A stretch of DNA of 64,000 bases from sequence record OP870147.1; one strand, written 5' to 3'. The translations under genes were made by a program, and so were the position numbers. Source of the stretch: Escherichia phage vB_Eco_F31. Shown here one piece after another: positions 1 through 64,000 of the stretch (positions within the stretch are counted from its first letter, which is position 1; each line of letters begins with the position of its first letter). Below the pieces are notes generated by a model. That model was given only the letters and a program-made list of their open reading frames with translations. It did no database searches and had not been told where the DNA came from.

Positions 1-131
1 TGAACCAAGCCATCAAAAACGCCTTTACTATTTACTTTGTATGTTACTTTGGGATTTTTACCTTCTTCGATAGCAGCTTTCTGTTCCGCAGATAATGTAA
101 CTTCAGTGATAAACTCCTGATATGTTTTCAT
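1..131 (-). CDS. internal protein-like, 3' end outside window (N-terminus MKTYQEFITEVTLSAEQK...)
   Basis: Manual translation of minus strand from ATG at 131; N-terminus matches T4 internal-protein capsid targeting sequence; ORF runs off left edge. Confidence 0.6.
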   Translation of the reverse strand, partial: MKTYQEFITEVTLSAEQKAAIEEGKNPKVTYKVNSKGVFDGLV

Positions 132-156
132 TTTGTTCCTATTGTTTTAATTTATG

Positions 157-471
157 TTATTCTTTAGGGAAGTTTTTAGAGTATGCATCATAAAGTTTAT
201 TACCAATACGACGGAAGACTTTAGCTGCAAAACGGTTTTCAGGGTTTTTAATCATGATTTGCATCATGTAAGTTCCTGCATCCGAAAGAGCTTCTTCATA
301 GTACCCATTAATTTCTTTAAGAGTCCTACGTTTACCACCAGGACCATCAACAGTAATTTTCCATTTACCTGTAGAAGTGCGGCTCGGTGGCTCAACTTGT
401 TCAATCCAAATATAACCACCTTCAACGCGTTGGTTGGCGGATTCTGCAATAAATTCTTTATACGTTTTCAT
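157..471 (-). CDS. internal protein (CTS-bearing, MKTYKEFIAE...)
   Basis: ORF track 104 aa; N-terminal MKTYxEFIxE capsid-targeting motif as in T4 IPI/IPII/IPIII; early promoter upstream. Confidence 0.75.
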   Translation of the reverse strand: MKTYKEFIAESANQRVEGGYIWIEQVEPPSRTSTGKWKITVDGPGGKRRTLKEINGYYEEALSDAGTYMMQIMIKNPENRFAAKVFRRIGNKLYDAYSKNFPKE

Positions 472-502
472 TTTTTGTTTCCTTGTTTGTTTTGATAGAG
501 TA

Positions 503-532
503 ATTATACCATATTAATACTTAAGCGTAAAC
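503..532 (-). promoter_or_regulatory. early promoter (GTTTAC-N18-TATAAT, minus strand)
   Basis: T4 early-promoter pattern upstream of IP gene 157..471. Confidence 0.6.
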
Positions 533-535
533 AAT

Positions 536-796
536 TTAAGCTTTACCGCCAGAAATAATTCCGAAGTTGTTAAAATCGTATCCAATATCGTCAACATCCA
601 CTTTAGGACTTGCTACAACATAAGCAATTTCACTACGTTTTGCATAGGTGTTGATTTCTTTACCATCGCCACCTAAGAAAGAATACCCATTACGTTTTAA
701 TGAGCCAAAGTCTTCGGCATCACCAATGAAAGCTTTAACTTTAAATTTAGGACATTTGGCATCTGCTTCAATGATAAATTCTTGATACATTTTCAT
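536..796 (-). CDS. internal protein (CTS-bearing, MKMYQEFIIE...)
   Basis: ORF track 86 aa; CTS-like N-terminus. Confidence 0.7.
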   Translation of the reverse strand: MKMYQEFIIEADAKCPKFKVKAFIGDAEDFGSLKRNGYSFLGGDGKEINTYAKRSEIAYVVASPKVDVDDIGYDFNNFGIISGGKA

Positions 797-802
797 TTTT
801 CC

Positions 803-1216
803 TTAGTAAATTGATTTACCATAGTATTTGTACCAAGTCGGACGTTGAGCAATTTTTTCATCTAAGCGTGCTTGACTTATCGCAATGGACGCTTCGGACG
901 GGACATAATTATTACGAAATTCGGCAGGGATGTCGGAAATATCCTGGACAGTCGTGTCCTTGATTTTGAAACCACGTTTCAAACATTCGGCTATTAGCTC
1001 GATTTGACGTAAACGTAAAAATTCGAGTTTGTCGTAAAAGAATGTTACGTGACCTGTGCCTAAGATAAATGTTGGAGAGATTTTAAAATCTTTTACACGT
1101 TTACCATTCTGAACATGTTTACGGACTGCACCAAATACGCGTGGTAATTCACGATACTCAGCCATAAGATGTTGGTCGGACAGTTCAGAAACAAGTGTTA
1201 AATTGATACGAGTCAT
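803..1216 (-). CDS. denV: endonuclease V (pyrimidine dimer DNA glycosylase/AP lyase)
   Basis: Translation [12 protein letters not shown]...[16 protein letters not shown] matches T4 endonuclease V; start taken at ATG 1216 preceded by GGAGGA (ORF track begins at upstream TTG). Confidence 0.93.
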
Positions 1217-1220
1217 AATT

Positions 1221-1273
1221 TCCTCCAAGTAGTTGATAGATGTATAGTATCAAAGTCCTTGGAGGAAGTAAAC
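1221..1273 (-). promoter_or_regulatory. early promoter (GTTTAC-N18-TACTAT) nested in a 9-bp inverted repeat that pairs the denV Shine-Dalgarno
   Basis: Arms TCCTCCAAG (1221-1229) and CTTGGAGGA (1258-1266); -10 lies in the loop. Confidence 0.55.
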
Positions 1274-1274
1274 A

Positions 1275-1556
1275 CTATTTTTCTGAAGCGCCTGAAATAT
1301 ATTTTTCAAGACGTTGTTTCATTAGCGAGCCGTTCTTAGCGATTTCTTCTGGTTTATCGCACATACGCAACAAGGCTTCAAGCTTAGCGATATCGCTGGT
1401 ACGTTCAAATTTGCGAGTATCTATCTTACTAGCAAGTTCAGAAATACGTGCTAATAGACTTTCGGCTTCAACCAAAGCTGCACCTAGCTTAGTTGCAAAT
1501 GTGTCAGTAGCTTCGTTAAGAATAGATTCTGATAAAAATTCACTATATGTTTTCAT
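1275..1556 (-). CDS. internal protein (CTS-bearing, [10 protein letters not shown]...)
   Basis: ORF track frame; start at internal ATG giving MKTY N-terminus; ATGA overlap with lysozyme stop. Confidence 0.7.
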
Positions 1557-2041
1557 ATATACGCTTTCCAAGTTCCTGTTTTAAATGTTGAGATTACGCG
1601 TTTCGCGCGATTAGGTGTCTGACGATACCATTTAGATTGGGCTAGATTTACTGCCGCTTCATCCCAACGTTTCTGTTGAAGCATACGAAGAGAATTAGTA
1701 AAACCGGCGACGCCTGATACACCCATTTGGAAGACCATATTGACCAATGCACACCGACGAACTGCATCTAAAGAATCATATACCGGTTTAAGTTTAGCAT
1801 TACCCAAGATTCCGCGGACGGCTTTATCAACGTCTTCATTAAATAGCTTTTCAGCCTCATCAAGGGTAATTGTACCGTTGCATTTACGTCCGATCATTCT
1901 GTCAAGTTCAGCTTTAGCTACGGCTAAAGACGGATTCTTTGTTACTAAATGGCCAATGCCAATCGTCCAAAAACCTTCAGTGTCTTTGTATAAAGTCAGT
2001 CTAAGACCTTCGTCATTACGAAGCATTTCAAATATATTCAT
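1553..2041 (-). CDS. e: lysozyme (endolysin)
   Basis: [15 protein letters not shown]...[12 protein letters not shown]... near-identical in pattern to T4 lysozyme; start at ATG 2041 (track starts at upstream GTG). Confidence 0.95.
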
Positions 2042-2043
2042 AA

Positions 2044-2067
2044 TACCTCCCACGTTTATAGGAGGTA
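2044..2067 (-). promoter_or_regulatory. gene e regulatory hairpin: SD-sequestering 7-bp inverted repeat with late-promoter-like TATAAACG in the loop
   Basis: Arms TACCTCC (2044-2050) and GGAGGTA (2061-2067); same architecture as the known T4 gene e control. Confidence 0.55.
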
Positions 2068-2075
2068 TTTATTAC

Positions 2076-2534
2076 TTATAGGAGTGTAGTGAGCACCTTA
2101 TATAATGATTTGCCCATTACATATTCCCATTGAGAAGGTTTAATTAAAGCGAATGCATCAAATTCAGGAATCTGTCGTCCGTCTGGGAATGTATGATAGG
2201 AATTACAAACACTGTTTCTGAATTGCTCGTGCTCTACAGGGATGGTATATAGGAACAGATGAATATTCTTATTGTCTGAGTAATGATGTTCACCTAGGTC
2301 TTTCAGGAAGGCAGGGTCGTATTGTGTAAACCCAGTTTCTTCTTCGCATTCACGAATAGCGGCTTCAATAGGAGATTCGCCAGGTTCGACACGGCCTTTA
2401 GGAATATCCCACCTATGAGCTAATGCACCTTTAGAACGAGAACCAGTTACACGCCCCATGAATAATTCTTTATCTTCGGTAAGGAAAATAATACCGGCTG
2501 ATAGTTCTTTCACTTTATTTTTCTTACTCATCAT
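2076..2534 (-). CDS. nudE: Nudix hydrolase
   Basis: Nudix box GRVEPGESPIEAAIRECEEETGF present; position after e as in T4. Confidence 0.88.
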   Translation of the reverse strand: MMSKKNKVKELSAGIIFLTEDKELFMGRVTGSRSKGALAHRWDIPKGRVEPGESPIEAAIRECEEETGFTQYDPAFLKDLGEHHYSDNKNIHLFLYTIPVEHEQFRNSVCNSYHTFPDGRQIPEFDAFALIKPSQWEYVMGKSLYKVLTTLL

Positions 2535-2760
2535 CTCGGTCCCATGATTTGGCCATTAATTCGGACATAAATTCTTCAATGCGCGTTTCTTTAGATGGAC
2601 TTTCACTATTAGAGACCGCAAGTTTGTAATCTGCAATAGGACAGAACATATCAAGGTCCATATTAAGGTCGTCTTTGATTTTTTCTTCTGACACATCTTT
2701 ATCGTATGTGTACAGATAACTATCACATGATTCTGATTTAATGTAAATTGCTATACTCAT
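2524..2760 (-). CDS. hypothetical protein
   Basis: ORF track 2524..2775; ATG at 2760 forms ATGA overlap with upstream stop; no recognisable domain. Confidence 0.45.
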   Translation of the reverse strand: MSIAIYIKSESCDSYLYTYDKDVSEEKIKDDLNMDLDMFCPIADYKLAVSNSESPSKETRIEEFMSELMAKSWDRDDE

Positions 2761-3248
2761 CTCAAATTCCTGCATTCGGTAATAAAACGTTCAACTTCAT
2801 TATTCTTGGCCTTTATCTTGTCTTTACGTTCCTGTAAACTACTTTTAACAAGATTAATAATGATGCCTACAGTACCGCCGCCAATGATGCCGCCAACAAC
2901 ACTTATGATAATAGATGCTAATAAGATAGCAATAATATCAACAAAACCGAAAGAACTCACCTTAGTACTAAAAAACCATACCGACGGTACAAATATAATC
3001 CATCCTGTTATCCATTGGCACTTATTGAAAAACTTTTCAAGCTCAGCTTGAGTTGTTCGTATTACTTCATCGATAGGTTGATATCCATTAATGTATCTGT
3101 TCACGATAATACCTGCTGGCTGGTCGATTTTAAATTCTTGGCAAATATGTTTCACTAAGTAGGATGGACATCCTGTCCAATCTACTGAATAGTACGAAAT
3201 ACCTTCATTGCCGTCGTCAATATTAGACCAATATGTTTTGTTAATCAT
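2757..3248 (-). CDS. small membrane protein, FIxECR-tail family
   Basis: 163 aa, long hydrophobic segment, C-terminal ...ERFITECRNLR. Confidence 0.55.
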   Translation of the reverse strand: MINKTYWSNIDDGNEGISYYSVDWTGCPSYLVKHICQEFKIDQPAGIIVNRYINGYQPIDEVIRTTQAELEKFFNKCQWITGWIIFVPSVWFFSTKVSSFGFVDIIAILLASIIISVVGGIIGGGTVGIIINLVKSSLQERKDKIKAKNNEVERFITECRNLR

Positions 3249-3934
3249 TACCAGCCTTCCATAGGGAATTCCAGATAAACTTGGGCATTGACACGAATTT
3301 CATTGGTAATCTTTTTAACTCGGTCTGTATTACGAGATACACGTCCGAACCAACGCCATCCGTTACTAATTGCACGAGAACCAGTGTGCCATGTTTGCCA
3401 ATCAAACTGAAGAAGAGTACGATCTGGAGCTTCCCATTTCTCTAGTTCACCTTTTTCAATTTTTTCGAGGACTTCTTTGTGCCACTGGCGATAGATAAGT
3501 TCGCCATCAGGAATCTGACTGAACTCTGCAGTTCCTGTTGCAAAATGAGTAGGACACACGTCAGCGTTAACAAGACCAAGAATATGTTCAGAATGGTAAC
3601 GAGGGTTGTCATAGTCAGGTTGTCCTGCAGTAATAAAGTGTTGACCAACTGGAATATCAGGGCGAGGAACATCGTCATGGTGGTATCCAGGAATAGCAGG
3701 ATACCAACCAGGCATCAGCATATGGACTCGTGAATCAAATACAACATGTTGATTAGTCCAATCAATTGGGAGATTGGCAATAAAGCTACGAGTGATTGAG
3801 CCACCATTATCCCAAGCAAAACCCAAATCACAATTAAAGAACATTGGTTCATTTTTGATTCGGTCATTTTGTACGTTATGTGCAAAACTACCAACTGCAC
3901 GAGCTTGACTATTAAAAGTTTTAGAACTATTCAT
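3248..3934 (-). CDS. hypothetical protein
   Basis: 228 aa ORF, ATG with GAGGAAA SD; His/Asp-rich segment GYHHDD; function not assignable by eye. Confidence 0.55.
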   Translation of the reverse strand: MNSSKTFNSQARAVGSFAHNVQNDRIKNEPMFFNCDLGFAWDNGGSITRSFIANLPIDWTNQHVVFDSRVHMLMPGWYPAIPGYHHDDVPRPDIPVGQHFITAGQPDYDNPRYHSEHILGLVNADVCPTHFATGTAEFSQIPDGELIYRQWHKEVLEKIEKGELEKWEAPDRTLLQFDWQTWHTGSRAISNGWRWFGRVSRNTDRVKKITNEIRVNAQVYLEFPMEGW

Positions 3935-3935
3935 A

Positions 3936-4241
3936 TTATTTTCCTCGACATTCTTTAATGAAATTTTCTAGATTGGTAGATTCAATAGCTTTTTTACGAG
4001 CTTCTGCATGTTCTTCTTCAGACAATTTACATTTATAATTAACCCAGACATTATGGTCGAAACTAGTCGTGGCATATAATAACAATGCTCCAACGAATAG
4101 CAAAAACGGCGATAAGAATACAAAACCAGGAACACCATCCATATCGTAAGCCTTTTGTAATACTGCAACAGAAAGAGCTGCGTAAAAAGGTGATGCAAAT
4201 ATTGTTAAAAGACCAATTCGGTTGGTTTCGCCTAATTTCAT
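3936..4241 (-). CDS. small membrane protein, FIxECR-tail family
   Basis: 101 aa, two hydrophobic segments, C-terminal ...ENFIKECRGK; early promoter module upstream. Confidence 0.55.
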   Translation of the reverse strand: MKLGETNRIGLLTIFASPFYAALSVAVLQKAYDMDGVPGFVFLSPFLLFVGALLLYATTSFDHNVWVNYKCKLSEEEHAEARKKAIESTNLENFIKECRGK

Positions 4242-4299
4242 AATATTCTCCTCATGTTTTAATAGGACTACTATAATATAGCCCTATCAGTTTGTACAC

Positions 4300-4500
4300 T
4301 TATTTTGACATTTCTTCGATGTCACGACGATACCCATCACGAACTTCACGAAGAGCTTCAAGGCCACACATAGGCTCGATACCAGTAATGTGAACTTGAT
4401 TAATCTGATACTCTACATCTTCTAACTGAGCGAAAACATAACGACGTTCTGCTGCACAACCAGGTTTAGCTTTACCGAAACGTTTATTCAAAGTAGTCAT
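4300..4500 (-). CDS. hypothetical protein
   Basis: ORF track 4300..4518; ATG 4500 preferred because preceded by GGAG SD and downstream of the early promoter. Confidence 0.45.
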   Translation of the reverse strand: MTTLNKRFGKAKPGCAAERRYVFAQLEDVEYQINQVHITGIEPMCGLEALREVRDGYRRDIEEMSK

Positions 4501-4538
4501 TTTTATATCTCCATTCACTCATTTGTTTTGATAGGTCT

Positions 4539-4568
4539 ATAGTATCAACAACTACAGACCTTGTAAAC
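4539..4568 (-). promoter_or_regulatory. early promoter (GTTTAC-N18-TACTAT) with flanking inverted repeat AGGTCT/AGACCT
   Basis: T4 early-promoter pattern upstream of 4300..4500. Confidence 0.5.
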
Positions 4569-4580
4569 TGTTTTGTGAAA

Positions 4581-5537
4581 TTATTTGAAAGGTTTTACCA
4601 TATGAAAGTTTTGTTTGAAACGCTTGACGTAATCGTCGTGTCCTAAGCTTTGGTACATACTTACTACTTTGCTATAATTTTCCCAAGCGAACTCACGGAA
4701 CCATCCTGATGTGATTGATGTACAGACCTTTTCAAGGGCCATCATAAAACTATCACGTGGATGGATTTTAAAGTCGTTAGGAATCTGTGAACGTTCAAGA
4801 GCTAATACACAAGCTTCTTCATATACACCGGCTAATTTAACCATTTCTGGTAACGATTCGAACTTCTCGCGTGAGGTCATGACTTCAGAACCGTCTTTCA
4901 TATAAAACTTATAAGCAGGCTGGTCAGTTAGTGCAATGGCTTCATGGATAGTATCATGGTCATACGTATAGATGTCATCTTTAAAGAACGCACTTTTAGA
5001 AGTGTCAAGAACTGGGTGAGCATAATTCAAGGTTTCTTTCTGGCGTTTCAGCATAATTTCAGTAAGTTCATCGTTCAGTGTAACACCTTTACCACGAAGA
5101 TACTGAATATGGTTCATAGTCTTTAAAAAGAATGGATTATTTTTCTTGAAACGATGAGACATCTTAATTGCAAGACATATCTCAGGAGTTGCCCAGTAAA
5201 ACCCGTTCAAACGGTCTTTAGTCAAATTTTTCTTGGAGTATTTTAAAAGGTCATAAGAAGACGTGAAATCTTCAGGAGTGAGTTCACCGACTAGTTCGCG
5301 AACGTTAGTGATAGCCGGAACGATGTATGCTTCAAAATGAGTTTCGCGTCCATTATGGAAGCATTTGAAAACTTGGACATCAGGGTTATCTTGGTGAACA
5401 TATACACCCATCATTTGATTTTTGAATGCATTCCAAGAACCTTGGTCCGCAATAAAGTCCCAGTCACTATTTTTAATAGCGCTAGAATCAATAAGACCGT
5501 GATAGTGAAGTGCACGAGAACCAATAACTAACATCAT
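4581..5537 (-). CDS. hypothetical protein with possible nucleotidyltransferase-like N-terminus
   Basis: 318 aa; N-terminal IGSRALHYHG...SDWDF resembles a GS...DxD signature (weak, unverified). Confidence 0.5.
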   Translation of the reverse strand: MMLVIGSRALHYHGLIDSSAIKNSDWDFIADQGSWNAFKNQMMGVYVHQDNPDVQVFKCFHNGRETHFEAYIVPAITNVRELVGELTPEDFTSSYDLLKYSKKNLTKDRLNGFYWATPEICLAIKMSHRFKKNNPFFLKTMNHIQYLRGKGVTLNDELTEIMLKRQKETLNYAHPVLDTSKSAFFKDDIYTYDHDTIHEAIALTDQPAYKFYMKDGSEVMTSREKFESLPEMVKLAGVYEEACVLALERSQIPNDFKIHPRDSFMMALEKVCTSITSGWFREFAWENYSKVVSMYQSLGHDDYVKRFKQNFHMVKPFK

Positions 5538-5565
5538 AATATTTTCCTCGGATTAATTCATTAAC

Positions 5566-5805
5566 TTAAATTTCACGACATGCGATATTATATTCATCCC
5601 AGAGGTCATCATGTGAAGCCTCTACCAATGGAACGATTGTACCGTTTATGTCTTCATTATAAGGGCAAATTGTACAGTGCGCATCTTCGAATCGGATGCC
5701 TTTGTGTTCAGATTTTTTATAACGCATATCGAATATCTTTGCAAACTTTTCACGAGTAATGGTTTTACCAACCACTTTGGTTCCGATACTTTCGTAATAA
5801 ATCAT
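5566..5805 (-). CDS. hypothetical small protein with CxxC motif
   Basis: ORF track 5566..5817; ATG 5805 preceded by GGAG; contains HCTICPY. Confidence 0.45.
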   Translation of the reverse strand: MIYYESIGTKVVGKTITREKFAKIFDMRYKKSEHKGIRFEDAHCTICPYNEDINGTIVPLVEASHDDLWDEYNIACREI

Positions 5806-5822
5806 TGTGGACTCCATTTGTT

Positions 5823-5863
5823 TTGATAGGACTACTATAACATAGCCCTATCTTGTTGTAAAC
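5823..5863 (-). promoter_or_regulatory. early promoter module (GTTTAC + TA-rich -10) with repeated element GATAGGACTACTATAACATAGCCCTATC
   Basis: Near-identical to the modules at 4262-4288 and 12443-12470. Confidence 0.5.
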
Positions 5864-5867
5864 TGTT

Positions 5868-6065
5868 TTAGCAAGAATAACTAGATGATACCCAGCCTTG
5901 AACAGTGATATTATTGTGGGATAATGAGATCGCGTCCTGGAGATTCAGACCTGCGTTATCTTCAATCCATAATGTAACTTCTTCGCGTTCTTCTGTTGCA
6001 ATTTGGAACAGGTTTTCCAGAGCAGCTACTGCCGTACGTACAGCACAATCTAATTCACGAGACAT
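5868..6065 (-). CDS. small protein, GWVxSSxxC C-terminal family (paralog 3)
   Basis: 65 aa ending ...VQGWVSSSYSC. Confidence 0.5.
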   Translation of the reverse strand: MSRELDCAVRTAVAALENLFQIATEEREEVTLWIEDNAGLNLQDAISLSHNNITVQGWVSSSYSC

Positions 6066-6074
6066 ATTGTTTCC

Positions 6075-6347
6075 TTAGCAAGTGTGAGAAGATGCGACCC
6101 AACCACCGGTTTCGAGGCTCAGGTTGTAGTCGTATTGGTAAACGTCAGCCCATTCAGCATAGCCGTTTTTTGTACAACGTTCAAGATCGGCTTTAAGATG
6201 TCCGGGTGAATGATAGGTTCCACCCATACCATAAGCTGGGTACAAGTTGAATGTTGTGTTTTGTTTATCAGCAATTTCTTTGGCAGCCTCAATAGCTGCA
6301 TAGATTTTTGCTACAGCTTCAGCCAGTTCGGTTTGTTCTTTAGACAT
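6075..6347 (-). CDS. small protein, GWVxSSxxC C-terminal family (paralog 2)
   Basis: 90 aa ending ...GGWVASSHTC. Confidence 0.55.
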   Translation of the reverse strand: MSKEQTELAEAVAKIYAAIEAAKEIADKQNTTFNLYPAYGMGGTYHSPGHLKADLERCTKNGYAEWADVYQYDYNLSLETGGWVASSHTC

Positions 6348-6356
6348 AATGATTCC

Positions 6357-6662
6357 TTAGCACAACGCAGAAGACGAAACCCAAGCACCTTCAGTAATAA
6401 CGTATCCATTACCTTCACGCTTAACATCGCCGCCATTATTTTCAATTTCATCTTTCATCCACTGGGATACGATTTCACCCTTAGGATAATAAGTACGACC
6501 GCTACCATAATCACCTACAGAAAATGATACGGCATATTGGTCTGCGATCTTTGTTGCTTCTTCTTCGATACGTTCAGCTTGATTCAGAAGTTTATAAATT
6601 GCATCTGAAGCGGATTTGGCATCATTAAACTCTGGTACTTTAATTTCAATAATCTTACTCAT
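6357..6662 (-). CDS. small protein, GWVxSSxxC C-terminal family (paralog 1)
   Basis: 101 aa ending ...GAWVSSSALC. Confidence 0.55.
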   Translation of the reverse strand: MSKIIEIKVPEFNDAKSASDAIYKLLNQAERIEEEATKIADQYAVSFSVGDYGSGRTYYPKGEIVSQWMKDEIENNGGDVKREGNGYVITEGAWVSSSALC

Positions 6663-7018
6663 TTTCTACATTCCTTAATAAAGTTTTCGATTGTTTCATT
6701 TTCACGTTTAGCTAGGAGTTCATTATAACTAATCATTTGAGAAGCGTAAACCTTTTTATTTTTCTTGTTATGGTTTATAAAATCGTAGTAAAAATAGACT
6801 ACAGTACAAAAGGATGCGATAGATGCAAAGGCTTGGGTATACCGTAAGTCCTGCCATTGGTCTGTGAATCCACCAGTGTTACCTATAAATCCTAACACAA
6901 CTCCGTCAATAAGAAATCCAACTAATCCAAAGGCAAATCCCATGCCAATACTCATAATAAAAATTAGAATGTTCTCACCAAGAGAAGGCCATACGGTTAA
7001 GAGTTGAGGCTTTTGCAT
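6659..7018 (-). CDS. small membrane protein, FIxECR-tail family
   Basis: 119 aa, hydrophobic core, C-terminal ...ENFIKECRK; stop overlaps next start. Confidence 0.55.
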   Translation of the reverse strand: MQKPQLLTVWPSLGENILIFIMSIGMGFAFGLVGFLIDGVVLGFIGNTGGFTDQWQDLRYTQAFASIASFCTVVYFYYDFINHNKKNKKVYASQMISYNELLAKRENETIENFIKECRK

Positions 7019-7392
7019 CTTATTTCCTTAACGAATTCCATAGCTTCTTCATATTCATACTTTTTAACAGCTTCATCATACTGAGCTTGGGCTTTTGCGC
7101 ACTGAACTTTCCACTCACGAACTCGAGCTCTGTGATGACGGCCTTGGTGCCAATATCCTGCCCAATTAATAGGCATTAATAAAAACGGTACAATAAGTGG
7201 TGCGACGAACATTAATGAAAACGCTGCATCAGACGATATAACTTTATTGGAATCTAAAACAGCTCCTATAATCATAAAGATTAAAAATGCTAAAGCTAAA
7301 ATAGGACCAAATAGTACTTCGTTTGGGATTAATTTACGTTTGTATTCGTATGCCCAGGGCTTAATTGGCATGTACAGGGTTGGCTTTGACAT
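6997..7392 (-). CDS. membrane protein (hypothetical)
   Basis: ORF track 6997..7422; ATG 7392 (MSKPTLY...) chosen; hydrophobic segments; C-terminal ...EFVKEIRCK. Confidence 0.45.
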   Translation of the reverse strand: MSKPTLYMPIKPWAYEYKRKLIPNEVLFGPILALAFLIFMIIGAVLDSNKVISSDAAFSLMFVAPLIVPFLLMPINWAGYWHQGRHHRARVREWKVQCAKAQAQYDEAVKKYEYEEAMEFVKEIRCKSLNS

Positions 7393-7963
7393 ATTCTCTA
7401 CATTCCATAATAAATTGCTCAAGGATTAAATTGTTAGTGAAATTAGGACTAACAACCATAGTTTCATAAAGCGCATCAATAGCACTTAAAGCATCAACTC
7501 TCTTAAGCAAAGGCTTGCCTTCATACATAGTTTCAGAATCGACGATTAAAGTGAAGTAGTATTTTTTATTATTGACCAGAACTTCTGTATCAATATAAAA
7601 CATGTTAGACCTCAGAAGCTTATCTCTAAAACCATAATAATCTTCAGAGCGTTCGCTGATATATTCCCATTCGGTGTTTAAACAACAAACAGACCACGTA
7701 GGAGCAACGAAATCAGTGAATCTAATATCATGGTCTGCAACTAGTTTAGCAATAGCTCCGATATCATGAATCATAATACCTGGGGCTAATAAAGATTTTC
7801 TGCTATGGCTAGCCGTTTTCTCGGTGGTCTCATAAGAAGACGACCAGTACCATTTACGTCCAGTTGCAACATATCGTAATGAATCAACTAAAGACGTAGG
7901 TGGATTTACCTTATCTCGGAACTCTTCGAACATTGAGTCAATATCATTATTTTGGTTTCGCAT
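7361..7963 (-). CDS. hypothetical protein (C-terminal EQFIMECRE motif)
   Basis: ORF track 7361..7984; ATG 7963 preceded by AAGGAG. Confidence 0.5.
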   Translation of the reverse strand: MRNQNNDIDSMFEEFRDKVNPPTSLVDSLRYVATGRKWYWSSSYETTEKTASHSRKSLLAPGIMIHDIGAIAKLVADHDIRFTDFVAPTWSVCCLNTEWEYISERSEDYYGFRDKLLRSNMFYIDTEVLVNNKKYYFTLIVDSETMYEGKPLLKRVDALSAIDALYETMVVSPNFTNNLILEQFIMECREYVKANPVHAN

Positions 7964-7980
7964 GTTAACTCCTTTATTAT

Positions 7981-8004
7981 CCAAAAGGAGGACCGGAGTC
8001 CTCC
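7981..8004 (-). terminator. hairpin GGAGGAC-CGGA-GTCCTCC + U-run (minus strand) after 8013..8606
   Basis: 7-bp GC-rich stem followed by TTTTGG on the transcribed strand. Confidence 0.45.
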
Positions 8005-8012
8005 GTATTATT

Positions 8013-8606
8013 TTATTTCAAAGAGTTAATATATTCTTGTACATCAGCAGAAGTGGTTTCGACACCAGCTGGAGTGCCATTGAACGTTTCAACACGAGTT
8101 AGAGTGTCTTCGATATCAACCTTAGTCAGTGCAGCGATTTCAATTACATCATCGGCCGTAGAGATACCAAGGGCATTAGCTGCTCGAGTTTCACGAATGT
8201 ATTCGAGTTTGATTGCCAGATTCTGCCGAGCATCATCAAGTTCAACCACCTTACGAGCAATTTCAATTCGCATAGCGGCATACCCGTCAGCTTTTGTATT
8301 AAGTTGTTCGGCAGTTCGACGATACAGAAGACCAAGCTTAGCATGCATAGTAACATCTTGTCCTTCGGCCAGGAGCTTACGAATTTCACGTTCCTTAGAA
8401 GCGGCTTGCTTGTTCTTTTCATTAACAAGTTCGCGAATACGTTTTTCTTCATTAATAGATTTAACAGAAGCCGTTTTTAGTTCTTTGATTTGGGTAATCA
8501 ACTTATCTGCAGCTGCGTTATACTGTTCTTCGACAGTCAGATTTTTAGCCATAGCAGTACCCAGTTTAGTGCGGATGAATTCAACAAGTTTCTTCAGTGT
8601 GTTCAT
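8013..8606 (-). CDS. coiled-coil protein (hypothetical; possibly PspA/IM30-like, unverified)
   Basis: about 198 aa, highly charged K/E/A/R-rich heptad-like sequence; ATG 8606. Confidence 0.45.
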
Positions 8607-8641
8607 ATTATTACCTTTCAATTGGTGGTTTATTATCCAAC

Positions 8642-8677
8642 GAGAGCATTATACTCTGCTCTCAAGAGTTTGTAAAT
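8642..8677 (-). promoter_or_regulatory. early-type promoter (ATTTAC-N18-TATAAT) with -10 inside inverted repeat GAGAGC/GCTCTC
   Basis: Pattern read upstream of 8013..8606. Confidence 0.45.
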
Positions 8678-8904
8678 TATTTTTTAATCAAATTGACATA
8701 AAACTTGGCGTCTTCAGGGTGCATGCCTTCGCAGTATTCTTCAACCATGAACTTCTTAACAGCTTCATAAGGACCACTCAGATTAAGCTCAGTTGTCCAG
8801 AACTTGGAATCTTGGACTGAATCGATACGAACTTCAGGGTGGCGGTTGCGAATAACTTCTTCGGTGTATTCATAATCAACGACATCAATACTAACTTTAG
8901 CCAT
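8677..8904 (-). CDS. hypothetical protein
   Basis: 75 aa ORF with AGAGGAAA SD. Confidence 0.5.
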   Translation of the reverse strand: MAKVSIDVVDYEYTEEVIRNRHPEVRIDSVQDSKFWTTELNLSGPYEAVKKFMVEEYCEGMHPEDAKFYVNLIKK

Positions 8905-8950
8905 TTTGTTTTCCTCTTGATTTGATGTGATTACTATAACATAAACTTAC

Positions 8951-9115
8951 TTAGATGTAAATTATTTCAACGTCACCTTTAGCTGCTTTATAACCTTCAG
9001 CCCAAGATACAACAGAGTTTTTATCTGAGGATTCAAATTCAGGCATTGGACTTTCACCAATATTCACACAGTATGTTTCTTCATTTTCATCGAACCAAAT
9101 AATTAAAGTAGTCAT
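8951..9115 (-). CDS. hypothetical small protein (54 aa)
   Basis: Manual translation MTTLIIWFDENEETYC...; GAGGAG SD; promoter-like module upstream; below ORF-track size cutoff. Confidence 0.4.
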   Translation of the reverse strand: MTTLIIWFDENEETYCVNIGESPMPEFESSDKNSVVSWAEGYKAAKGDVEIIYI

Positions 9116-9183
9116 TTTGTTTACTCCTCTGTTGTTGATAAACCCATAGTATCACCATCCTTGGTGCTTGTACATCATTATTT

Positions 9184-9489
9184 TTAATTTTTCCAACTTA
9201 ACAACTTGTAGTGTCCTTCATTCATACGTGGTTTATCCCAAGAAATACTAATATATGATTCACCGTCAATAGAAGTCGCCGGGTTTTTCTCTACCGTAAG
9301 ACCTTCACTTTCCAGCCATTCAATAGTATTTGAGCATAAATCAGAAGAACACCTCATCGGGAACCGGCAAGATTTTTCACCTTTAGCCGCAGTGTTATAC
9401 ATCTTTTCTAAAATACGCTTTTGCACGTTTTTAAAAATAGTTTCAGCAGATTCTTCAGATTTTTTATTCAGTTCAGTGTAAAGACTCAT
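9184..9489 (-). CDS. hypothetical protein
   Basis: 101 aa ORF, GAGGAG SD, early promoter upstream. Confidence 0.55.
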   Translation of the reverse strand: MSLYTELNKKSEESAETIFKNVQKRILEKMYNTAAKGEKSCRFPMRCSSDLCSNTIEWLESEGLTVEKNPATSIDGESYISISWDKPRMNEGHYKLLSWKN

Positions 9490-9517
9490 AATATTCTCCT
9501 CTGTGGTTGATAAGTCT

Positions 9518-9546
9518 ATAGTATCATGTCCTTAGAAGAAGTAAAC
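9518..9546 (-). promoter_or_regulatory. early promoter (GTTTAC-N17-TACTAT, minus strand)
   Basis: Upstream of 9184..9489, downstream of a terminator. Confidence 0.55.
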
Positions 9547-9577
9547 ATCTTTATGAAATATTTTTATGCCCTAGATG

Positions 9578-9607
9578 CCAAAAAGCCCCAACCATAAGGA
9601 AGGGGCA
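9578..9607 (-). terminator. rho-independent terminator (GCCCC...GGGGC + U5) after the 9613..10077 gene
   Basis: Stem-loop plus CTTTTTGGCAT on the minus strand. Confidence 0.5.
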
Positions 9608-9612
9608 TTCTA

Positions 9613-10077
9613 TTATTTAATTTGTTTAGCAGACCAGATACGGTCTTTAATAAGTTTTTGGATATCTTCAACATACTCAAGGCTATGAGCGTGAGGATTA
9701 TCTTTGAAGCTATGTGCTCGTGCCAGTTTCTGTCCTTCTGTTTTGATTACTAAAAGCTCTTTAAGAATTGCTTCATACTTAGAAATAATTCCTTTGGCGA
9801 TATTTTTTTCTTGAGCTGCTTTAGGGTCCGCTTTTGGCGCAGGTGCTTTACCTGTAGCTTTCTGGAACAATTCACCTGATGCAGCTAGGCTTTTAAAAAC
9901 TCGGCTAACAGTATTAGCATTAGTAAAACCTTCGGCTTTAAAATCTCTAATAAAACGGAAACGTTCTTCATCAGAGGCGTCTTTGTAAGAATATTTACCT
10001 GCTTGAATTGCTGCAATCGCAGCGGCTTTTACATCTGAACTAGATTGTTCAGTCAAAAATTCAGCGTATGATTTCAT
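9613..10077 (-). CDS. internal protein-like (CTS-bearing, MKSYAEFLTE...)
   Basis: 154 aa; N-terminus matches MKxYxEFxxE capsid-targeting pattern; Lys/Ala-rich. Confidence 0.55.
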   Translation of the reverse strand: MKSYAEFLTEQSSSDVKAAAIAAIQAGKYSYKDASDEERFRFIRDFKAEGFTNANTVSRVFKSLAASGELFQKATGKAPAPKADPKAAQEKNIAKGIISKYEAILKELLVIKTEGQKLARAHSFKDNPHAHSLEYVEDIQKLIKDRIWSAKQIK

Positions 10078-10121
10078 GTTGCTTTTCCTAAATTAATTAA
10101 CTTATCTATTTATTATTATGC

Positions 10122-10149
10122 CAAAAAGCCCCAACCTTTCGGAAGGGGC
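10122..10149 (-). terminator. rho-independent terminator (GCCCC...GGGGC + U5) closing the tRNA/small-RNA transcription unit
   Basis: Stem-loop plus CTTTTTGGCATAA on the minus strand. Confidence 0.5.
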
Positions 10150-10155
10150 TATGCC

Positions 10156-10340
10156 TTGCGGCAACCTTGTCGGGGTTCCACCTGCTAAGGCAAGTGTTTG
10201 TACGAAACGCCGGGATTTGAACCCGGTTATTAAGCAGTTGACGCTACTCAATATTTTTAAAAGGCCATATCTCGACCATATCCGAACGTTCCGTCAAAAA
10301 CGCTACTCGGCTTACGGCAAAGATATTTCCTCGAATCGAT
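10156..10340 (-). ncRNA. candidate small stable RNA downstream of tRNA-Arg (cf. T4 species 1/2 RNAs); tRNA-like T-arm CCGGG-TTCAAAT-CCCGG
   Basis: Non-coding stretch between tRNA cluster and a rho-independent terminator; T-arm-like hairpin at about 10211-10227; no full cloverleaf could be drawn. Confidence 0.3.
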
Positions 10341-10637
10341 AATTCGGTGCGCCGTTTCTGCTGTGATGTAAGGGGATATTAAAAAATCGTAAAGATTTAT
10401 TAAGACCAGTCCTTACTCAGGGAACATCAGTCCGACGACTTACCGGTAGCGACCCGGCTTCTTATTTTGGCATATCATCAATTTGCTCTCGACGCCGACG
10501 CCATAGATTAATAGCTTCATTAACACATTCGGCGTTTGGTATATGACGGCAATAATATAATGATTCGCGTTTCTGGAACCGATGTTGCAACGGGATTTCG
10601 TTTAAAAGGTCTTTACGGTCAAAGTATTCAAAACTAG

Positions 10638-10805
10638 TTAACCCGGAACGGTTTTAAGAAACTTCCAATGTCCGAATTCATTTTTAAAATAAACATAATC
10701 AGCATGTTGATATAATGAATTAATTAACCTATCGGAAATAACTGTTTCACGTTCGTTAAAATAAAACGTTAAATCATGAACTACCAGATACACATTGCCT
10801 TTCAT
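10638..10805 (-). CDS. hypothetical small protein
   Basis: ORF track 10638..10853 overlaps tRNA-Arg at its 5' end; internal ATG 10805 (MKGNVYL...) avoids the overlap. Confidence 0.3.
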   Translation of the reverse strand: MKGNVYLVVHDLTFYFNERETVISDRLINSLYQHADYVYFKNEFGHWKFLKTVPG

Positions 10806-10823
10806 ATTTTCCTCACTTGAAGT

Positions 10824-10900
<77 letters not shown>

Positions 10901-10903
10901 GAT

Positions 10904-10978
10904 TGGTGACCCTGGCTGGTTTCGATCCAGCTACCTATCAGTTATGAGCTGACAGCTCTCCCATTGAGCTACAGGGCC
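10904..10978 (-). tRNA. tRNA with CAU anticodon (Ile by lysidine modification, or Met), CCA encoded
   Basis: Manual cloverleaf: acceptor GGCCCTG/CAGGGTC, D-arm GCTC...GAGC, anticodon loop CTCATAA, T-arm GCTGG-ATCGAAA-CCAGC. Confidence 0.75.
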
Positions 10979-11040
10979 TTAATAACTTTCTATTATGAAA
11001 GGCACTTTAGAGCACCTTTGGTAATAGAGGGTATGAATTA

Positions 11041-11065
11041 ATAATAACACATAATTCTTAAAGCA
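11041..11065 (-). promoter_or_regulatory. putative MotA-type middle promoter upstream of tRNA cluster
   Basis: Minus strand TTTGCTTTA then 12 nt then TATTAT. Confidence 0.3.
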
Positions 11066-11573
11066 AATCAATCATTTTAACAGTCGGCAAAACGATTTCT
11101 TCTTCAATATAAGCAAATTCAACACATTCAACTACACGCAAGAAATCATAATCATAATATTCAGAAGCATGGCCAAGAATATCAATGAGACCTTCTGATA
11201 CTAAATATCCATTCTCATGGAACAGGTCAAATATACGTGATTCATCTTCTTCAGATTTATTACCGAGGTCGACTTCAATATCAAAGACCTTTTTAATGAA
11301 TTCTGGATAAAGCTGGTCTGAGAACAGTCCTTCAACCAAGTATTCATAGATTAAAAGCGAGCAATCACTGAATGGTGTATTACCACAGTAACGTTCAGCT
11401 TTAGTGCTAGAATGACGACTCTTAAATTTCTTCAAGAGATATTTAAACTGTTGGAGCTCATGCTCTTCTACACCAAATAATGTTTTGGTTTTATAGTTAT
11501 CGCCGTCATTTTCCCAAGTAGTGACATCAATTACGTAACCTTTAGGAATTGTACTGCCTAAACAAATATTCAT
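11058..11573 (-). CDS. hypothetical protein
   Basis: 171 aa ORF, ATG start. Confidence 0.55.
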   Translation of the reverse strand: MNICLGSTIPKGYVIDVTTWENDGDNYKTKTLFGVEEHELQQFKYLLKKFKSRHSSTKAERYCGNTPFSDCSLLIYEYLVEGLFSDQLYPEFIKKVFDIEVDLGNKSEEDESRIFDLFHENGYLVSEGLIDILGHASEYYDYDFLRVVECVEFAYIEEEIVLPTVKMIDLL

Positions 11574-11577
11574 TTAC

Positions 11578-11868
11578 TCACCGTACCATATTAATGTAAT
11601 TATATTCAATGCAACGTAATTTCAAAGGATTCTTGAAAATATCATATTCAAGAGGGCCTTTTTCTGTTTCAATAAAGAAATCAAAGTTAACTGTGTTAAA
11701 TTTATCGTCTTCACAGAGTAATTTAACCTGTGAAGACGAACGGTCGATATAAACCTTTTCAACCTCAAAGTTAGTCAGAATACCGTAGTCATCGACTAGT
11801 GCTTTAGCTGCACGTCGGTCGCTTTCATATCCATTCTCAATGGACGATACTTTAGCATAAAGAATCAT
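11578..11868 (-). CDS. hypothetical protein
   Basis: 96 aa ORF; ATGA overlap with upstream gene. Confidence 0.55.
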   Translation of the reverse strand: MILYAKVSSIENGYESDRRAAKALVDDYGILTNFEVEKVYIDRSSSQVKLLCEDDKFNTVNFDFFIETEKGPLEYDIFKNPLKLRCIEYNYINMVR

Positions 11869-12227
11869 GAATGTTCCACCATTTCAAAGGTATGAGCATC
11901 AACAATATGATACCAGTCAAAATTTTCTTCTGCGTTTTTATAAATTTCGCGAAGAGCTTCAACAGTTTTTCCTGTAGCAACAAGGTCGTCAATACCACCA
12001 AGAGGATAACAGTCATAACCAGCAAACAGAAGAAAATTAATAGTTTCTGTAGGTTCTGGATGCAGAACACCGTTATCGTCTACCACTTCAAAGAAAGTGT
12101 AAGAAGGAGTACAAGTTTTAATCCAAGCCCATGCTTGAGCCGCTGAATCAAATGGTCTGCGTATCAAACGACAATCAGGGTCTTTAGAAGGATTTGCTTC
12201 AAAATCAGCATATACATGATATTTCAT
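11865..12227 (-). CDS. hypothetical protein
   Basis: ORF track 11865..12245; ATG 12227 preceded by AAGGTGAG. Confidence 0.5.
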   Translation of the reverse strand: MKYHVYADFEANPSKDPDCRLIRRPFDSAAQAWAWIKTCTPSYTFFEVVDDNGVLHPEPTETINFLLFAGYDCYPLGGIDDLVATGKTVEALREIYKNAEENFDWYHIVDAHTFEMVEHS

Positions 12228-12228
12228 T

Positions 12229-12414
12229 TTACTCACCTTTTGCAATTTTATCCATAACGATAGCGATTAAGCTGATTAGAAATGCTACTACCAATGAGAT
12301 AGAGTTTTCAGTTGTTGTCAGTAGTCCACAAATGAATCCTACAAACATCGAAAAACTAAAAGCCATTGAAGCAATTACTACAGCAACATTACGAATCAGT
12401 TCAGCGCGTTTCAT
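12229..12414 (-). CDS. small membrane protein
   Basis: ORF track 12229..12435; ATG 12414 preceded by GGAGAAA; single long hydrophobic segment. Confidence 0.45.
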   Translation of the reverse strand: MKRAELIRNVAVVIASMAFSFSMFVGFICGLLTTTENSISLVVAFLISLIAIVMDKIAKGE

Positions 12415-12442
12415 TTTATTTCTCCATTTACTCATTTGTTTT

Positions 12443-12481
12443 GATAGGACTACTATAACATAGTCCTATCTGCATGTAAAC
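12443..12481 (-). promoter_or_regulatory. early promoter module (GTTTAC + -10) with perfect 9-bp inverted repeat GATAGGACT/AGTCCTATC
   Basis: Upstream of 12229..12414; module shared with 4262 and 5825. Confidence 0.5.
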
Positions 12482-12484
12482 TAC

Positions 12485-12772
12485 TTACAGAAGAGTTTTT
12501 GCAATAATTTTAAGCTGAGCTACAGAAATATGCTTAGCTTTAAACAGTGCAGTCTCTTCAGCCGGAGAGATAACAATAGTAGCGCCATCTTTCTTAGCGG
12601 ACCACCCATCCCCTAAGTAAACAGTACCTTTTACTTCTTCGCCGTCAACCAGACTAATCATTGGTTTACCCTCGCGTCCTTTATTTGCTTTAATAACTTC
12701 GGAAGTAAGGGTTGCTTCGGTCAGAGTAGAAACGTTAGCAAAAGGTGATATAAATTCTTTATAGGATTTCAT
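12485..12772 (-). CDS. internal protein-like (MKSYKEFIS...)
   Basis: 95 aa; CTS-like N-terminus; sits where ipI lies in T4 (upstream of 57B). Confidence 0.55.
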   Translation of the reverse strand: MKSYKEFISPFANVSTLTEATLTSEVIKANKGREGKPMISLVDGEEVKGTVYLGDGWSAKKDGATIVISPAEETALFKAKHISVAQLKIIAKTLL

Positions 12773-12806
12773 TTTATTTCCTTGAGGTTGTTTATTTGAT
12801 AGGACG

Positions 12807-12836
12807 ATAGTATCACACCAACATCCTTATGTAAAC
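12807..12836 (-). promoter_or_regulatory. early promoter (GTTTAC-N18-TACTAT, minus strand)
   Basis: Upstream of IP-like gene 12485..12772. Confidence 0.55.
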
Positions 12837-12849
12837 TGTTTTGTGAAAA

Positions 12850-13535
<686 letters not shown>

Positions 13536-13539
13536 TTTA

Positions 13540-14274
13540 TTACCTTAAGATTGTTTCAATTTTAGAATAAAGCTCTTCTAAAGAGCCGTCGTTTGTAATA
13601 ACTAAATCGCCTTCTTCAATAGGCAACCCAGCTTCTGTAATATGTTTATCGGTGGATTCCGTACCAGAGCGAACCACATGAATAACTGTAGCACCCATCG
13701 CTCTAGCGGTTTCCATTTCATGGACTTGACGTGTATCGGTTACGACATAGTAATCGAAATCACTTCCAATATAATCCATATAGTTTAATGCAAAAAGCTT
13801 AACCCAATACATACGGTCAAATAAATTAACGACAACATCCGTACCGAGGGCTTGCATAAGACGGCGGATTGACCATGTGTCGTTGATATTATTTATAGCT
13901 TCACGCAGGGCTTCATATGGTTTAATATCTAGATACGAATATCCACCTTCTAACGATGATAATACTTTAACATTATTAATTGGTAAATATTGACTTTGCA
14001 AATAAATTAGCGCTTCTTCCAATAATTCAATAACATCCAACTTATTGAGATTTAATGGTGTTTCACGGTCATATCCAATGCCTTCAAAGTATTCGTATTT
14101 CAACTCTGTGAATACATCAGGATTTTCAGCACGCCTACGTCCCCAGGCTATTGCTAAAGCGTCTTTAATTGGATACGCTAATTGGTATTTTACGGATTTA
14201 AAGTTTGAATTGATGTAATCAGCAGTAGTGTCTTTACCGCTACGTTTGATGCCACTTAAAAAGATTAGCTCCAT
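13540..14274 (-). CDS. 1: deoxynucleoside monophosphate kinase
   Basis: 244 aa; P-loop SGIKRSGKDT; strong resemblance to T4 gp1. Confidence 0.9.
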   Translation of the reverse strand: MELIFLSGIKRSGKDTTADYINSNFKSVKYQLAYPIKDALAIAWGRRRAENPDVFTELKYEYFEGIGYDRETPLNLNKLDVIELLEEALIYLQSQYLPINNVKVLSSLEGGYSYLDIKPYEALREAINNINDTWSIRRLMQALGTDVVVNLFDRMYWVKLFALNYMDYIGSDFDYYVVTDTRQVHEMETARAMGATVIHVVRSGTESTDKHITEAGLPIEEGDLVITNDGSLEELYSKIETILR

Positions 14275-14327
14275 AGGTTTTCCTCATATAATTTATGAGT
14301 GATTATAACATACGGAGCTAGAAGCGA

Positions 14328-14912
14328 TTAACGCAAGGAAGGGTGTCTAGAAATGGATTTAGATTCGGCGGCCTGACGTGGTTGTTGAGATACAATGACT
14401 TCGCCATCTTTTTCTATCGTCATATACGCATAGTGAATAGTTGCTACGCACGTAACGGCAGGGTCAGAGTCTTCAGTGTAACTAAATTCAATTTCACTCA
14501 AATCAGAAATCCATGGTTTATAGAAATTTGCCGTCAAAACTACTTCAGTCTTATTGTTGTTTAAAATGTGCAAAGTAACAAACTCAGGACCATCGGAGTG
14601 GGCCGTATTATGTCCGGTTATATAGTTATTAGTGCTGAGCATCCATTTATACATGTTCATCCAGGACGTCATGTCTTCATCAACTATAAATCGTACAATA
14701 AAAGGGTCATATTCAAATGTGGTGCCTGCACGCATTGCACGCCCTAGCCCCATTGTGCCTGTCACCGTTTCAACAACAGGAATTCTCACACCTGGCAGTG
14801 GAGCCGTTTGGGCGTTGAGCACAAAACCTGAAGTTCGTGTACTATCCGGGATATCCACAACAAAGTTTGTTATATTTGTTTGGTTAAAAATCTGTCTCGT
14901 TGGACGAGTCAT
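14328..14912 (-). CDS. 3: gp3 tail completion / sheath stabiliser (by synteny)
   Basis: ORF track 14328..14918 (GTG); ATG 14912 preceded by GAGGTG; order 1-3-2-4 as in T4. Confidence 0.65.
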   Translation of the reverse strand: MTRPTRQIFNQTNITNFVVDIPDSTRTSGFVLNAQTAPLPGVRIPVVETVTGTMGLGRAMRAGTTFEYDPFIVRFIVDEDMTSWMNMYKWMLSTNNYITGHNTAHSDGPEFVTLHILNNNKTEVVLTANFYKPWISDLSEIEFSYTEDSDPAVTCVATIHYAYMTIEKDGEVIVSQQPRQAAESKSISRHPSLR

Positions 14913-15014
14913 AAGCACCTCAAAAACGCTTTAATAAAAATGCAGTATAATGGTTTTAGGTCTCTTCCATTAATCCGGTTCAACAGAATATCAGAAGAAC
15001 GGAAGAGAATAGAA

Positions 15015-15836
15015 TTAAGATTTCCAAACAGTATTCGCAGAGAAACGTTTTCCTTTTGACATAAACTGCTGAGTAGGTAACATGATTATGTTAGCCCAGT
15101 CTTTAGGAGCTATTTCTGTTATTGTTCCTCTAATGTGGCCTGGCAGGTATGCTTTAATCATTTTGTCAGCACCTTGAAATCCTTTCACCTTGCTCCAGTC
15201 TATCTTCAACTTTGTGTTATTAGTAATAGTAGTTGTGCTAGCATATTGCTTCAGCAATTCTTCAAGAAACTGTTGACGTGCTTTAGGCGGGATATAGTGC
15301 AAGTTTAACCCATACATCAAATTATGTTTACCTAATCCTAAATAAATAATCAAAGGATATCTGTCCCAATACGGCAGAGTATCTTTATGTTTAGCATCAT
15401 ACACGTAAGTATAAATTTTGCCTGGCGTAGGCTTGACTACTTTATGGCCTTTTACACTTTTCTTAATTGTTTCAACAAACCACTTAGATGATTTGTTGTT
15501 TACTGCTGCGCCTTCATTTCTAATCTTTTCTCGTATTGAACTGCGAAACGAGTTTATCATCAGAAGTTGACGTTCTTGCTTATTGAGTTTATTTTTAGGT
15601 TTAGATTCAAGCGTTTCAATTTTCTGTGCAGTCTTAATAGATGATGCATATCTAGACATTGCCGATGTAAACGACGAGTATTTTATTCCTTTTGATTCTG
15701 CAAATGCTTTTGCAGTGATTCCTTTCTCTTTAGCTTTCTTGTATTCTAATCCTATCTCAATCCATTTTCTTTCATTCATAGACTGAGCAATCTTAGGGGC
15801 TTGTACGCCTTCAGATATAATTTGGAATATGCTCAT
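15015..15836 (-). CDS. 2: gp2 DNA end protector protein
   Basis: 273 aa (T4 gp2 is 274 aa); synteny. Confidence 0.8.
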
Positions 15837-15838
15837 AA

Positions 15839-16288
15839 TTACCCCTTGTATCCGAGTTTTCTAAGACCATCTTCGGTTAGAACTCGAAATTTTATATTTC
15901 TCTTTTCAGCAACAGCTGAGGCAGCTTTCCATTTGTCACAGTTCACAGACCACGTGTAGATTTCATTCATATAACGTTTCTTAGCCGCAGTTGTAAGATT
16001 CACTGGTTTAATAGGTGGCTGAGTTTCTTTCTTTGGTTTTATTTCTACAAAAAACTCTTGGCCTGATGCATCTTTCATCCATATGTCCATATAGTATCGA
16101 CGTTTCTTACCTTCAGCATTACAAAAATATGGAATTACTGCTGTTTCACTACCCCATGCAATAATTTCTGGATTTTTATCCAACCATTCGAAAAAGAATT
16201 TTTCCCAGTTTGAACGATACGTTATTTTGGTATGGTCTCCACGGTATTTTTTTAAATTTTTTGGGACCCATTTACCAGAGTAGGCCAT
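15839..16288 (-). CDS. 4: gp4 head completion protein
   Basis: ORF track frame; ATG 16288 gives a 150-aa protein, preceded by AAGGAGGA. Confidence 0.85.
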
Positions 16289-16299
16289 GTTGTCCTCCT

Positions 16300-16307
16300 T
16301 ATAAATA
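16300..16307 (+). promoter_or_regulatory. late promoter TATAAATA for genes 53-5
   Basis: Exact octamer 43 nt upstream of gene 53 start; back-to-back with the gene 4 promoter. Confidence 0.65.
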
Positions 16308-16314
16308 GTATTAT

Positions 16315-16322
16315 TATTTATA
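16315..16322 (-). promoter_or_regulatory. late promoter TATAAATA (minus strand) for gene 4
   Basis: Exact octamer 27 nt upstream of gene 4 ATG. Confidence 0.65.
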
Positions 16323-16349
16323 CCAATTTCATATTGGAAGGAGACTATC

Positions 16350-16925
16350 TTGTTATTTACATTCTTCGACCCAATAGGATATAGTGCTAAAACAGTTAAT
16401 AAGAATGCACCTACTATTCCTATGACAGACATATTTCGTAACTATAAAGAGTACTTTAAGCGTGTGGCTGCCAATTATAGATTACGTTCTTATTATATTA
16501 AAGGCTCTCCACGTCCTGAAGAACTAGCTAATATCATTTATGGCAACCCGCAATTATACTGGGTTCTTTTGATGTGCAACGATAACTACGACCCGTATTA
16601 TGGTTGGATTACATCTCAGGAAGCAGCGTATCAAGCTTCTATTCAGAAATATGCTAATGCCGGTGGAGACCAAATTCTTTACCATATTAACGAGAACCGT
16701 GAGAAATTTTACAATTTAGTTTCATATCCAGACGAGCCTTTAGTGTGGTACGATAAAGGTGATGAAGCTCGTAAGTATCCGCAATATAAAGGACCTTTAG
16801 CTGCAGTAGATACTTATGAAGCGGCAGTATTAGATAATGAAAAACTTCGTAAAATAAAAATTGTTGCAAAAGAAGATATAAACTCGTTTATTACTGATTT
16901 GATTCGTGAGATGGAGATTGCATAA
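16350..16925 (+). CDS. 53: gp53 baseplate wedge protein
   Basis: 191 aa, MLFTFFDPIGY...; initiator codon is TTG preceded by GGAAGGAG; no in-frame ATG upstream. Confidence 0.88.
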   Translation: MLFTFFDPIGYSAKTVNKNAPTIPMTDIFRNYKEYFKRVAANYRLRSYYIKGSPRPEELANIIYGNPQLYWVLLMCNDNYDPYYGWITSQEAAYQASIQKYANAGGDQILYHINENREKFYNLVSYPDEPLVWYDKGDEARKYPQYKGPLAAVDTYEAAVLDNEKLRKIKIVAKEDINSFITDLIREMEIA

Positions 16926-18658
16926 TGGAAATGATTAGCAGTAGCCTTAATTGGTTCGTGGGTGTTGTCGAGGACAGAATGGACCCATTAAAACAAGGGC
17001 GAGTTCGAGTGCGAGTGGTTGGACTTCATCCCGCACAGAGAGTACAAGGCGATGTGCAGGGTATTCCTACAGAAAAACTTCCATGGATGACTGTTATTCA
17101 ACCTATTACGTCTGCATCAATGTCAGGTATTGGTGGTTCTGTTACAGGTCCTGTTGAAGGAACTCGAGTATATGGTCATTTCTTAGACAAATGGAAAACA
17201 AACGGGATTGTACTTGGTACATATGGTGGAATTGTACGTGAAAAGCCTAATAGACTTGAAGGTTTTTCAGACCCGACAGGTCAGTATCCGCGACGTTTAG
17301 GTAATGATACGAACGTATTAAACCAAGGTGGTGAAGCTGGTTATTATTCAAACTCTAACGTAATTCAAGATAACAACTTGGATTATGGTATAAACCCAGA
17401 CGATACAGATTTAGCAAATATTCCAGAAGATGATGACCCTAATTTTACAATAACAGAAATGTTACGTCGTGACGAAGGTCTTCGTGATAAAGTGTATTGG
17501 GACCATCTCGGATATCCTACCGTAGGTATTGGACACCTTATAGTAATGGAAAAAACCCGAGATATGTCTCGAATTAATAAATTGTTATCCGATCAAGTAG
17601 GGCGTGAAGTAACAGGAAATCCAGGGACTATTACATTAGAAGAAGCAACAGCGTTATTTGAGAAAGACCTTGCTAAGATGCAGAAAGACATTCGTTCTAA
17701 TTCTAAAGTAGGTCCTGTTTATGCTAAAATGAACAGGTCTCGTCAAATGGCATTAGAAAACATGTGCTTCCAAATGGGTGTTGGTGGTGTAGCAAAATTC
17801 AATACTATGCTTAAAGCAATGGCCACAGGTGATTGGAAAACTGCATACAAATCTGGACGCGATTCGTTATGGTTCCAACAGACTAAAGGACGCGCTTCAC
17901 GTGTAACAACAATTATTTTAACTGGTAACATGGAATCATATGGCGTTCCTGTTAAAACACCACCTTCACCAGGAGTTGGTGCCGATTTAGTTACTAGAAA
18001 TACCGATCCAGAAGACCCTGCTGGTCCTCCTGTTCCATTAGATTCACGTATCCTTTTTAAAGAACCGGAATCAAGTTATCGTGGTGAGTATCCATACGTT
18101 CATGCTATGGAAACAGAAAGTGGTCATATCCAAGAATTTGACGATACTCCAGGTAATGAACGTTATCGCTTAGTTCATCCAACAGGGTCATATGAGGAAG
18201 TTTCTCCATCCGGGCGTCGTACTCGTAAAACTGTAGAAGACCTTTTTGACATCACTAATGGTGATGGGAACTTCTTGATTTCTGGCGATAAGCTTGTTAA
18301 CGTTGGTGCTAATGAAATATATTATAACATGGCAGACCGCCTCCATCAAATAGACGGCAATGACACAATCTTTATTCGTGGTAACCAATCTAAAACTGTT
18401 GAAGGCGATGGAACTCTTTACGTTAAGGGTAATATCAAAATAGTTGTTGACGGAAATGCAGATATTCTTGTTAAAGGCGATGCTAAAACTCAGGTCGAAG
18501 GGAATCATGATTACACCGTCAACGGAAACGTTAAATGGACTGTTAATGGTAATGTTGATATGACTGTTGCCGGGGATTGGGCAGAAACAATGTCTACAAT
18601 GAGCTCAGTAGCTTCAGGACAATACACTGTTGACGGATCTCGTATTGATATTGGGTAA
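16925..18658 (+). CDS. 5: gp5 baseplate hub / tail-associated lysozyme
   Basis: 577 aa; internal lysozyme-like segment DEGLRDKVYWDHLGYPTVGIGHL; C-terminal beta-helix VxGxxxxx repeats. Confidence 0.95.
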   Translation: MEMISSSLNWFVGVVEDRMDPLKQGRVRVRVVGLHPAQRVQGDVQGIPTEKLPWMTVIQPITSASMSGIGGSVTGPVEGTRVYGHFLDKWKTNGIVLGTYGGIVREKPNRLEGFSDPTGQYPRRLGNDTNVLNQGGEAGYYSNSNVIQDNNLDYGINPDDTDLANIPEDDDPNFTITEMLRRDEGLRDKVYWDHLGYPTVGIGHLIVMEKTRDMSRINKLLSDQVGREVTGNPGTITLEEATALFEKDLAKMQKDIRSNSKVGPVYAKMNRSRQMALENMCFQMGVGGVAKFNTMLKAMATGDWKTAYKSGRDSLWFQQTKGRASRVTTIILTGNMESYGVPVKTPPSPGVGADLVTRNTDPEDPAGPPVPLDSRILFKEPESSYRGEYPYVHAMETESGHIQEFDDTPGNERYRLVHPTGSYEEVSPSGRRTRKTVEDLFDITNGDGNFLISGDKLVNVGANEIYYNMADRLHQIDGNDTIFIRGNQSKTVEGDGTLYVKGNIKIVVDGNADILVKGDAKTQVEGNHDYTVNGNVKWTVNGNVDMTVAGDWAETMSTMSSVASGQYTVDGSRIDIG

Positions 18659-18661
18659 TAT

Positions 18662-19177
18662 ATGGCACAAATACTTCCTTTAAATACCGACTTAGGAGAA
18701 GACATGGAAGGGGCGTCAATAGACGCCCTTTTTACTCCACAGTTAGAAACAACCGAAACTTTAGTGTCAATAAATATAACAGATTATGAACCGACACAAG
18801 GCATTACGGTAGATGGTAATCGTTTATATGGAACATATGAAAGTGTGTTTAGCTTTTCTTCGGACGCATTGAAATACCGATTAAATGATGATTTTGAAAC
18901 CGCATCTTCATGGGATGATTTACCAAAAGATGAGTCTACACAGTTATATTTGTGGAGAGCTCCTCAGAATCTTCGTAAAGTGTTTAGTTATACGGTTGAA
19001 ATGATTTATAACTACCAAGAAGAAAGTTCATCAGGCGGTTCTAGAAGTGACTCTGGTACAGAACCTCCACCGGCTCCAGTACAAAAAACTCTTACTAAGG
19101 TTTATACAAAAACTATAGTAGGAAATTGGAGCAAATGGGCTCATCAATTACGAAACTATGTTTATATGAGGCCGTGA
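18662..19177 (+). CDS. 5.1: gp5.1-like protein
   Basis: 171 aa ORF between 5 and 5.4. Confidence 0.6.
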
Positions 19178-19180
19178 AAA

Positions 19181-19473
19181 TGTCTGGCTTAAGTTACGAC
19201 AAGTGCGTTACAACAGGTCATGAAGCATGGCCTCCTACTGTAATAAATGCTTCCCAATCTAAAGTGTTCACCGGCGGTATTCCTGTTCTTGTGGCAGGAG
19301 ACCAAATAACACCTCATACAGAAATTAAAAAACCATACGAGACTCATGGAGGTGTTACTGAACCTCGTACATCTAAAGTATACGTCACCGGTAAAAAGGC
19401 CGTTCAAATGGCTGACCCAATTTCATGCGGGGATACTGTTTCTCAGGCCTCGTCAAAAGTCTTTATCAAATAG
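19181..19473 (+). CDS. 5.4: gp5.4 PAAR-type tail spike tip
   Basis: ATG 19181 gives 97 aa [19 protein letters not shown]...; ORF track starts at an earlier alternative codon. Confidence 0.8.
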
Positions 19474-19481
19474 GAATTAAA

Positions 19482-21455
19482 ATGGCAAACACTCCTGTAA
19501 ATTATCAGTTAGTCAGAACAGCGAATGCTATTCCCGAGATTTTTATCGGGGGCACATTTGCCGAAATAAAACAAAACATTATCGAATGGCTCAATGGACA
19601 GAATGAATTTCTTGATTATGATTTTGAAGGTTCACGCTTAAACGTATTGTGTGACCTTTTAGCATATAACACTCTTTACATCCAACAGTTCAGTAATAGT
19701 GCAGTGTATGAAAGTTTTATGCGTACTGCAAACTTGCGTAGTTCTGTTGTACAAGCGGCTCAAGATAACGGATATCTGCCTTCATCTAAATCAGCAGCAC
19801 AAACAGAAATTATGCTCACATGTACGGATGCATTAAATAGAAACTATATCACCATTCCACGTGGCACTCGTTTCTTAGCATACGCTAAAGATACTTCTGT
19901 TAACCCGTATAACTTTGTTTCTACTGAAGATGTCATTGTAGTTAAAGACAAAAATAACCAATATTTTCCACGTCTTCGATTAGCTCAAGGACGTATTGTT
20001 CGCACTGAATTAACATTTGATAGATTAAAACCTATCATTATTCGTGATAAGAATATTGACCGTAATTTGGTTAAGTTGTATGTTGACGGAGCAGAATGGA
20101 TTAACTGGACCCGTAAGTCGATGGTTCACGCTGGTTCTACGTCAACAATCTATTATATGCGTGAAACAGTTGATGGGAACACAGAATTTTATTTTGGTGA
20201 AGGCGAAATCTCTATTAACACATCAGAAGGTGCGTTAACATCTAACTATATTGGTGGCCTTAAACCTGTTCAGGGTTCTAAAATCGTAATTGAGTATATT
20301 TCTACTAATGGTGCAGATGCTAACGGTGCTGTAGGATTTTCTTATGCTGATACATTAGCTAATATCACGGTAATCGATATTAATGAGAACCCTAGCAATA
20401 ACCCAGACTTTGTCGGGGCCGATGGTGGCGGTGACCCTGAAGATATTGAACGTATTCGAGAATTAGGCACAATTAAACGCGAAACTCAACAACGTTGTGT
20501 AACCGCTTCCGACTATGACACATTCGTCTCTGAGCGGTTTGGTTCTATTATTCAAGCGGTTCAAACATTCACAGATTCATCTAAACCAGGGTACGCATAT
20601 ATTGCTGCTAAGCCTAAATCTGGATTGTATTTGACTTCTGTTCAACGCGACGACATCAAAAACTATTTAAATGATTATAACTTAGGGACTATTACACCTG
20701 TTGTTATTTCGCCCGACTATTTGTTTATCAAAATGAATATCAAAGTTACATACGCGTTGAATAAACTTCAAGAATCAGAGCAATACCTTGAAGGACAGAT
20801 TATTAATAAGATAGACCGTTATTATATTGAAGATGTAGAAATTTTTAACTCATCGTTTGCAAAATCTAAAATGCTAACTTATGTCGATGATGCAGATATT
20901 TCTATTATTGGTTCTTCAGCTACTATTCAAATGGTTCGCGAAGTACAAAACTTCTATAAAACGCCTGAGGCCGGTATTAAATACAATAATCAGATTAAAG
21001 ATAGATCGATGGAATCTAATATATTCTCGTTTGATTCGCACAGACCTAATCCAGAAAATGCAAACGAAACTATTAAATACGGTGTTCGCATAGTATCTTC
21101 TGACCGTAATGACCGTGGCATAGGTCAAGTTATTATTGGTCCATTTGCAGACGGTGATGTTGTTGAAAACGAAAATATACAACCTTATACAGGTAATGAT
21201 TTTAATAAACTTACTGTTACTGACGGACGAAACAAATACTATTCAATTGGTGAAGTGAATTATCCTGCCGATTCGATTTATTGGAACATTGCTAAAATTG
21301 ACCTCACTTCAGACCGTTTTGAAGTTCAAACAATTGAACTTTATTCCGACCCTGCAGATGATATTATTTTTACAAAGGATGGTTCTTTAATCGTATTCGA
21401 AAATGACTTACGTCCTCAGTACTTAACTATAGATTTGGAGCCTATTTCACAATGA
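19482..21455 (+). CDS. 6: gp6 baseplate wedge protein
   Basis: ATG 19482 gives MANTPVNYQLVRTANAIPEIF...; about 658 aa. Confidence 0.93.
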   Translation: MANTPVNYQLVRTANAIPEIFIGGTFAEIKQNIIEWLNGQNEFLDYDFEGSRLNVLCDLLAYNTLYIQQFSNSAVYESFMRTANLRSSVVQAAQDNGYLPSSKSAAQTEIMLTCTDALNRNYITIPRGTRFLAYAKDTSVNPYNFVSTEDVIVVKDKNNQYFPRLRLAQGRIVRTELTFDRLKPIIIRDKNIDRNLVKLYVDGAEWINWTRKSMVHAGSTSTIYYMRETVDGNTEFYFGEGEISINTSEGALTSNYIGGLKPVQGSKIVIEYISTNGADANGAVGFSYADTLANITVIDINENPSNNPDFVGADGGGDPEDIERIRELGTIKRETQQRCVTASDYDTFVSERFGSIIQAVQTFTDSSKPGYAYIAAKPKSGLYLTSVQRDDIKNYLNDYNLGTITPVVISPDYLFIKMNIKVTYALNKLQESEQYLEGQIINKIDRYYIEDVEIFNSSFAKSKMLTYVDDADISIIGSSATIQMVREVQNFYKTPEAGIKYNNQIKDRSMESNIFSFDSHRPNPENANETIKYGVRIVSSDRNDRGIGQVIIGPFADGDVVENENIQPYTGNDFNKLTVTDGRNKYYSIGEVNYPADSIYWNIAKIDLTSDRFEVQTIELYSDPADDIIFTKDGSLIVFENDLRPQYLTIDLEPISQ

Positions 21456-24400
21456 CAGTAAAAGCGCCAGCAGTCACAAGTCTCAGAATATCCAAGTTGT
21501 CCGCTAACCAAGTTCAAATACGCTGGGATGACGTTGGTGCTAATTTCTACTATTTCGTAGAAATCGCTGAGACTAAAACGGCAGACGGGGAAATTATTCC
21601 CCCTGCCAGCTACAGATGGATAAATTTAGGATATACTCCTAATAGCAACTGGTTCGAAAATAGTTTAGACCCATTAACTTCTTATATTATTCGTGTATCA
21701 ACTGCAGCCGAAGGCTTCGAGAGATCTGATTGGGTATATACCGAAATATTTGAATCATTTCAGACTAACGCGTATACATTTCAACATATGATTGAAATGC
21801 AATTGGCTAACACTTTTATTAGAGAAAAATTTACAAATAACAACATGGCTTATGTTGATTTTAATAACGACACTATAATGGCAGCTCTAATGAATGAATC
21901 GTTCCAATTTAGCCCTGCTTATGCGGATATTTCATCTATTAAAAATTTCATTATTGGCGAAAATGAGTATCATGAAATTCAAGGTTCGATTCAACAGGTG
22001 TGTCATGATATAAACCGTGTTTATTTGATGGAATCCGAAGGAATTCTTTATTTGTTTGAACGGTATCAGCCTGTGGTTAAAGTCTCTAATGATAAGGGAC
22101 AAACCTGGAAATCGGTTAAATTGTTTAATGACCGTGTAGGGTATCCTGTATCAAGAACAGTGTATTACCAGACAGATTACACCACGTATGTTCTTGGGTA
22201 TGATAAATTATTTTACGGCCGTAAATCAACTGACGTTCGTTGGTCTGCTGATGATGTGAGATTTAGTTCTCAAGATATAACATTTGCTAAAATTGGTGAC
22301 CAGTTAAATTTAGGATACGATGTAGAAATATTTGGTAACTACGCATCATTACCTGCTAACGTATCACGTATTGCAGAAGCTATCGTTTGCAATGACGATT
22401 ATGTATACGTTGCTGCTCGAGATAAAGTTCGTTTTATTAAAACTAGTAATGCCCCTATTGATTCAGACCCGTTATCTCCGACATATTCCGAACGTTTGTT
22501 TGAACAAGAAACATTTAACATCACAGGTAACCCTAAGGCAGTTTGCTATAAAATGGATTCTGTCGGTGGTAAAATATTTGCACTGATTATCGGTGAAGTT
22601 GTTAATCTTAATGATGACCCGAGGACCACTCCTATTGTTGATTCTGCTGATAAGGGTGTTTACGTTCTAGACCATGATGCTGGCACATTTAAACGTGTGT
22701 TTGGTAATACTGAAGAAGAACGTCGTCGTATTGAACCTGGGTACACCAGTATGTCTACTGATGGTGTTGAGTTATCTATATCATCTAGTAATTTTAAATT
22801 TTTAGAATCTGATATTGTTGATGACCCAAAAACACAAATCAAGTACGGTTTAATCGGTGCTGTTAAATATGAGTATCCTCGCGAATGGTTGGCTGATAAA
22901 CATTATCATATGATGGCATTTATTTCAACTGAAGACTCTCAATGGGAATCGTTCACTCCCCAACCAATGGAATACTATGCTGAGCCATTCTTTAGTTATT
23001 CTAGAAAGTCTGGTACTCGTTGTTGGATTAATAACTCAGACAAAGCCGTTGTAATTTATTCTGATTTACTTTACACTAAGGTTATTGAGAATCATCCACT
23101 TAGTTCTTCAGACCGTGAAGTTCATGAATATTGGAAGGACGGTGACTGTACAATAGTGATGCCTAACGTAGATTTCACCGGATTTAAAAAATATGCATCC
23201 GGCATGATTTTCTATAAATCATCAGGTGAGATTATTTCTTATTATGATTTTAGTTATCGTGTTAGAGATAATGTTTCTATAATTTGGAAGCCTACTAATA
23301 TATTCTTAACAGCATCGTTACAAAACCAAGAAAAAGATACCACATGGACTCCTGTAGAAGAGAACGGCATTACGGACCCAGATTTACGACCATTGCTCAC
23401 TACAATGATGCCGGAGTCTTATCTTTTAGATAATACAAACTTCGAAGCATTCTGCGAGGCTTATATTCAGTATCTTTCTGACGGTTATGGGACTCATTAT
23501 AACAACCTTTTAAATCTTATTAAAAATCAATATCCGCGCGAAGAACATGCGTGGGAATACTTATGGTCTGAGATTTATAAACGAAACATTTACTTAAACG
23601 CCGAAAAACGCGATTTAGTGTCTCGTTTCTTTGAATCAAGAAGTTATGACTTCTATTCAACTAAAGGAACTGAAGCATCATATAAATTCTTGTTTAAAGT
23701 GCTTTATAACGAAGATGTTGAAATTGAAATTGAATCTAGTTCCGGGACCGAATATGATATCATCATTGAATCTGATTCGTTGACAGAAGATTTGGTCGGA
23801 CAAACCATATACACCGCGACAGGACGTTGTAATGTGACGTATATCGAGAGAAGTTACTCTAAAGGTAAATTACAATGGACTGTAACAATTCACAACCTCT
23901 TAGGACGTTTAATCCAAGGTCAAGAAGTTAAAGCTGAAAGACTCCCGGGTTTTGAAGGTGAAATTGTTCGTGGTATTAAAGGTAAAGAGCTTTCTCAGAA
24001 CAACATCGATTACATAAATCGTGGTAGAGCATACTATGTAATGAAGATTAAATCTAAACTTCCATCATCTCGTTGGAAATCAGACGTATTACGTTTTGTT
24101 CATCCGGTTGGATTTGGATTTATCGCAATTACCCTTCTCACAATGTTTATTAACACCGGATTAACACTTAAACATGTTGAAACCATTATTAATAAATACA
24201 AAAACTATAAGTGGGATTCTGGATTACCGACTAAATATGCAGACCGAGTGGCTAAATTAGACCCACAAGGAAATGTTGAGTTTGACCCTATTACAGGTAA
24301 AGCGATATATGAAATAGGCCCTATGGCTGGTCAAGATTATCCATTGCCTGAAGATTATAACGCTGAAAACAATAACTCCATATTTCAAGGTCAACTTCCA

Positions 24401-24550
24401 TCGGAACGACGTAAACTGATGAGCCCATTATTTGATGCGTCCGGAACAACATTCTCTAGATTTAGAGATTTGGTTGAACAACGGTTAATCGATAATGTAG
24501 GAAATCCAAGAGACCCCGTGAATCCACCGCAGGTTAAATTAGATGAATGA
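21452..24550 (+). CDS. 7: gp7 baseplate wedge initiator
   Basis: 1032 aa ORF, same length as T4 gp7. Confidence 0.93.
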   Translation: MTVKAPAVTSLRISKLSANQVQIRWDDVGANFYYFVEIAETKTADGEIIPPASYRWINLGYTPNSNWFENSLDPLTSYIIRVSTAAEGFERSDWVYTEIFESFQTNAYTFQHMIEMQLANTFIREKFTNNNMAYVDFNNDTIMAALMNESFQFSPAYADISSIKNFIIGENEYHEIQGSIQQVCHDINRVYLMESEGILYLFERYQPVVKVSNDKGQTWKSVKLFNDRVGYPVSRTVYYQTDYTTYVLGYDKLFYGRKSTDVRWSADDVRFSSQDITFAKIGDQLNLGYDVEIFGNYASLPANVSRIAEAIVCNDDYVYVAARDKVRFIKTSNAPIDSDPLSPTYSERLFEQETFNITGNPKAVCYKMDSVGGKIFALIIGEVVNLNDDPRTTPIVDSADKGVYVLDHDAGTFKRVFGNTEEERRRIEPGYTSMSTDGVELSISSSNFKFLESDIVDDPKTQIKYGLIGAVKYEYPREWLADKHYHMMAFISTEDSQWESFTPQPMEYYAEPFFSYSRKSGTRCWINNSDKAVVIYSDLLYTKVIENHPLSSSDREVHEYWKDGDCTIVMPNVDFTGFKKYASGMIFYKSSGEIISYYDFSYRVRDNVSIIWKPTNIFLTASLQNQEKDTTWTPVEENGITDPDLRPLLTTMMPESYLLDNTNFEAFCEAYIQYLSDGYGTHYNNLLNLIKNQYPREEHAWEYLWSEIYKRNIYLNAEKRDLVSRFFESRSYDFYSTKGTEASYKFLFKVLYNEDVEIEIESSSGTEYDIIIESDSLTEDLVGQTIYTATGRCNVTYIERSYSKGKLQWTVTIHNLLGRLIQGQEVKAERLPGFEGEIVRGIKGKELSQNNIDYINRGRAYYVMKIKSKLPSSRWKSDVLRFVHPVGFGFIAITLLTMFINTGLTLKHVETIINKYKNYKWDSGLPTKYADRVAKLDPQGNVEFDPITGKAIYEIGPMAGQDYPLPEDYNAENNNSIFQGQLPSERRKLMSPLFDASGTTFSRFRDLVEQRLIDNVGNPRDPVNPPQVKLDE

Positions 24551-25577
24551 TTCAAGTGTTATCTATCGTGCAATAGTTACATCAAAATTTAGAACAGAAA
24601 AAATGCTGAATTTTTATAATTCAGTTGGGGATGGAGATGATAAGAACTCCATTTATATTACGTTCGGACGTTCAGAGCCTTGGGCGTCAAATGAAAATGA
24701 GGTGGGCTTCGCCCCACCTTATCCTACAGATTCTGTTCTTGGTGTTACTGATATGTGGACCCATATGATGGGTACCGTTAAAGTTTTACCTTCAATGTTA
24801 GATTCTGTTATTCCTAGGCGTGATTGGGGAGATGTGCGATATCCGGACCCTTACACGTTTAGAATTAACGATATAGTCGCGTGTAATACTGCTCCGTACA
24901 ACGCGACAGAAGTTGGAGCTGGTTGGTTAATTTACCGTTGTTTAGACGTCCCTGACGTAGGGCTCTGTTCAATAGAATCTTTAGATAATAAAGATGAATG
25001 TCTTAAATTGGGTGGTAAATGGACTCCGTCTGTTCGTTCTATGTCTCCTCCTGAAGGCAGAGGCGATGCTAATGGGGTTATCGAAACCGGTGATGGATAT
25101 ATTTGGGAATATCTTTATGAGATTCCTGCCGATGTGTCAATTAACCGTTGCACTAATGAATACCTTGTAGTTCCATGGCCGGAAGAAATTAAAGAAGACC
25201 CAACCCGTTGGGGATATGAAAATAACTTAACTTGGCAACAAGATGACTATGGCTTGATTTACCGTGTTAAAGCCAATACGATGCGGTTTAAAGCATATTT
25301 TGATTCGGTTTATTTCCCTGAGGCAGCTTTGCCTGGTAACAAGGGTTTTAGACAGATATCAATTATCGCAAACCCGTTAGAAGCTAAGAAAAATCCAAAT
25401 GACCCTAATGTTAAAGCAGAAAAGGATTATTACGACCCTAGAGACTTGCAACGTCATTCTGGTGAAATGATTTATATGGAAAACCGACCACCTGTTATTA
25501 TGGCAATGGACCAAACAGAAGAAATTAACATTTTGTTTATGTTTTCCCAACCCGTTGGGGATATGAAAATAACTTAA
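24543..25577 (+). CDS. 8: gp8 baseplate wedge protein, C-terminus altered by tandem duplication (10-aa extension SQPVGDMKIT)
   Basis: 344 aa ORF; native stop displaced by a 347-bp duplication; without it the protein would be 334 aa. Confidence 0.85.
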   Translation: MNDSSVIYRAIVTSKFRTEKMLNFYNSVGDGDDKNSIYITFGRSEPWASNENEVGFAPPYPTDSVLGVTDMWTHMMGTVKVLPSMLDSVIPRRDWGDVRYPDPYTFRINDIVACNTAPYNATEVGAGWLIYRCLDVPDVGLCSIESLDNKDECLKLGGKWTPSVRSMSPPEGRGDANGVIETGDGYIWEYLYEIPADVSINRCTNEYLVVPWPEEIKEDPTRWGYENNLTWQQDDYGLIYRVKANTMRFKAYFDSVYFPEAALPGNKGFRQISIIANPLEAKKNPNDPNVKAEKDYYDPRDLQRHSGEMIYMENRPPVIMAMDQTEEINILFMFSQPVGDMKIT

Positions 25578-25892
25578 CTTGGCAACAAGATGACTATGGC
25601 TTGATTTACCGTGTTAAAGCCAATACGATGCGGTTTAAAGCATATTTTGATTCGGTTTATTTCCCTGAGGCAGCTTTGCCTGGTAACAAGGGTTTTAGAC
25701 AGATATCAATTATCGCAAACCCGTTAGAAGCTAAGAAAAATCCAAATGACCCTAATGTTAAAGCAGAAAAGGATTATTACGACCCTAGAGACTTGCAACG
25801 TCATTCTGGTGAAATGATTTATATGGAAAACCGACCACCTGTTATTATGGCAATGGACCAAACAGAAGAAATTAACATTTTGTTTATGTTTT
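25199..25892. repeat. perfect direct tandem duplication, 2 x 347 bp (copy 1 25199-25545, copy 2 25546-25892)
   Basis: Base-by-base comparison of the two copies; ORF 25601..25894 re-encodes the last 96 gp8 residues in a shifted frame. Confidence 0.9.
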
Positions 25893-25897
25893 AATTA

Positions 25898-25922
25898 GGG
25901 AGCCTTCGGGCTCCCATTTTTG
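25898..25922 (+). terminator. rho-independent terminator after gene 8 (GGGAGCC-TTCG-GGCTCCC + T-run)
   Basis: GC stem, tetraloop, ATTTTTG tail. Confidence 0.7.
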
Positions 25923-25926
25923 TATC

Positions 25927-25934
25927 TATAAATA
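25927..25934 (+). promoter_or_regulatory. late promoter TATAAATA for gene 9
   Basis: Exact octamer 33 nt upstream of gene 9 ATG. Confidence 0.7.
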
Positions 25935-25966
25935 GAATATAATATCGGACAACAAAAGGCAGAATT

Positions 25967-26839
25967 ATGGCATTTTTTAAGCAAACTCCTAAACAATTAA
26001 TCGATACCGGCGAAATTGGTAATGCCTCAACAGGTGATATCTTATTCGACGGTGGTAATAAAATAAATGACGATATCAACGCTATTTACAATGCATTTGG
26101 CGATCAACGTAAAATGGCCGTAGCAGATGGAACCGGACCTACAGGTCAAACTATTCATGCCACAGGATATTATCAAAAAGGAAAGGCGGTCGATTATCAA
26201 ACTCCTATTAAACCAGGCACCATGCATGATATTGATGCTTCTGATGGCGGTGTGATTGTTATTATTGACCGTCCTGAATTAGGTGACTCTGTAGAATTCA
26301 TAAACTCTAATGGGTCTATTTCTGTTAACAATCCTTTAAGTATCCAAGTAACCGATGGTTCGATTAAAGGTGTTCTTAATAATCTTGTTATTTCCACCCC
26401 TTATACCCATGTTGTTCTTCGTTGTGTTGAACTTAATGGACCAACTTCAGTATGGAATTATTCTACTGATAGCATGTTTGGGCAGAAAGAATCTCCTGTC
26501 GATGGGACTTGGAGTCTTACAGGAAACACAGTTTCTATTCCTCTGTTTTATCGCACGGATTATAACATGGCTAAATTGCTTGTTACATGCCAATCCGCTG
26601 ACGGTAGAAAAATAAAAACATGCGAAATAAATATTCTAATAGATACAATTAACTCAGAAGTTCTTTCTACCGAATTTGCAGTAATGCGAGTTGGTAATGT
26701 AGATGAAACCGACGAGATTGCTAATATTAGCTTTAGTATTATTAACAACTTTGCTACTATGACGATTACATCCGATATTATTGGATTACGTTCAGCAGTT
26801 AAAATTATCTCAACTCAGAAAATTGGGGTCGCTCAATAA
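25967..26839 (+). CDS. 9: gp9 baseplate wedge / long tail fibre socket
   Basis: 290 aa, MAFFKQTPKQLIDTGEIGNASTGDILFDGGNKINDD...; synteny. Confidence 0.92.
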   Translation: MAFFKQTPKQLIDTGEIGNASTGDILFDGGNKINDDINAIYNAFGDQRKMAVADGTGPTGQTIHATGYYQKGKAVDYQTPIKPGTMHDIDASDGGVIVIIDRPELGDSVEFINSNGSISVNNPLSIQVTDGSIKGVLNNLVISTPYTHVVLRCVELNGPTSVWNYSTDSMFGQKESPVDGTWSLTGNTVSIPLFYRTDYNMAKLLVTCQSADGRKIKTCEINILIDTINSEVLSTEFAVMRVGNVDETDEIANISFSIINNFATMTITSDIIGLRSAVKIISTQKIGVAQ

Positions 26840-28644
26840 TGAAACAAAATATTAAAATTGGTAACGTCGTTGATGACGGACAAGGCGATTACCTTCGTCG
26901 AGGTGGTGAAAAAATAAATGAGAACTTTGACGAAATCTATTATGAATTAGGTGATGGTGAAGTTCCTTACGCCGCTGGTGCGTGGAAGACTTATGATGCG
27001 GCTGATGGTCTTAATCTTAAGGCCGCTTGGGGTAAATCTTATGCAATTAATACTACTTCTGGACGAGTTTCGGTAAATCTTCCTAAAGGGACAATTGCAG
27101 ACTATAATAAAGTTATTCGTGCTCGTGACGTATTTGCAACTTGGAACATTAACCCTGTTACTTTAATTCCGGCAAACGGAGATACGATTAAAGGTTCTTC
27201 ATCTCCGGTAGAAATTAACGTTCAGTTCTCTGATTTAGAATTAGTTTATTGTGCTCCTGGACGTTGGGAATACATCAAGAACAAACAAATTGATAAAATA
27301 GTTAGCTCTGACATTAGTAATGTTGCTCGTAGAGAATATCTGGTTGAAACCCAAGGTCAGACCGATTTCATGGATGTTTTTAACGGGACCTCTTATAATG
27401 TTAACAACATTCGCGTAAAACATCGTGGCAACGAATTGTACTATGGTGATGTATTCAGTGATAATAGTGATTTTGGTTCTCCAGGCGCTAATCCTGGTGA
27501 ACTGGTTGCACTCGATGGATTTAATATTAGATTACGCCAACCGTGTAATGTTGGGGACACTGTACAAATTGAGACATTCCTAGATGGTGTTTCTCAGTGG
27601 CGTAGTTCATATACTCGTCGCCAAGTTCGCATTTTAGATAGTAAATTGACTGCTAAAAAGTCTATTGACGGAAGTATTTACGTCACTGATTTGAGTACGT
27701 TCCGGTCTATTCCATTTACAGCATTTGGTATTAATCCTACGGAACCACCTAACCCGAATTCGTTAGAAGTTCGCTTCAATGGTATTCTCCAAGAATTAGC
27801 TGGTACTGTTGGAACTCCTATTTTCCGTTGTGAAGGTGTGGATGCTGATTCTGAAGAGTCATGCGCTAATCTCGGTGGGACGTGGACTCAATCGTATACA
27901 GATTATGCGATTGAATATACTGATAATATCCCTAGCGCAATTCTGTTTGACCGTCAATTTGAAGACCAAGACATTATTACCATCACATGGTTTAATAACG
28001 ATTTAGGAACTCTTCTTGAAATGGAAGAAATCCTTGATGTCGCTGATGAGAAATATGTTTCTCAAGGGTCTAACATTGAAATTACTGGTGACGTTGCATT
28101 AACCGATTTCGATAAAATTGGATGGCCTAATGTAGAACCTGTTCCTAAGTATGAACGTGAATTCTCGACTATCTCGGCAATATTTGATACAATTTATCCT
28201 GTCGGGACTATTTACGAAAATGCGGTTAACCCTAATAATCCGGCAACTTATTTAGGTTTTGGTTTGTGGAAAATTTGGGGACAAGGCAAAGTATTAGCAG
28301 GTTGGAATGACGACGCGTCGGATCCTAATTTTGCATTAAATAATAATGACCTTGACGTCAATGGTAACCCTACTCATACCGCAGGTGGTACCGTTGGTGT
28401 AACAACCGTCACATTAGAAAATGCTGATTTACCGGCTACACAAACCGATGAAAAGGTTCTTATTTCTGATGATAATGGTACAGTAATTATAGGCGGTTGC
28501 CAATATGACCCGGATGAAGAAGGTCCTATTTACACTAAATATCGTGAAGACCATGCAAAGACTAACGGATCTCATGTTCCAGCGCGTTCTATAACTAATA
28601 TTCAGCCATCTATAACTGTATACCGTTGGGTAAGGATTGCATAA
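26839..28644 (+). CDS. 10: gp10 baseplate wedge / short tail fibre attachment
   Basis: 601 aa; synteny 9-10-11-12. Confidence 0.92.
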
Positions 28645-29303
28645 TGACTGTACTTAATACAAAGGCGGGAGTTATTTCCCGTCATGCTGATTTTTTGAAT
28701 TACAGAAAAAATCCAGCTCAAATTGATGTTTTAAACAACCAAGCTGTAGGTTCCGTGACTATTTCTCAGTTAGCTCGCGGTTTTTATGATGCTAACGTAG
28801 AATCTGCAATAAATGATGTCCATAATATGGCACGAGCTGATATTGGTACTGTTGTCACAAACACTTCAGGAGTATCGCCTGAAGGTACAGCACAAGTTGA
28901 TTATTGGACTTTTTCTGGTGATGTTCTCGACGATACTTTGGCCCCTGGAACGCCGGTCGTTATTAACGTATTTGGACTTGCTGTTAAAGCAACAATCGGT
29001 ATGACTGATAACGAATTAACGGCACAAGTTCGTATAGCTTTACAAGAAGCCATTGCTAATCAAATCGCTATTTCTTCTTATAAAGACCATCCGTCTGAAG
29101 GTAATAAACTTCAGGTGACATATTTAGATAACCAACGTCATGTGTTGCCAACATATGCTTCGTTTGGTGTAACAATTTCGCAAGAAATTTTGTCTGAAGC
29201 AAAATCCGGATACGGAACATGGAATTTATTGGGTGCCCAAACGGTTACTCTTGATAACCATGATACTCCTACCGTTTTCTACCACTTTGTGAGAGCCTCA
29301 TGA
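28644..29303 (+). CDS. 11: gp11 baseplate wedge / STF connector
   Basis: ATG 28644 overlapping gp10 stop; [18 protein letters not shown]...; 219 aa. Confidence 0.92.
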
Positions 29304-30883
29304 GTAATAACAATACATACCAACACGTTTCAAATGAATCTATTTACGTTGAATTCGACCCTACGGGGTCGAATTTTCCAGACACAGTCACTAATGTCCA
29401 AGCCGCATTAGCTGCCATTTCTCCTTCAGGTGTTAATGGCGTACCGGAAGCAACAACTACTACACCTGGAATTATTCAAATAGCCACTCCACAAGAAGTT
29501 ATTGATGGATTAGATAATAGTAAAGCTGTTACTCCGGCATCACTGAATGCTCGTCTACAATATCCTAATGCAACCGAAACTCAATATGGTTTAACTCGTT
29601 ATGCTACTGAAGATGAAGCAGTAGCCGGAGTAATTGATGCATCGTCAATTACTCCGCTTAAATTGAATCAAAAAATAGACAATGTATTCCAGACAAAAGT
29701 ATCAACAGAAGCAACAAATGGTGTAATTAAAATTTCAACTTCTGCTGCGGCATTAGCTGGTTCTGACGATACAACGGCAATGACCCCGTTAAAAACACAA
29801 CAATTAGCAATTAAACTTATTTCACAAATTGCTCCAAATAATAGTGACGCCACCGAATCTATTACAGGTGTTGTTCGTTTAGCTACAGTTGCACAAGCAC
29901 AACAAGGCACCCTGCGTGAAGGCTATGCAATTTCACCTTATACCTTTATGAATTCAGTAGCATCAGAAACTAATAAAGGTGTCGTTAAACTAGGGACACA
30001 GACTGAAGTAAATAGTAACAACTCTTCAGTTGTAGTGACCGGCGCAACATTAAACGGGCGTGGGGCTACAACTTCTTTACGTGGAGTTGTTCGTTTAACT
30101 ACACAAGCGGGTAGCCAATCAGGTGGTGATGGTTCTTCTGCCCTTGCTTGGAATGCTGATGTTATCCACCAACGAGGTGGTCAAACTATTAATGGCACTC
30201 TTCGCATTAATAATACGTTGACGGTTGGTTCTGGTGGTGCTAATATAACGGGTAATGTCAATATGACCGGTGGTTATATTCAAGGCAATCGTATTGTGAC
30301 TCAAAATGAATTAGACCGAATTCTTCCAGTTGGCGCTATTACAATGTGGGCTGCAGATAGTTTGCCGAGTTCGGACTGGCGTTTCTGTCACGGTGGGACA
30401 GTTTCTGCTTCAGAATGTCCGGTATATGCTTCCAGAATTGGGACACGATATGGTGGTAGTTCTTCTAACCCAGGCTTGCCCGATATGCGTGGATTATTTG
30501 TTCGCGGCTCAGGTCGTGGTAACCATTTAACTAACCCTAATGTTAATGGTAATGACCAATTCGGTAAGCCTCGTCTGGCGGTAGGTTGTACCGGTGGATA
30601 TGTTGGTGAGGTGCAAAAACAACAGATGTCATATCATAAGCATGCTGGCGGTTTTGGTGAACATGACGATGCAGGAGCATTCGGTAATACTCGTCGTTCA
30701 AACTTTGTTGGTACTCGTAAAGGACTTGACTGGGATAACCGTTCGTATTTTACTAACGATGGATATGAAATTGATCCAGCGTCTCAGCGTAACTCTAAAT
30801 ATACCCTGAATCGTCCAGAATTAATTGGAAATGAAACTCGCCCATGGAATATTTCTTTAAACTATATCATTAAGGTAAAATAA
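29300..30883 (+). CDS. 12: gp12 short tail fibre
   Basis: 527 aa, same length as T4 gp12. Confidence 0.93.
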
Positions 30884-32331
30884 TGACTGATATAACTCTG
30901 GTAGATTTACCATATGTTGACGGCCCACCAGACGCGGGTCAGAGTCGTATTGAATGGATTAAAAACGATGAAGAAATAACAGGTGCTGACACAAAATACG
31001 GTTCTGAAGGTGTAATGAACCGTCCTATTGTTGAAGTTCAACGTAACGTAGAAGCGTTAGATGTTAATATTAAAACTATAGCATCTTCTTTGAATACGGC
31101 CAATGAAGATATCAAAGCTATTCAAGGTATTTTAGATGTTTCTGGGGATGTTGATGCTCTTGCACAGATAGGCCAGAACACCCAAGATATCGATGTCATT
31201 AAAGTCACAGTTCAAACCCATGCCAGTGAATTGAATGATTTGAATGAACATATTGATGCGAATACTGACGATATTGGTGTTTATAATCAGGAAACAGATT
31301 CAGTTTATAGAACGGTTCGTAACGACCTGCTTTGGATTAAAAATGAATTAGGACAATATACCGGTCAAGATATTAATGGGGTTCCTACTCCAGGAAATGA
31401 TAGCACTGGTATGAAACGCCGTATTATGACTAATAGCTCCGTAATTGTTGACCACGGTGTTCGATTAACTGATTTGGAAACTAAATTTGCTGATTCTGAC
31501 GTCGGCTCTTTAACTGTTGAAGTTGAACACTTGCGCGAAGAAATGGGGCCTCGCACTTCTTTCACTACTCCAGTGTTTAGTCGTCTTTCCGGTATTGATT
31601 TAACTTTGTCGCGTCAAAATGCTGACTTGGATGGCATTAAACAGTCTATTGGGTATCCTAATACGACTTCTATTATTACTACAACTAATGCGAATAGTTC
31701 AGCAATAAACGACATTAATCTTGAGCTCAATCAATCTGGTGGTATTAAACCTCGTTTGACTACAGTAGAAACTGCCATTGGCGCCGATGATTTGCCTACT
31801 ACAATCCAAGGACGTATTAAACTCAATACTGATGCTATCGGAGCATTGAATACTGTTGTCGGCTCTGATTCTTCGTCAGGATTGCGTTTTAATGTGTCAT
31901 GGTTAAATAACGTAGTTGGTGTTGACGCTTCAGGTGGGAAACCGGAACCAGACGGCTCTTTGCTTTATCGTACTCGAGAGCTTGAAGGAACTATCGGTGG
32001 GCTGAGTAATGACATTCAGAACATTCAAACTGATGTTGGGACTAATTCCACAGGAATTAAGGGTTCTGTAAACACATTAAATACTCTTATAAATGGCACC
32101 AACCCAAATGGTTCGACTGTTGAAGAACGCGGTATATTGCCTACAGTTAAAAGTCATGATACGACAATTAATGGTTTAACTTCTAGAATTGCTACTCTTG
32201 AAACTGATTTGGCCGCTGCAGAAGCTGAAATCCAAACTCTTAAGGACGCTGGATATATTGAAGATGCTCCTTCAGACGGTAAATTCTATGTTCGCAAAGA
32301 TGGTGCATGGGTTGAACTTCCTACAGCTTAA
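30883..32331 (+). CDS. wac: fibritin (whisker antigen control)
   Basis: 482 aa coiled-coil protein with C-terminal foldon-like GYIEDAPSDGKFYVRKDGAWVELPTA. Confidence 0.93.
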   Translation: MTDITLVDLPYVDGPPDAGQSRIEWIKNDEEITGADTKYGSEGVMNRPIVEVQRNVEALDVNIKTIASSLNTANEDIKAIQGILDVSGDVDALAQIGQNTQDIDVIKVTVQTHASELNDLNEHIDANTDDIGVYNQETDSVYRTVRNDLLWIKNELGQYTGQDINGVPTPGNDSTGMKRRIMTNSSVIVDHGVRLTDLETKFADSDVGSLTVEVEHLREEMGPRTSFTTPVFSRLSGIDLTLSRQNADLDGIKQSIGYPNTTSIITTTNANSSAINDINLELNQSGGIKPRLTTVETAIGADDLPTTIQGRIKLNTDAIGALNTVVGSDSSSGLRFNVSWLNNVVGVDASGGKPEPDGSLLYRTRELEGTIGGLSNDIQNIQTDVGTNSTGIKGSVNTLNTLINGTNPNGSTVEERGILPTVKSHDTTINGLTSRIATLETDLAAAEAEIQTLKDAGYIEDAPSDGKFYVRKDGAWVELPTA

Positions 32332-32337
32332 TGAAAA

Positions 32338-32351
32338 GGGCCTTCGGGCCC
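32338..32351 (+). terminator. hairpin GGGCC-TTCG-GGCCC after wac (weak T tail)
   Basis: GC stem with TTCG loop. Confidence 0.4.
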
Positions 32352-32363
32352 TAAAGGATTTAT

Positions 32364-33290
32364 ATGTCAGGTTATAATGCACAAAACCCTAAAGAATTAA
32401 AGGATGTAATATTACGTCGTTTAGGCGCTCCTATTGTAAATGTTGAATTAACTACAGACCAAATTTATGATTGTATTTCACGAGCGTTAGAACTTTATGG
32501 CGAATACCATTTCGACGGGTTGAATAAAGGTTTCCATGTATTTTTTGTTGATGACGAAGAAAAATATCGTCACGGCGTATTTGATATGCGTGGTTCTAAC
32601 GTATTTGCTGTAACAAGAATTATAAGAACAAATGTTGGCTCTATTACTTCAATGGATGGTAATGCAACTTATCCATGGTTCACTGATTTCCTTTTAGGAA
32701 TGGCAGGTGTTTCAGGTGGTATGGGTAGTAATTGTGGTAAATTCTACGGTCCGAACGCTTTTGGCGCTGACCTCGGGTATTATTCTCAATTAGTATCTTA
32801 TATGGGTATGCTTCAAGATATGATTGCTCCTCTTCCGGATTTTTGGTTTAATTCTGCAAACGAGCAATTAAAAGTAATGGGTAACTTTAGACAGAAAGAT
32901 GTCATTATCGTTGAATCGTACGTTCGCTCTTATATCGAGACCCATAAGATGGTAGGAAATACAGTAGGGTACGGTCAGGTTGGTCCTCGTGATTCATGGT
33001 CTATTTCTGAACGTTATGATAATCCAGACCATAATTTGGTCGGACGACGAGTTGGTGAAGATCCTGCAACTAAACAAGGCGCATATAACAACCGCTGGGT
33101 TAAAGATTACGCAACTGCATTAGCTAAAGAGCTTAATGGACAAATTCTTGCTAAACATCAAGGTATGATGTTACCGGGTGGCGTCACTGTTGATGGTGTT
33201 CGATTAATTGAAGAAGCTCGTTTAGAGAAAGAAGCTTTACGAGAAGAGTTATATTTACTAGACCCTCCTGCAGGTATTTTGGTAGGTTAA
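32364..33290 (+). CDS. 13: gp13 neck protein
   Basis: 308 aa; synteny. Confidence 0.9.
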
Positions 33291-33291
33291 T

Positions 33292-34056
33292 ATGGCAACT
33301 TATGATAAAAATCTTTTCGCCAAGCTAGAAAATCGTGGTGGGTATTCTCAGACAAATGAGACTGAAATCCTCAATCCATTTGTCAATTTTAATAATTATG
33401 AGAATAGTCAGACATTAGCCGATGTTCTAGTGGCAGAAAGCATACAGATGCGCGGTATTGAATGTTTTTATGTTCCACGTGAATATGTTGCCGTGGACCT
33501 TATCTTTGGTGAGGACCTTAAAAATAAATTTACTAAAGCATGGAAATTTGCTGCATATCTGAACTCTTTTGAAGGTTATGAAGGAGCGAAATCGTTCTTC
33601 AGCAACTTCGGAATGCAAGTTCAAGACGAAGTTACATTATCTATTAACCCAGGTCTTTTCAAACACCAGGTCAACAATCAGGAGCCTAAGGAAGGTGATT
33701 TAATATACTTCCCAATGGACAACAGTTTGTTTGAGATTAACTGGGTTGAACCATATGACCCATTCTATCAAGTAGGTAAAAATGCGATTCGTAAAATTAC
33801 TGCAGGCAAGTTTATTTACTCTGGCGAAGAAATCAATCCGGTGCTTCAGAAAAATGAAGGTATCAATATACCTGAATTTAGTGACTTGGAACTTAACCCT
33901 GTTAGAAATCTTGACGGTATCCATGACATTAATATCGATGAATATTCTGAAGTTGAGCAAATCAATTCAGAGGCAAGTGAATACGTTGAACCGTACGTAG
34001 TAGTTAACAACCGTGGTAGACAAAATTCACCATTTGACGATGGGTTTATGAATTAA
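33292..34056 (+). CDS. 14: gp14 neck protein
   Basis: 254 aa; synteny. Confidence 0.9.
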
Positions 34057-34105
34057 TAAATAGATAAGATAAAGCAAACACCGGTCGAAAGGCCGGTTAG
34101 GAGAA

Positions 34106-34930
34106 ATGATGTTTGGCTATTTTTACAACTCGTCGTTCAGGCGATATATCACAATGATGGGCGATTTGTTTTCAAATATCCAAGTTAACCGTCAATTGTC
34201 TACAGGCAATAAATTAATTAGAGTTCCTATTACGTATGCATCTAAAGAGCACTTTATGATGAAACTTAATAAATGGACCTCTATAAACTCACAAGAAGAT
34301 GTGGCTAAAGTCGAAACTATTCTACCACGTATAAATCTCCAAATGGTAGATTTCGTTTATAACCCAACGTTTAAAACTAATATATTGAATAACTCTCTTT
34401 TGAGTAAATCGACTAAGGATATTGTAGACCAATACAACCCATCACCAATTAAAATGATTTTTGAACTGAGCATCTTTACTCGTTATGAAGATGATATGTT
34501 CCAAATCGTTGAGCAAATTATTCCATATTTTCAGCCGCATTTTAATACGACTATGATTGAGCAATATGGGCAGGATATTCCATTTGAAAGGGATATTAAA
34601 GTCGTATGGATGGCAGCAGCAATGGATGAACAAATAGACGGTGATAATTTATCTCGTCGACGTTTAGAGTGGTCATTAACATTTGAAGTAAATGGATGGA
34701 TGTATCCTCCGGTAGGCGCAGCTGAAGGCCTTATTAAAACGACTTATCTTGATTTTCATGCTAATGAACGAGACCTTCAAACAGCCGCCAGCGTTTTTGA
34801 ATCAGTTGATACAGAAATTAAACCGAGAGACGTTGAAGCACAAGATTGGAATGGTGAAGTTGAACAAACTTATACTCATGATATTCCAATCCCGACTCCA
34901 CCAACCCCTCCTGGTCCTAGAAAACAATAA
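34106..34930 (+). CDS. 15: gp15 tail sheath stabiliser / tail terminator
   Basis: 274 aa, MMFGYFYNSSFRRY... Confidence 0.9.
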   Translation: MMFGYFYNSSFRRYITMMGDLFSNIQVNRQLSTGNKLIRVPITYASKEHFMMKLNKWTSINSQEDVAKVETILPRINLQMVDFVYNPTFKTNILNNSLLSKSTKDIVDQYNPSPIKMIFELSIFTRYEDDMFQIVEQIIPYFQPHFNTTMIEQYGQDIPFERDIKVVWMAAAMDEQIDGDNLSRRRLEWSLTFEVNGWMYPPVGAAEGLIKTTYLDFHANERDLQTAASVFESVDTEIKPRDVEAQDWNGEVEQTYTHDIPIPTPPTPPGPRKQ

Positions 34931-34939
34931 GAGGTAAAT

Positions 34940-37256
<2,317 letters not shown>

Positions 37257-37283
37257 AAATAAAGCAAATTAAGAGGAATTAAA

Positions 37284-39263
37284 ATGGCACTTCTCTCTCC
37301 GGGCGTTGAGCTCAAAGAAACTACCGTACAGAGTACTGTAGTTAATAACTCCACTGGTACTGCTGCCCTGGCTGGAAAATTCCAATGGGGACCTGCATTC
37401 CAGATTAAACAAATCACTGATGAAGTTGCATTAGTTGATATGTTTGGTACTCCTAATACGGATACAGCAGATTATTTCATGTCTGCTATGAACTTCCTTC
37501 AATATGGTAATGACCTTCGTGTTGTACGCGCAGTTGATCGTGATACTGCTAAGAACTCATCTCCTGTAGCAGGCAATATTGAATTCACAATCTCTGCTGC
37601 TGGTAGTAACTATGCGGTTGGTGATAAAATTATCGTTAAGTATTTGACCGAAACTGTTGAAGCAGATGGTTATGTCACTTCAGTTGATGTCGATGGTAAA
37701 ATTCGTAACATTTATATCCCAACCGGTAAAATTATTGCTCGTGCAAAAGAAATTAATGAATATCCGGCATTGGGTTCTAACTGGACCGCCGAAGTTGCCA
37801 GTTCTTCTGGACTTTCTGGCGTTATTACAATTGGTTCTATCGTAACCGATTCGGGTATTCTGTTAACTGAAGTTGAAACTTCTGAAGAAGCTATTACTTC
37901 TCTAACTTTCCAAGAATCTATTAAAAAATATGGTGTCCCAGGCGTAGTTGCTCTTTATCCTGGTGAACTTGGCGACCAGCTCGAAATTGAAATCGTATCT
38001 AAAGCAGACTATGACAAAGGTGCTTCAGCCCAGTTAAAAATTTATCCTGATGGTGGTACTCGTGCATCTACTGCTAAAGCAATCTTTGGGTATGGTCCAC
38101 AAACTGATGACCAATATGCAATTATCGTTCGTCGTAACGATGCTGTAGTCCAGAGTGTAGTTCTTTCTACTAAACGTGGTGAACGCGATATTTATGGTAG
38201 TAATATCTTTATTGATGATTTCTTTGCTAAAGGCGCAAGCAATTATATTTTCGCTACTGCACAAGGTTGGCCAAAAGGTTTCTCTGGCGTAATCAAACTG
38301 GGTGGTGGCTTATCATCTAATGAAACGGTTGACGCTGGTGATTTAATGGAAGCTTGGGATTTGTTTGCTGACCGCGAATCTGTTAATGCGCAGTTGTTTA
38401 TTGCCGGTTCTTGTGCAGGTGAATCTTTAGAAGTTGCTTCTACAGTTCAGAAACATGTTGTAGCAATTGGTGATTCTCGTCAAGATTGCTTGGTTCTTTG
38501 CTCACCGCCACGTGCAACTATAGTCGGTATTCCTGTTAATCGTGCAGTTGATAATCTGGTTGATTGGCGTACTGCATCAGGAACTTACACTGATAATAAC
38601 TTTAATGTAAGTTCTACTTACGCGGCTATTGACGGTAACTATAAATATCAATATGACAAATATAATGATGTGAATCGTTGGGTTCCATTAGCTGCTGATA
38701 TTGCTGGACTTTGTGCTCGTACAGACAATATTTCTCAGCCTTGGATGTCTCCTGCCGGTTATAACCGTGGACAAATTCTTAACGTTATTAAGCTTGCAAT
38801 TGAAACTCGCCAAGCGCAGCGTGATCGTTTGTATCAGGAAGCTATTAACCCTGTCACTGGTACCGGTGGTGATGGGTATGTTCTGTACGGTGATAAAACT
38901 GCCACTTCTGTTCCTTCACCATTTGACCGTATTAACGTTCGTCGTTTGTTCAATATGGTTAAAACGAACATTGGTTCAGCATCTAAATATCGCCTGTTTG
39001 AATTGAACAACGCATTTACCCGTTCTTCTTTCCGTACAGAGACTTCTCAATATCTACAGGGTATTAAAGCTCTTGGTGGTGTATATAACTTTAAAGTTGT
39101 TTGTGATACTACCAATAACACCCCAGCAGTTATCGACCGTAATGAATTTGTAGCTACTTTCTACTTACAACCTGCCCGCTCGATAAATTATATTACATTG
39201 AACTTTGTAGCAACAGCAACTGGTGCCGATTTCGACGAACTAATTGGTGCTGTAGGTGGTTAA
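37284..39263 (+). CDS. 18: tail sheath protein
   Basis: 659 aa, same length as T4 gp18. Confidence 0.95.
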   Translation: MALLSPGVELKETTVQSTVVNNSTGTAALAGKFQWGPAFQIKQITDEVALVDMFGTPNTDTADYFMSAMNFLQYGNDLRVVRAVDRDTAKNSSPVAGNIEFTISAAGSNYAVGDKIIVKYLTETVEADGYVTSVDVDGKIRNIYIPTGKIIARAKEINEYPALGSNWTAEVASSSGLSGVITIGSIVTDSGILLTEVETSEEAITSLTFQESIKKYGVPGVVALYPGELGDQLEIEIVSKADYDKGASAQLKIYPDGGTRASTAKAIFGYGPQTDDQYAIIVRRNDAVVQSVVLSTKRGERDIYGSNIFIDDFFAKGASNYIFATAQGWPKGFSGVIKLGGGLSSNETVDAGDLMEAWDLFADRESVNAQLFIAGSCAGESLEVASTVQKHVVAIGDSRQDCLVLCSPPRATIVGIPVNRAVDNLVDWRTASGTYTDNNFNVSSTYAAIDGNYKYQYDKYNDVNRWVPLAADIAGLCARTDNISQPWMSPAGYNRGQILNVIKLAIETRQAQRDRLYQEAINPVTGTGGDGYVLYGDKTATSVPSPFDRINVRRLFNMVKTNIGSASKYRLFELNNAFTRSSFRTETSQYLQGIKALGGVYNFKVVCDTTNNTPAVIDRNEFVATFYLQPARSINYITLNFVATATGADFDELIGAVGG

Positions 39264-39275
39264 TAAGACGCCTGA

Positions 39276-39295
39276 TGGGCTATTTCGGTAGCCCA
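39276..39295 (+). terminator. hairpin TGGGCTA-TTTCGG-TAGCCCA after gene 18
   Basis: Stem-loop directly followed by the gene 19 late promoter. Confidence 0.5.
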
Positions 39296-39303
39296 TATAA
39301 ATA
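39296..39303 (+). promoter_or_regulatory. late promoter TATAAATA for gene 19
   Basis: Exact octamer upstream of gene 19. Confidence 0.65.
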
Positions 39304-39375
39304 TACTATATCGTTTAAAAATTAATTCTATGGGCATCCGGTTAATCCTAGGCCCATATTACTACAGAGGCTAAT

Positions 39376-39867
39376 ATGTTTGTAGATGACGTAACTCGTG
39401 CCTTCGAATCTGGTGATTTCGCTCGCCCTAACCTGTTCGAAGTAGAAATCTCTTATCTTGGGCAAAACTTTAGCTTCCAGTGTCGTGCTACGGCTCTTCC
39501 TGCTGCGATCGTTGAAAAGGTTCCTGTTTCTTATATGAACCGTAAAATTAACGTGGCTGGTGATCGTACATTCGATGATTGGACTATTACAGTAATGAAC
39601 GATGATGCTCATAGCATTCGTCAGAAATTTGTTGATTGGCAAGGTATTGCAGCAGGACAAGGTAATGAAATTACCGGTGGTAAACCTGCTGAATATAAAA
39701 AGTCTGCTATCGTTCGTCAATTTGCTCGTGATGCTAAAACGATCACTAAAGAAGTTGAAATTGTCGGCTTGTGGCCTACTAACGTTGGCGAAGTATCTCT
39801 TGACTGGGACAGCAATAACGAGATTGAAACGTTCGAAGTAACTCTTGCTCTTGATTGGTGGGAATAA
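39376..39867 (+). CDS. 19: tail tube protein
   Basis: 163 aa, same length as T4 gp19. Confidence 0.95.
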   Translation: MFVDDVTRAFESGDFARPNLFEVEISYLGQNFSFQCRATALPAAIVEKVPVSYMNRKINVAGDRTFDDWTITVMNDDAHSIRQKFVDWQGIAAGQGNEITGGKPAEYKKSAIVRQFARDAKTITKEVEIVGLWPTNVGEVSLDWDSNNEIETFEVTLALDWWE

Positions 39868-39870
39868 TCT

Positions 39871-39892
39871 GGTTGGGGAGAAATCCCCAACC
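39871..39892 (+). terminator. hairpin GGTTGGGGA-GAAA-TCCCCAACC after gene 19
   Basis: 9-bp stem with GAAA loop. Confidence 0.5.
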
Positions 39893-39915
39893 TCCCGTGA
39901 TGACGGAGAAGTCCA

Positions 39916-39923
39916 TATAAATA
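39916..39923 (+). promoter_or_regulatory. late promoter TATAAATA for gene 20
   Basis: Exact octamer about 29 nt upstream of gene 20 ATG. Confidence 0.65.
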
Positions 39924-39951
39924 TAACTATAATTCCCATTCGGAGAATACA

Positions 39952-41523
39952 ATGAAATTTAATATCTTAAGTTTGTTTGCTCCATGGGCAAAAATGGACG
40001 AACGTGATTACAAAGACCAAGAAAAAGAAAATTTAGAATCTATCACCACACCAAAATTAGACGATGGTGCTAAAGAATACGAAGTATCTGAAAATGAAGC
40101 ACAGCAAACATATAATGCTATGTTTCAGAGAATGTTCGGTAGTCAAGAACCAGGGCTCAAATCAACCCGTGAATTAATCGATACGTATCGAAATTTGATG
40201 ACGAACTATGAAGTGGATAATGCAGTCTCTGAAATAGTTTCTGATGCTATCGTATATGAAGATGATACAGAAGTCGTTTCTATAAATTTAGACAACACAA
40301 AATTTAGTCCAAATATAAAATCAATGATGTTGGATGAATTTAACGAAGTGTTGAATCATTTATCTTTCCAACGTAAAGGTTCAGACCATTTTAGACGTTG
40401 GTATGTAGATTCTCGAATTTTCTTCCATAAAATTATTGACCCTAAACGCCCTAAAGAAGGTATTAAAGAGCTTCGTCGTTTAGACCCACGTCAAGTTCAA
40501 TATGTCCGTGAAGTTATTACAACCACTGAAGCCGGTGTTAAAATAGTCAAGGGTTATAAAGAATATTTCATTTATGACACATCACACGAATCTTATGCTT
40601 GTGATGGCCGCATATATGAAGCTGGCACAAAAATAAAAATCCCTAAAGCCGCGATTGTTTATGCCCATTCTGGTTTAGTTGATTGTTGTGGTAAAAATAT
40701 CATCGGTTATTTGCATCGGGCTATTAAGCCAGCGAACCAATTAAAACTTCTTGAAGATGCCGTCGTAATTTATCGCATTACTCGTGCTCCCGATCGTCGT
40801 GTATGGTACGTTGATACAGGTAATATGCCTTCAAGAAAAGCAGCAGAACATATGCAGCATGTTATGAATACGATGAAAAACCGTATTGCATATGATGCTA
40901 CTACAGGCAAGATTAAAAACCAGCAGCATATTATGTCGATGACCGAAGATTATTGGTTACAACGACGTGATGGTAAAGCAGTAACAGAAGTTGACACATT
41001 ACCAGGTGCAGATAATACTGGAAATATGGAAGATGTACGTTGGTTCCGTAATGCGCTTTATATGGCTTTACGTATTCCTATTACCCGTATTCCAAGTGAC
41101 CAAGGTGGTATACAGTTTGATGCTGGTACTTCTATTACACGAGATGAATTGTCGTTTGGTAAATTTATTCGTGAGCTGCAACATAAATTTGAAGAGATAT
41201 TCCTAGACCCGCTTAAAACTAATTTAATTCTTAAAGGAATTATTACAGAAGATGAGTGGAATGATGAAATAAATAATATTAAGATAAAATTTCATCGGGA
41301 TAGTTATTTCTCGGAATTAAAGGATGCTGAGATTCTGGAGCGTCGCATTAATATGCTTCAGATGGCCGAACCATTTATTGGTAAATATATTTCTCACAGA
41401 ACAGCTATGAAAGATATTCTTCAGATGTCTGATGAGGAAATTGAACAAGAGGCTAAGCAAATTGAAGAAGAGTCGAAAGAGGCTCGTTTCCAAGACCCCG
41501 ACCAAGAACAAGAGGATTTTTAA
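39952..41523 (+). CDS. 20: portal vertex protein
   Basis: 523 aa; synteny. Confidence 0.95.
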
Positions 41524-41759
41524 TGGACGATTTAATTCAAGCTATTAAATCAAACGACCTCGTTGCTACTCGAAAGTTTTTTGAAAGTGCAATGGCAGAA
41601 AAAGCGGTTCGTTTGATTGAAGCACGCAAAGCAGAAATCGCTTCTCAATTTTTGATTGAAGGCGAAGAACCTGAAGAAGAAAAGAAAGCTAAAGCTTCGG
41701 AAGACGACGCTGATGAAGGCGATGACGACGAAGACGAAGATGATGAGGACGATGAATAA
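41523..41759 (+). CDS. 67: prohead core protein gp67
   Basis: 78 aa with poly-acidic C-terminus. Confidence 0.85.
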
Positions 41760-42184
41760 TGTATCTTATCCCTGAATCTTATGAATTGGTACTCGAAAAT
41801 GTCGAAGCACTTATTCCTGAAGCACAGGGCCGAATCGATGCATTGTCTTCTGCTCTCGATATTGACGATATAAATACTATTATCGAGAACATGCTTGAAA
41901 CTGAAACGGATTTAGCTGTTGCAATGGCTTCCATTATTAATGAAGAACAGTTAAATGAGTTTATCGTTAAACATGTTTCTTCTCGTGGTGAAGTCACCCG
42001 CACTAAAGACCGTAAAACTCGTGAACGTAACGCGTTCCAAACCACTGGTCTTTCTAAAGCAAAACGTAGACAAATCGCTCGTAAGGTCGTTAAAGCTAAA
42101 AAAGCTAACCCTTCAGGCCAAGTTAAAGGCTTGCGTAAGCGTAAAAAAGCTCTTAAACGTCGTAAAGCATTAGGATTAAGCTAA
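41759..42184 (+). CDS. 68: prohead core protein gp68
   Basis: 141 aa, same length as T4 gp68. Confidence 0.85.
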
Positions 42185-42825
42185 TGAATAAACCCGAGTT
42201 ACTTATTGAAACTTGGGGTCAACCCGGTGAGATTATTGATGGCGTTCCAATGTTGGAATCTCATGATGGAAAAGATTCTGGCTTAAAACCAGGGCTTTAT
42301 ATAGAAGGTATTTTTCTTCAGGCAGAGGTTGTTAACCGAAATAAACGTTTATATCCTAAACGCGTTTTGGAAAAAGCAGTAAGTGACTATATTAAAGAAC
42401 AAGTCGCAACCAAACAAGCCCTTGGAGAATTAAACCATCCACCTCGTGCAAATGTTGACCCTATGCAAGCCGCTATCATTATTGAAGATATGTGGTGGAA
42501 AGGAAACGATGTATATGGACGTGCTAGAATTATTGAAGGCGACCATGGTCCCGGCGATAAATTAGCTGCTAATATACGAGCTGGTTGGATTCCAGGTGTT
42601 TCCTCTCGTGGTCTTGGTTCTTTAACCGACACCAATAAAGGGTACCGTATCGTGAACGAAGGATTTAAATTAACCGTCGGCGTAGATGCCGTATGGGGAC
42701 CTTCTGCTCCAGATGCTTGGGTTACTCCTAAACAAATATCAGAATCAGAAAATTCGGTGGAAACCACCAAAAACAGTGCTGATGAAGCATTTAAAGCTCT
42801 CGCAGAGAGTTTAAAAGCATTATAA
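42184..42825 (+). CDS. 21: prohead core protease
   Basis: 213 aa; synteny 68-21-22-23. Confidence 0.92.
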   Translation: MNKPELLIETWGQPGEIIDGVPMLESHDGKDSGLKPGLYIEGIFLQAEVVNRNKRLYPKRVLEKAVSDYIKEQVATKQALGELNHPPRANVDPMQAAIIIEDMWWKGNDVYGRARIIEGDHGPGDKLAANIRAGWIPGVSSRGLGSLTDTNKGYRIVNEGFKLTVGVDAVWGPSAPDAWVTPKQISESENSVETTKNSADEAFKALAESLKAL

Positions 42826-42828
42826 ATA
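42821..42828 (+). promoter_or_regulatory. late promoter TATAAATA for gene 22
   Basis: Exact octamer about 30 nt upstream of gene 22 ATG. Confidence 0.65.
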
Positions 42829-42858
42829 ATAATGTAATCTAAACCACAGGACACTAAA

Positions 42859-43671
42859 ATGATCAAAGAACAACTTTTGAAAGAAGCTCAGAACATCGAG
42901 ACTTCAGTTGCTCTTAATAGTGTTTTCGAATCAGTAGAACTGTCTCCGGACGTTAAAGCTAATTTCAGCACTGTATTCGAAGCCACCGTTAAGCAGGAAG
43001 CAGTCAAACTGGCTGAATCTCATATCAAAGCCATCGCCGAAAAGGCCGAAGAAGAAGTTGAAAAGGCCAAAGAAGATGCTGAAGAGAAAGCTGATAAAAA
43101 ATTGGCTGAACAAGCTTCTAAATTCCTAGACCATCTTGCAAAAGAATGGCTCGCAGAAAACCAAATCGCAGTTGATAAAGGCATTAAAGCTGATTTGTTC
43201 GAATCCATGCTTGGTGGTCTGAAAGAACTGTTTGTTGAACATAACGTTGTTGTTCCAGAAGAATCTGTAGATGTTGTAGCAGAAATGGAAGAAGAGCTGG
43301 CCGAACATAAAGAAGAAACCGCTCGTTTGTTCGAAGAAGTTACCAAACGTGATGCATATATCAATTACGTTCAGCGTGAAACCGCTATTAATGAAAGCGT
43401 AAAAGACCTGACTGAATCTCAGAAAGAAAAAGTTATTGGCCTGGTTGAAGGTATGGATTATTCTGACGCATTTGGTACTAAGTTAACTGCTATTGTAGAA
43501 ATGGTTAAAGGTTCTACTAAAGAAGAAGCCGCTATTACCGAAAGTATAAATACAGTTGACAATGACGCTGCCGGTCTTAATTTTGTTGCCGAAGCAGTTG
43601 ACACTACCACAACTCAGGTAGAACAGAATTCTAATGTAAGTTTATATGCGAAAGTCGCATCTCGTTTCTAA
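42859..43671 (+). CDS. 22: prohead core scaffold protein
   Basis: 270 aa, acidic coiled-coil. Confidence 0.92.
   Translation: MIKEQLLKEAQNIETSVALNSVFESVELSPDVKANFSTVFEATVKQEAVKLAESHIKAIAEKAEEEVEKAKEDAEEKADKKLAEQASKFLDHLAKEWLAENQIAVDKGIKADLFESMLGGLKELFVEHNVVVPEESVDVVAEMEEELAEHKEETARLFEEVTKRDAYINYVQRETAINESVKDLTESQKEKVIGLVEGMDYSDAFGTKLTAIVEMVKGSTKEEAAITESINTVDNDAAGLNFVAEAVDTTTTQVEQNSNVSLYAKVASRF
43545..43552 (+). promoter_or_regulatory. late promoter TATAAATA inside gene 22 3' end, candidate P23
   Basis: Exact octamer about 137 nt upstream of gene 23 ATG. Confidence 0.45.
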
Positions 43672-43688
43672 TTTAAAGGTTAACACAA

Positions 43689-45257
43689 ATGACTACTATC
43701 AAAACTAAAGCTCAGCTCGTAGACAAATGGAAAGAACTGCTGGAAGGTGAAGGCCTGCCGGAAATCGCTAATAGCAAGCAGGCTATTATCGCTAAAATCT
43801 TCGAAAACCAGGAAAAAGATTTCGAAGTATCCCCTGAATATAAAGACGAGAAAATCGCTCAGGCATTTGGTTCTTTCTTGACCGAAGCTGAAATTGGTGG
43901 TGACCATGGTTATAATGCTCAGAACATCGCAGCAGGTCAAACCTCTGGTGCAGTAACCCAAATTGGGCCGGCAGTTATGGGTATGGTTCGTCGTGCTATT
44001 CCTAATCTGATCGCTTTTGATATTTGTGGTGTTCAGCCTATGAACAGCCCTACCGGTCAGGTATTTGCTCTCCGTGCAGTATATGGTAAAGACCCTATCG
44101 CTGCTGGCGCTAAAGAAGCTTTCCATCCGATGTATGCCCCAGACGCGATGTTCTCTGGTCAGGGTGCTGCTAAGAAATTCCCAGCTCTGGCTGCTGACAC
44201 TACTACTGTTGTAGGTGATATCTATACTCACTTCTTCCAAGAAACTGGTACTGTATATCTGCAAGCTTCTGCTGTCGTAACACTTGATTCTAGTGCAACT
44301 GATGCAGCTAAATTAGATGCAGAAGTTAAGAAACAAATGGAAGCTGGTGCACTGGTAGAAATCGCTGAAGGTATGGCTACTTCTATCGCTGAACTCCAGG
44401 AAGGTTTCAACGGTTCTACCGATAACCCATGGAATGAAATGGGCTTCCGTATCGATAAACAAGTTATCGAAGCTAAATCTCGCCAGCTGAAAGCTGCTTA
44501 CTCTATCGAATTAGCACAAGACCTCCGTGCAGTACACGGTATGGATGCTGATGCTGAACTGAGCGGTATTCTGGCTACAGAAATTATGCTAGAAATCAAC
44601 CGTGAAGTTGTTGATTGGATTAACTACTCAGCACAGGTTGGTAAATCCGGTATGACCCTGACTCCGGGTTCTAAAGCTGGTGTATTTGACTTCCAGGACC
44701 CGATTGATATCCGTGGTGCTCGTTGGGCCGGTGAAAGCTTTAAATCTCTGTTGTTCCAGATTGATAAAGAAGCAGTTGAAATTGCTCGTCAAACCGGTCG
44801 TGGTGAAGGTAACTTCATTATCGCTTCCCGTAACGTAGTTAACGTACTGGCTTCAGTTGATACTGGTATTTCTTACGCTGCACAGGGTCTGGCTTCTGGT
44901 TTTAATACCGACACTACTAAGTCTGTATTTGCCGGTGTACTTGGTGGTAAATACCGCGTATACATCGACCAGTATGCTAAACAGGATTACTTCACCGTTG
45001 GTTACAAAGGCGCTAACGAAATGGATGCAGGTATTTACTATGCTCCTTACGTTGCACTTACCCCGCTGCGTGGTTCCGATCCTAAGAACTTCCAGCCGGT
45101 AATGGGCTTTAAAACTCGTTACGGTATCGGTGTTAACCCGTTTGCTGAAAGTTCCCTGCAGGCTCCAGGTGCTCGCATCCAGTCCGGTATGCCATCTATC
45201 CTGAACAGCCTTGGTAAGAACGCTTACTTCCGCCGTGTATATGTAAAAGGCATCTAA
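43689..45257 (+). CDS. 23: major capsid protein
   Basis: 522 aa; strong resemblance to T4 gp23. Confidence 0.97.
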   Translation: MTTIKTKAQLVDKWKELLEGEGLPEIANSKQAIIAKIFENQEKDFEVSPEYKDEKIAQAFGSFLTEAEIGGDHGYNAQNIAAGQTSGAVTQIGPAVMGMVRRAIPNLIAFDICGVQPMNSPTGQVFALRAVYGKDPIAAGAKEAFHPMYAPDAMFSGQGAAKKFPALAADTTTVVGDIYTHFFQETGTVYLQASAVVTLDSSATDAAKLDAEVKKQMEAGALVEIAEGMATSIAELQEGFNGSTDNPWNEMGFRIDKQVIEAKSRQLKAAYSIELAQDLRAVHGMDADAELSGILATEIMLEINREVVDWINYSAQVGKSGMTLTPGSKAGVFDFQDPIDIRGARWAGESFKSLLFQIDKEAVEIARQTGRGEGNFIIASRNVVNVLASVDTGISYAAQGLASGFNTDTTKSVFAGVLGGKYRVYIDQYAKQDYFTVGYKGANEMDAGIYYAPYVALTPLRGSDPKNFQPVMGFKTRYGIGVNPFAESSLQAPGARIQSGMPSILNSLGKNAYFRRVYVKGI

Positions 45258-45281
45258 TCTTAATTGATTAAATCTTATTTT

Positions 45282-45310
45282 GGGAGACTTCGGTCTCCCA
45301 TTTTTGGTTT
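45282..45310 (+). terminator. rho-independent terminator after gene 23 (GGGAGAC-TTCG-GTCTCCC + T-run)
   Basis: GC stem, TTCG loop, ATTTTTGGTTTT tail. Confidence 0.75.
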
Positions 45311-45579
45311 TATTTCTGTGCAATTTCGATGTAAGTTTTCAAAATATTTTGCCAATTAGGCATACCTTCTTGGACATATGCTGGAGAACCGTCTTTGTTT
45401 TTGAATGATGCAAGTTTATCAGTGGCCCAATAACCTTTAGCTCGAGCTTCAGAATCAACTTTCATCCATACTTTGTTGAAGGCATTACCATTAACTTTTG
45501 CACCATATTTTTCTACTAACTTAACTGCTTCAGCTTCCAGAACTTTTAAAGTATCTCTTAAGAAACGTGCTTTAGTCAT
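45310..45579 (-). CDS. hypothetical protein
   Basis: 89 aa ORF with GAGGAG SD and own early promoter; occupies the segD position of T4. Confidence 0.55.
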   Translation of the reverse strand: MTKARFLRDTLKVLEAEAVKLVEKYGAKVNGNAFNKVWMKVDSEARAKGYWATDKLASFKNKDGSPAYVQEGMPNWQNILKTYIEIAQK

Positions 45580-45609
45580 TTTGTTTACTCCTCTGTAGTT
45601 GATAAGTCT

Positions 45610-45639
45610 ATAGTATCACATACCAAATACGTTGTAAAC
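45610..45639 (-). promoter_or_regulatory. early promoter (GTTTAC-N18-TACTAT, minus strand)
   Basis: T4 early-promoter pattern upstream of 45310..45579. Confidence 0.55.
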
Positions 45640-45645
45640 AATCTT

Positions 45646-45653
45646 TATAAATA
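45646..45653 (+). promoter_or_regulatory. late promoter TATAAATA for gene 24
   Basis: Exact octamer 28 nt upstream of gene 24 ATG. Confidence 0.65.
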
Positions 45654-45680
45654 ATCTATATCACATAAGGAAAAAATGCA

Positions 45681-46964
45681 ATGAGTAAAATCCAAAAATT
45701 ATTGCGTGAATCTACAACGTCTACTAGCAACTCAATTGGTCGCCCAAATCTCGTTGCTTTGACTCGCGCTACGACTAAATTAATATATTCTGACATTGTA
45801 GCAACACAAAGAACTAATCAACCTGTTGCTGCTTTTTATGGTATCAAATATCTTAACCCAGACAACGAATTCACATTTAAAACCGGTGCTACTTATGCTG
45901 GCGAAGTTGGATATGTAGACCGAGAAAAAATTACTGAACTCACAGAAGAATCAAAAGTCACACTAAATAAAGGTGATTTTTTCAAATATAATAATATCGT
46001 CTATAAAGTGTTAGAAGATACACCATTTGCAGATATTCAAGAAAGTGATCTAGAATTAGCTCTTCAGATTGCAGTCGTTCATTTAAAGGTACGGTTATTT
46101 TCAGATGCAGCGGTAACAAGCAAATTTGAAAGCTCTGATAGCGAAATTTCTGATGCAAGATTCCAGATTAATAAATGGCAAACTTCAGTCAAATCTCGCA
46201 AACTTAAAACTGGTCTCACGGTTGAATTAGCGCAAGATTTGGAAGCGAATGGATTTGATGCCCCTAACTTCTTAGAGGATTTGCTTGCTACTGAAATGGC
46301 TGATGAAATTAATAAAGATATTCTTCAGTCTTTAATTACTGTATCGAAACGTTATAAAGTTACTGGAATTACTGACACCGGATTTATTGACTTGAGCTAT
46401 GCATCCGCTCCAGAAGCAGGTCGTTCATTATATCGAATGGTGTGTGAAATGGTATCACACATTCAAAAAGAGACAACTTATACTGCAACGTTTTGTGTAG
46501 CCTCAGCTCGTGCAGCTGCTATTCTTGCTGCTTCTGGTTGGTTAAAACATAAGCCAGAAGATGACAAGTATCTTTCACAAAATGCTTATGGATTCTTGGC
46601 AAATGGATTACCTCTTTACTGCGATACCAACAGCCCGTTAGATTATGTTATTGTGGGTGTTGTAGAAAATCTCGGCGAAAAAGAAATTGTAGGGTCCATC
46701 TTTTATGCTCCATACACTGAAGGAGTAGATTTAGATGACCCAGAACATGTCGGTGCTTTTAAAGTTGTAGTTGATCCAGAAAGCTTGCAACCGTCTATCG
46801 GATTATTGGTTAGATATGCCTTATCAGCAAATCCTTACACAGTAGCAAAAGATGAAAAAGAAGCGAGAATAATTGATGGCGGGGACATGGATAAAATGGC
46901 AGGACGTTCAGACTTGTCTGTTTTACTCGGTGTTAAGCTACCAAAAATTATCATTGATGAATAA
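45681..46964 (+). CDS. 24: capsid vertex protein
   Basis: 427 aa, same length as T4 gp24. Confidence 0.95.
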   Translation: MSKIQKLLRESTTSTSNSIGRPNLVALTRATTKLIYSDIVATQRTNQPVAAFYGIKYLNPDNEFTFKTGATYAGEVGYVDREKITELTEESKVTLNKGDFFKYNNIVYKVLEDTPFADIQESDLELALQIAVVHLKVRLFSDAAVTSKFESSDSEISDARFQINKWQTSVKSRKLKTGLTVELAQDLEANGFDAPNFLEDLLATEMADEINKDILQSLITVSKRYKVTGITDTGFIDLSYASAPEAGRSLYRMVCEMVSHIQKETTYTATFCVASARAAAILAASGWLKHKPEDDKYLSQNAYGFLANGLPLYCDTNSPLDYVIVGVVENLGEKEIVGSIFYAPYTEGVDLDDPEHVGAFKVVVDPESLQPSIGLLVRYALSANPYTVAKDEKEARIIDGGDMDKMAGRSDLSVLLGVKLPKIIIDE

Positions 46965-46973
46965 AAAAAAAAA

Positions 46974-46995
46974 GGGACCGTAAGGTCCCTTTTTC
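46974..46995. terminator. bidirectional terminator (A-run, GGGACC-GTAA-GGTCCC, T-run) between gene 24 and rnlB
   Basis: Stem-loop flanked by A11 and T5. Confidence 0.7.
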
Positions 46996-46996
46996 G

Positions 46997-47995
46997 TTAT
47001 GATACTAATTCAATCCATGCAGGACGCAGAACATCTTGCACCATTCGGACTAATTCTTTCTTAACAAGATTCGGATTATCAGATGATGTTAATACAATAC
47101 CTTCACGAGAAGTTTCTTCCAGAATATCTTGAACAGTCAATCCCATCACTTTGCCAAAATCTTTTGGCGTTACAGTCCCAATCTTAGAAATCACATTATT
47201 AACACGATTTAATGTAACATAACAAGCTAGAACATCAAGTAAGTTTTTGTCAATTTCGGTTAATGGAACCTGAGTTTTAATAGGCTTATCAGACTTTTTC
47301 TTTTCACTGAATTTAGAGTTCTTGCACTTAATAGCTACACGAGTACCGTTTGGCAGCCATTTAGGGAAACAGGGCTTCAGAACATAACCTTCCGCAGTAT
47401 TATTACCAATAACATTAGCATCAAATACGCAATTATTTGCTTCGACAAGGTCTTCTGACGCAGTAGCATTATAAGCGGCTAAGACAGAATCAAGGTCGTT
47501 TGGAATCATGATAAGAGCATCAAATGTGCCACGACCAAGCATTGGTGCCATTTTAAAACCGAATTCATTACAGAAATCTTGCATTTCATAATCGGTCAAA
47601 TACGTATTATCACCACTTTCTGTATTGATAAGGATATCGAACACATAAAAATCTTTTTCACCGTAGTCAACACCTTTCTGGATTCCACCACCGGCGAATT
47701 CACCGAATACTTGATATGATACGGCTCGAGCTGTGTACATGAATTCCTGAACGGCTTTAATAGCTTTATCATACTTCTTGAGTACGATTTCATAACCATA
47801 AAAATCTTCTGCTGGAAGAATAGGGCCTGTGCGCTTGGCGCATGTGACGTTGTCACGTTCAATTATTAACGAGAAGTTAGTCCCATGGATTTTCTCACGT
47901 GCTACCCAAACACCAGTAGTCAAACCATTAGTGTAGAGTTTTTCAATAAACTTAGAGTTGTAGTGGTTTTCAAGACTGCTGTATTTCTTAAACAT
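46997..47995 (-). CDS. rnlB: RNA ligase 2
   Basis: 332 aa; [21 protein letters not shown]...[12 protein letters not shown] with ligase motif I lysine. Confidence 0.93.
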
Positions 47996-48083
47996 AAATC
48001 ACCATTATAAATAATATCAAAATAATTAGCAGAGACTCTGTCTCCGACCAGATGTTTAATTTGAATGGATAGAACCTAGATTC

Positions 48084-48109
48084 ATTATACCATCAAAAAA
48101 TGTAAAGCA
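48084..48109 (-). promoter_or_regulatory. putative MotA-type middle promoter upstream of rnlB
   Basis: Minus strand ATGCTTTAC then 13 nt then TATAAT. Confidence 0.35.
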
Positions 48110-48111
48110 TA

Positions 48112-48363
48112 TTAGAACTTGATTTCTATCCAATGACCATCACGCTGGTCGTGATTAATTTTATACTGAAAGCCATTATCACGTAACCACTGCCCGACTT
48201 GCTCAGTGATAGTTAAATCATTCTTTGACGGGTAGTACGTGAATTGTGTCTGGCCTTTATCAGCGGCTTTCTCTGCCATCACAGAGAAGTTAGTAATAAA
48301 ATCACTCAACAAATTAGCTTTAGTGGCCAGAGCCCTTTCTCTTAATTCCTGTGCAAAACTCAT
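48112..48363 (-). CDS. hypothetical protein
   Basis: 83 aa ORF. Confidence 0.55.
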   Translation of the reverse strand: MSFAQELRERALATKANLLSDFITNFSVMAEKAADKGQTQFTYYPSKNDLTITEQVGQWLRDNGFQYKINHDQRDGHWIEIKF

Positions 48364-48560
48364 TTCTTCACCTTTTTGTTAATCAAACGTTTACGGTATA
48401 CAACTTTTTCTTTTGCTTTAAACTTTGACCGAGCTGTCTCGGCTTTAGTCCATAGTAATCCAACTTCTTTAGGTTGTAAACCGATTTTTTGAGCAATTTC
48501 TACGAATGAAAATCCCGCCTCATGTAATGTATAAACTTCAACTTCAGCTCTCATAATCAA
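48360..48560 (-). CDS. hypothetical small protein, possible helix-turn-helix
   Basis: 66 aa; segment GFSFVEIAQKIGLQPKEV followed by basic tail. Confidence 0.5.
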   Translation of the reverse strand: MIMRAEVEVYTLHEAGFSFVEIAQKIGLQPKEVGLLWTKAETARSKFKAKEKVVYRKRLINKKVKK

Positions 48561-48619
48561 TCCCGTATTATTTGGTTTGTGCCATTATATACATCAATCT
48601 CAAGATGTGTTTTGTATGC

Positions 48620-48650
48620 TTTAAAAACGAAGAAAGGGGCCGAAGCCCCT
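48620..48650 (-). terminator. rho-independent terminator after hoc (AGGGGC-TTCG-GCCCCT + U-run on minus strand)
   Basis: GC stem with tetraloop followed by T-rich tract on the transcribed strand. Confidence 0.6.
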
Positions 48651-48655
48651 TACGA

Positions 48656-50074
48656 TTATGGATATGTATAGATGATACCAGTTTCCAAAGCAGTTTTATG
48701 GATGATGTATCCATTACGTGATTCTTGAACATCAACTTCTGGATAATCTTTCATCATCTTCTGAAGAGTGTAACGATGCAGGTAGTATTTACTATCTGGA
48801 TCTTCAGTTTTCCAATCTTTACCTTCTTCAGTCATTTTTTGGATTTCATCCATAACCCACCATCCGCACCAGATGTAAGCTGAAGTACGATGTGGAAGAG
48901 GATGAACATAAGGTAATTCACCTTCTGGTTCTGGAGCAACTTTATCGGTTACCTGAACTTGACCTTCTGCTGTAATAGTTTTGCTATCGTAATCAGTTGC
49001 AGTAATAGTTGCAGTAACTTCAATAGTTTGACTTCCAATAGATGAGGTATCAACGGTATATACATTAGTTGACCCTTCTACAGGAGAAGAATCTTTCTTC
49101 CATGAATACTCAATTTGCGCTTCTTCTGGAGCATCAGTGACATTAGCGGTAAATGTAGCCGAAGCATCTTGCTGAACGTTAATAGAAGGAGGAGTCAATG
49201 TAACCCGTGGATTCATTGTCTTCTTATTAACCGTTAATGATACTTCATTCGAAGTAACTTCCTTTGCATCATAATCTGTCGCGGTTACTTGGGCTACACA
49301 CTTAATTCTTTTTACTCCACTTGTAGTCGGAGTATAGCTAAATGTAGAGTTAGTTTCTCCACCAACCTGTGAATCATCTACATACCACTGATACGTAGCA
49401 GACGCTCCAACCGGTTGAGAAGCTAAGGCAGCAGTAAATTGAACTGGGGTTCCAATTACTCCGGCTGAAGGACTATTGGGAGTTACTGCCAACGTAGTTG
49501 TCTGTGTCTTTTTATTAACAGTCAGTGACACTTCATTAGAAGTAACGCTTAGTGCGTCATAATCTGTTGCGGTTACTTGGGCTACACATTTAATTTTTTT
49601 AACTCCGCTTGTGGTAGGAGTGTAATTGAATGTAGCAGAAGTTGCTTCGCCAACAGGAGAATCATCTACATACCATTGATAAGTAGCGTTTGCGCCTGAT
49701 GGCTGCGAAGCTAAAGCGGCGGTAAATTCAATAGCTGTTCCTATTACTCCAGCGTCAGGGCTATTAGGAGTTACAGCTAAGGTAGTCGTTTGTGTCTTGT
49801 TTTGAACTGTGATAGTTGTAGTAGCTTCTGCTGTTTCAGCTTCAGCGTCTGGAACTGTATTTGTTGCAACTACTTTAATAGTCTTTTGACCGGCAGGTCC
49901 TTTTAGTACATAACTAAAAGTTGCTTCAGCTCCATCTTGTGGAACATCATCCACAGACCAAGCATATGTAATAGGTCCATCTCCAGTTTGACCACTGGGT
50001 GTAGCAGTAAACTGCTTAGTCTCATCTATAACTCCAGTAGGTGTTTTAGGAGTTATATCAACTGTAAAAGCCAT
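48656..50074 (-). CDS. hoc: Hoc outer capsid decoration protein with four Ig-like domains
   Basis: 472 aa; N- and C-terminal segments match T4 Hoc pattern; internal 96-aa unit duplicated in tandem. Confidence 0.9.
   Translation of the reverse strand: MAFTVDITPKTPTGVIDETKQFTATPSGQTGDGPITYAWSVDDVPQDGAEATFSYVLKGPAGQKTIKVVATNTVPDAEAETAEATTTITVQNKTQTTTLAVTPNSPDAGVIGTAIEFTAALASQPSGANATYQWYVDDSPVGEATSATFNYTPTTSGVKKIKCVAQVTATDYDALSVTSNEVSLTVNKKTQTTTLAVTPNSPSAGVIGTPVQFTAALASQPVGASATYQWYVDDSQVGGETNSTFSYTPTTSGVKRIKCVAQVTATDYDAKEVTSNEVSLTVNKKTMNPRVTLTPPSINVQQDASATFTANVTDAPEEAQIEYSWKKDSSPVEGSTNVYTVDTSSIGSQTIEVTATITATDYDSKTITAEGQVQVTDKVAPEPEGELPYVHPLPHRTSAYIWCGWWVMDEIQKMTEEGKDWKTEDPDSKYYLHRYTLQKMMKDYPEVDVQESRNGYIIHKTALETGIIYTYP
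49223..49798. repeat. diverged in-frame tandem duplication (2 x 288 bp) inside hoc encoding two Ig-like domains
   Basis: Protein units KTQTTTLAVTPNSP...SLTVNK repeated with about 84% amino-acid identity. Confidence 0.8.
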
Positions 50075-50083
50075 AACTTATCC

Positions 50084-50752
50084 TTATTTTAATGTTATGA
50101 AAGAAGAATTACGAGTTTCACGAATTAGAACTGATCCATCGCGATTAATATAATAAATTAAGCTAAATAATGTTTGGTGAGCAGAAGCATGCACAAAACT
50201 AGTTGGGCGAGATTTCCAATCTGGGGTTTCGGCTATCCATTGATAAATCCACCAAGGAACAGTAACATATCCTGGGCCTTTGCCTAATTTAATGAGTGTA
50301 GGACTAAAATTTTCAGGCAGAACAAATTTTACTTCTTTATTTACCTCTGGTTCAGGCTCTTTTTCGGATTCAACAATCTGAGTAATTGCTTCTTCGAATT
50401 TATCATGGTCGAATTCTTTTTCTTGTTCGACAACTTCTAATACTTCAACTTGTTCTGTTGGAGAATCAAACAACAGAATAGCTTCTTCTTTAACTTCTTC
50501 GTTGGTGAAATTAACACCGTCCACATCATCTGCGGCAGTAATTAAATCGGTGATAGATAATCCATCAGTTTCAGGTAATGGTTCATCAGCCAGTGCGTTA
50601 AGAGCTTCTTCGATATCAATAACAATATTATCGAATGATTTTGTTTTCTTAACACTAATGCCAAATTGTTCCGCATATTCAAACAGTTTAGCTTTGGCTT
50701 CCTTTTTATCAGAAAGAGCACGTAACTCTTCAATATAGTCTTTATCGATCAT
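50084..50752 (-). CDS. inh: Inh inhibitor of prohead protease
   Basis: 222 aa; position between hoc and uvsW as in T4. Confidence 0.8.
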   Translation of the reverse strand: MIDKDYIEELRALSDKKEAKAKLFEYAEQFGISVKKTKSFDNIVIDIEEALNALADEPLPETDGLSITDLITAADDVDGVNFTNEEVKEEAILLFDSPTEQVEVLEVVEQEKEFDHDKFEEAITQIVESEKEPEPEVNKEVKFVLPENFSPTLIKLGKGPGYVTVPWWIYQWIAETPDWKSRPTSFVHASAHQTLFSLIYYINRDGSVLIRETRNSSFITLK

Positions 50753-50765
50753 GATATTTCCTCAT

Positions 50766-50773
50766 TATAAATA
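50766..50773 (+). promoter_or_regulatory. late promoter TATAAATA for uvsW
   Basis: Exact octamer about 30 nt upstream of uvsW ATG. Confidence 0.6.
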
Positions 50774-50802
50774 TAACTATATTTATTACATGGTAATTTG
50801 AC

Positions 50803-52317
50803 ATGACTGACATTAAAGTACATTTTTATGATTTTAGTCACGTGCGCATTGAATGCGACGAAAGTACGTTTTACGAACTTCGTGACTTTTTTAGCTTTGA
50901 AGCTGACGGGTATAAATTTAACCCAAAATATCGCTATGGGCAATGGGATGGTAGAATTCGACTTTTAGATTACAATCGTTTGTTACCATATGGACTTGTA
51001 GGACAAATAAAAAAGTTCTGTAACAATATGAGTTATTCTGTATGGATTGACCCTAAAATCTTTGAGACTGAAGACCTTACCAGGGAAGATTTTGACGCAT
51101 GGCTTTCTAAACAAGAAATTTATTCTGGCAACGCCAAAATTGAACCACATTGGTATCAAAAAGATGCAGTATATGAAGGACTAGTTAATCGTCGTCGAAT
51201 TTTAAACCTTCCGACATCAGCAGGTAAATCACTAATCCAAGCACTTTTAGCTCGGTATTATCTAGAGAACTATGAAGGTAAAATTCTCATTATCGTCCCT
51301 ACAACAGCATTGACAACCCAGATGGCTAATGATTTTGTTGATTATCGCTTGTTTAGTCATTCGATGATTAAGAAAATTGGCGGTGGTGCTGATAAAGCGG
51401 ACAAATCTAAAAACGACGCTCCAATTATTGTTGGCACATGGCAAACGGTAGTTAAGCAGCCTAAAGAATGGTTCTCTCAGTTCGGTATGATGATGAACGA
51501 TGAATGCCACTTAGCAACAGGCAAAAGTATTTCTTCAATCATCTCAGGATTAAATAATTGTATGTTTAAATTCGGTTTATCCGGCTCATTAAGAGACGGA
51601 AAAGCCAATGTAATGCAGTACGTAGGAATGTTCGGTGAAATCTTCCGTCCTGTTAGCACGTCTAAATTAATGGAAGATGGACAAGTAACTGAGCTTAAGA
51701 TTAATAGTATTTTCCTTCGTTATCCGGACGAATTCGCCACCAAATTAAAAGGTAAAACATACCAAGAAGAAGTTAAAATTATTACCGGACTAAAACGTCG
51801 TACAAAGTGGATTGCTCAACTTTCGGTCAAATTGGCTAAGAAAGACGAGAACGCCTTTGTAATGTTTAAACATGTTACACACGGTAAAGAAATATTTGAA
51901 GCTATTAAAGAGCTTGGATACGAAAAAGTTTATTACGTATCAGGTGAAGTTGATACTGAAACACGTAACGCGCTTAAAGTCATGGCAGAAAATGGTAAAG
52001 GCATTATTATTGTCGCATCATATGGAGTATTCTCTACTGGTATTTCAGTCAAGAATCTTCATCATGTTATTTTTGCCCATGGTGTTAAATCAAAAATTAT
52101 CGTACTTCAAACCGTAGGTCGCGTGCTTCGTAAGCATGGTTCTAAAGCTGTTGCTACAGTTTGGGATCTCATCGACGATGCAGGTGTAAAACCTAAATCA
52201 TTAAATACTAAAAAGAAGTATACTCATCTTAATTACTTGTTAAAACACGGTATTGATCGTATCCAACGTTACGCTGATGAGAAATTTAACTATGTAATGA
52301 AAACAATTAATTTATAA
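50803..52317 (+). CDS. uvsW: UvsW DNA/RNA helicase
   Basis: 504 aa; Walker A PTSAGKS and MMNDECH box. Confidence 0.93.
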   Translation: MTDIKVHFYDFSHVRIECDESTFYELRDFFSFEADGYKFNPKYRYGQWDGRIRLLDYNRLLPYGLVGQIKKFCNNMSYSVWIDPKIFETEDLTREDFDAWLSKQEIYSGNAKIEPHWYQKDAVYEGLVNRRRILNLPTSAGKSLIQALLARYYLENYEGKILIIVPTTALTTQMANDFVDYRLFSHSMIKKIGGGADKADKSKNDAPIIVGTWQTVVKQPKEWFSQFGMMMNDECHLATGKSISSIISGLNNCMFKFGLSGSLRDGKANVMQYVGMFGEIFRPVSTSKLMEDGQVTELKINSIFLRYPDEFATKLKGKTYQEEVKIITGLKRRTKWIAQLSVKLAKKDENAFVMFKHVTHGKEIFEAIKELGYEKVYYVSGEVDTETRNALKVMAENGKGIIIVASYGVFSTGISVKNLHHVIFAHGVKSKIIVLQTVGRVLRKHGSKAVATVWDLIDDAGVKPKSLNTKKKYTHLNYLLKHGIDRIQRYADEKFNYVMKTINL

Positions 52318-52331
52318 GGGCTTCGGCCCTT
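52316..52331 (+). terminator. hairpin AAGGGC-TTCG-GCCCTT after uvsW
   Basis: GC stem with TTCG loop; weak T tail. Confidence 0.4.
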
Positions 52332-52342
52332 AGGAGATAAAA

Positions 52343-52573
52343 ATGGTACTTGAATTTAAACAATTTTTATACGAAGCATCTATTGACGAATTCATGGGTA
52401 AAATTGCTAGTTGTCATACCCTAGAAGGGCTTGAAGAATTGGAAGCTTATTATAAGAAACGTATAAAAGAAACGGAATTAAAAGATACAGATGATATTTC
52501 TGTCAGGGATGCCTTAGCAGGTAAGCGTGCCGAACTTGAAGGCGATGATGAGGATGTGGAAGAAGACTTCTAA
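52343..52573 (+). CDS. uvsW.1: UvsW.1
   Basis: 76 aa acidic protein, same length and position as T4 UvsW.1. Confidence 0.8.
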   Translation: MVLEFKQFLYEASIDEFMGKIASCHTLEGLEELEAYYKKRIKETELKDTDDISVRDALAGKRAELEGDDEDVEEDF

Positions 52574-52630
52574 TTAAAAAAAGGCCCGACCTTTTTGGAA
52601 GGGCCAAAAACCATAGGCAAAAAAGGTAAC

Positions 52631-52798
52631 ACTATAGTAAAAGTTGGGTTTCGTTCAATTGCTCTTCTGAACTTTCTGAAACCGGCAATTGTTGGACATA
52701 GTTATAACAAGGACCAGGATGTGCTGGGCCTTTGTCTGTTTCAACAACCAATGTAGAATCGATTGGAGTTTTACAGACAACACAAATCTTATCTGACA
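52631..52798 (-). CDS. small zinc-ribbon-like protein (uvsY.-2 position)
   Basis: Manual translation MSDKICVVCKTPIDS...PGPCYNY...; AGGAGG SD; below ORF-track cutoff. Confidence 0.5.
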
Positions 52799-52831
52799 TG
52801 ATTGCCTCCTAAGTTGAAATTACATATCTAT

Positions 52832-53056
52832 TTATACAACTCTCATATGCATATCAATGCCCATATCTTTAGAATAAAAATATTCATCAAGATATCCGGC
52901 AAATTTTCCTTTAATATAAAGGACGTCTTCACCACACGGGTGGTCTGCCAGGATACGAATATCCTGACGACGTAGACGATACTTTTCCATTAAGAATTTA
53001 ATTTCAGTTTCAAATTCTTCGTCATTATTAAAGGCATCTTCAATTGAATAACGCAT
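52832..53056 (-). CDS. UvsY.-1-like protein
   Basis: 74 aa ORF immediately downstream of uvsY with overlapping stop/start. Confidence 0.6.
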   Translation of the reverse strand: MRYSIEDAFNNDEEFETEIKFLMEKYRLRRQDIRILADHPCGEDVLYIKGKFAGYLDEYFYSKDMGIDMHMRVV

Positions 53057-53469
53057 TATTGCCCCGCTTCAAATTCTCGCATATCCTGGATATGTTTAAG
53101 TGCAAAACTACGAGACTTAACTGCGTCAAGTGCACCACTACAGAACTCAAGTAAAATTCCCCAGTATTGTAAAGTAGTCTCTATTTTAAGCACATCTTTA
53201 TCTGCAGCCAGGACAGTTTTCATTTCAGATTTCTCGTATCGGTCCATACTGAATTCATCACCGTCACCTCGTCCCGAGTAGTAGTCTAATCTTGCTTTTA
53301 GAGCAGTTTTCTTCTGAGTCTCTATACGCAACATTTCTTTACGAATAAATGAGTGCTTACGTAGCCATTTGCTGTATAACTTAACATTATTCGCCGTCTC
53401 ATATTGCAACTTTGTCATATCAATAGCTAAGTCTGCGTCTAACTCTTCCTGTAAATCTTCCAGCTTCAT
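53056..53469 (-). CDS. uvsY: UvsY recombination mediator
   Basis: 137 aa, same length as T4 UvsY. Confidence 0.92.
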   Translation of the reverse strand: MKLEDLQEELDADLAIDMTKLQYETANNVKLYSKWLRKHSFIRKEMLRIETQKKTALKARLDYYSGRGDGDEFSMDRYEKSEMKTVLAADKDVLKIETTLQYWGILLEFCSGALDAVKSRSFALKHIQDMREFEAGQ

Positions 53470-53523
53470 AATATTCTCTCTTTAACTAATAATCTCCCGG
53501 CTGTATCGGAAGGACCTAAAACC

Positions 53524-53548
53524 ATTATACATAGGTTGCCTTGAAGCA
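53524..53548 (-). promoter_or_regulatory. MotA-dependent middle promoter for uvsY
   Basis: Minus strand AATGCTTCA then 12 nt then TATAAT. Confidence 0.6.
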
Positions 53549-53947
53549 TTACACTCTATTGCTTGACGCTAACTGAAGTTTAATTTGTTCAATATCGTCA
53601 GGGTTGTCTACGACCGAAAATCTAATCTCTACTATAACCGTATAGTCATCATATACTGGCGTTACACTTACAGAAAGTTTGTCGATGCGTGGCTCATAGT
53701 TACGAACAGCTGCCTGGATATTACGCTCAATCGTATCGGCTGTAAGTGGTGTCATGTTCTCGAAAAGTTCATCGACCAAATCACATCCAAATTCAGGGTC
53801 GAAGGGGCGTGAGCCTTTTCTAGTTGTCACTATGCCAAGAAGACTATTTTTAATAGAACGAAGTCCTACAGAACGAGCAACGTCCTTGTTCCAATCCATA
53901 CGCATTTCTGGGTCGATATCTGAATAAAGTTTATTGATATTAGACAT
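53549..53947 (-). CDS. 25: gp25 baseplate wedge protein
   Basis: 132 aa, same length as T4 gp25. Confidence 0.92.
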   Translation of the reverse strand: MSNINKLYSDIDPEMRMDWNKDVARSVGLRSIKNSLLGIVTTRKGSRPFDPEFGCDLVDELFENMTPLTADTIERNIQAAVRNYEPRIDKLSVSVTPVYDDYTVIVEIRFSVVDNPDDIEQIKLQLASSNRV

Positions 53948-54573
53948 TATAGTAACTCAAAGAATTCTTTGAGGCCTCGTATTGTGTGAACGTGTGACGC
54001 CCCACATTTGGGACATTTAATAGGGGTTGCTAGATAAATTGATGGTGATACTAAAAGATTTTTAATATTGATCATGTCATCTTCCGTTATAAGGCCATAA
54101 AGGTCGTTTATTTCTGCTTCAGTTAAATCTTCAACAGGGATGGACTCTCCATTGACAAAAACGGCCTCAATACATGAAGCAATCATTAATGCGATATTTT
54201 TATCGTCAAATAATTTAGGTTGACGGAACTTAATTTTAATACCGCTGAACGAATACCAGGGATCGGCCTGTTCATCTAATTGAGTGTGCAATAAATTCAT
54301 ATAGACTTGAAATGAATGCCCACAGGAACAATTCCAGGTGTGTTCTTGATTCACTTCACCTAATGAATGGGCCCACAGATTTACCAACAATAGCTCGGCT
54401 TCTTGTTTAGTCAAGTTTTTAGCGTTAGAGCAATTAGTGATAATATTGTTCACTGCTGATTCAATAGTACCGGTAGCCCGTGCACCTATGAGTCCTAAAT
54501 ATTCTTTTAAAGTAAAGGCTCTACAATTCACTTCTTTATCGCCTAAACGTACGGTAAACGTATATTTGTACAT
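53947..54573 (-). CDS. 26: gp26 baseplate hub protein
   Basis: 208 aa, same length as T4 gp26. Confidence 0.9.
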   Translation of the reverse strand: MYKYTFTVRLGDKEVNCRAFTLKEYLGLIGARATGTIESAVNNIITNCSNAKNLTKQEAELLLVNLWAHSLGEVNQEHTWNCSCGHSFQVYMNLLHTQLDEQADPWYSFSGIKIKFRQPKLFDDKNIALMIASCIEAVFVNGESIPVEDLTEAEINDLYGLITEDDMINIKNLLVSPSIYLATPIKCPKCGASHVHTIRGLKEFFELL

Positions 54574-54591
54574 GTTAACTCCTTTATTGTG

Positions 54592-54599
54592 TATTTATA
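54592..54599 (-). promoter_or_regulatory. late promoter TATAAATA (minus strand) for genes 26-25
   Basis: Exact octamer about 19 nt upstream of gene 26 ATG; overlaps the divergent gene 51 promoter. Confidence 0.6.
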
Positions 54600-54603
54600 A
54601 ATA
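54596..54603 (+). promoter_or_regulatory. late promoter TATAAATA for gene 51
   Basis: Exact octamer 18 nt upstream of gene 51 ATG. Confidence 0.6.
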
Positions 54604-54620
54604 ATAGAAAAGGAGTAATT

Positions 54621-55373
54621 ATGGCTAATATAATTCGTTGTAAATTACCGGATGGTGTTCATCGTTTTAAGCCGTTCACTGTGGCGGATTATAGAGACTT
54701 TTTACTAGTTAGAAATGATATCGAACATCGTTCGCCGCAAGAACAAAAAGAAATAATTGCCGATCTGATTGATGATTATTTTGGCGAGTACCCTAAAACA
54801 TGGCAACCATTTATATTCCTGCAAGTTTTTGCAGGCTCTATAGGCAAAACAAAAGTTCCCGTTATTTTCACTTGCCCTAAATGCTCTAAAGAAAAAACTG
54901 CACCATTTGAGATATATCAAAAAGAACTAGTCGAACCTGAACTTGATGTTGCTGGTATAAAAATACGTTTTTCTTTCCCTGAAAAGTTTTATGACAACAA
55001 GGCATTAATGATAAGTGAAAACATAAAAGAAATATATTATAATGACAAATGGTACCCATGGAATGATTTGACTGAAGAGAACCAAATCCAAGTAATAGAA
55101 GCAATAGACATTGACTCGCTCGAGAAGGTTATTGCTTCTATGAACCCTATTAATTTGACCCTTAGATTAGGTTGTTGTGAACGTCATGTTAAAACATATA
55201 CTGATATCTTAGAGGTTTTTAAATTGTTAGTTAACCCTGATGAGATTTTTACATTCTATCAGATAAACCATTCACTGGTAAAGAGTCAATACACATTGGA
55301 TTCTATTATGCAAATGATTCCTGTTGAACGTGGTATTGCTTTAACATTAGTAGAAAAGGACCATAAAAAATGA
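54621..55373 (+). CDS. 51: gp51 baseplate hub assembly catalyst
   Basis: 250 aa; synteny 51-27-28-29-48-54. Confidence 0.9.
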
Positions 55374-56542
55374 AAGTATTCCAACGTCCAGGATATCCTA
55401 ACTTAAGCGTTAAATTATACCAAGATTATTCGGCTTGGCAAGAAAATAGATACGTTGAACTCGCTGCAACAATAACAACTTTAACCATGCGAGATTCGCT
55501 ATATGGAAGAAATGAAGGGATTCTTCAATTTTATGACACTAAAAACATCCACACTAAAATGGACGGTAGACAGATAGTTCAAATCTCTGTTTCAAATTCA
55601 AACACACCTCTCCAAGTTAGAACTCGAATTTATGGATGTAGACATTATTCTGTGTCTGTGGACTCAAAAGGTGACAATATTATTGCAATTGAGCTTGGAA
55701 CAATACATTCTATAGAGAACCTTAAATTTGGGCGACCATTCTTCCCGGACGCAGGCGAATCTATACGTGAAATGTTAGGTGTCATATACAAAGACCGTGC
55801 GTTAATTACTCCGCCAATAAACACTATTAATGCTTATGTTCCTGATATCCCTTGGACAAGCACATTTGATGATTATTTGGCATATGTCAGAGAATTAGGA
55901 CTTGCTACAGCGAGTGATAAGTTCGTATTCGTATGGCAAGATATTTTAGGCGTAAACATGATTGACTACGATACTCTTATTGGTCAGGAAGGCATTAAGA
56001 TGATTGTAGGTGAGCCAAATACTGTAGGTCAGTATATTCAAGAGCTTGAGTATCCATTAGTATGGGATTTCACCTGGATGACTAAAGCCAACCAATTTAC
56101 AAGAGACCCTATTAAAAACGCCACGATATTCGCTCATTCATTTTTAGATACATCTATTCCGGTTATTGTTACAGGCGATGGTGATAATGCTATTGTTGTG
56201 TCAAGATCAGGTGGATATTCCGAAATGACCTATCGTAATGGATTTGAAGAAGCAAGTCGTCTTCAGACAATGGCTCAATATGACGGATATGCTAAATGCA
56301 CTACTACAGGTAATTTTAACATAACGCCTGCTACTAAAATTATATTTGTTGACCAAAAGAACCAATTCAAATCCGAATTTTACGTGGATGAAGTTATTCA
56401 TGAGTTATCAAATAACAACTCACAAACTCATCTGTACATGTTTACCAACTCAATGGTGTTAGAACCTGTTAACCCAGTTAAGGTTAAAAATGAACTTAAA
56501 TCTGATTCTACCTCTAAAGAAAATAATTCTACCACAGTCTAA
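55370..56542 (+). CDS. 27: gp27 baseplate hub protein
   Basis: 390 aa; synteny. Confidence 0.92.
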
Positions 56543-57023
56543 TAAAAAGGTAATGATTCCTAAATTAGGGCTTAAACATTATAATCTTTTAAAGGACGTT
56601 AAAGGTCCTGATGAAAACATGAAAATCTTAGCTGATTCTATTTGTAAAAATATGAGTCCCGCAGATTTTGATTTTGCATGTCTACATATATTGGAATTTA
56701 ATAACAAACTTAAGTCTGAAGTTGAAAAAGACGGATTCACATATAAACTAGATGACGTCTATGTATGCCAACGAACAGAATTCCAATTCCAAGGCAATAC
56801 TTTTTATTTTAGACCTCCAGGCAAATTTGAACAATTCGCTACAATCAGTGAAATGCTATCAAATTGCTTAATAAAAGTTAATGACGAAGAGAAAGAAATT
56901 TCTTTCCTTGAGATGCCTGCTTTTGTAATCAAATGGGCAGAAGACCTTTCGACAACTATTGCTATTCCAGGCCCTAATGGTCCTATTAAGGGTATAGCAG
57001 AAATTATTGGATTGCTTGAATGA
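56490..57023 (+). CDS. 28: gp28 baseplate hub distal subunit
   Basis: 177 aa, overlaps gp27 3' end by about 50 nt. Confidence 0.85.
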
Positions 57024-58792
57024 AACCTGAAGAAATGAAATCCATGCGTAGAAATAAGGTCATTGCCGATAATAAACCACAAAAAGTAGCTGCAACAGCA
57101 GCTACCGATTCATTAGAAGCATTGAATGACATTTCATCAAAACTAGACGATGTCCAAGCCGCGTCTGAACTCACATCACAAAGTGTAGAAGATAAAGGCA
57201 ATGGAATTATTGAATCAATTGGAGACTTAAAGAATTCGACAGATAATACTGCTGAAGGCACAGAGCTTATCGCAGAAGTTATTGAAAAACAAACTGAAGT
57301 CACTAAAAGTATAAACGAAGTTTCTAGTGCAATAAGCTCTAAGTTAGACCGATTAGCTACATTATTAGAGCAAAAATTACAAACATCTACCGCTATTCAA
57401 AATACAGGAGGCACCTCTCTTGAAGTAATTGAGAACGCGATACCTGTTAAAGTGGTTGAGAACGAAACTTCTGATGAGTTGTTTAAAGCATTACCTACAC
57501 CTGAAAAGATTGATAATAAGCCAGACGAAGATTTCTTCCCAGTCCCGGTTCAAGAAAGTGCTAATTCTACTTCCGATTCTAAAGGCGGAATTAGCTTTAA
57601 ATTGAGCGATAAAATTGCAATGCTCACCAAAACAGTTCAAACCGGGTTTAATAAATCAATATCCATTTCAGACAGAATTGCTGGAATGCTTTTCAAATAC
57701 ACTATAACGGCTGCTATTGAAGCAGCAAAAATGGCCGCACTTATTCTTGGTATTGTTATCGGTATTGATTTATTGATAGTCCATTTCAAATATTGGACAG
57801 ACAAGTTCACTTCTGCCTGGGATTTATTTGATGAAAACTTTACTAAATTCTCCGATGAAGCTAAAGAGTGGGGTAAATTCTTAAGTGATATATTCACTTC
57901 TATTGACTCGATAAAACAAATGTGGGAAGCTGGAGACTGGGGTGGTTTAACCGTTGCTATTGTCAAAGGTGTAGGAACAGCATTAATGAACTTAGGTGAA
58001 CTAATTCAATTAGGAATGGCTAAACTCTCCGCGTCTATATTGCGTGCTATAGGTTTTGGTGATACCGCGGACGAAATAGAAGGACGTGCTTTGGAAGGAT
58101 TCCAAGAAACTACTGGGAACAAATTAAAGAAAGAAGACCAAGAGAAAGTCGCTAAATATCAAATGAAGCGTGACGATGGGGAATTAGGAACCGTTTCTAA
58201 AGGTCTTGATATGTTACAACGCGGCAAAACATTCGTTACTAACTGGGTTCGTGGTAATGACAATAAAGAAGAGTTTAGTACAAGTGATGAGCGCGCTGCG
58301 GAATCAGCAAAATTAAAAGAGTTACCTGAAGAGGAGCGTAAAGAGGCGTACATAAAAGCTAATGAAACTCGTGCGGCAATAGTTAGATTTGAGGATTATA
58401 TCGATAAAATCGATATGACTAATCCAGAAAATGCTAAAAACGTCGAGAAGTCTTATGCTGATTTAAGTAAACTTATTAAAGACCCTGAACTTAATAAAAC
58501 TCCTGTTGTTAAAAAGGAAATAGATGCTAGATTTGAAAAGCTAAATAATAAAATGGCTGAAGCCAAAAAGGCTCAGACAACAGTTAAGCCTGAATCTTCG
58601 ACTAAATCTCCGGAAGCAAAACAAGTTCAGTCAATAGAGAAAGGACGTGCTTCTGAATCTAAACAACAGCAACCGGTAGCGGCGATTAGTAACACAAATA
58701 ATGTCGTCAAAAAGAATACCGTAGTCCAGAATATGACCCCTGTAACAAGTACAACGGCTCCTGGAATTTTCCATGCCACCGGTGTTAATTAA
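57020..58792 (+). CDS. 29: gp29 tail tape measure protein
   Basis: 590 aa, same length as T4 gp29. Confidence 0.92.
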   Translation: MKPEEMKSMRRNKVIADNKPQKVAATAATDSLEALNDISSKLDDVQAASELTSQSVEDKGNGIIESIGDLKNSTDNTAEGTELIAEVIEKQTEVTKSINEVSSAISSKLDRLATLLEQKLQTSTAIQNTGGTSLEVIENAIPVKVVENETSDELFKALPTPEKIDNKPDEDFFPVPVQESANSTSDSKGGISFKLSDKIAMLTKTVQTGFNKSISISDRIAGMLFKYTITAAIEAAKMAALILGIVIGIDLLIVHFKYWTDKFTSAWDLFDENFTKFSDEAKEWGKFLSDIFTSIDSIKQMWEAGDWGGLTVAIVKGVGTALMNLGELIQLGMAKLSASILRAIGFGDTADEIEGRALEGFQETTGNKLKKEDQEKVAKYQMKRDDGELGTVSKGLDMLQRGKTFVTNWVRGNDNKEEFSTSDERAAESAKLKELPEEERKEAYIKANETRAAIVRFEDYIDKIDMTNPENAKNVEKSYADLSKLIKDPELNKTPVVKKEIDARFEKLNNKMAEAKKAQTTVKPESSTKSPEAKQVQSIEKGRASESKQQQPVAAISNTNNVVKKNTVVQNMTPVTSTTAPGIFHATGVN

Positions 58793-58800
58793 GGATTATT

Positions 58801-59910
58801 ATGATTAGTGTAAAAGAAATAGTAGTAGATGCAAAGGATTTAAATAAAGCAATCCCAGTATCAGAAAGTGCTGGGCAAAGCACTAAAACCGAAACAACTA
58901 CTAAAACTTATGTTGCTCAATTTCCTACAGGAAGAGCAGCCGGAAATGACTCCACAGGAGACTTCCAGGTAACAGACCTTTATAAGAATGGATTATTATT
59001 TACCGCGTACAATATGTCTGCACGCGATTCAGGATCCCTCAGGAATTTACGTCCGGCATACGCTGGTACTTCATCTAATGGTATCATATCAGATTTAACT
59101 GATAACGTGAAAGATGCAGTGACTAAATTCTCAAACGGATTGCTTCCTGCCGGAGCTAATAAGTCTACTATAAATAAAACTCCTGTTGCTAATATACTTT
59201 TGCCACGTTCCAAATCTGACGTTGATACAACTTCACATCGTTTTAATGATATCGGTGATAGCCTTATTACTAAAGGTGGAGGTACTGCTACAGGTGTTTT
59301 AAGTAACATTGCTTCTACTGCAGTTTTTGGTGCATTAGATTCTATTACTCAAGGGCTTATGGCTGATAATAACGAACAGATTTATACGACTTCTCGTAGT
59401 ATGTATGGCGGTGCTGAGAACCGTACTAAAGTCTTTACATGGGATTTAACTCCGCGTTCAACTGAAGACCTTATGGCTATTATAAACATTTACCAGTATT
59501 TTAACTATTTCTCATATGGTGAGACTGGTAAATCACAGTACGCCCAAGAGATTAAAAGTTATTTAGACGAATGGTACCGTTCAACGTTTATTGAGCCTAT
59601 GACACCAGACGATGCAGTAAAAAATAAGACATTGTTTGAAAAGATTACTGCGTCATTAACAAATGTATTAGTTGTAAGCAACCCTACAATTTGGATGGTT
59701 AAAAACTTTGGTTATACGTCTAAATTTGATGGATTAACTGACGTATTTGGTCCATGCCAAATACAAAGCGTACGTTTTGATAAAACTCCAAATGGACAAT
59801 TTAATGGTCTTGCTGTTGCTCCTAACTTACCATCAACATTTACGTTAGAGATAACAATGCGAGAAATTATTACATTAAACCGTTCTTCACTTTATGCGGG
59901 GACTTTCTAA
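58801..59910 (+). CDS. 48: gp48 baseplate tail tube cap
   Basis: 369 aa; synteny. Confidence 0.9.
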   Translation: MISVKEIVVDAKDLNKAIPVSESAGQSTKTETTTKTYVAQFPTGRAAGNDSTGDFQVTDLYKNGLLFTAYNMSARDSGSLRNLRPAYAGTSSNGIISDLTDNVKDAVTKFSNGLLPAGANKSTINKTPVANILLPRSKSDVDTTSHRFNDIGDSLITKGGGTATGVLSNIASTAVFGALDSITQGLMADNNEQIYTTSRSMYGGAENRTKVFTWDLTPRSTEDLMAIINIYQYFNYFSYGETGKSQYAQEIKSYLDEWYRSTFIEPMTPDDAVKNKTLFEKITASLTNVLVVSNPTIWMVKNFGYTSKFDGLTDVFGPCQIQSVRFDKTPNGQFNGLAVAPNLPSTFTLEITMREIITLNRSSLYAGTF

Positions 59911-60872
59911 TGTACTCTTTAGAAGAATTTAATAACCAAGCTATAAATGCGGATTTCCAACGAAACAATATGTTTAGTTGTGTATTTGCTACTACCCCAT
60001 CGACCAAATCATCTTCACTAATTTCGTCAATTGGTAGTTTTGCTTATAATAACTTAGGGTTGGATTCAGATTGGCTAGGATTGTCTCAAGGTGATATCAA
60101 TCAGGGCGTAACAACCCTGATTACAGCAGGAACACAGAAATTAATTCGAAAATCGGGTGCAAGTAAATATCTGATTGGAGCAATGAGTCAACGTACGGTA
60201 CAAAGCTTGTTAGGTGAGTTCACAGTAGGAACTTATCTGATAGACTTCTTCAATATGGCATATAATAATACAGGTTTAATGATTTATTCTGTAAAAATGC
60301 CTGAGAACCGATTATCTTATGAAACGGATTTCAACTATAACTCCCCGAACATCCGAATTACCGGTCGTGAAATGGACCCGTTAGTAATAAGCTTTAGAAT
60401 GGATTCCGAAGCATCTAACTTTAGAGCAATGCAAGACTGGGTAAACTCAGTCCAAGACCCTGTAACAGGTCTTCGTGCTTTACCACAAGACGTCGAAGCA
60501 GATATTCAGGTTAATTTACACGCACGAAATGGTTTACCACATACCGCTGTCATGTTCACAGGATGTATTCCTGTTAGTGTCTCTTCTCCTGAGTTAACGT
60601 ATGATGGTGATAATCAGATAACAGTTTTTGATGTAACATTTGCTTATCGCGTTATGCAATCAGGTGCTGTAAATAGACAGGCCGCTTTAGAATGGCTGGA
60701 ATCAGGACTTATTAGTAGTGTTTCAGGAATGTTTGGAAATAATCAGAATGATTCTGGACTAGGAAGTGCAGTATCAAGACTTTCTAGATTAGGTGGGACT
60801 GCTGGTGGTGTGTCTAATATAAACACATTGACAGGTGTGGTGAATTCTGCGTCAAGAGTTTTAGGACTATAA
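59910..60872 (+). CDS. 54: gp54 baseplate tail tube initiator
   Basis: 320 aa, same length as T4 gp54. Confidence 0.92.
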   Translation: MYSLEEFNNQAINADFQRNNMFSCVFATTPSTKSSSLISSIGSFAYNNLGLDSDWLGLSQGDINQGVTTLITAGTQKLIRKSGASKYLIGAMSQRTVQSLLGEFTVGTYLIDFFNMAYNNTGLMIYSVKMPENRLSYETDFNYNSPNIRITGREMDPLVISFRMDSEASNFRAMQDWVNSVQDPVTGLRALPQDVEADIQVNLHARNGLPHTAVMFTGCIPVSVSSPELTYDGDNQITVFDVTFAYRVMQSGAVNRQAALEWLESGLISSVSGMFGNNQNDSGLGSAVSRLSRLGGTAGGVSNINTLTGVVNSASRVLGL

Positions 60873-60878
60873 GAAAAA

Positions 60879-60905
60879 GGGAGACGTTGTCTCCCTTTAG
60901 GGGTT
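60879..60905. terminator. terminator after gene 54 (GGGAGAC-GTTG-TCTCCC + T-rich tail)
   Basis: GC stem-loop followed by TTTAGGGGTTT. Confidence 0.6.
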
Positions 60906-61198
60906 TATTTACGGAATGAAAGGAATGCTGGTGCTCGGAATGGAGTATCATCTTTAGAGTATTTAACTAATACGACCATTGGTACCTCTGTTTCTAAATG
61001 ACCTGTCACCACACCGATAAAAATTTGATCAGTGTGCTCAGGGTCACGAAAGTTTTTAAGAGGTTCCATAGCAATATGGAATGCACCTGGGAATACTCGA
61101 TTCAATTCGTCAATCACAGCTTCGTTAAAAACATCATCCGCTGGGATAGCATCTTCAACTACTAGTTCTTGACCATTAAAGCGAAGCATAGATTTCAT
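60905..61198 (-). CDS. hypothetical protein (alt-downstream ORF)
   Basis: ORF track 60905..61270; ATG 61198 preceded by GAGGAAA and located downstream of the early promoter. Confidence 0.5.
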   Translation of the reverse strand: MKSMLRFNGQELVVEDAIPADDVFNEAVIDELNRVFPGAFHIAMEPLKNFRDPEHTDQIFIGVVTGHLETEVPMVVLVKYSKDDTPFRAPAFLSFRK

Positions 61199-61227
61199 AA
61201 CGTTTTCCTCATGTTGTTGATGGGATG

Positions 61228-61258
61228 ATAGTATCACACATCCATGTGTTTGTAAACT
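61228..61258 (-). promoter_or_regulatory. early promoter (GTTTAC-N19-TACTAT, minus strand) with palindrome ACACATCCATGTGT in spacer
   Basis: T4 early-promoter pattern between the alt stop and the downstream ORF. Confidence 0.5.
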
Positions 61259-63344
61259 ATCCTTGGACAAACTTAAACGGAACTGATTCTAAATCCATTA
61301 AAGATGCTAACAATTTCAAACCTTTAGGTGCACTAGTTTTTTCTACAAATGAGGAGAACGATACCGGCTCATCCGATTCGATTTCACCCGTCATAGCAAC
61401 CACCTCGCCTGTTTCCATGAGAACATCACCATCGTAAATGACAGCTTCGTCCAACTGGTCCGAGGACATGACTTCAGCTTGAATAAATTTAAGGTTGGAT
61501 TCTAAACCTGCACCAGTGTCAGATGACGCATCTGTAATTTTATTTATCTGCAAGAGAATGCCTCTAGGCAAAATAATTTCTTGCTCATTAGGGTGATTAC
61601 TCAATTGGCCTGGATAAATCACGTTAACTTTATGAGCGCCATCAATAGCCCATCCAACATTAACACGAATTTGTTCTGGCGCATGCATAGCGGTACGTGC
61701 CAGGCTAGGAGAAATAGTAACACCTTCATCATTATTGTCAATGTTAAGCTCTTTTCGAACTTCTTCAGGAGCAAGTCCAAGGGCAACGTTCTCTTTAAAC
61801 CCACCGAAAATAATAGGAGCTAGTGAAGTGGAAACATAGTTTCTGAAGTAGAATACCTTATTTTTAACCATTGCTTCGTAAATAGGCATTCTGATAGACT
61901 GAGCTCTATATAACGTTAGTCCTTCAGGTAAACGGTCTCCATTTAAAAACGCCGAATCAAGACCATCAATAGCGCGTTTAACTTCATCTTCATCTGCAAC
62001 ATCGTAAAAATCTGGTTTATAACGACCTAACAACATATTATTGATATCGGTATACGCAGAAGAGGCATATTCGCGAATAGCTCGTTTTTCAGCAACAGAG
62101 TATTGTTTAGGGTCCCGATTCATTGTTATATTAAAGGTGCCTCTAGCCGATTCTCGTGCATAAGTATACATCACATTAGACAAGAACGCTGATTTACGTT
62201 GTTTCCAAGTTTTTTCAGATACTTCAGCTAAAACATCGTCGGCCAGTTGGAAATTATCACGTCTAAAATCTTCAAACCATTCGTCTTTAATAGAGTCCGC
62301 AATTTCGTTTGCAGCTTCAACAAAAGCAGCTAATGCTTTAACAGATGTTGTTTTTTCAGTTTTAATTTTCTTAGCAAACTTTTCTAAAGTTGGCTTAATA
62401 ACACTACCATAAGAAACTTCATCAGCAAATTTAAAGGATTCATCAATACGATTATAAATCTTATTTTCGATATCAGCAACTAAAGTGCCTTTTGCTGTGG
62501 ACGATGCTTGGGCTAGTACGATTTCATATGCTTCAGGAAGTAATTCGGCCGTAGCTGGGCCACTAACTTCTTTAGCAGAATTTTCGTATTTCTGGAATAA
62601 CTCACCTTCTTGTCGGTCAGCTTCTAAAGATTGACTTGCTGCAATAGCACGACGAGAAATTTTAGTGCGAGCAATAACAGGTTTATCTTTACGTTTTTCT
62701 TCTACCGCGGCAATAGAACCAGCGATAGCCGTTTCTTTGGTGACCTTTTCACCGGTCTTTTTACTCACATAAACTTCGCCAACATCAGAATCTACTTTCG
62801 TATACAACTCTGTGTTAATGTTAGGGATGCCTTTAATATCTTCAATGTTGGCATTTTTACGAACCATCATCACATAGGTGTGTTTACCTGTGAATTGATA
62901 CATTGCCGACAATACTTTAAAACGACCACCGGTTTTAGTAGAAACTAAACGAGCAAGAAGAGTTTGAAGCTGTTGTCCACGTCCTTTCAATTTCTTGGTA
63001 GGGAACCGGAACAGAACTGCATCCATACGAAGAGCTTTAACCTGTTCATATACTGTATTGAAAATGGTGTTGATTGCATCAATAGGAGCAGGACCAAGGC
63101 CATTTTTCAATTCAGCGAGATTACCCTTTTCAGATAGACTCATAATAACAACATGAGCGTATTTGTCGCCAAGTTTAACTTGTTTTACGGCATCGCCTTC
63201 AGAAAGATAAGAGAATAAGCGAACTACGATGTTTGTATCGATATCACCAATTTTCCAGACTTGTGGAACTTTAGCTTTAGGGTTCAAATTGACGACAGGA
63301 AGACTGCCTTCAGATTCAAACACTTCATTTAATTGTTCAGACAT
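61257..63344 (-). CDS. alt: Alt ADP-ribosyltransferase (packaged, modifies host RNA polymerase)
   Basis: 695 aa; recalled similarity to T4 Alt over the central and C-terminal regions (e.g. ...ILPRGILLQINKITDAS...). Confidence 0.9.
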   Translation of the reverse strand: MSEQLNEVFESEGSLPVVNLNPKAKVPQVWKIGDIDTNIVVRLFSYLSEGDAVKQVKLGDKYAHVVIMSLSEKGNLAELKNGLGPAPIDAINTIFNTVYEQVKALRMDAVLFRFPTKKLKGRGQQLQTLLARLVSTKTGGRFKVLSAMYQFTGKHTYVMMVRKNANIEDIKGIPNINTELYTKVDSDVGEVYVSKKTGEKVTKETAIAGSIAAVEEKRKDKPVIARTKISRRAIAASQSLEADRQEGELFQKYENSAKEVSGPATAELLPEAYEIVLAQASSTAKGTLVADIENKIYNRIDESFKFADEVSYGSVIKPTLEKFAKKIKTEKTTSVKALAAFVEAANEIADSIKDEWFEDFRRDNFQLADDVLAEVSEKTWKQRKSAFLSNVMYTYARESARGTFNITMNRDPKQYSVAEKRAIREYASSAYTDINNMLLGRYKPDFYDVADEDEVKRAIDGLDSAFLNGDRLPEGLTLYRAQSIRMPIYEAMVKNKVFYFRNYVSTSLAPIIFGGFKENVALGLAPEEVRKELNIDNNDEGVTISPSLARTAMHAPEQIRVNVGWAIDGAHKVNVIYPGQLSNHPNEQEIILPRGILLQINKITDASSDTGAGLESNLKFIQAEVMSSDQLDEAVIYDGDVLMETGEVVAMTGEIESDEPVSFSSFVEKTSAPKGLKLLASLMDLESVPFKFVQG

Positions 63345-63375
63345 AGTGTTTTCCTTTTAGTAATAATTTATATTT

Positions 63376-63400
63376 ATGCCAAAAAGAGCCCGAAGGCTCT
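63376..63400 (-). terminator. rho-independent terminator (AGAGCC-TTCG-GGCTCT + U5 on minus strand) upstream of alt
   Basis: Same stem-loop-CTTTTTGGCATAA module as at about 9580 and about 10125. Confidence 0.55.
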
Positions 63401-63609
63401 TAATCCACAATCGGAAGCAAAGTACGATAAACTTCAAAATTAGAGCCTTTTTCGTACTTATCGAAATTGTCCATAAAAATATGATAGGAATCGTTATTAG
63501 GAAAATCTAATATAATCTGAGAGCAAGAGGTGGAAACATCTCCACCATCCTTCTTAGCTACAATAACTGTTTCTAAATAAGCTTTCATTATAAACCTGTC
63601 TGGGACCAC
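63400..63609 (-). CDS. hypothetical protein
   Basis: 69 aa ORF. Confidence 0.45.
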   Translation of the reverse strand: MVPDRFIMKAYLETVIVAKKDGGDVSTSCSQIILDFPNNDSYHIFMDNFDKYEKGSNFEVYRTLLPIVD

Positions 63610-64000
63610 GGTCCAAATACGTCTTCAAACGAATCCGCTTCTGTTTTATCAAAACGGAACCCTTTAATAATTGGAAGGAAAATACCTACAGTTCCTTCAC
63701 GTCCTTTAGAATGAACCCAACCATTGCATTCACAATCAGCGATACGTCCAATTAATTTACCTTCACGAGCTTCGGCCATTAATCGTTCACGGTCCAAATC
63801 ATGACGCTCATCTAAAGGAATAAGAACCTTTACACCATCAACTGTTTTATGAGTTGTATCTTTAAAACCTGAACCACAATCGGTTGTAATACGACGACAA
63901 CGTGATACGAGTTCGACACCACCTAATTTGTTAGGGTCTTTAGAGTGTTCATAGTATCCTACAACTTCTAAAGCGATATCAATAACTTCTTTAAATTTAA
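63588..64000 (-). CDS. hypothetical protein, 5' end outside window
   Basis: Reading frame stays open from 63588 to the right window edge (manual translation ...DPNKLGGVELVSRCRRITTDCGSGF...); ORF-track start at 63797 is a TTG. Confidence 0.45.
   Translation of the reverse strand, partial: KFKEVIDIALEVVGYYEHSKDPNKLGGVELVSRCRRITTDCGSGFKDTTHKTVDGVKVLIPLDERHDLDRERLMAEAREGKLIGRIADCECNGWVHSKGREGTVGIFLPIIKGFRFDKTEADSFEDVFGPWSQTGL

Follow-up and report, generated by a model that had tools for sequence, protein, structure and literature searches.

In Escherichia phage vB_Eco_F31, the DNA that separates the divergent genes 4 and 53 is very probably a late control region with two late promoters, in which gene 53 is translated from a UUG codon at 16350 (positions are those of the window, the whole stretch of 64,000 nucleotides from record OP870147.1 that we analysed; Table 1). 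We propose that the two TATAAATA elements would be read by RNA polymerase with the phage sigma factor gp55, gp33 and the gp45 clamp, with predicted 5' ends at about 16313 for the gene 53 mRNA (+ strand element) and about 16309 for the gene 4 mRNA (- strand element). Each element would lie within the other's first transcribed bases, so that probably one polymerase at a time could act here. The leader of the gene 53 mRNA would be 37 nt long, with AAGGAG placed 6 nt ahead of the UUG, which the initiator tRNA would read as fMet to give the full 191-aa gp53 (MLFTFF...). With genes 53 to 8 on one transcript, the relative amounts of their proteins would be set at translation, and the UUG, together with a Shine-Dalgarno sequence somewhat weaker than that of T4, would be expected to give less gp53.

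Table 1. Features of the gene 4/53 locus and of the gene 26/51 promoter pair, in window coordinates.
Feature	Position	Strand	Remarks
Gene 4 (head completion / head closure protein)	15839..16288	-	ATG at 16288-16286; PHROG 218
Predicted gene 4 late mRNA leader	16289..16309	-	21 nt, ACTATTTATAAGGAGGACAAC; start inferred from the -13 to -6 rule (Nolan et al. 2006)
Gene 4 Shine-Dalgarno AAGGAGGA	16300-16293	-	within the predicted gene 4 leader
Late promoter element TATAAATA, P53 (gene 53)	16300..16307	+	predicted start site 16313; RB69 Pl:80613
Predicted gene 53 late mRNA leader	16313..16349	+	37 nt; includes the 14-nt CCAATTTCATATTG at 16323-16336
Late promoter element TATAAATA, P4 (gene 4)	16315..16322	-	reads TATTTATA on +; predicted start site 16309; RB69 Pl:80684
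Gene 53 Shine-Dalgarno GGAAGGAG	16336..16343	+	6 nt (ACTATC) to TTG; duplex with 16S 3' end, -8.8 kcal/mol
Gene 53 TTG initiation codon	16350..16352	+	Shine-Dalgarno 6 nt 5'; annotated start in RB69 NC_004928
Gene 53 CDS, baseplate wedge subunit gp53	16350..16925	+	191 aa, 22.4 kDa; PHROG 232
In-frame ATG (Met25), rival gp53 start	16422..16424	+	no Shine-Dalgarno, +0.2 kcal/mol
Gene 5 (baseplate hub + tail lysozyme)	16925..18658	+	next in unit; own GGAG 8 nt upstream
Gene 26/51 divergent late promoter pair TATTTATAAATA	54592..54603	both	octamers overlap by 4 bp; RB69 Pl:118620, Pl:118672

By nucleotide identity the window is from a Mosigvirus, an RB69-like relative of T4: positions 16150-16950 are 99.4% identical to Escherichia phage vB_EcoM_NBG1 (Mosigvirus), 95-99% identical to about 150 further Mosigvirus (RB69-like) genomes and about 76% identical to Tequatrovirus (T4-type), and the CDS coordinates of genes 2, 4, 53 and 5 coincide with those of RB69 (NC_004928) across a collinear stretch of 50 kb. 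The gene 4 product matches the PHROG 218 head closure family (E 4.8e-60, residues 1-147), and its coordinates are those of the RB69 gene 4 CDS in the collinear locus; the duplex with the 16S rRNA 3' end is -12.2 kcal/mol before the gene 4 ATG at 16288 and +0.1 kcal/mol before a far upstream ATG at 16432. The product of gene 53 belongs to the gp53 family by full-length homology to T4 gp53, matching PHROG 232 over residues 1-189 (E 2.5e-70) and the T4 gp53 chains (PDB 5hx2/5iv5 and others) over residues 1-189 to 1-189 (E 7e-112). A single-sequence AlphaFold2 model of gp53 had a mean pLDDT of 34.5, too poor for a fold search. Gene 53 lies between the divergent gene 4 and gene 5, a conserved position that it also holds in 13 other sampled lineages, and its TAA stop overlaps the ATG of gene 5 by 1 nt.

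The gene 53 start codon

The gene 53 frame opens after a TAA at 16302-16304, which is in frame with the TTG at 16350, and among the fifteen codons that separate the two (ATA GTA TTA TTA TTT ATA CCA ATT TCA TAT TGG AAG GAG ACT ATC) there is no ATG, GTG or TTG; the first in-frame ATG 3' of the TTG is that at 16422 (Met25). The original prediction had described this frame, the lack of an in-frame ATG before the TTG and the position of the TTG six nt after GGAAGGAG, and reading the DNA directly returned exactly the same coordinates. The start region therefore has what a genuine UUG start would show, a Shine-Dalgarno sequence spaced 5-9 nt from the codon, with no canonical in-frame start after the preceding stop.

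We estimated Shine-Dalgarno energies by pairing the 20 nt before each start with the 3' end of 16S rRNA, which gave -8.8 kcal/mol before the TTG at 16350 and +0.2 kcal/mol before the Met25 ATG. The segment between the UUG and the next AUG also bears protein-coding constraint. Compared with T4 gene 53, codons 2-25 carry 13 synonymous and 2 non-synonymous codon differences, and codons 26-185 carry 68 synonymous and 24 non-synonymous ones; by this measure codons 2-25 are at least as constrained as the remainder of the gene. The scarcity of non-synonymous differences from T4 in codons 2-25 argues that the stretch before Met25 is translated.

Comparison of the start codon across related phages, a check suggested along with the original prediction, found ATG precisely at the homologous codon in 14 of 17 sampled lineages, namely T4 and thirteen others (Karam-, Gelderland-, Kanagawa-, Dhaka-, Krisch-, Biquarta-, Ceceduo-, Schizotequatro-, Tulane- and Otagovirus, Klebsiella phage TNG87, Yersinia phage MHG19 and Vibrio phage F86), and TTG in Mosigvirus. 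In the lineages that start with ATG, gp53 begins M-[LI]-[FL]-x-[FYIT]-F. The MLFTFF N-terminus had been described as conserved, and among the sampled homologues the motif is indeed family-wide, an N-terminal MLFxFF being kept as far as the homologues of Vibrio and Pseudomonas phages. Alignments to the PHROG 232 profile and to the PDB gp53 chains begin at residue 1, and in a tblastn search with gp53, 1493 of 1504 records covered at least 80% of the query, nearly all of the matches listed beginning at residue 1. The TTG at 16350 is thus well supported as the initiator of gene 53, as originally proposed, by the Shine-Dalgarno energies, the homologous ATG, the coding constraint and the family alignments, and the RB69 RefSeq annotation agrees. 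Our literature search found no N-terminal sequence, ribosome profiling or mapped 5' ends for any Mosigvirus, and nothing on the gene 53 start codon, proteomics or transcript mapping for RB69-type phages.

Two other places for the start were weighed against the TTG. The usual start codon is ATG (67 of 69 CDS in RB69), PQ516281 annotates gp53 from Met25 and extends gp4 across the region, and several further records have no gp53 feature over 16310-16390, all of which would fit a gp53 that starts at the ATG at 16422, with the DNA from the TTG to Met25 as an untranslated leader. We consider such a start very unlikely, however, given that Met25 has none of the ribosome pairing that precedes the TTG, that the differences in codons 2-25 are mostly synonymous against T4, where these codons are certainly coding (ATG start), and that the MLFxFF motif and the PHROG 232 and PDB alignments all include residue 1 onward. 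The extended gp4, at 197 aa from the ATG at 16432, has no Shine-Dalgarno sequence, and its frame cannot be conserved because the T4 intergenic length differs by 14 nt. Between the TTG model and the Met25 model, the comparative evidence from these genomes settles the choice in favour of TTG. We give almost no credence to initiation at an in-frame near-cognate codon (ATC 16347, ATT 16326, or ATA 16305 or 16320). Such codons do occur in frame 3' of the TAA, and AUU, AUC and AUA are able to initiate at about 1-2% of AUG, but this is about ten times weaker than UUG. In addition, the distance between the Shine-Dalgarno sequence and ATC 16347 is just 3 nt, and RB69 has ATT at that codon; ATT 16326 lacks a Shine-Dalgarno sequence and sits inside the 14-nt segment missing from T4, and ATA 16305 is 5' of the predicted transcription start site at 16313.

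The TTG start is shared throughout the genus. We used an 81-nt query centred on the gene 53 start codon for exact-haplotype megablast against the 152 Mosigvirus-type records of the GenBank phage set. The window's own TTG haplotype was 100% identical in 111 of the 152, the RB69 TTG haplotype in 13 and the Shf125875 TTG haplotype in 22, so that TTG is present at gene 53 in at least 146 of 152 records (six were not placed in a haplotype), and the ATG version of the window's 81-nt sequence had no exact match in any record. As all three haplotypes bear TTG, the TTG of gene 53 is, on these records, a fixed feature of Mosigvirus and neither a strain mutation nor a sequencing error. It is also exceptional within the genome: the 69 complete CDS of the collinear 50 kb of RB69 comprise 67 ATG starts, 1 GTG and 1 TTG (gene 53), and among the cleanly mapped starts in the window there are 58 ATG, with TTG at gene 53 only. 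An apparent non-ATG start of gene 9 (TTT 25973) was an alignment artefact, and the ATG of gene 9 is at 25967.

Non-ATG starts of gene 53 occur elsewhere too. In Slopekvirus the start is GTG (the surrounding sequence is the same in 108 of 111 records), and in an Acinetobacter phage group it is a GTG with GGAG 6 nt upstream and, four codons 5' of it, an ATG without a Shine-Dalgarno sequence. A non-ATG start in 3 of 17 sampled lineages is mildly suggestive. Scans of IMG/VR with the gp53 protein and with the degenerate pattern DTGYTNTTYACNTTYTTYGAYCC returned 10 and 12 loci, which mostly repeat the T4, RB69 or Karamvirus types or are spurious short matches.

The late promoters between genes 4 and 53

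Two exact copies of the octamer TATAAATA lie on opposite strands between genes 4 and 53, only 7 bp apart, as had been read from the DNA before; the + element is 42 nt before the start of gene 53 and the - element 26 nt before that of gene 4. In T4, the late promoter TATAAATA sits at -13 to -6 (Nolan et al. 2006), and genes 45 and 55 have been reported to be among the core genes of the T4-related phages (Geiduschek and Kassavetis 2010). The claim that the two octamers are late promoters is supported: as putative T4-type late promoters they would serve genes 53 and 4, they belong to a set that is enriched in the window, they are kept across lineages and their RB69 counterparts were predicted by Nolan et al. 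2006.

The arrangement follows a conserved order of gene 4 Shine-Dalgarno sequence, + element, spacer, - element and gene 53 Shine-Dalgarno sequence, and both elements occur in the same order in 12 of the 13 sampled lineages that have a divergent 4/53 junction. Among these 13, the + element is exact in 10 and reads AATAAATA in Karamvirus and Gelderlandvirus, while the - element is exact in 11 and reads TATTTATC in Krischvirus; the Slopekvirus junction, the sole such case, has no recognisable octamers. Mosig-, Tequatro-, Karam-, Gelderland- and Dhakavirus share a spacer of 7 bp between the octamers, and the other lineages that keep the pair have one of 8-15 bp.

An alternative is that the octamers are chance matches in AT-rich DNA, with transcription of genes 4 and 53 starting elsewhere, and a genome of this composition would be expected to hold about 7.6 exact octamers by chance in 64 kb. 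However, the window has 18, against 7.6 +/- 3.0 in dinucleotide shuffles, none of 100 shuffles reaching that number, and the + strand, the strand of genes 53 to 24, carries 14 of the 18. Furthermore, both octamers keep their place and order in genera whose flanking 4/53 intergenic sequence has diverged. Nor do other candidates for the promoter stand out: a scan of 15800-17000 gave 8 sigma-70-like sites, no more than chance would explain (5.0 +/- 2.2 expected), and gene 53 has no further late element 5' of it on the + strand, because the genes upstream lie on the - strand. Chance matches are thus highly improbable as an account of the pair. The T4 RefSeq record has no promoter features at the 4/53 locus.

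Another way to view the pair is by the direction in which its members point. Of the two, the + element is nearer to gene 4, adjoining its Shine-Dalgarno sequence, and the - element is nearer to gene 53, which would make the two units cross. Applying the -13 to -6 rule gives predicted start sites at 16313 (+) and 16309 (-) and an overlap of about 5 nt between the 5' ends, which would place each element inside the other's initial transcribed region. The original description of these promoters as back-to-back and shared does not fit, since both the sides on which the elements lie and their predicted start sites make them crossing promoters. The region would be a small example of a compact bidirectional layout for late control.

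A similar pair had been pointed out between genes 26 and 51 at 54592-54603. The pair is present there, but its geometry is not that of the 4/53 pair. The ORFs at 53947-54573 (-) and 54621-55373 (+) belong to the baseplate hub family PHROG 150 and are genes 26 and 51. As at 4/53, two exact TATAAATA octamers lie on opposite strands between divergent genes, here both of the baseplate. The 26/51 octamers, however, overlap by 4 bp and face away from each other in a true back-to-back arrangement, whereas the 4/53 elements face each other and their transcripts would cross. Because the 26/51 octamers overlap and point outward, their start sites would diverge.

The probable 53-8 transcription unit and the output of gene 53

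After P53, the next exact + strand TATAAATA is at 25927, just before gene 9, and a GC-rich hairpin with a T-run lies 3' of gene 8 at about 25898-25919. With no further exact copy on that strand as far as gene 9, genes 53 to 8 probably share one transcript, and P53 probably serves genes 53, 5, 5.1, 5.4, 6, 7 and 8 as a unit of about 9 kb. If this one promoter is shared, ratios within the unit must be set at translation, and genes 53 to 8 would offer a possible case of translational setting of subunit ratios in a long late operon. In the predicted gene 53 leader, the 14-nt CCAATTTCATATTG follows the - element and leads up to the gene 53 Shine-Dalgarno sequence; T4 lacks it. Folding of the predicted leaders gave z-scores of 0.04 (gene 53), -0.20 (gene 4) and -0.01 (T4 leader) relative to shuffles, and being so near the shuffled controls the leaders give no sign of structure that masks or assists the start.

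The UUG may have been selected because it makes gp53 limiting among the 53-8 products, a role called down-tuning in the original prediction; one instance would be the prevention of premature association of hub-less wedges, which gp53 binding triggers. Several observations are consistent with this. Hecht et al. group AUG, GUG and UUG together, with initiation at 10-100% of the AUG level, against about 1-2% for AUU, AUC and AUA, and the Shine-Dalgarno sequence is slightly weaker than that of T4 (-8.8 vs -10.8 kcal/mol), which also points to lower output. Gene 53 has the sole TTG among the 69 neighbouring CDS of the collinear RB69 stretch, this TTG is fixed in the genus, and two more lineages, Slopekvirus and the Acinetobacter phage group, independently have GTG as the start of gene 53. 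A tail needs only 6 copies of the protein, which on binding causes wedges to associate with one another even when no hub is present (Leiman et al. 2010); genes 53 to 8, moreover, are apparently under one promoter.

Against selection, ATG is used by most sampled lineages, T4 included, and the change could be neutral or slightly deleterious and simply inherited, which would account for the fixation of TTG in a single genus. In T4, an ATG behind a stronger Shine-Dalgarno sequence serves for the same 6-copy gp53, which shows that gp53 function does not depend on a weak start, and for the same reason an adaptive role would be a conjecture rather than a result. Adaptive down-tuning, with the UUG lowering gp53 output, is therefore plausible but doubtful, and neutral inheritance in Mosigvirus of a tolerated change of start codon would be the default explanation. 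It is rather improbable that gene 53 has repeatedly moved to weak starts (TTG in Mosigvirus, GTG in Slopekvirus and in the Acinetobacter group) so that the start codon keeps gp53 limiting. If it were true, the choice of start codon would be a lever against hub-less, dead-end baseplates for a protein that would share its transcript, made from one late promoter, with partners required at equal or higher amounts.

Known systems and existing annotation

The gene 53 TTG start and the 4/53 and 26/51 promoters are already known. The RefSeq record of RB69 and AY303349 annotate gene 53 from a TTG at 80688; Additional file 5 of Nolan et al. 2006 lists the RB69 late promoters Pl:80613 (+) and Pl:80684 (-), whose listed intervals contain both 4/53 octamers, and Pl:118620 (+) and Pl:118672 (-), which are the 26/51 pair; and OL960577 (GenBank) annotates both 4/53 octamers as T4-type late promoters. 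With these annotations in place, the finding is a rediscovery, and its main importance is for annotation, with no new question opened. Gene callers that disfavour TTG yield a truncated gp53 and a falsely extended gp4 in several Mosigvirus genomes.

The closest known counterpart is RB69 gene 53 (NC_004928 / AY303349, NP_861853.1), which has the same gene order, CDS coordinates, TTG and Shine-Dalgarno sequence as the window, with two TATAAATA octamers, a 7-bp spacer and a 61-nt intergenic region between genes 4 and 53 as here. RB69 differs by point changes, having ATT before the TTG where the window has ATC, and V16I in gp53; the window is closer to vB_EcoM_NBG1 (99.4%) than to RB69. T4 likewise has an orthologous gp53, TATAAATA-N7-TATTTATA set against the gene 4 Shine-Dalgarno sequence, and the neighbours 2, 4 / 53, 5. 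In T4, however, gene 53 starts with ATG after the Shine-Dalgarno sequence AGGAGG (-10.8 kcal/mol), compared with TTG and -8.8 kcal/mol in the window, its 4/53 intergenic region is 47 nt without CCAATTTCATATTG rather than 61 nt, and the overlap between its genes 53 and 5 is 17 nt long, compared with 1 nt in the window.

Genes of E. coli and its phages with UUG or GUG starts resemble gene 53 in having a good Shine-Dalgarno sequence (6 nt) and fMet decoding, with an output expected to be below that from AUG. The AUU start of infC (Hecht et al.) is autoregulatory, whereas gene 53 is without evident autoregulatory logic or RNA structure.

In PQ516281, where gp53 is annotated from Met25, the 197-aa gp4 reaches to the ATG at 16432 and so runs through both promoters into gene 53. 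A start at Met25 implies a 19.7 kDa gp53 beginning MTDIFR, and residues 1-24 of the full-length protein include the peptide LFTFFDPIGYSAK.

Non-ATG starts of gene 53 and their consequences for annotation

Gene 53 also begins at a non-ATG codon in two further Straboviridae lineages, both of which use GTG and are represented here by Klebsiella phage PMBT1 (a Slopekvirus) and Acinetobacter phage AB-Navy71. Within Slopekvirus, the sequence around this GTG is identical in 108 of 111 records. Non-ATG starts of gene 53 were thus found in 3 of 17 sampled lineages, compared with about 3% of genes when the RB69 stretch alone is taken as the base.

Because gene 53 has a TTG start, the region has been mis-called in some deposited Mosigvirus genomes. 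In these, gp4 is given as 197 aa from a far upstream ATG, a model that spans both late promoters and enters gene 53, and gp53 is called from Met25. These paired calls are an annotation error. Several other records carry no gp53 feature at all in the gene 53 start region.

Positions of features at the 4/53 junction and along the probable 53-to-8 unit
Feature	Position	Strand	Record or sequence
Insertion relative to T4	16323-16336		CCAATTTCATATTG
Extended gp4 call	15839-16432	-	e.g. PQ516281 (GenBank; locus L044)
gp53 call from Met25	16422	+	e.g. PQ516281 (GenBank; locus L044)
Gene 53/5 overlap	16923-16927		TAATG
Hairpin and T-run to gene 9 late promoter	25898-25934		GGGAGCCTTCGGGCTCCCATTTTT (hairpin and T-run)
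Gene 9 late promoter	25927		TATAAATA
Slopekvirus 4/53 intergenic region	L038:351-400
Gene 53 GTG, PMBT1	L038:401
Gene 53 GTG, AB-Navy71	L037:401

The 4/53 intergenic region

In Mosigvirus, a 14-nt insertion relative to T4 lies between the promoter element of gene 4 and the Shine-Dalgarno sequence of gene 53. Within this insertion is a 5-bp palindrome (CCAAT/ATTGG), and its 3' arm abuts that Shine-Dalgarno sequence. Folding showed no signal above that of shuffled sequences. Slopekvirus is the sole sampled lineage that has the divergent junction but lacks octamers resembling TATAAATA in its intergenic region. The + strand there carries CTAAATA, which is similar to the variant late motif reported for Aeh1 (Nolan 2006).

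The probable 53-to-8 unit

The gene 53 stop and gene 5 start share one base, whereas the overlap in T4 is 17 nt. With a GGAG inside gene 53, 8 nt upstream of the gene 5 start, this arrangement makes translational coupling of the two genes possible. Directly 3' of gene 8 lies a GC-rich hairpin that carries a T-run, and the late promoter of gene 9 comes after it. Taken together, they look like the place where a 53-to-8 late transcription unit ends and the following one begins.

Follow-up and report, generated by a model that had tools for sequence, protein, structure and literature searches.

Organization of the gene 8 locus

The 64,000-nt stretch of DNA analysed here (the window) belongs to a Mosigvirus, an RB69-like relative of T4 infecting E. 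coli, and the best phage records are ~98-99% identical to it. Its genes follow the standard order (gp53-gp5-gp6-gp7-gp8-gp9-gp10-gp11-gp12-wac-gp13 and onward), and within the wedge cluster the order gp6-gp7-gp8-gp9-gp10-gp11-gp12 is the same as in relatives, with gene 8 sitting between genes 7 and 9. The features at the 3′ end of gene 8 are the following:

24543-25577, plus strand: gene 8, baseplate wedge protein gp8, 344 aa as written (334 native plus 10 extra residues)
25199-25545, plus strand: copy 1 of the repeat, the native gene 8 3′ end (codons ~220-334) together with the T that opens the native TAA stop
25199-25212, no strand: palindrome CCCAACCCGTTGGG, starting at the first base of the unit, which is the left breakpoint; present again at 25546-25559
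25545-25546, no strand: junction between copy 1, ending in TTTATGTTTT, and copy 2, starting with CCCAACCCGTT; 0 nt in common
25546-25892, plus strand: copy 2, the same as copy 1; the last two bases of the native stop codon (AA), the terminator and the gene 9 promoter come after it
25601-25894, plus strand: mechanical open reading frame (ORF) in copy 2, TTG start, 97 aa, re-encoding gp8 residues ~238-334
25898-25922, plus strand: gene 8 intrinsic terminator, the hairpin GGGAGCC-TTCG-GGCTCCC (25898-25915) and then a T-run
25927-25934, plus strand: T4-type late promoter motif TATAAATA, preceding gene 9
25967-26839, plus strand: gene 9, baseplate wedge/long tail fibre connector, 290 aa, intact

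The segments 25199-25545 and 25546-25892 match at every base and abut directly as two copies of 347 nt each, and Tandem Repeats Finder reported the repeat with a period of 347, 2.0 copies, 100% matches and a score of 1388. A perfect repeat of 347 nt cannot be a product of chance. The base before copy 1 is A, where the unit ends in T, and the base after copy 2 is A, where the unit begins with C. Since both flanking bases differ, the duplication measures exactly 2 x 347 nt and has 0 nt of microhomology at its junction, which can also be written as AACATTTTGTTTATGTTTT joined to CCCAACCCGTTGGGG. The terminator begins 5 nt past the right breakpoint and is annotated at the equivalent place in NBG1. 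Matches to the late promoter motif number 18 in the window, versus 7.6 expected; the terminator hairpin and the promoter motif of this locus occur once each, downstream of copy 2. The original prediction had described two identical, abutting copies without junction microhomology, followed by an intact terminator and gene 9 late promoter, and on all these points direct comparison, Tandem Repeats Finder, the differing flanks and the single location of each element bear it out.

The encoded gp8 and its C-terminus

Because 347 equals 3 x 115 + 2, the frame enters copy 2 shifted after F334, adding SQPVGDMKIT (codons at 25545-25574, stop at 25575-25577). The ORF thus reads ...ILFMF-SQPVGDMKIT, and the C-terminal peptide as encoded with this tail ends in ILFMFSQPVGDMKIT. 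When one copy was removed in silico, gp8 became a protein of 334 aa, equal in length to T4 gp8 (PDB 1n7z). Pfam PF09215 matches gp8 with E = 4e-183, residues 10-334 falling on profile positions 1-337 of 337, and the T4 gp8 structure PDB 1n7z matches with E = 7e-216, with 1-334 aligned to 1-334. Judged by sequence similarity, the gene 8 product belongs to the T4 gp8 baseplate wedge family PF09215. The ORF at 25601-25894 matches positions 241-337 of the Pfam Phage-Gp8 profile; it is a mechanical, putative reading frame. Three further claims made earlier from the letters alone, namely the frame shift with its added residues and stop, the second encoding of the gp8 C-terminus in copy 2 and a 334-aa gp8 without the duplication, agree with the translation of ORF 24543-25577, the Pfam match and the collapsed gp8, respectively.

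The gp8 protein is a dimer present in 12 copies per baseplate, constitutes an obligatory step of a strictly ordered wedge assembly and acts as a chaperone for gp6 (PMC3004832). All 120 cluster representatives of gp8 homologues (243-348 aa) end at a common C-terminal position, 118 of them with an [F/L]-x-F ending, and the length differences in the family are all internal. F334 is invariant in a 40-sequence alignment (56-88% identity), in which none of the 39 homologues has residues beyond it. The ORF as written overruns this conserved end by 10 residues, whereas the collapsed version terminates on it. In an AlphaFold model of the extended gp8 (mean pLDDT 79.7), the last β-strand comprises residues 326-333 and residues 337-344 of the added tail have pLDDT < 50; the tail is predicted to be disordered, following the last β-strand. 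On these sequence comparisons a 10-aa tail on gp8 is unprecedented among homologues, yet its lethality is not provable.

Comparison with relatives and public collections

With one copy removed, the window aligns to two relatives without gaps, 4954 versus 4954 nt, with only 69-77 SNPs. In BLAST searches against 12 relatives, the left alignments stop at 25545 and the right alignments start at 25546, re-using 347 nt of each relative. A total of 675 phage records match the region and, among the matches listed, 40 of 40 span 1954 nt, which is 2301 - 347. A 300-nt query centred on the junction likewise gave a two-piece match in 30 of 30 among the records listed. A 52-nt junction-spanning probe matched 0 of 50,697 phage records, in which a control probe of the same size on the native gp8 end found 104 matches.

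The junction was also looked for more widely. A 39-mer across it was not found in IMG/VR, JGI metagenomes or GTDB genomes, the 344-aa gp8 product was not found in a public collection of 153 billion gene positions, and neither the exact 97-aa protein of ORF 25601-25894 nor the exact gp7 protein of the window is on record in public collections. An identical gp9 is present on 23 public contigs, and in 10 of the 10 inspected a 334-aa gp8 ends 72 nt upstream. The original prediction had proposed a comparison with related T-even genomes that might carry the duplication; none of those searched does. We note that absence of the junction elsewhere speaks only for the relatives and not for the source DNA, whose strain is not in those collections; a 41-mer specific to the window is missing from IMG/VR, JGI metagenomes and GTDB genomes alike. 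A single copy in relatives and colinearity regained on collapse are, at the sequence level, what an overlap artefact would be expected to produce.

We considered whether the junction might join two strains and rejected this, as SNP density against seven relatives is unchanged across 25545/25546 and the window-specific bases at 25202 and 25446 are present in both copies. The only shift in relatedness lies near 26.5 kb, away from the junction, and is towards ENA scaffold MUNK18-1 scaffold_5, from a wastewater-type metagenome. This scaffold differs from the window by 0-5 SNPs per 500 nt over 26500-32500 (gp9-wac) and is ~1.6% divergent left of 26.5 kb, a pattern of ordinary recombinational mosaicism of T4-like phages.

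Over 50 kb compared with NBG1, the window otherwise shows only small or compensating indels, a ~510-bp insertion and an in-frame extra Hoc domain. No frameshifted structural genes were seen elsewhere in this comparison, and we discarded a low-quality (e.g., long-read) assembly as an explanation, since the frameshifts that would hint at one were not seen. The ~510-bp insertion (window 9607-10117) carries an ORF at 9613-10077 on the minus strand, encoding 154 aa without a Pfam match. Two other kinds of repeated sequence were observed in the window. Positions 26051-26104 and 26902-26955, at the 5′ ends of genes 9 and 10, are 70% identical over 54 nt because the two genes share the N-terminal domain PF07880. 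Tandem repeats of 21 nt (2.1-2.5 copies) at 41703-41755 and 43039-43083, in the prohead core/scaffold gene region, encode acidic or Lys/Glu-rich stretches.

End overlaps in related records

We checked five related records with arbitrary starts for terminal repeats. Exact untrimmed end overlaps are present in two of the five, LR027386 and PQ671645. LR027386.1 (vB_Eco_mar008P4) has an exact terminal direct repeat of 127 nt, a typical assembler k-mer size; sister records of this set have lengths ~120 nt apart. PQ671645.1 (Escherichia phage DCP548, described as a 'complete genome') has an exact terminal direct repeat of 111 nt, and the record ends inside gene 8, at places equivalent to window 25386 and 25496. 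As the record ends split gene 8, gp8 is unannotated in DCP548. Were this record rotated by cut and paste, the 3′ end of gene 8 would come to be perfectly duplicated in tandem, just as it is in the window. This class of artefact therefore occurs in sister records of the window, and by this count (two of five checked) untrimmed end overlaps are common in Mosigvirus records.

Such overlaps are a recognized product of assembly. Contigs built from circular templates are left by assemblers with a repeat at both ends (PMC8116208, CheckV), and contigs may exceed 100% of the genome, for which a check for duplicated regions is advised (PMC8785237, Phage Annotation Guide). The gene 8 repeat resembles the overlaps described in these two sources in its perfect identity, its gene-independent position, its lack of need for boundary homology and the absence of the repeat from sister genomes. 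It differs in that the gene 8 copies are adjacent and internal, needing a later rotation or concatenation, and in that the 347-nt unit is not of a typical k-mer size. We also considered BEU50 as a record that might run past 100% of its genome and dropped it, since it showed no simple terminal repeat. This record (OM632671.1, Escherichia phage BEU50) is 193,190 bp long, ~24 kb above its relatives, and is flagged UNVERIFIED_ORG; a simple terminal repeat does not explain its length.

Hairpins at both breakpoints

For every position of the collapsed window, we computed the folding energy of the next 24 nt downstream. At the left breakpoint the downstream 24 nt fold at -5.4 kcal/mol, within the top 3.7% of window positions. 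At the right breakpoint they fold at -14.7 kcal/mol, within the top 0.03% and among the strongest hairpins of the window. The fraction of position pairs 347 nt apart that match both breakpoints is 1.6e-5, a pattern noticed post hoc, so that the figure is indicative only. Breakpoints flanked by hairpins argue against randomly chosen boundaries, whether those of an arbitrary circular break or those of a planted change. They fit a contig break with an unmerged bridging read or contig equally well as a stalled replication fork, so the hairpins do not help to decide between an artefact and a real event.

An unmerged overlap as the probable origin

T4-like genomes are circularly permuted, and a de novo contig therefore closes on itself, often with the same sequence at both ends. 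We consider it likely that the duplication arose as an artefact of finishing or assembly, in which overlapping ends of 347 nt were set end to end without being merged. A contig with repeated ends would have been opened and rejoined so that it began at the usual rIIA/RB69 origin, and an untrimmed end overlap would then have become a perfect internal tandem duplication where the old contig ends met. By an alternative route to the same result, two contigs, or a gap-closing read, may have been concatenated at a contig break. Such a break would here fall just ahead of the gene 8 terminator with its strong GC hairpin.

The placement of the window is consistent with this course of events. Base 1 of the window aligns, on the plus strand, to position 63,648 of RB69, 64,294 of NBG1, 64,457 of JK36, 63,862 of JN02 and 63,824 of PTK, all of which are records that follow the RB69/T4 start convention. 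The alignments suggest that the window may be the second tile of 64 kb (bases 64,001-128,000) from a record whose start was moved to that of RB69/T4. If so, the record should contain, at some point, a join between the ends of the original contig. Under this placement, an internal site in a re-oriented record is more likely than a terminal-repeat contig wrapped around into the window. The re-orientation of the source record and a join at exactly this site are steps that we infer.

The structure of the repeat can be compared with what an unmerged overlap would leave. Its copies are abutting and 100% identical, with boundaries unrelated to codons or homology, as in overlap artefacts. The 0 nt of homology at the junction also fits an artefact, because a cut-and-paste join requires none; ~56% of random joins are expected to be without shared bases on either side. 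An overlap equal to an assembler k-mer size is not what we find, the unit being 347 nt versus the 111 and 127 nt of the sister records, although neither overlap-layout assemblers nor manual joins have to leave an overlap of such a size. Since assemblers do not usually work with k-mers of 347, the exact route is not a simple de Bruijn end overlap; it calls for an overlap-layout assembler, concatenated contigs or a gap-closing read that was pasted in. Hairpins at both breakpoints are not predicted by a purely arbitrary circular break, and to explain them one must further assume a contig break at the terminator hairpin.

Alternative explanations

A retained duplication can be seen in the same window. 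The Hoc-like outer capsid protein (window 48656-50074, minus strand) has 472 aa versus 376 aa in NBG1, owing to one extra Ig/PKD-like domain of 96 aa. This Hoc repeat (49217-49798) is a genuine, diverged domain duplication and shows what a retained duplication looks like. Both it and the gene 8 repeat are tandem repeats within a structural gene. The Hoc repeat, however, keeps the reading frame (288 nt, 96 aa), has copies that are 78% identical and contributes a whole folded domain, whereas the gene 8 repeat breaks the frame, has copies with 0% divergence and contributes no domain to the protein.

The last 347 nt of gene 8 might instead have undergone a genuine, very recent and homology-independent tandem duplication in the phage stock, which we regard as unlikely. 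A fork could stall 5 nt before the terminator hairpin and re-initiate upstream at the small palindrome, or the bases of hairpins or cruciforms could be cleaved and then ligated, and hairpin-forming sequence does lie immediately 3′ of both breakpoints. Viability of such a phage is conceivable: the full gp8 coding sequence with its 334 native residues, the terminator and gene 9's own promoter are all kept, and a 10-aa tail predicted to be disordered beyond the last β-strand (326-333) might be tolerated. The rest of the assembly is, moreover, of high quality. Tandem duplications known from T4 include the domain duplications of gene 37. They also include the rII duplications (PMC8262927), and the gene 8 repeat is, like these and the minihomology rearrangements of T4 (Mosig; Wu et al. 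2021, PMC8262927), a head-to-tail tandem of headful-compatible size. Its junction is what sets it apart: in one systematic sequencing study, which also restates older observations of Mosig's laboratory, the junctions of T4 rearrangements all share at least 3 nt and up to 6-7 nt (PMC8262927), whereas at gene 8 this mark of T4-type illegitimate recombination is missing, with 0 nt shared on either side. The T4 rearrangements were also strongly selected and unstable, whereas the gene 8 repeat is without evident selection and no selective benefit is apparent. Ordinary T4 homologous recombination needs ~50-150 nt (PMC8262927), and a perfect repeat of 347 nt exceeds this, so that it would be expected to collapse readily unless selected. 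Unlike the T4 cases, the product alters an invariant C-terminus. The duplication is out of frame, no gp8 homologue tolerates a C-terminal extension, and none of the relatives or metagenomes searched carries it.

Two other origins seem to us much less probable again. The junction may have arisen in vitro or on a minority molecule and been promoted by the assembler, which we would consider very improbable. In that case a chimera from library ligation or PCR, or a rare rearranged molecule, would supply a low-coverage edge from 25892 to 25199, and the 347-nt loop would be traversed twice. Polymerase stalling before a strong hairpin would account for the right breakpoint, and ligation for the 0-nt junction. 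In very deep phage data sets, chimeric k-mers can pass coverage filters. This origin nevertheless calls for an odd assembler decision at one site of an otherwise clean assembly, and at the level of the assembled sequence it looks the same as an unmerged overlap. The least probable origin, with only a slight chance in our estimate, is a deliberate or synthetic change, either in an engineered phage or by insertion of the duplication by hand. Perfect identity and a clean junction would suit such a change, but foreign sequence, tags, scars and selectable elements are all missing, vector sequence would be left separating the copies after a single-crossover integration, a duplication that breaks the frame has no obvious design purpose, and random boundaries would rarely fall beside two hairpins (the 1.6e-5 given above).

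Beyond the bare existence of the repeat, we found nothing that supports a biological or an engineered reading. The original prediction had named a very recent event, an assembly artefact and an engineered change as possible origins; on the evidence gathered, the artefact is favoured, and the biological and engineered origins are not. An artefact is favoured because none of the records or metagenomes searched shares the junction, gp8 homologues all end at one C-terminal position, the junction has 0 nt of homology, the record is apparently re-oriented and sister records carry end overlaps.

Significance

If the duplication is an artefact, its consequence is one of housekeeping only: 347 nt would be deleted from the record, leaving gene 8 with a normal 334-aa product in the annotation. 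Where a circularly permuted phage genome shows perfect, abutting repeats that are out of frame, automated scans should then presume finishing errors pending reads.

There remains a small likelihood, in our judgement, that this is a real Mosigvirus duplication, with a viable phage whose essential gp8 has a 10-residue tail lacking in natural homologues and with hairpin-associated illegitimate recombination as its source. In that event, the gp8 C-terminus, invariant in 120 homologue clusters, would be able to bear an extension. Sites bounded by hairpins would also be shown to give rise to duplications in T4-like phages with no minihomology, a modest yet concrete piece of evidence on illegitimate recombination, and the locus would offer a rare snapshot of hairpin-associated illegitimate recombination before homologous recombination collapses the repeat.

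Follow-up and report, generated by a model that had tools for sequence, protein, structure and literature searches.

Morons, as described by Hendrix and colleagues, are autonomous promoter-gene-terminator units found between conserved genes. In T4, the interval between genes 23 and 24 is occupied by segD, a free-standing homing endonuclease gene of the GIY-YIG type. T4-type phages also carry ORFan cassettes termed PeSL (promoter-early stem-loop) (Arbiol et al. 2010, PMC2839356; PMC4122927), whose T-even promoter consensus is TTTACW-N17-TAYWAT (Comeau et al. 2014, PMC4122927) and whose crossovers have been mapped between the -10 element and the ATG (Arbiol et al. 2010, PMC2839356). Among small early proteins of T-even phages that are directed at the host is Emp/Gp94 of Mosigvirus AV110; the screen of early proteins in this phage picked genes by their homology to T4 (bioRxiv 10.64898/2026.09.14.751387).

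Here, the gap between genes 23 and 24 was analyzed in 64,000 nucleotides of Escherichia phage vB_Eco_F31 (OP870147.1), the stretch of DNA hereafter called the window. The feature lodged in this gap is an ordinary, already annotated accessory early gene, belonging to a known type of cassette that is acquired, lost and exchanged among T4-like phages. Like a moron, it forms a transcription unit of its own, with a core structural gene on either side, and is dispensable, patchily distributed and common to unrelated phages; unlike morons, which were defined in temperate lambdoid phages and are expressed from the prophage, it sits in a virulent phage behind a lytic early promoter. It resembles Emp/Gp94 in that its product is small, driven by an early promoter and conserved in Mosigvirus, Dhakavirus and Gaprivervirus, but the two proteins have no sequence relationship. 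Our reading, to which we assign a probability of roughly 0.6, is that the unit in the gap is a compact early accessory cassette that was gained or exchanged and whose early product may be directed at the host. As such the finding is routine, since small early ORFs abound in T4-like genomes and promoter-borne ORFan cassettes have already been published.

The gene 23-24 interval and its small gene

A segment of 701 bases spanning the locus showed 99.7% identity to Escherichia phages vB_EcoM_PhAPEC2, APCEc01 and about 100 other records, and the taxonomy given in the PhAPEC2 record is Straboviridae, Tevenvirinae, Mosigvirus, RB69 group. Sequence identity thus places the window in a Mosigvirus (RB69-like) genome. 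Local gene order is 21, 22, 23, small ORF, 24, rnlB. According to the ORF list and the PhAPEC2 record, gene 23 (43689-45257) and gene 24 (45681-46964) lie on the plus strand and rnlB (46997-47995) on the minus strand, so that 45258-45680 is indeed the gene 23-24 gap, as stated in a preliminary description of this DNA.

Most features that the preliminary description had listed for the gap were recovered. An ORF encoding 89 amino acids, with an ATG start, occupies 45310-45579 (stop codon included) on the minus strand, antisense to the late capsid genes on either side, and matches phrog_6003 as well as RB69ORF188c/189c. Its Shine-Dalgarno sequence GAGGAG, read directly from the minus strand (45593-45588), lies 8 nt upstream of the ATG. 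Further upstream, after a leader of about 30 nt, a consensus scan located a T4-type early (sigma-70) promoter at 45610-45638, minus strand, composed of a -35 hexamer TTTACA (45638-45633), a spacer of 17 nt and a -10 hexamer TACTAT (45615-45610) preceded by TG, in the form TG-n-TACTAT. The late promoter of gene 24, TATAAATA, was read from the plus strand at 45646-45653, 7 nt from the early promoter; it is invariant across the aligned related loci and is also present in those phages whose interval is empty.

By itself, a simple hexamer scan performed no better than chance, yielding 2 sites for the region versus 2.3 expected. The extended motif TKTACD-N17-TAYWRT-N6-ATYAA gave 11 exact matches in the window, all on the minus strand, versus 0.01 expected, a count that is partly circular because the motif was built from the same sites; the strand bias and the placement of the sites ahead of ORF starts are free of this circularity. 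The promoter at 45638 shares its extended architecture with the other members of a set of 11 or 12 minus-strand sites, each of which precedes an ORF. An inverted repeat flanks the -10 hexamer of several early promoters, for instance GATAGGRCTAT...ATAGTAGTCCTATC, as seen in the minus-strand promoters at 12441-12480, 5823-5862, 4259-4298 and 4528-4567, and in the promoter at 1233-1272 two strings are complementary, TCCTCCAAG within the spacer and CTTGGAGGA at the Shine-Dalgarno sequence. The 45638 promoter has no such dyad. The leader RNA showed no structure beyond that of shuffled controls (z = +0.7 and +0.2 for the shared leader discussed below), and an Rfam search over 45000-46000 returned sub-threshold noise only.

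On the other side of the ORF, 9 nt beyond its end, a terminator scan identified the intrinsic terminator of gene 23 (45281-45310, plus strand), formed by the hairpin TGGGAGAC-TTCG-GTCTCCCA followed by TTTTTGGTTT. The hairpin proper (45281-45300) has a fold energy of -16.8 kcal/mol on the plus strand and -13.5 kcal/mol on the minus strand, where it also closes the transcript region of the small ORF. This element had been called a bidirectional terminator, a label that was not confirmed: the rule of a hairpin plus T tract was passed on the plus strand only, since the minus-strand RNA folds but its tail, AAAAUAAG, contains no U tract. In the annotation of PhAPEC2, an ARNold terminator is likewise found at the matching site on the plus strand only. 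Counterparts of the hairpin are present in T4, RB51, CF1, Pet-CM3-4 and KEN22.

Several lines of evidence bear on whether the ORF is a gene. It gave a full-length HMM match to phrog_6003 (E = 2.1e-45, residues 1-89 against profile positions 1-90), tblastn found a homolog in 239 phage records, and about 120 Mosigvirus records annotate the ORF as "hypothetical". Compared with metagenomic homologs of 62-70% identity, it showed a saturated pS of 0.69-0.80 and a pN of 0.21-0.24, with dN/dS of about 0.15. In an alignment of 20 family members seven residues were invariant (M1, K3, F6, G31, N32, N35 and Q70), an N-G-N loop being among these positions. By these measures the 89-aa ORF is a true, selectively maintained gene. 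The preliminary description had allowed that it might prove to be a conserved, characterized T4-family gene; conserved it is, being annotated in over 230 phage records, but characterized it is not.

The ORF is damaged in some phages. The RB69 reference (NC_004928, locus 4292-4532) carries two frameshifts and a cluster of mismatches, and because of the frameshifts the gene is annotated there as ORF188c plus ORF189c; either this is a pseudogene of a laboratory strain or the frameshifts are old sequencing errors. In phage mogra (P0007) the ORF is cut to 51 amino acids. Combined, these cases indicate that the ORF is dispensable. A literature search retrieved no papers naming RB69ORF188c, and the ORF fell outside the AV110 screen because it has no T4 homolog.

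The missing U tract on the minus strand makes antisense read-through into gene 23 possible, and some read-through from the small ORF unit would be expected. This raises an alternative in which function resides in the promoter and the ORF is a bystander, early antisense ('anti-late') RNA over gene 23 serving to hold off expression of the major capsid protein early on. Early anti-late RNA is an established phenomenon in T4 and provides a precedent. The strong purifying selection on the coding sequence and the optimal Shine-Dalgarno sequence are at odds with an incidental ORF, the protein is also kept in phages where no capsid gene adjoins it, and most T-even phages have no promoter in this interval at all. 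We consider this alternative very improbable.

A family of early promoter and leader units

The block between the extended -10 hexamer and the second codon of the small ORF, both included (45573-45619, minus strand), had been reported as nearly identical to that preceding an unrelated ORF at 8951-9115, and both statements were borne out. The two segments match at 42 of 46 positions (91%) from the -10 hexamer to the ATG, the second block being located at 9109-9155 on the minus strand, upstream of a 54-aa ORF that belongs to phrog_5461 and not to phrog_6003. A string including the Shine-Dalgarno sequence, GAGGAGTAAACAAAATG, recurs at 9113-9131, and the window contains exactly two copies of the 19-mer CAGAGGAGTAAACAAAATG. 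The likeness fades upstream of the -10 hexamer, only 21 of 36 positions being identical between the copies at 45638 and 9174.

To place this similarity in context, the -10-to-ATG segments of 12 minus-strand early promoter units were compared in all 66 pairs. The pair 45638/9174 was the best of the 66, with its 91% set against a median of 67%, and was followed by 45638/9545 with 83% (38/46, aligned from -10 to ATG); without gaps, 9481-9527 and 9109-9155 were 70% identical. In this comparison the likeness between 45573-45619 and 9109-9155 is real and lies at the extreme of the distribution, yet it is that of the closest pair inside a family. Since the window holds at least 12 such early promoter/leader units, the similarity does not amount to a private link between the two ORFs. 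Elsewhere in the early hyperplastic region, two copies of a GCCCC...GGGGC terminator hairpin that are 91% identical were observed at 9575-9606 and 10118-10149. The copy at 9575-9606 lies directly upstream of the 9545 early promoter, and together they make up a complete PeSL-like terminator-plus-promoter unit.

The unit in the gap matches the PeSL cassettes in a number of traits. Its promoter, TTTACA-17-TACTAT, fits the consensus TTTACW-N17-TAYWAT and has in addition the upstream TG; the 3' end of the promoter element reads GAGGAG, 8 nt, ATG; the small ORF that forms its cargo is found in some phages and missing from related ones; the sequence nearly identical to that of other cassettes falls in the crossover zone of PeSL, from -10 to ATG; and the interval is associated with insertion, deletion and replacement, being occupied, empty or filled with segD in different phages. 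It departs from them in others. No stem-loop is found upstream of its -35 hexamer, because the late promoter of gene 24 sits there, and the only hairpin is the one at the opposite, 3' end of the ORF. A single extended-motif site exists in 45000-46000, so that a tandem second element is lacking. Moreover, the unit lies inside the conserved capsid module and not in a hyperplastic region as PeSL do, and its gene is fixed in its slot across three genera. With neither an upstream stem-loop nor a second flanking cassette, the classical mini-circle signature of PeSL is absent, and no flanking direct repeats or duplicated stem-loops that would mark an integration were found at the locus. The unit therefore fits the known type in part: it behaves like a PeSL or moron cassette, yet is not a canonical PeSL.

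Occupancy of the interval in related phages

Three states of the interval were observed. In Tequatrovirus RB51, Moonvirus CF1, Karamvirus Pet-CM3-4 and Jiaodavirus KEN22 the gap is empty, measuring about 83 bp and consisting of the terminator, some 13 nt and the late promoter. In T4, FL33 and CJY920 it contains about 725 extra bp with segD on the minus strand, in agreement with what the preliminary description had said of T4. About 340 extra bp with the small ORF, also on the minus strand, are found in Mosigvirus, in Dhakavirus WG01 and 04086, in Gaprivervirus VR20 and in the metagenomic T4-like contigs L011, L013 and L018. In the sampled rows, 25 records of Tequatrovirus type were empty and segD was restricted to T4, FL33 and CJY920, which makes it scarce even within Tequatrovirus; the closest relatives of Mosigvirus (most Tequatrovirus, Moonvirus and Karamvirus) have an empty interval. 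To say that the window has a small ORF "instead of a homing endonuclease", as had been done, takes T4 for the norm and is misleading, since T4 segD is the exception.

The edges of the variable segment are sharp. By blastn, the window aligns with T4 over 45201-45305 and again from 45632, and homology with RB51 restarts only at 45646. These edges define a cargo-specific segment at 45306-45631 (minus strand), without T4 or RB51 counterpart in blastn, that comprises leader, ORF, -10 hexamer and spacer and reaches from the T tract of the terminator to the junction of early -35 and late promoter. Searches by tblastn revealed no remnants of the ORF in the segD interval of T4 or in the empty interval of RB51. 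All occupied intervals contain TGTAAAC-AA-n-TTTATAAATA, in which the early -35 hexamer and the late promoter adjoin back to back, and this junction is kept in Mosigvirus, Dhakavirus, Gaprivervirus and the metagenomic loci as well as upstream of T4 segD. The three states of the gap, empty, segD or small ORF, with their sharp edges, constitute a clean natural experiment on cargo exchange in a structural module.

T4 segD and the 89-aa ORF share the interval, the antisense orientation and the early -35/late promoter junction upstream, but are unrelated genes, segD encoding 223 amino acids with a nuclease domain and the ORF 89 amino acids with no domain. Upstream of segD, the T4 sequence (NC_000866 106300-107450, L015) contains on the minus strand, at 954-982 of that segment, the site TTTACA-17-TG-n-TATTAT, which matches at 10 of 12 positions, is the best early-promoter-like site of the region, abuts the late promoter of gene 24 and is positionally homologous to the promoter of the window. 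A 2010 review of T4 mobile elements noted that no segD-specific promoter had been found and that transcripts were probably vanishingly low (PMC2988022), and a time-resolved omics study of 2022 classed segD as early in RNA and middle in protein, with the protein detected (PMC9697503, supplementary files 4 and 6). The comparison thus reveals a possible segD promoter in T4, for a gene reported to have none of its own. The omics data are the sole expression evidence bearing on the ORF of the window and, by analogy, lend indirect support to an early activity of this promoter position. Given its promoter sequence and the T4 analogy, the 89-aa ORF would be transcribed by the unmodified sigma-70 RNA polymerase of the host right after infection, within the first minutes.

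Divergence of the ORF was compared with that of the adjoining gp24. T4 and RB51, whose gp24 is 95% identical to that of the window, have no ORF, and neither do CF1 (84%), Pet-CM3-4 (79%) and KEN22 (69%). In loci with the ORF, identities to the window for gp24 and the ORF were, respectively, 69 and 70% in L013, 71 and 62% in L011, 70 and 37% in VR20 (L002), 68 and 35% in L018, 69 and 33% in WG01 (L003), and 68 and 30% in 04086 (L004). Because divergence of the ORF does not track that of gp24, gain or exchange of a cassette is plausible. The insertion is not recent, however, as the same slot is filled with a shared gene in three genera at 30-38% identity to the ORF of the window. Two tandem gp24 paralogs adjoin the small ORF in L002, L003, L011 and L018, that is, in Dhakavirus, Gaprivervirus and some metagenomic contigs; L011 combines this duplicated gp24 of Dhakavirus/Gaprivervirus style with a Mosigvirus-type ORF (62% identity).

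The family extends beyond Straboviridae. Relatives were found among small hypothetical genes in the rV5-like Vequintavirinae phage ABPH49 and in a similar metagenomic contig, and another in a contig with lambda-J-like tail genes and a DEAD helicase. Outside T4-like phages no conserved neighbor gene was found, apart from a downstream ORF common only to the rV5-like loci and absent from the window. In these two contigs a local sigma-70-like promoter is located upstream of the relative, which agrees with the earlier proposal of cassette-mediated insertion: the interval of the window holds a self-contained ORF plus promoter, and the relatives in unrelated phages also follow sigma-70-like promoters.

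The same data can be read as vertical inheritance without cassette movement, the slot having been filled in the ancestor of Mosigvirus, Tequatrovirus, Dhakavirus and Gaprivervirus and then emptied by several deletions, with segD replacing the ORF in the T4 lineage behind the same early promoter. Slot, orientation and early -35/late promoter junction are identical in all occupied loci including T4; a fixed position and orientation in three genera fits repeated loss; and T4 shares the -35 region with the window (from 45632), whereas the empty RB51 shares sequence only from the late promoter (45646). This scenario needs the ORF to have been lost independently in Tequatrovirus, Moonvirus, Karamvirus and Jiaodavirus, phages with a gp24 at least as close to that of the window; it sits poorly with ORF identities ranging from 30 to 70% while gp24 stays at 68-71%, and with the presence of the family outside Straboviridae. 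We regard purely vertical descent as doubtful, though it deserves consideration. Relatives lacking the gene, uncoupled divergence and members outside Straboviridae together favor a mobile accessory unit with its own promoter. Such a unit would be a dispensable, moron-like accessory cassette of T4-type phages, gained or exchanged as a promoter-plus-ORF module, and recombination could proceed through the conserved flanks provided by the capsid genes or through the short conserved early promoter/leader sequences.

Cassette-mediated insertion, as first proposed for this locus, survives in part. The self-contained, promoter-borne ORF, its insertion relative to an empty gap of about 83 bp and its discordance with the divergence of gp24 speak for it; a private link between two ORFs through the shared block, the classical PeSL mini-circle signature and a recent event find no support.

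The 89-aa protein

The product is a basic, soluble alpha/beta protein of 10.1 kDa. Its pI is 9.6, and values of 9.2-9.9 were obtained for all members of the family but one. An AlphaFold2 model based on the 20-sequence alignment reached a pLDDT of 94 and a pTM of 0.79 (an earlier run with 5 sequences, at pLDDT 68, was too weak for use) and comprised helices at 3-25 and 31-48, a beta-hairpin at 52-60 and 66-70, and a C-terminal helix at 76-88.

Searches for identity gave little. No Pfam profile scored above threshold, the closest being DUF4859 with 17.9 bits against a cut-off of 22.6, and no match was obtained in NCBIfam, in PADLOC anti-phage defense profiles (0 families at E <= 1) or in a family profile search of PDB sequences. 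Foldseek comparison of the pLDDT-94 model with PDB gave a best E-value of 0.6 and TM-scores of at most 0.4, and with BFVD it retrieved the family member A0A346FIP4 only. Judging from the model, no known fold is recognized. An exhaustive HMMER search of 1.84 billion representatives returned only 9 matches, and the two large proteins among them, one with Cyt-b5 repeats and one with Ig repeats, were discarded as spurious, since repeats inflate their scores. Residues 40-70, WATDKLASFKNKDGSPAYVQEG, resemble the first strands of cytochrome b5-like domains (P0013), a likeness that we judge to be due to chance or to short-motif similarity. An identity as a cytochrome b5-like or DUF4859 protein was rejected on the grounds that P0013 matches these residues only, with a repeat-inflated score, and that DUF4859 remains sub-threshold.

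These searches also bear on the idea that the ORF is a remnant or a partner of a homing endonuclease element such as segD, for which the argument is one of position, the GIY-YIG gene of T4 occupying the same slot in the same orientation. Pfam, NCBIfam and Foldseek detected no homing endonuclease domain (GIY-YIG or HNH) in the 89-aa protein, Pfam giving nothing but the sub-threshold DUF4859 instead of a nuclease; outside the flanks, tblastn and blastn showed nothing in the segD interval that resembles the ORF family; and the modeled fold has no nuclease match. In the light of these results, the endonuclease origin is effectively refuted.

Under the cassette reading, the product of the small ORF would act on a component of the host, in host takeover or in counter-defense. 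Given its basic character, our guess is that the protein likely binds nucleic acid or an acidic partner. That it does so as an effector of host takeover or counter-defense, with nucleic acid or an acidic host factor as its target, is a tentative proposal, in our estimate rather less probable than its opposite. Equally speculative is a wider version, in which an early effector with a new fold has been passed among at least three unrelated phage groups (T4-like phages, rV5-like phages and the contig with lambda-J-like tail genes) and neutralizes a specific host defense or host factor through its affinity for nucleic acid or an acidic partner. A basic protein with a confidently modeled new fold, under purifying selection in unrelated phages, is a reasonable candidate for anti-defense and host-takeover screens; those conducted so far chose genes by T4 homology and therefore missed this family.

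Repeats were also observed elsewhere in the window. Downstream of rnlB and genes 24.2/24.3, a tandem 288-nt repeat with 77% identity (49217-49792) probably corresponds to repeated Ig-like domains of hoc. Within a baseplate wedge gene, an exact direct repeat of 300 nt (25199-25498 and 25546-25845, spaced by 347 nt) reflects a perfect tandem duplication of 347 bp. It is missing from the closest relatives, in which an 851-nt query covers only 504 bp, and it splits the reading frame of the gene into ORFs 24543-25577 and 25601-25894; the duplication could be an assembly artefact or a genuine disruptive event.

Follow-up and report, generated by a model that had tools for sequence, protein, structure and literature searches.

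A five-domain hoc allele with two long-diverged Ig-like units in a Mosigvirus genome

The hoc gene of Escherichia phage vB_Eco_F31 (accession no. OP870147.1; the 64,000-nucleotide stretch analysed is referred to below as the window) encodes a protein with two tandem copies of its second Ig-like domain. This gene is very probably an ordinary Mosigvirus hoc, represented by a five-domain allele (D1, D2-α, D2-β, D3 and a C-terminal anchor) in which the D2 pair consists of old paralogues; the number of D2 units forms a standing polymorphism and is most likely altered by recombination. An earlier note on this DNA, prepared from the nucleotide sequence, had described the repeat accurately; its further implications, that the architecture was novel and recently duplicated, were not upheld by comparison with related phages. 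In T4-type phages, Hoc (highly immunogenic outer capsid protein) occupies, as one copy, the centre of each gp23* hexamer of the mature head and is dispensable for growth.

The 472-aa ORF is hoc of a T4-type phage, as the earlier note had proposed, and no evidence against this identification was found; it was borne out by the match to T4 Hoc as well as by Pfam and Foldseek analyses. In a phmmer search the ORF matched T4 Hoc (5vf3 chain Z) with E = 2.9e-222. Residues 189–472 aligned with T4 Hoc residues 93–376 (573 bits), the last 94 residues being near-identical, and the capsid-binding domain at the C-terminus, characteristic of Hoc, was homologous to T4 residues ~281–376. The capsid-bound structure of T4 Hoc residues 283–376 has been solved (5vf3, 8t1x).

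The genetic context agrees with this assignment. The gene order (rnlB-24.2-24.3-hoc-inh, with uvsW divergent; hoc is located downstream of inh and upstream of 24.3, 24.2 and rnlB) is consistent with the annotated neighbours in phages moskry, mar009P5 and T4, and the hoc gene of T4 (376 aa; structures 5vf3 and 8t1x; for an AlphaFold and cryo-EM model see PMC10385173) has the same genomic position. In the 24 kb around the gene, the window and Escherichia phage moskry (species Mosigvirus mar005p1) share 98.6% identity, and the window was therefore assigned to Mosigvirus. The same gene of moskry (98.6% identical) is annotated as encoding Hoc or a PKD domain protein. The coordinates of the gene, its domains and its flanking signals are presented in Table 1. 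Terminators are annotated at the site of the post-hoc hairpin in phages G2469, ATK47 and Kha5h.

Table 1. Features of the hoc region (positions are those of the window)
Feature	Position	Strand	Basis or remark
Coding sequence of hoc (472 aa and a stop codon)	48656..50074	-	ORF list; head outer capsid decoration protein
Domain 1 (D1), aa 1–92, single-copy Ig-like	49799..50074	-	aligns with T4 Hoc 1–92; AlphaFold2 all-beta, pLDDT ~86–94
Repeat unit α, aa 93–188, first D2-type Ig-like domain	49511..49798	-	repeat finders, orthology
Repeat unit β, aa 189–284, second D2-type Ig-like domain	49223..49510	-	repeat finders, orthology; Pfam PKD 195–253
Domain 3 (D3), aa 285–378, single-copy Ig-like	48941..49222	-	Pfam Ig_3/I-set 289–373; aligns with T4 Hoc 189–282; pLDDT ~87–94
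C-terminal capsid-binding domain, aa 379–472	48659..48940	-	near-identical to T4 Hoc 283–376
Ribosome-binding site (AAGGA) overlapping the stop codon of inh, 6 nt upstream of the hoc ATG	50081..50085	-	read from sequence
Strong GC-rich hairpin plus T-run, intrinsic terminator-like (AAGGGGCTTCGGCCCCTT), directly after the hoc stop codon	48634..48651	-	sequence

Tandem Repeats Finder detected a 288-bp period in 2.0 copies at positions 49217–49798 (78% matches, score 705), and a gap-free repeat search returned two 288-nt copies with 77% identity. The in-frame 2 × 288-bp tandem repeat corresponds exactly to the second Ig-like domain, with the same boundaries as in the repeat and domain annotation of phage RB30, and the span 49223–49798 given in the earlier note equals codons 93–284 precisely. 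The two units, designated α and β, have 81 of 96 residues in common (84.4%, where about 84% had been estimated) and 76.7% identical DNA. A repeat of such length and identity is far above chance expectation. The flanking N-terminal domain and C-terminal region had been described as single copy, and D1, D3 and the C-terminal domain indeed show only 30–43% identity to the repeat units (D1 ~40%). Since T4 Hoc (376 aa) aligns to residues 1–111 and 189–472 of the window protein, the latter equals T4 Hoc plus exactly one 96-aa unit, which is the additional Ig-like domain recognized previously. Unit α is without a positional counterpart in T4, and β is the orthologue of T4 domain 2.

Pfam matches to PKD and Ig-type domains span the N-terminal 378 residues; they comprise PKD at residues 195–253 (36.6 bits; cut-off 23.5) as well as Ig_2, Ig_3 and I-set. 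An AlphaFold2 model, built with 32 homologues, predicted four consecutive all-beta domains within residues 1–378 (pLDDT 84–96), with the same strand pattern in α and β; the confidence of the C-terminal domain was below 50, as expected when it is modelled off the capsid. Foldseek retrieved 4–5 domain Ig or cadherin ectodomains as the top matches of this model; a further match was to RB49 Hoc (crystal structure 3shs; E = 1.3e-9). The N-terminal part is thus predicted to be the string of Ig-like (PKD/I-set type) beta-sandwich domains that characterizes Hoc.

The nucleotide sequences of the two units have diverged considerably. They differ at 67 of 288 positions, 45 of which are third codon positions, and 36 of the 51 differing codons are synonymous. 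The Nei-Gojobori method gave dS = 1.26, a value near saturation, dN = 0.11 and dN/dS = 0.09. Across nine two-unit phages (the window and eight others) the α–β dS ranges from 0.77 to 1.55 (dN/dS 0.08–0.20), and orthologous comparisons yielded values well under these (0.14–0.64 for α and 0.04–0.41 for β). The low dN/dS ratios indicate that both D2 copies are under purifying selection.

Comparison of individual units revealed that α has 85–94% DNA identity to the first units of moskry (94%), RB30 (87%), OZ035759 and UGKSEcP1 (87%), and that β has 89–99% identity to the second units of the same four phages. Unit β is furthermore 91% identical to the single D2 of T4 and 96–97% identical to those of the Mosigvirus phages AV110 and G2469. 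In relation to RB30, PP01, teqskov, sb2 and UGKSEcP1, each of the two units is nearer to its positional counterpart than to its own neighbour. Units α and β evidently separated before these hoc alleles diverged across Mosigvirus and Tequatrovirus.

Since the α–β dS is 1.26 and closer orthologues exist across the genus boundary, the duplication is not recent, contrary to what the earlier note implied. An in-situ tandem duplication of domain 2 that took place recently in this phage lineage would readily produce a repeat that is tandem, perfectly in frame and exactly one domain long. However, copies that are 23% diverged in DNA, the nearer orthologues of both α and β in phages of another genus, the occurrence of the same architecture in ~43% of sampled relatives and its annotation in the RB30 record (AY101183) speak against such an origin, which was rejected on the grounds of dS and cross-genus orthology and is extremely improbable. 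The suggestion that the repeat is an assembly artefact (a falsely duplicated segment) draws on nothing beyond the general risk associated with tandem repeats. Stutter cannot give copies that are only 77% identical, the reading frame is intact and the same structure is present in many independently sequenced genomes and metagenomes; the low identity of the copies and the number of independent genomes led us to dismiss this explanation altogether.

The distribution of the five-domain form was examined by a megablast search of hoc against 50,697 phage records, 662 of which were matched. Sampling in even steps down this ranking provided 51 rows covering the whole gene, of which 22 represent the 1419-bp form and 29 the ~1131-bp form, an estimate that comes from these 51 rows only and from a database in which E. 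coli phage isolates are over-represented. Among the best 120 protein clusters from a 5.8-billion-protein database, 30 contain proteins of 468–472 aa, 82 of 376–378 aa and 8 of 568–570 aa. Scans of IMG/VR and metagenomes yielded only a handful of close relatives, so the prevalence figures were drawn from GenBank phages and from the protein database.

The architecture had also been recorded previously. The RB30 record (AY101183) contains a repeat_region inside hoc with a note on an intragenic repeat leading to an additional immunoglobulin-like domain, and a repeat_region is also marked within hoc in the moskry record. A search of the accessible literature found no paper describing RB30 Hoc, the prior description being the GenBank annotation itself. 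According to a structural study of Hoc, the string of Ig-like domains varies among homologues and comprises as many as 10 (PMC10385173), and a three-domain variant has been functionally characterized (PMC11853027). The five-domain Hoc is a known, common, old and widespread allele, present in approximately four in ten related T4-type phages; being widespread in relatives and already annotated in RB30, it is an ordinary form. The novelty implied by the earlier note is therefore lost, and the note itself had specified that the form would be unremarkable if it proved to be common in close relatives, as was found. As a discovery the extra Ig-like domain carries little weight: the decoration protein is well studied, and this allele of it is common and already catalogued.

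The closest described counterpart is Hoc of RB30 (AAM52483, 472 aa), which has the length, the five-domain layout and the position of the 2 × 288-bp repeat found in the window (nucleotide identity 87% for α, 90% for β and ~91% for the whole gene), although RB30 belongs to Tequatrovirus and the window to Mosigvirus. Both units are also arranged as in the window in moskry and other isolates of Mosigvirus mar005p1 (98.6% identity over the gene and over 24 kb). Phages UGKSEcP1, UGKSEcP2 and YUEEL01 encode a six-domain Hoc (568–570 aa) with three D2-type units, the first of which is α-type, as in the window, and the third (γ) only 75–84% identical to α and β. Three D2-type units were also identified in a metagenome contig (L032).

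Genomes with at least 98.3% identity to the window across 24 kb fall into two groups: both units are present in moskry, vB_EQ1, G53 and WFbE185, whereas 288 bp are missing from AV110, FL18, APCEc01, G2469 and mar005P1 isolates (LR0273xx); G2469, AV110 and APCEc01 thus contain one unit only, unlike the window. Because near-identical genomes differ by these 288 bp, the one-/two-unit polymorphism segregates within one species. The number of D2 units (1, 2 or 3) is a standing polymorphism of both Mosigvirus and Tequatrovirus. In the scheme we favour, co-infecting phages would most likely exchange, gain or lose such units through homologous or unequal recombination.

For a detailed comparison, D2 units were extracted from 33 hoc genes, and 23 consensus sites separating α from β were defined (at the protein level there are 4 such sites, too few for chimera mapping). 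At the 23 sites, 13 of 13 first units of multi-unit genes are α-type and 11 of 11 second units of two-unit genes are β-type; leave-one-out controls were clean, with the units of two-unit genes assigned as α then β. An identity matrix likewise showed positional orthology between the units of the window and the corresponding ones in other five-domain alleles (α first, β second). Single-unit genes (n = 20) are heterogeneous at the diagnostic sites: (i) nearly pure α in RB14, ATK47 and loci L006, L034 and L036, (ii) nearly pure β in RB68, AV110, G2469, JS09 and locus L033, and (iii) α/β mosaics in HY03, T6, T4, T2, Kha5h and loci L004, L035 and L037. A segment-wise nearest-α/nearest-β test with leave-one-out controls, for which T6 and T2 were set aside and 18 indel-free single-unit genes were used, confirmed the mosaics and revealed 7 α-to-β versus 4 β-to-α switches. 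The single D2 unit of T4 is mostly β-like, and is α-like in the first 48 nt (0 mismatches to α versus 4 to β) and in the last segment; its nucleotides 49–240 match β. Identical runs of 20 nt and 17 nt are shared by α and β.

Since single-unit genes carry α, β or mosaic units, it seems that homologous recombination reshuffles the number of D2 units, a mechanism deduced from the mosaic patterns only. These patterns fit frequent exchange between one- and two-unit alleles combined with unequal crossing-over between paralogous units. The view that all single-unit genes are α-to-β deletion chimeras, which an early inspection of the diagnostic sites seemed to support, was abandoned after the switches had been counted: with four β-to-α switches against seven in the opposite direction, a simple model of repeated deletions from an ancestor with two units leaves part of the pattern unexplained. 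Gene conversion between α and β, proposed on the basis of “b” states within the α unit of moskry, was also discarded, since sites that are in a derived state in the α unit of the window score in this manner automatically and the reasoning was circular.

Two histories of the α–β pair were considered. The first assumes an ancient, single duplication of D2 in the ancestor shared by hoc alleles of the T4/Mosigvirus type, with the 376-aa forms (including T4) resulting from losses by unequal recombination and the 568-aa forms from gains; we give it slightly less than an even chance. It accounts for an α–β divergence greater than every orthologous divergence, for single units that are pure α, pure β or α-to-β chimeras with differing switch points, and for the T4 unit, with its change from α-like to β-like after the first 48 nt. 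The 20- and 17-nt identical runs could support the recombination required, and a D2/D3 hybrid found in metagenomic contig L042 is a clear deletion between paralogous units. However, the β-to-α chimeras (Kha5h and L035; the 4 versus 7 switches) require extra exchanges, and, with D1 physically attached to the 5′ end of a single unit and D3 to its 3′ end, the observed polarity could also be imitated by ordinary allelic recombination. Moreover, the tree is unrooted, with no outgroup containing D2-type units; more distant Hoc lineages expand units of the D3 type.

The second history assumes that two old D2 alleles were joined once at a domain boundary by an illegitimate unequal crossover and subsequently spread by recombination. 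The existence of pure-α and pure-β single-unit genes together with mosaics of both polarities is what recombining alleles predict, and the α-then-β order, fixed in all 13 multi-unit genes, is what one founding event predicts, but a single ancient duplication predicts this order equally well. In addition, two allelic classes would have to persist at dS ~1.2 though D1 and D3 are far less diverged (89–100% nucleotide identity between phages). We regard this history as a real possibility but lean against it. A more far-reaching proposal, in which the two-unit 472-aa form is ancestral, the 376-aa Hoc of T4 is a deletion chimera and D2 copy number (1–3) acts within species as a fast, recombination-driven length switch selected for fibre reach or for avidity towards mucus glycans, is in our opinion unlikely. 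What remains of mild interest is that the four-domain Hoc of T4 may be a deletion derivative and, as a related point, that phages otherwise near-identical differ in their D2 copy number.

Variation in the number of Ig-like domains extends beyond these phages. PhiPNJ-9 encodes a three-domain Hoc (PMC11853027), and Hoc of Serratia phage Muldoon (1174 aa) contains 10 Ig domains (PMC10385173); both differ from the window in the count and types of their domains. Together they show that the number of Ig domains placed on a conserved C-terminal anchor varies widely. Distant Tevenvirinae Hoc proteins identified in IMG/VR and metagenomes (L007, L008, L038 and L040; 468–565 aa) have ~47–49% identity, and the lengths of distant homologues form a ladder of ~280, 370, 470 and 550–565 aa. 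Self-BLAST detected no recent internal repeats in the more distant Hoc proteins. Since their extra domains are of the D3 type and not of the D2 type, different lineages have expanded different Ig units.

By homology with T4, one Hoc molecule would be anchored through its C-terminal domain at the centre of each hexamer of the major capsid protein, with the Ig-like domains projecting outward as a fibre. The T4 Hoc fibre measures 180 angstroms for four domains (PMC10385173). A fifth domain of ~96 aa should therefore extend the fibre by ~45 angstroms (about a quarter) and provide a second surface copy of D2, and altered adherence to mucus or cells as a consequence of the longer fibre is plausible. 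In PhiPNJ-9, the D2 motif S183-L184-T185 of Hoc has been reported as a MUC2-binding site (PMC11853027). The SLT motif is present in both units of the window (S183-L184-T185 in α and 279–281 in β), so the longer allele may contain two candidate MUC2-binding sites per fibre. The literature search yielded no published binding data for a five-domain Hoc. The longer form has some, if modest, practical bearing. Studies of Hoc in mucus adherence and as a display scaffold usually treat the 376-aa T4 protein as the norm, but ~40% of sequenced relatives encode the longer product, with two D2 surface copies including the SLT motif. Near-identical one- and two-unit pairs (moskry versus G2469 or AV110) offer convenient material for relating fibre length to adherence.

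Several further observations were made on sequence variation within hoc. Of the 20 nucleotide differences between the window and moskry hoc genes, 16 are clustered within a 150-nt patch in the centre of α (approximately positions 49580–49729; gene nt 346–495), and the remainder of the gene is ~99.6% identical. It has the appearance of a short recombined tract or of a surface segment that is hypervariable. Phages with the same species name may also contain different hoc genes: that of OZ035759.1 (Mosigvirus mar005p1) has 1419 bp and that of LR027391.1 (vB_Eco_mar005P1 strain mar009P5) 1131 bp, their D1 regions being 96% and 87% identical to the window, respectively. Within the species Mosigvirus mar005p1, hoc is a mosaic hot spot.

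Two metagenomic contigs encode short, three-domain Hoc proteins. In L042 (accession no. UMIC01022929.1; position 301–1149) the predicted protein of 283 aa contains a hybrid domain with a D2/β-like N-terminus and a D3-like C-terminus, and in L045 (accession no. OCHD01000040.1; position 301–1146) the 282-aa protein has the organization D1-β-Cterm, with D3 missing. These two proteins suggest domain loss via recombination between paralogous Ig units.

In phages T6 (NC_054907), T2 (PV648363) and SHFML-11 (KX130861), hoc is split into two or three CDSs or truncated, and the D2 units of T6 and T2 contain 1-nt length anomalies. This suggests either frameshifted (pseudogenized) genes or sequencing errors. 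Finally, the matches of E. coli O157 typing phage 6, PTE-Eco15 and ESh27 are confined to the final 276 nt of hoc, which encode the capsid-binding module (94–98% identity). Their Ig-domain part shows no match, an indication that Ig strings are exchanged as modules on a conserved C-terminal anchor.
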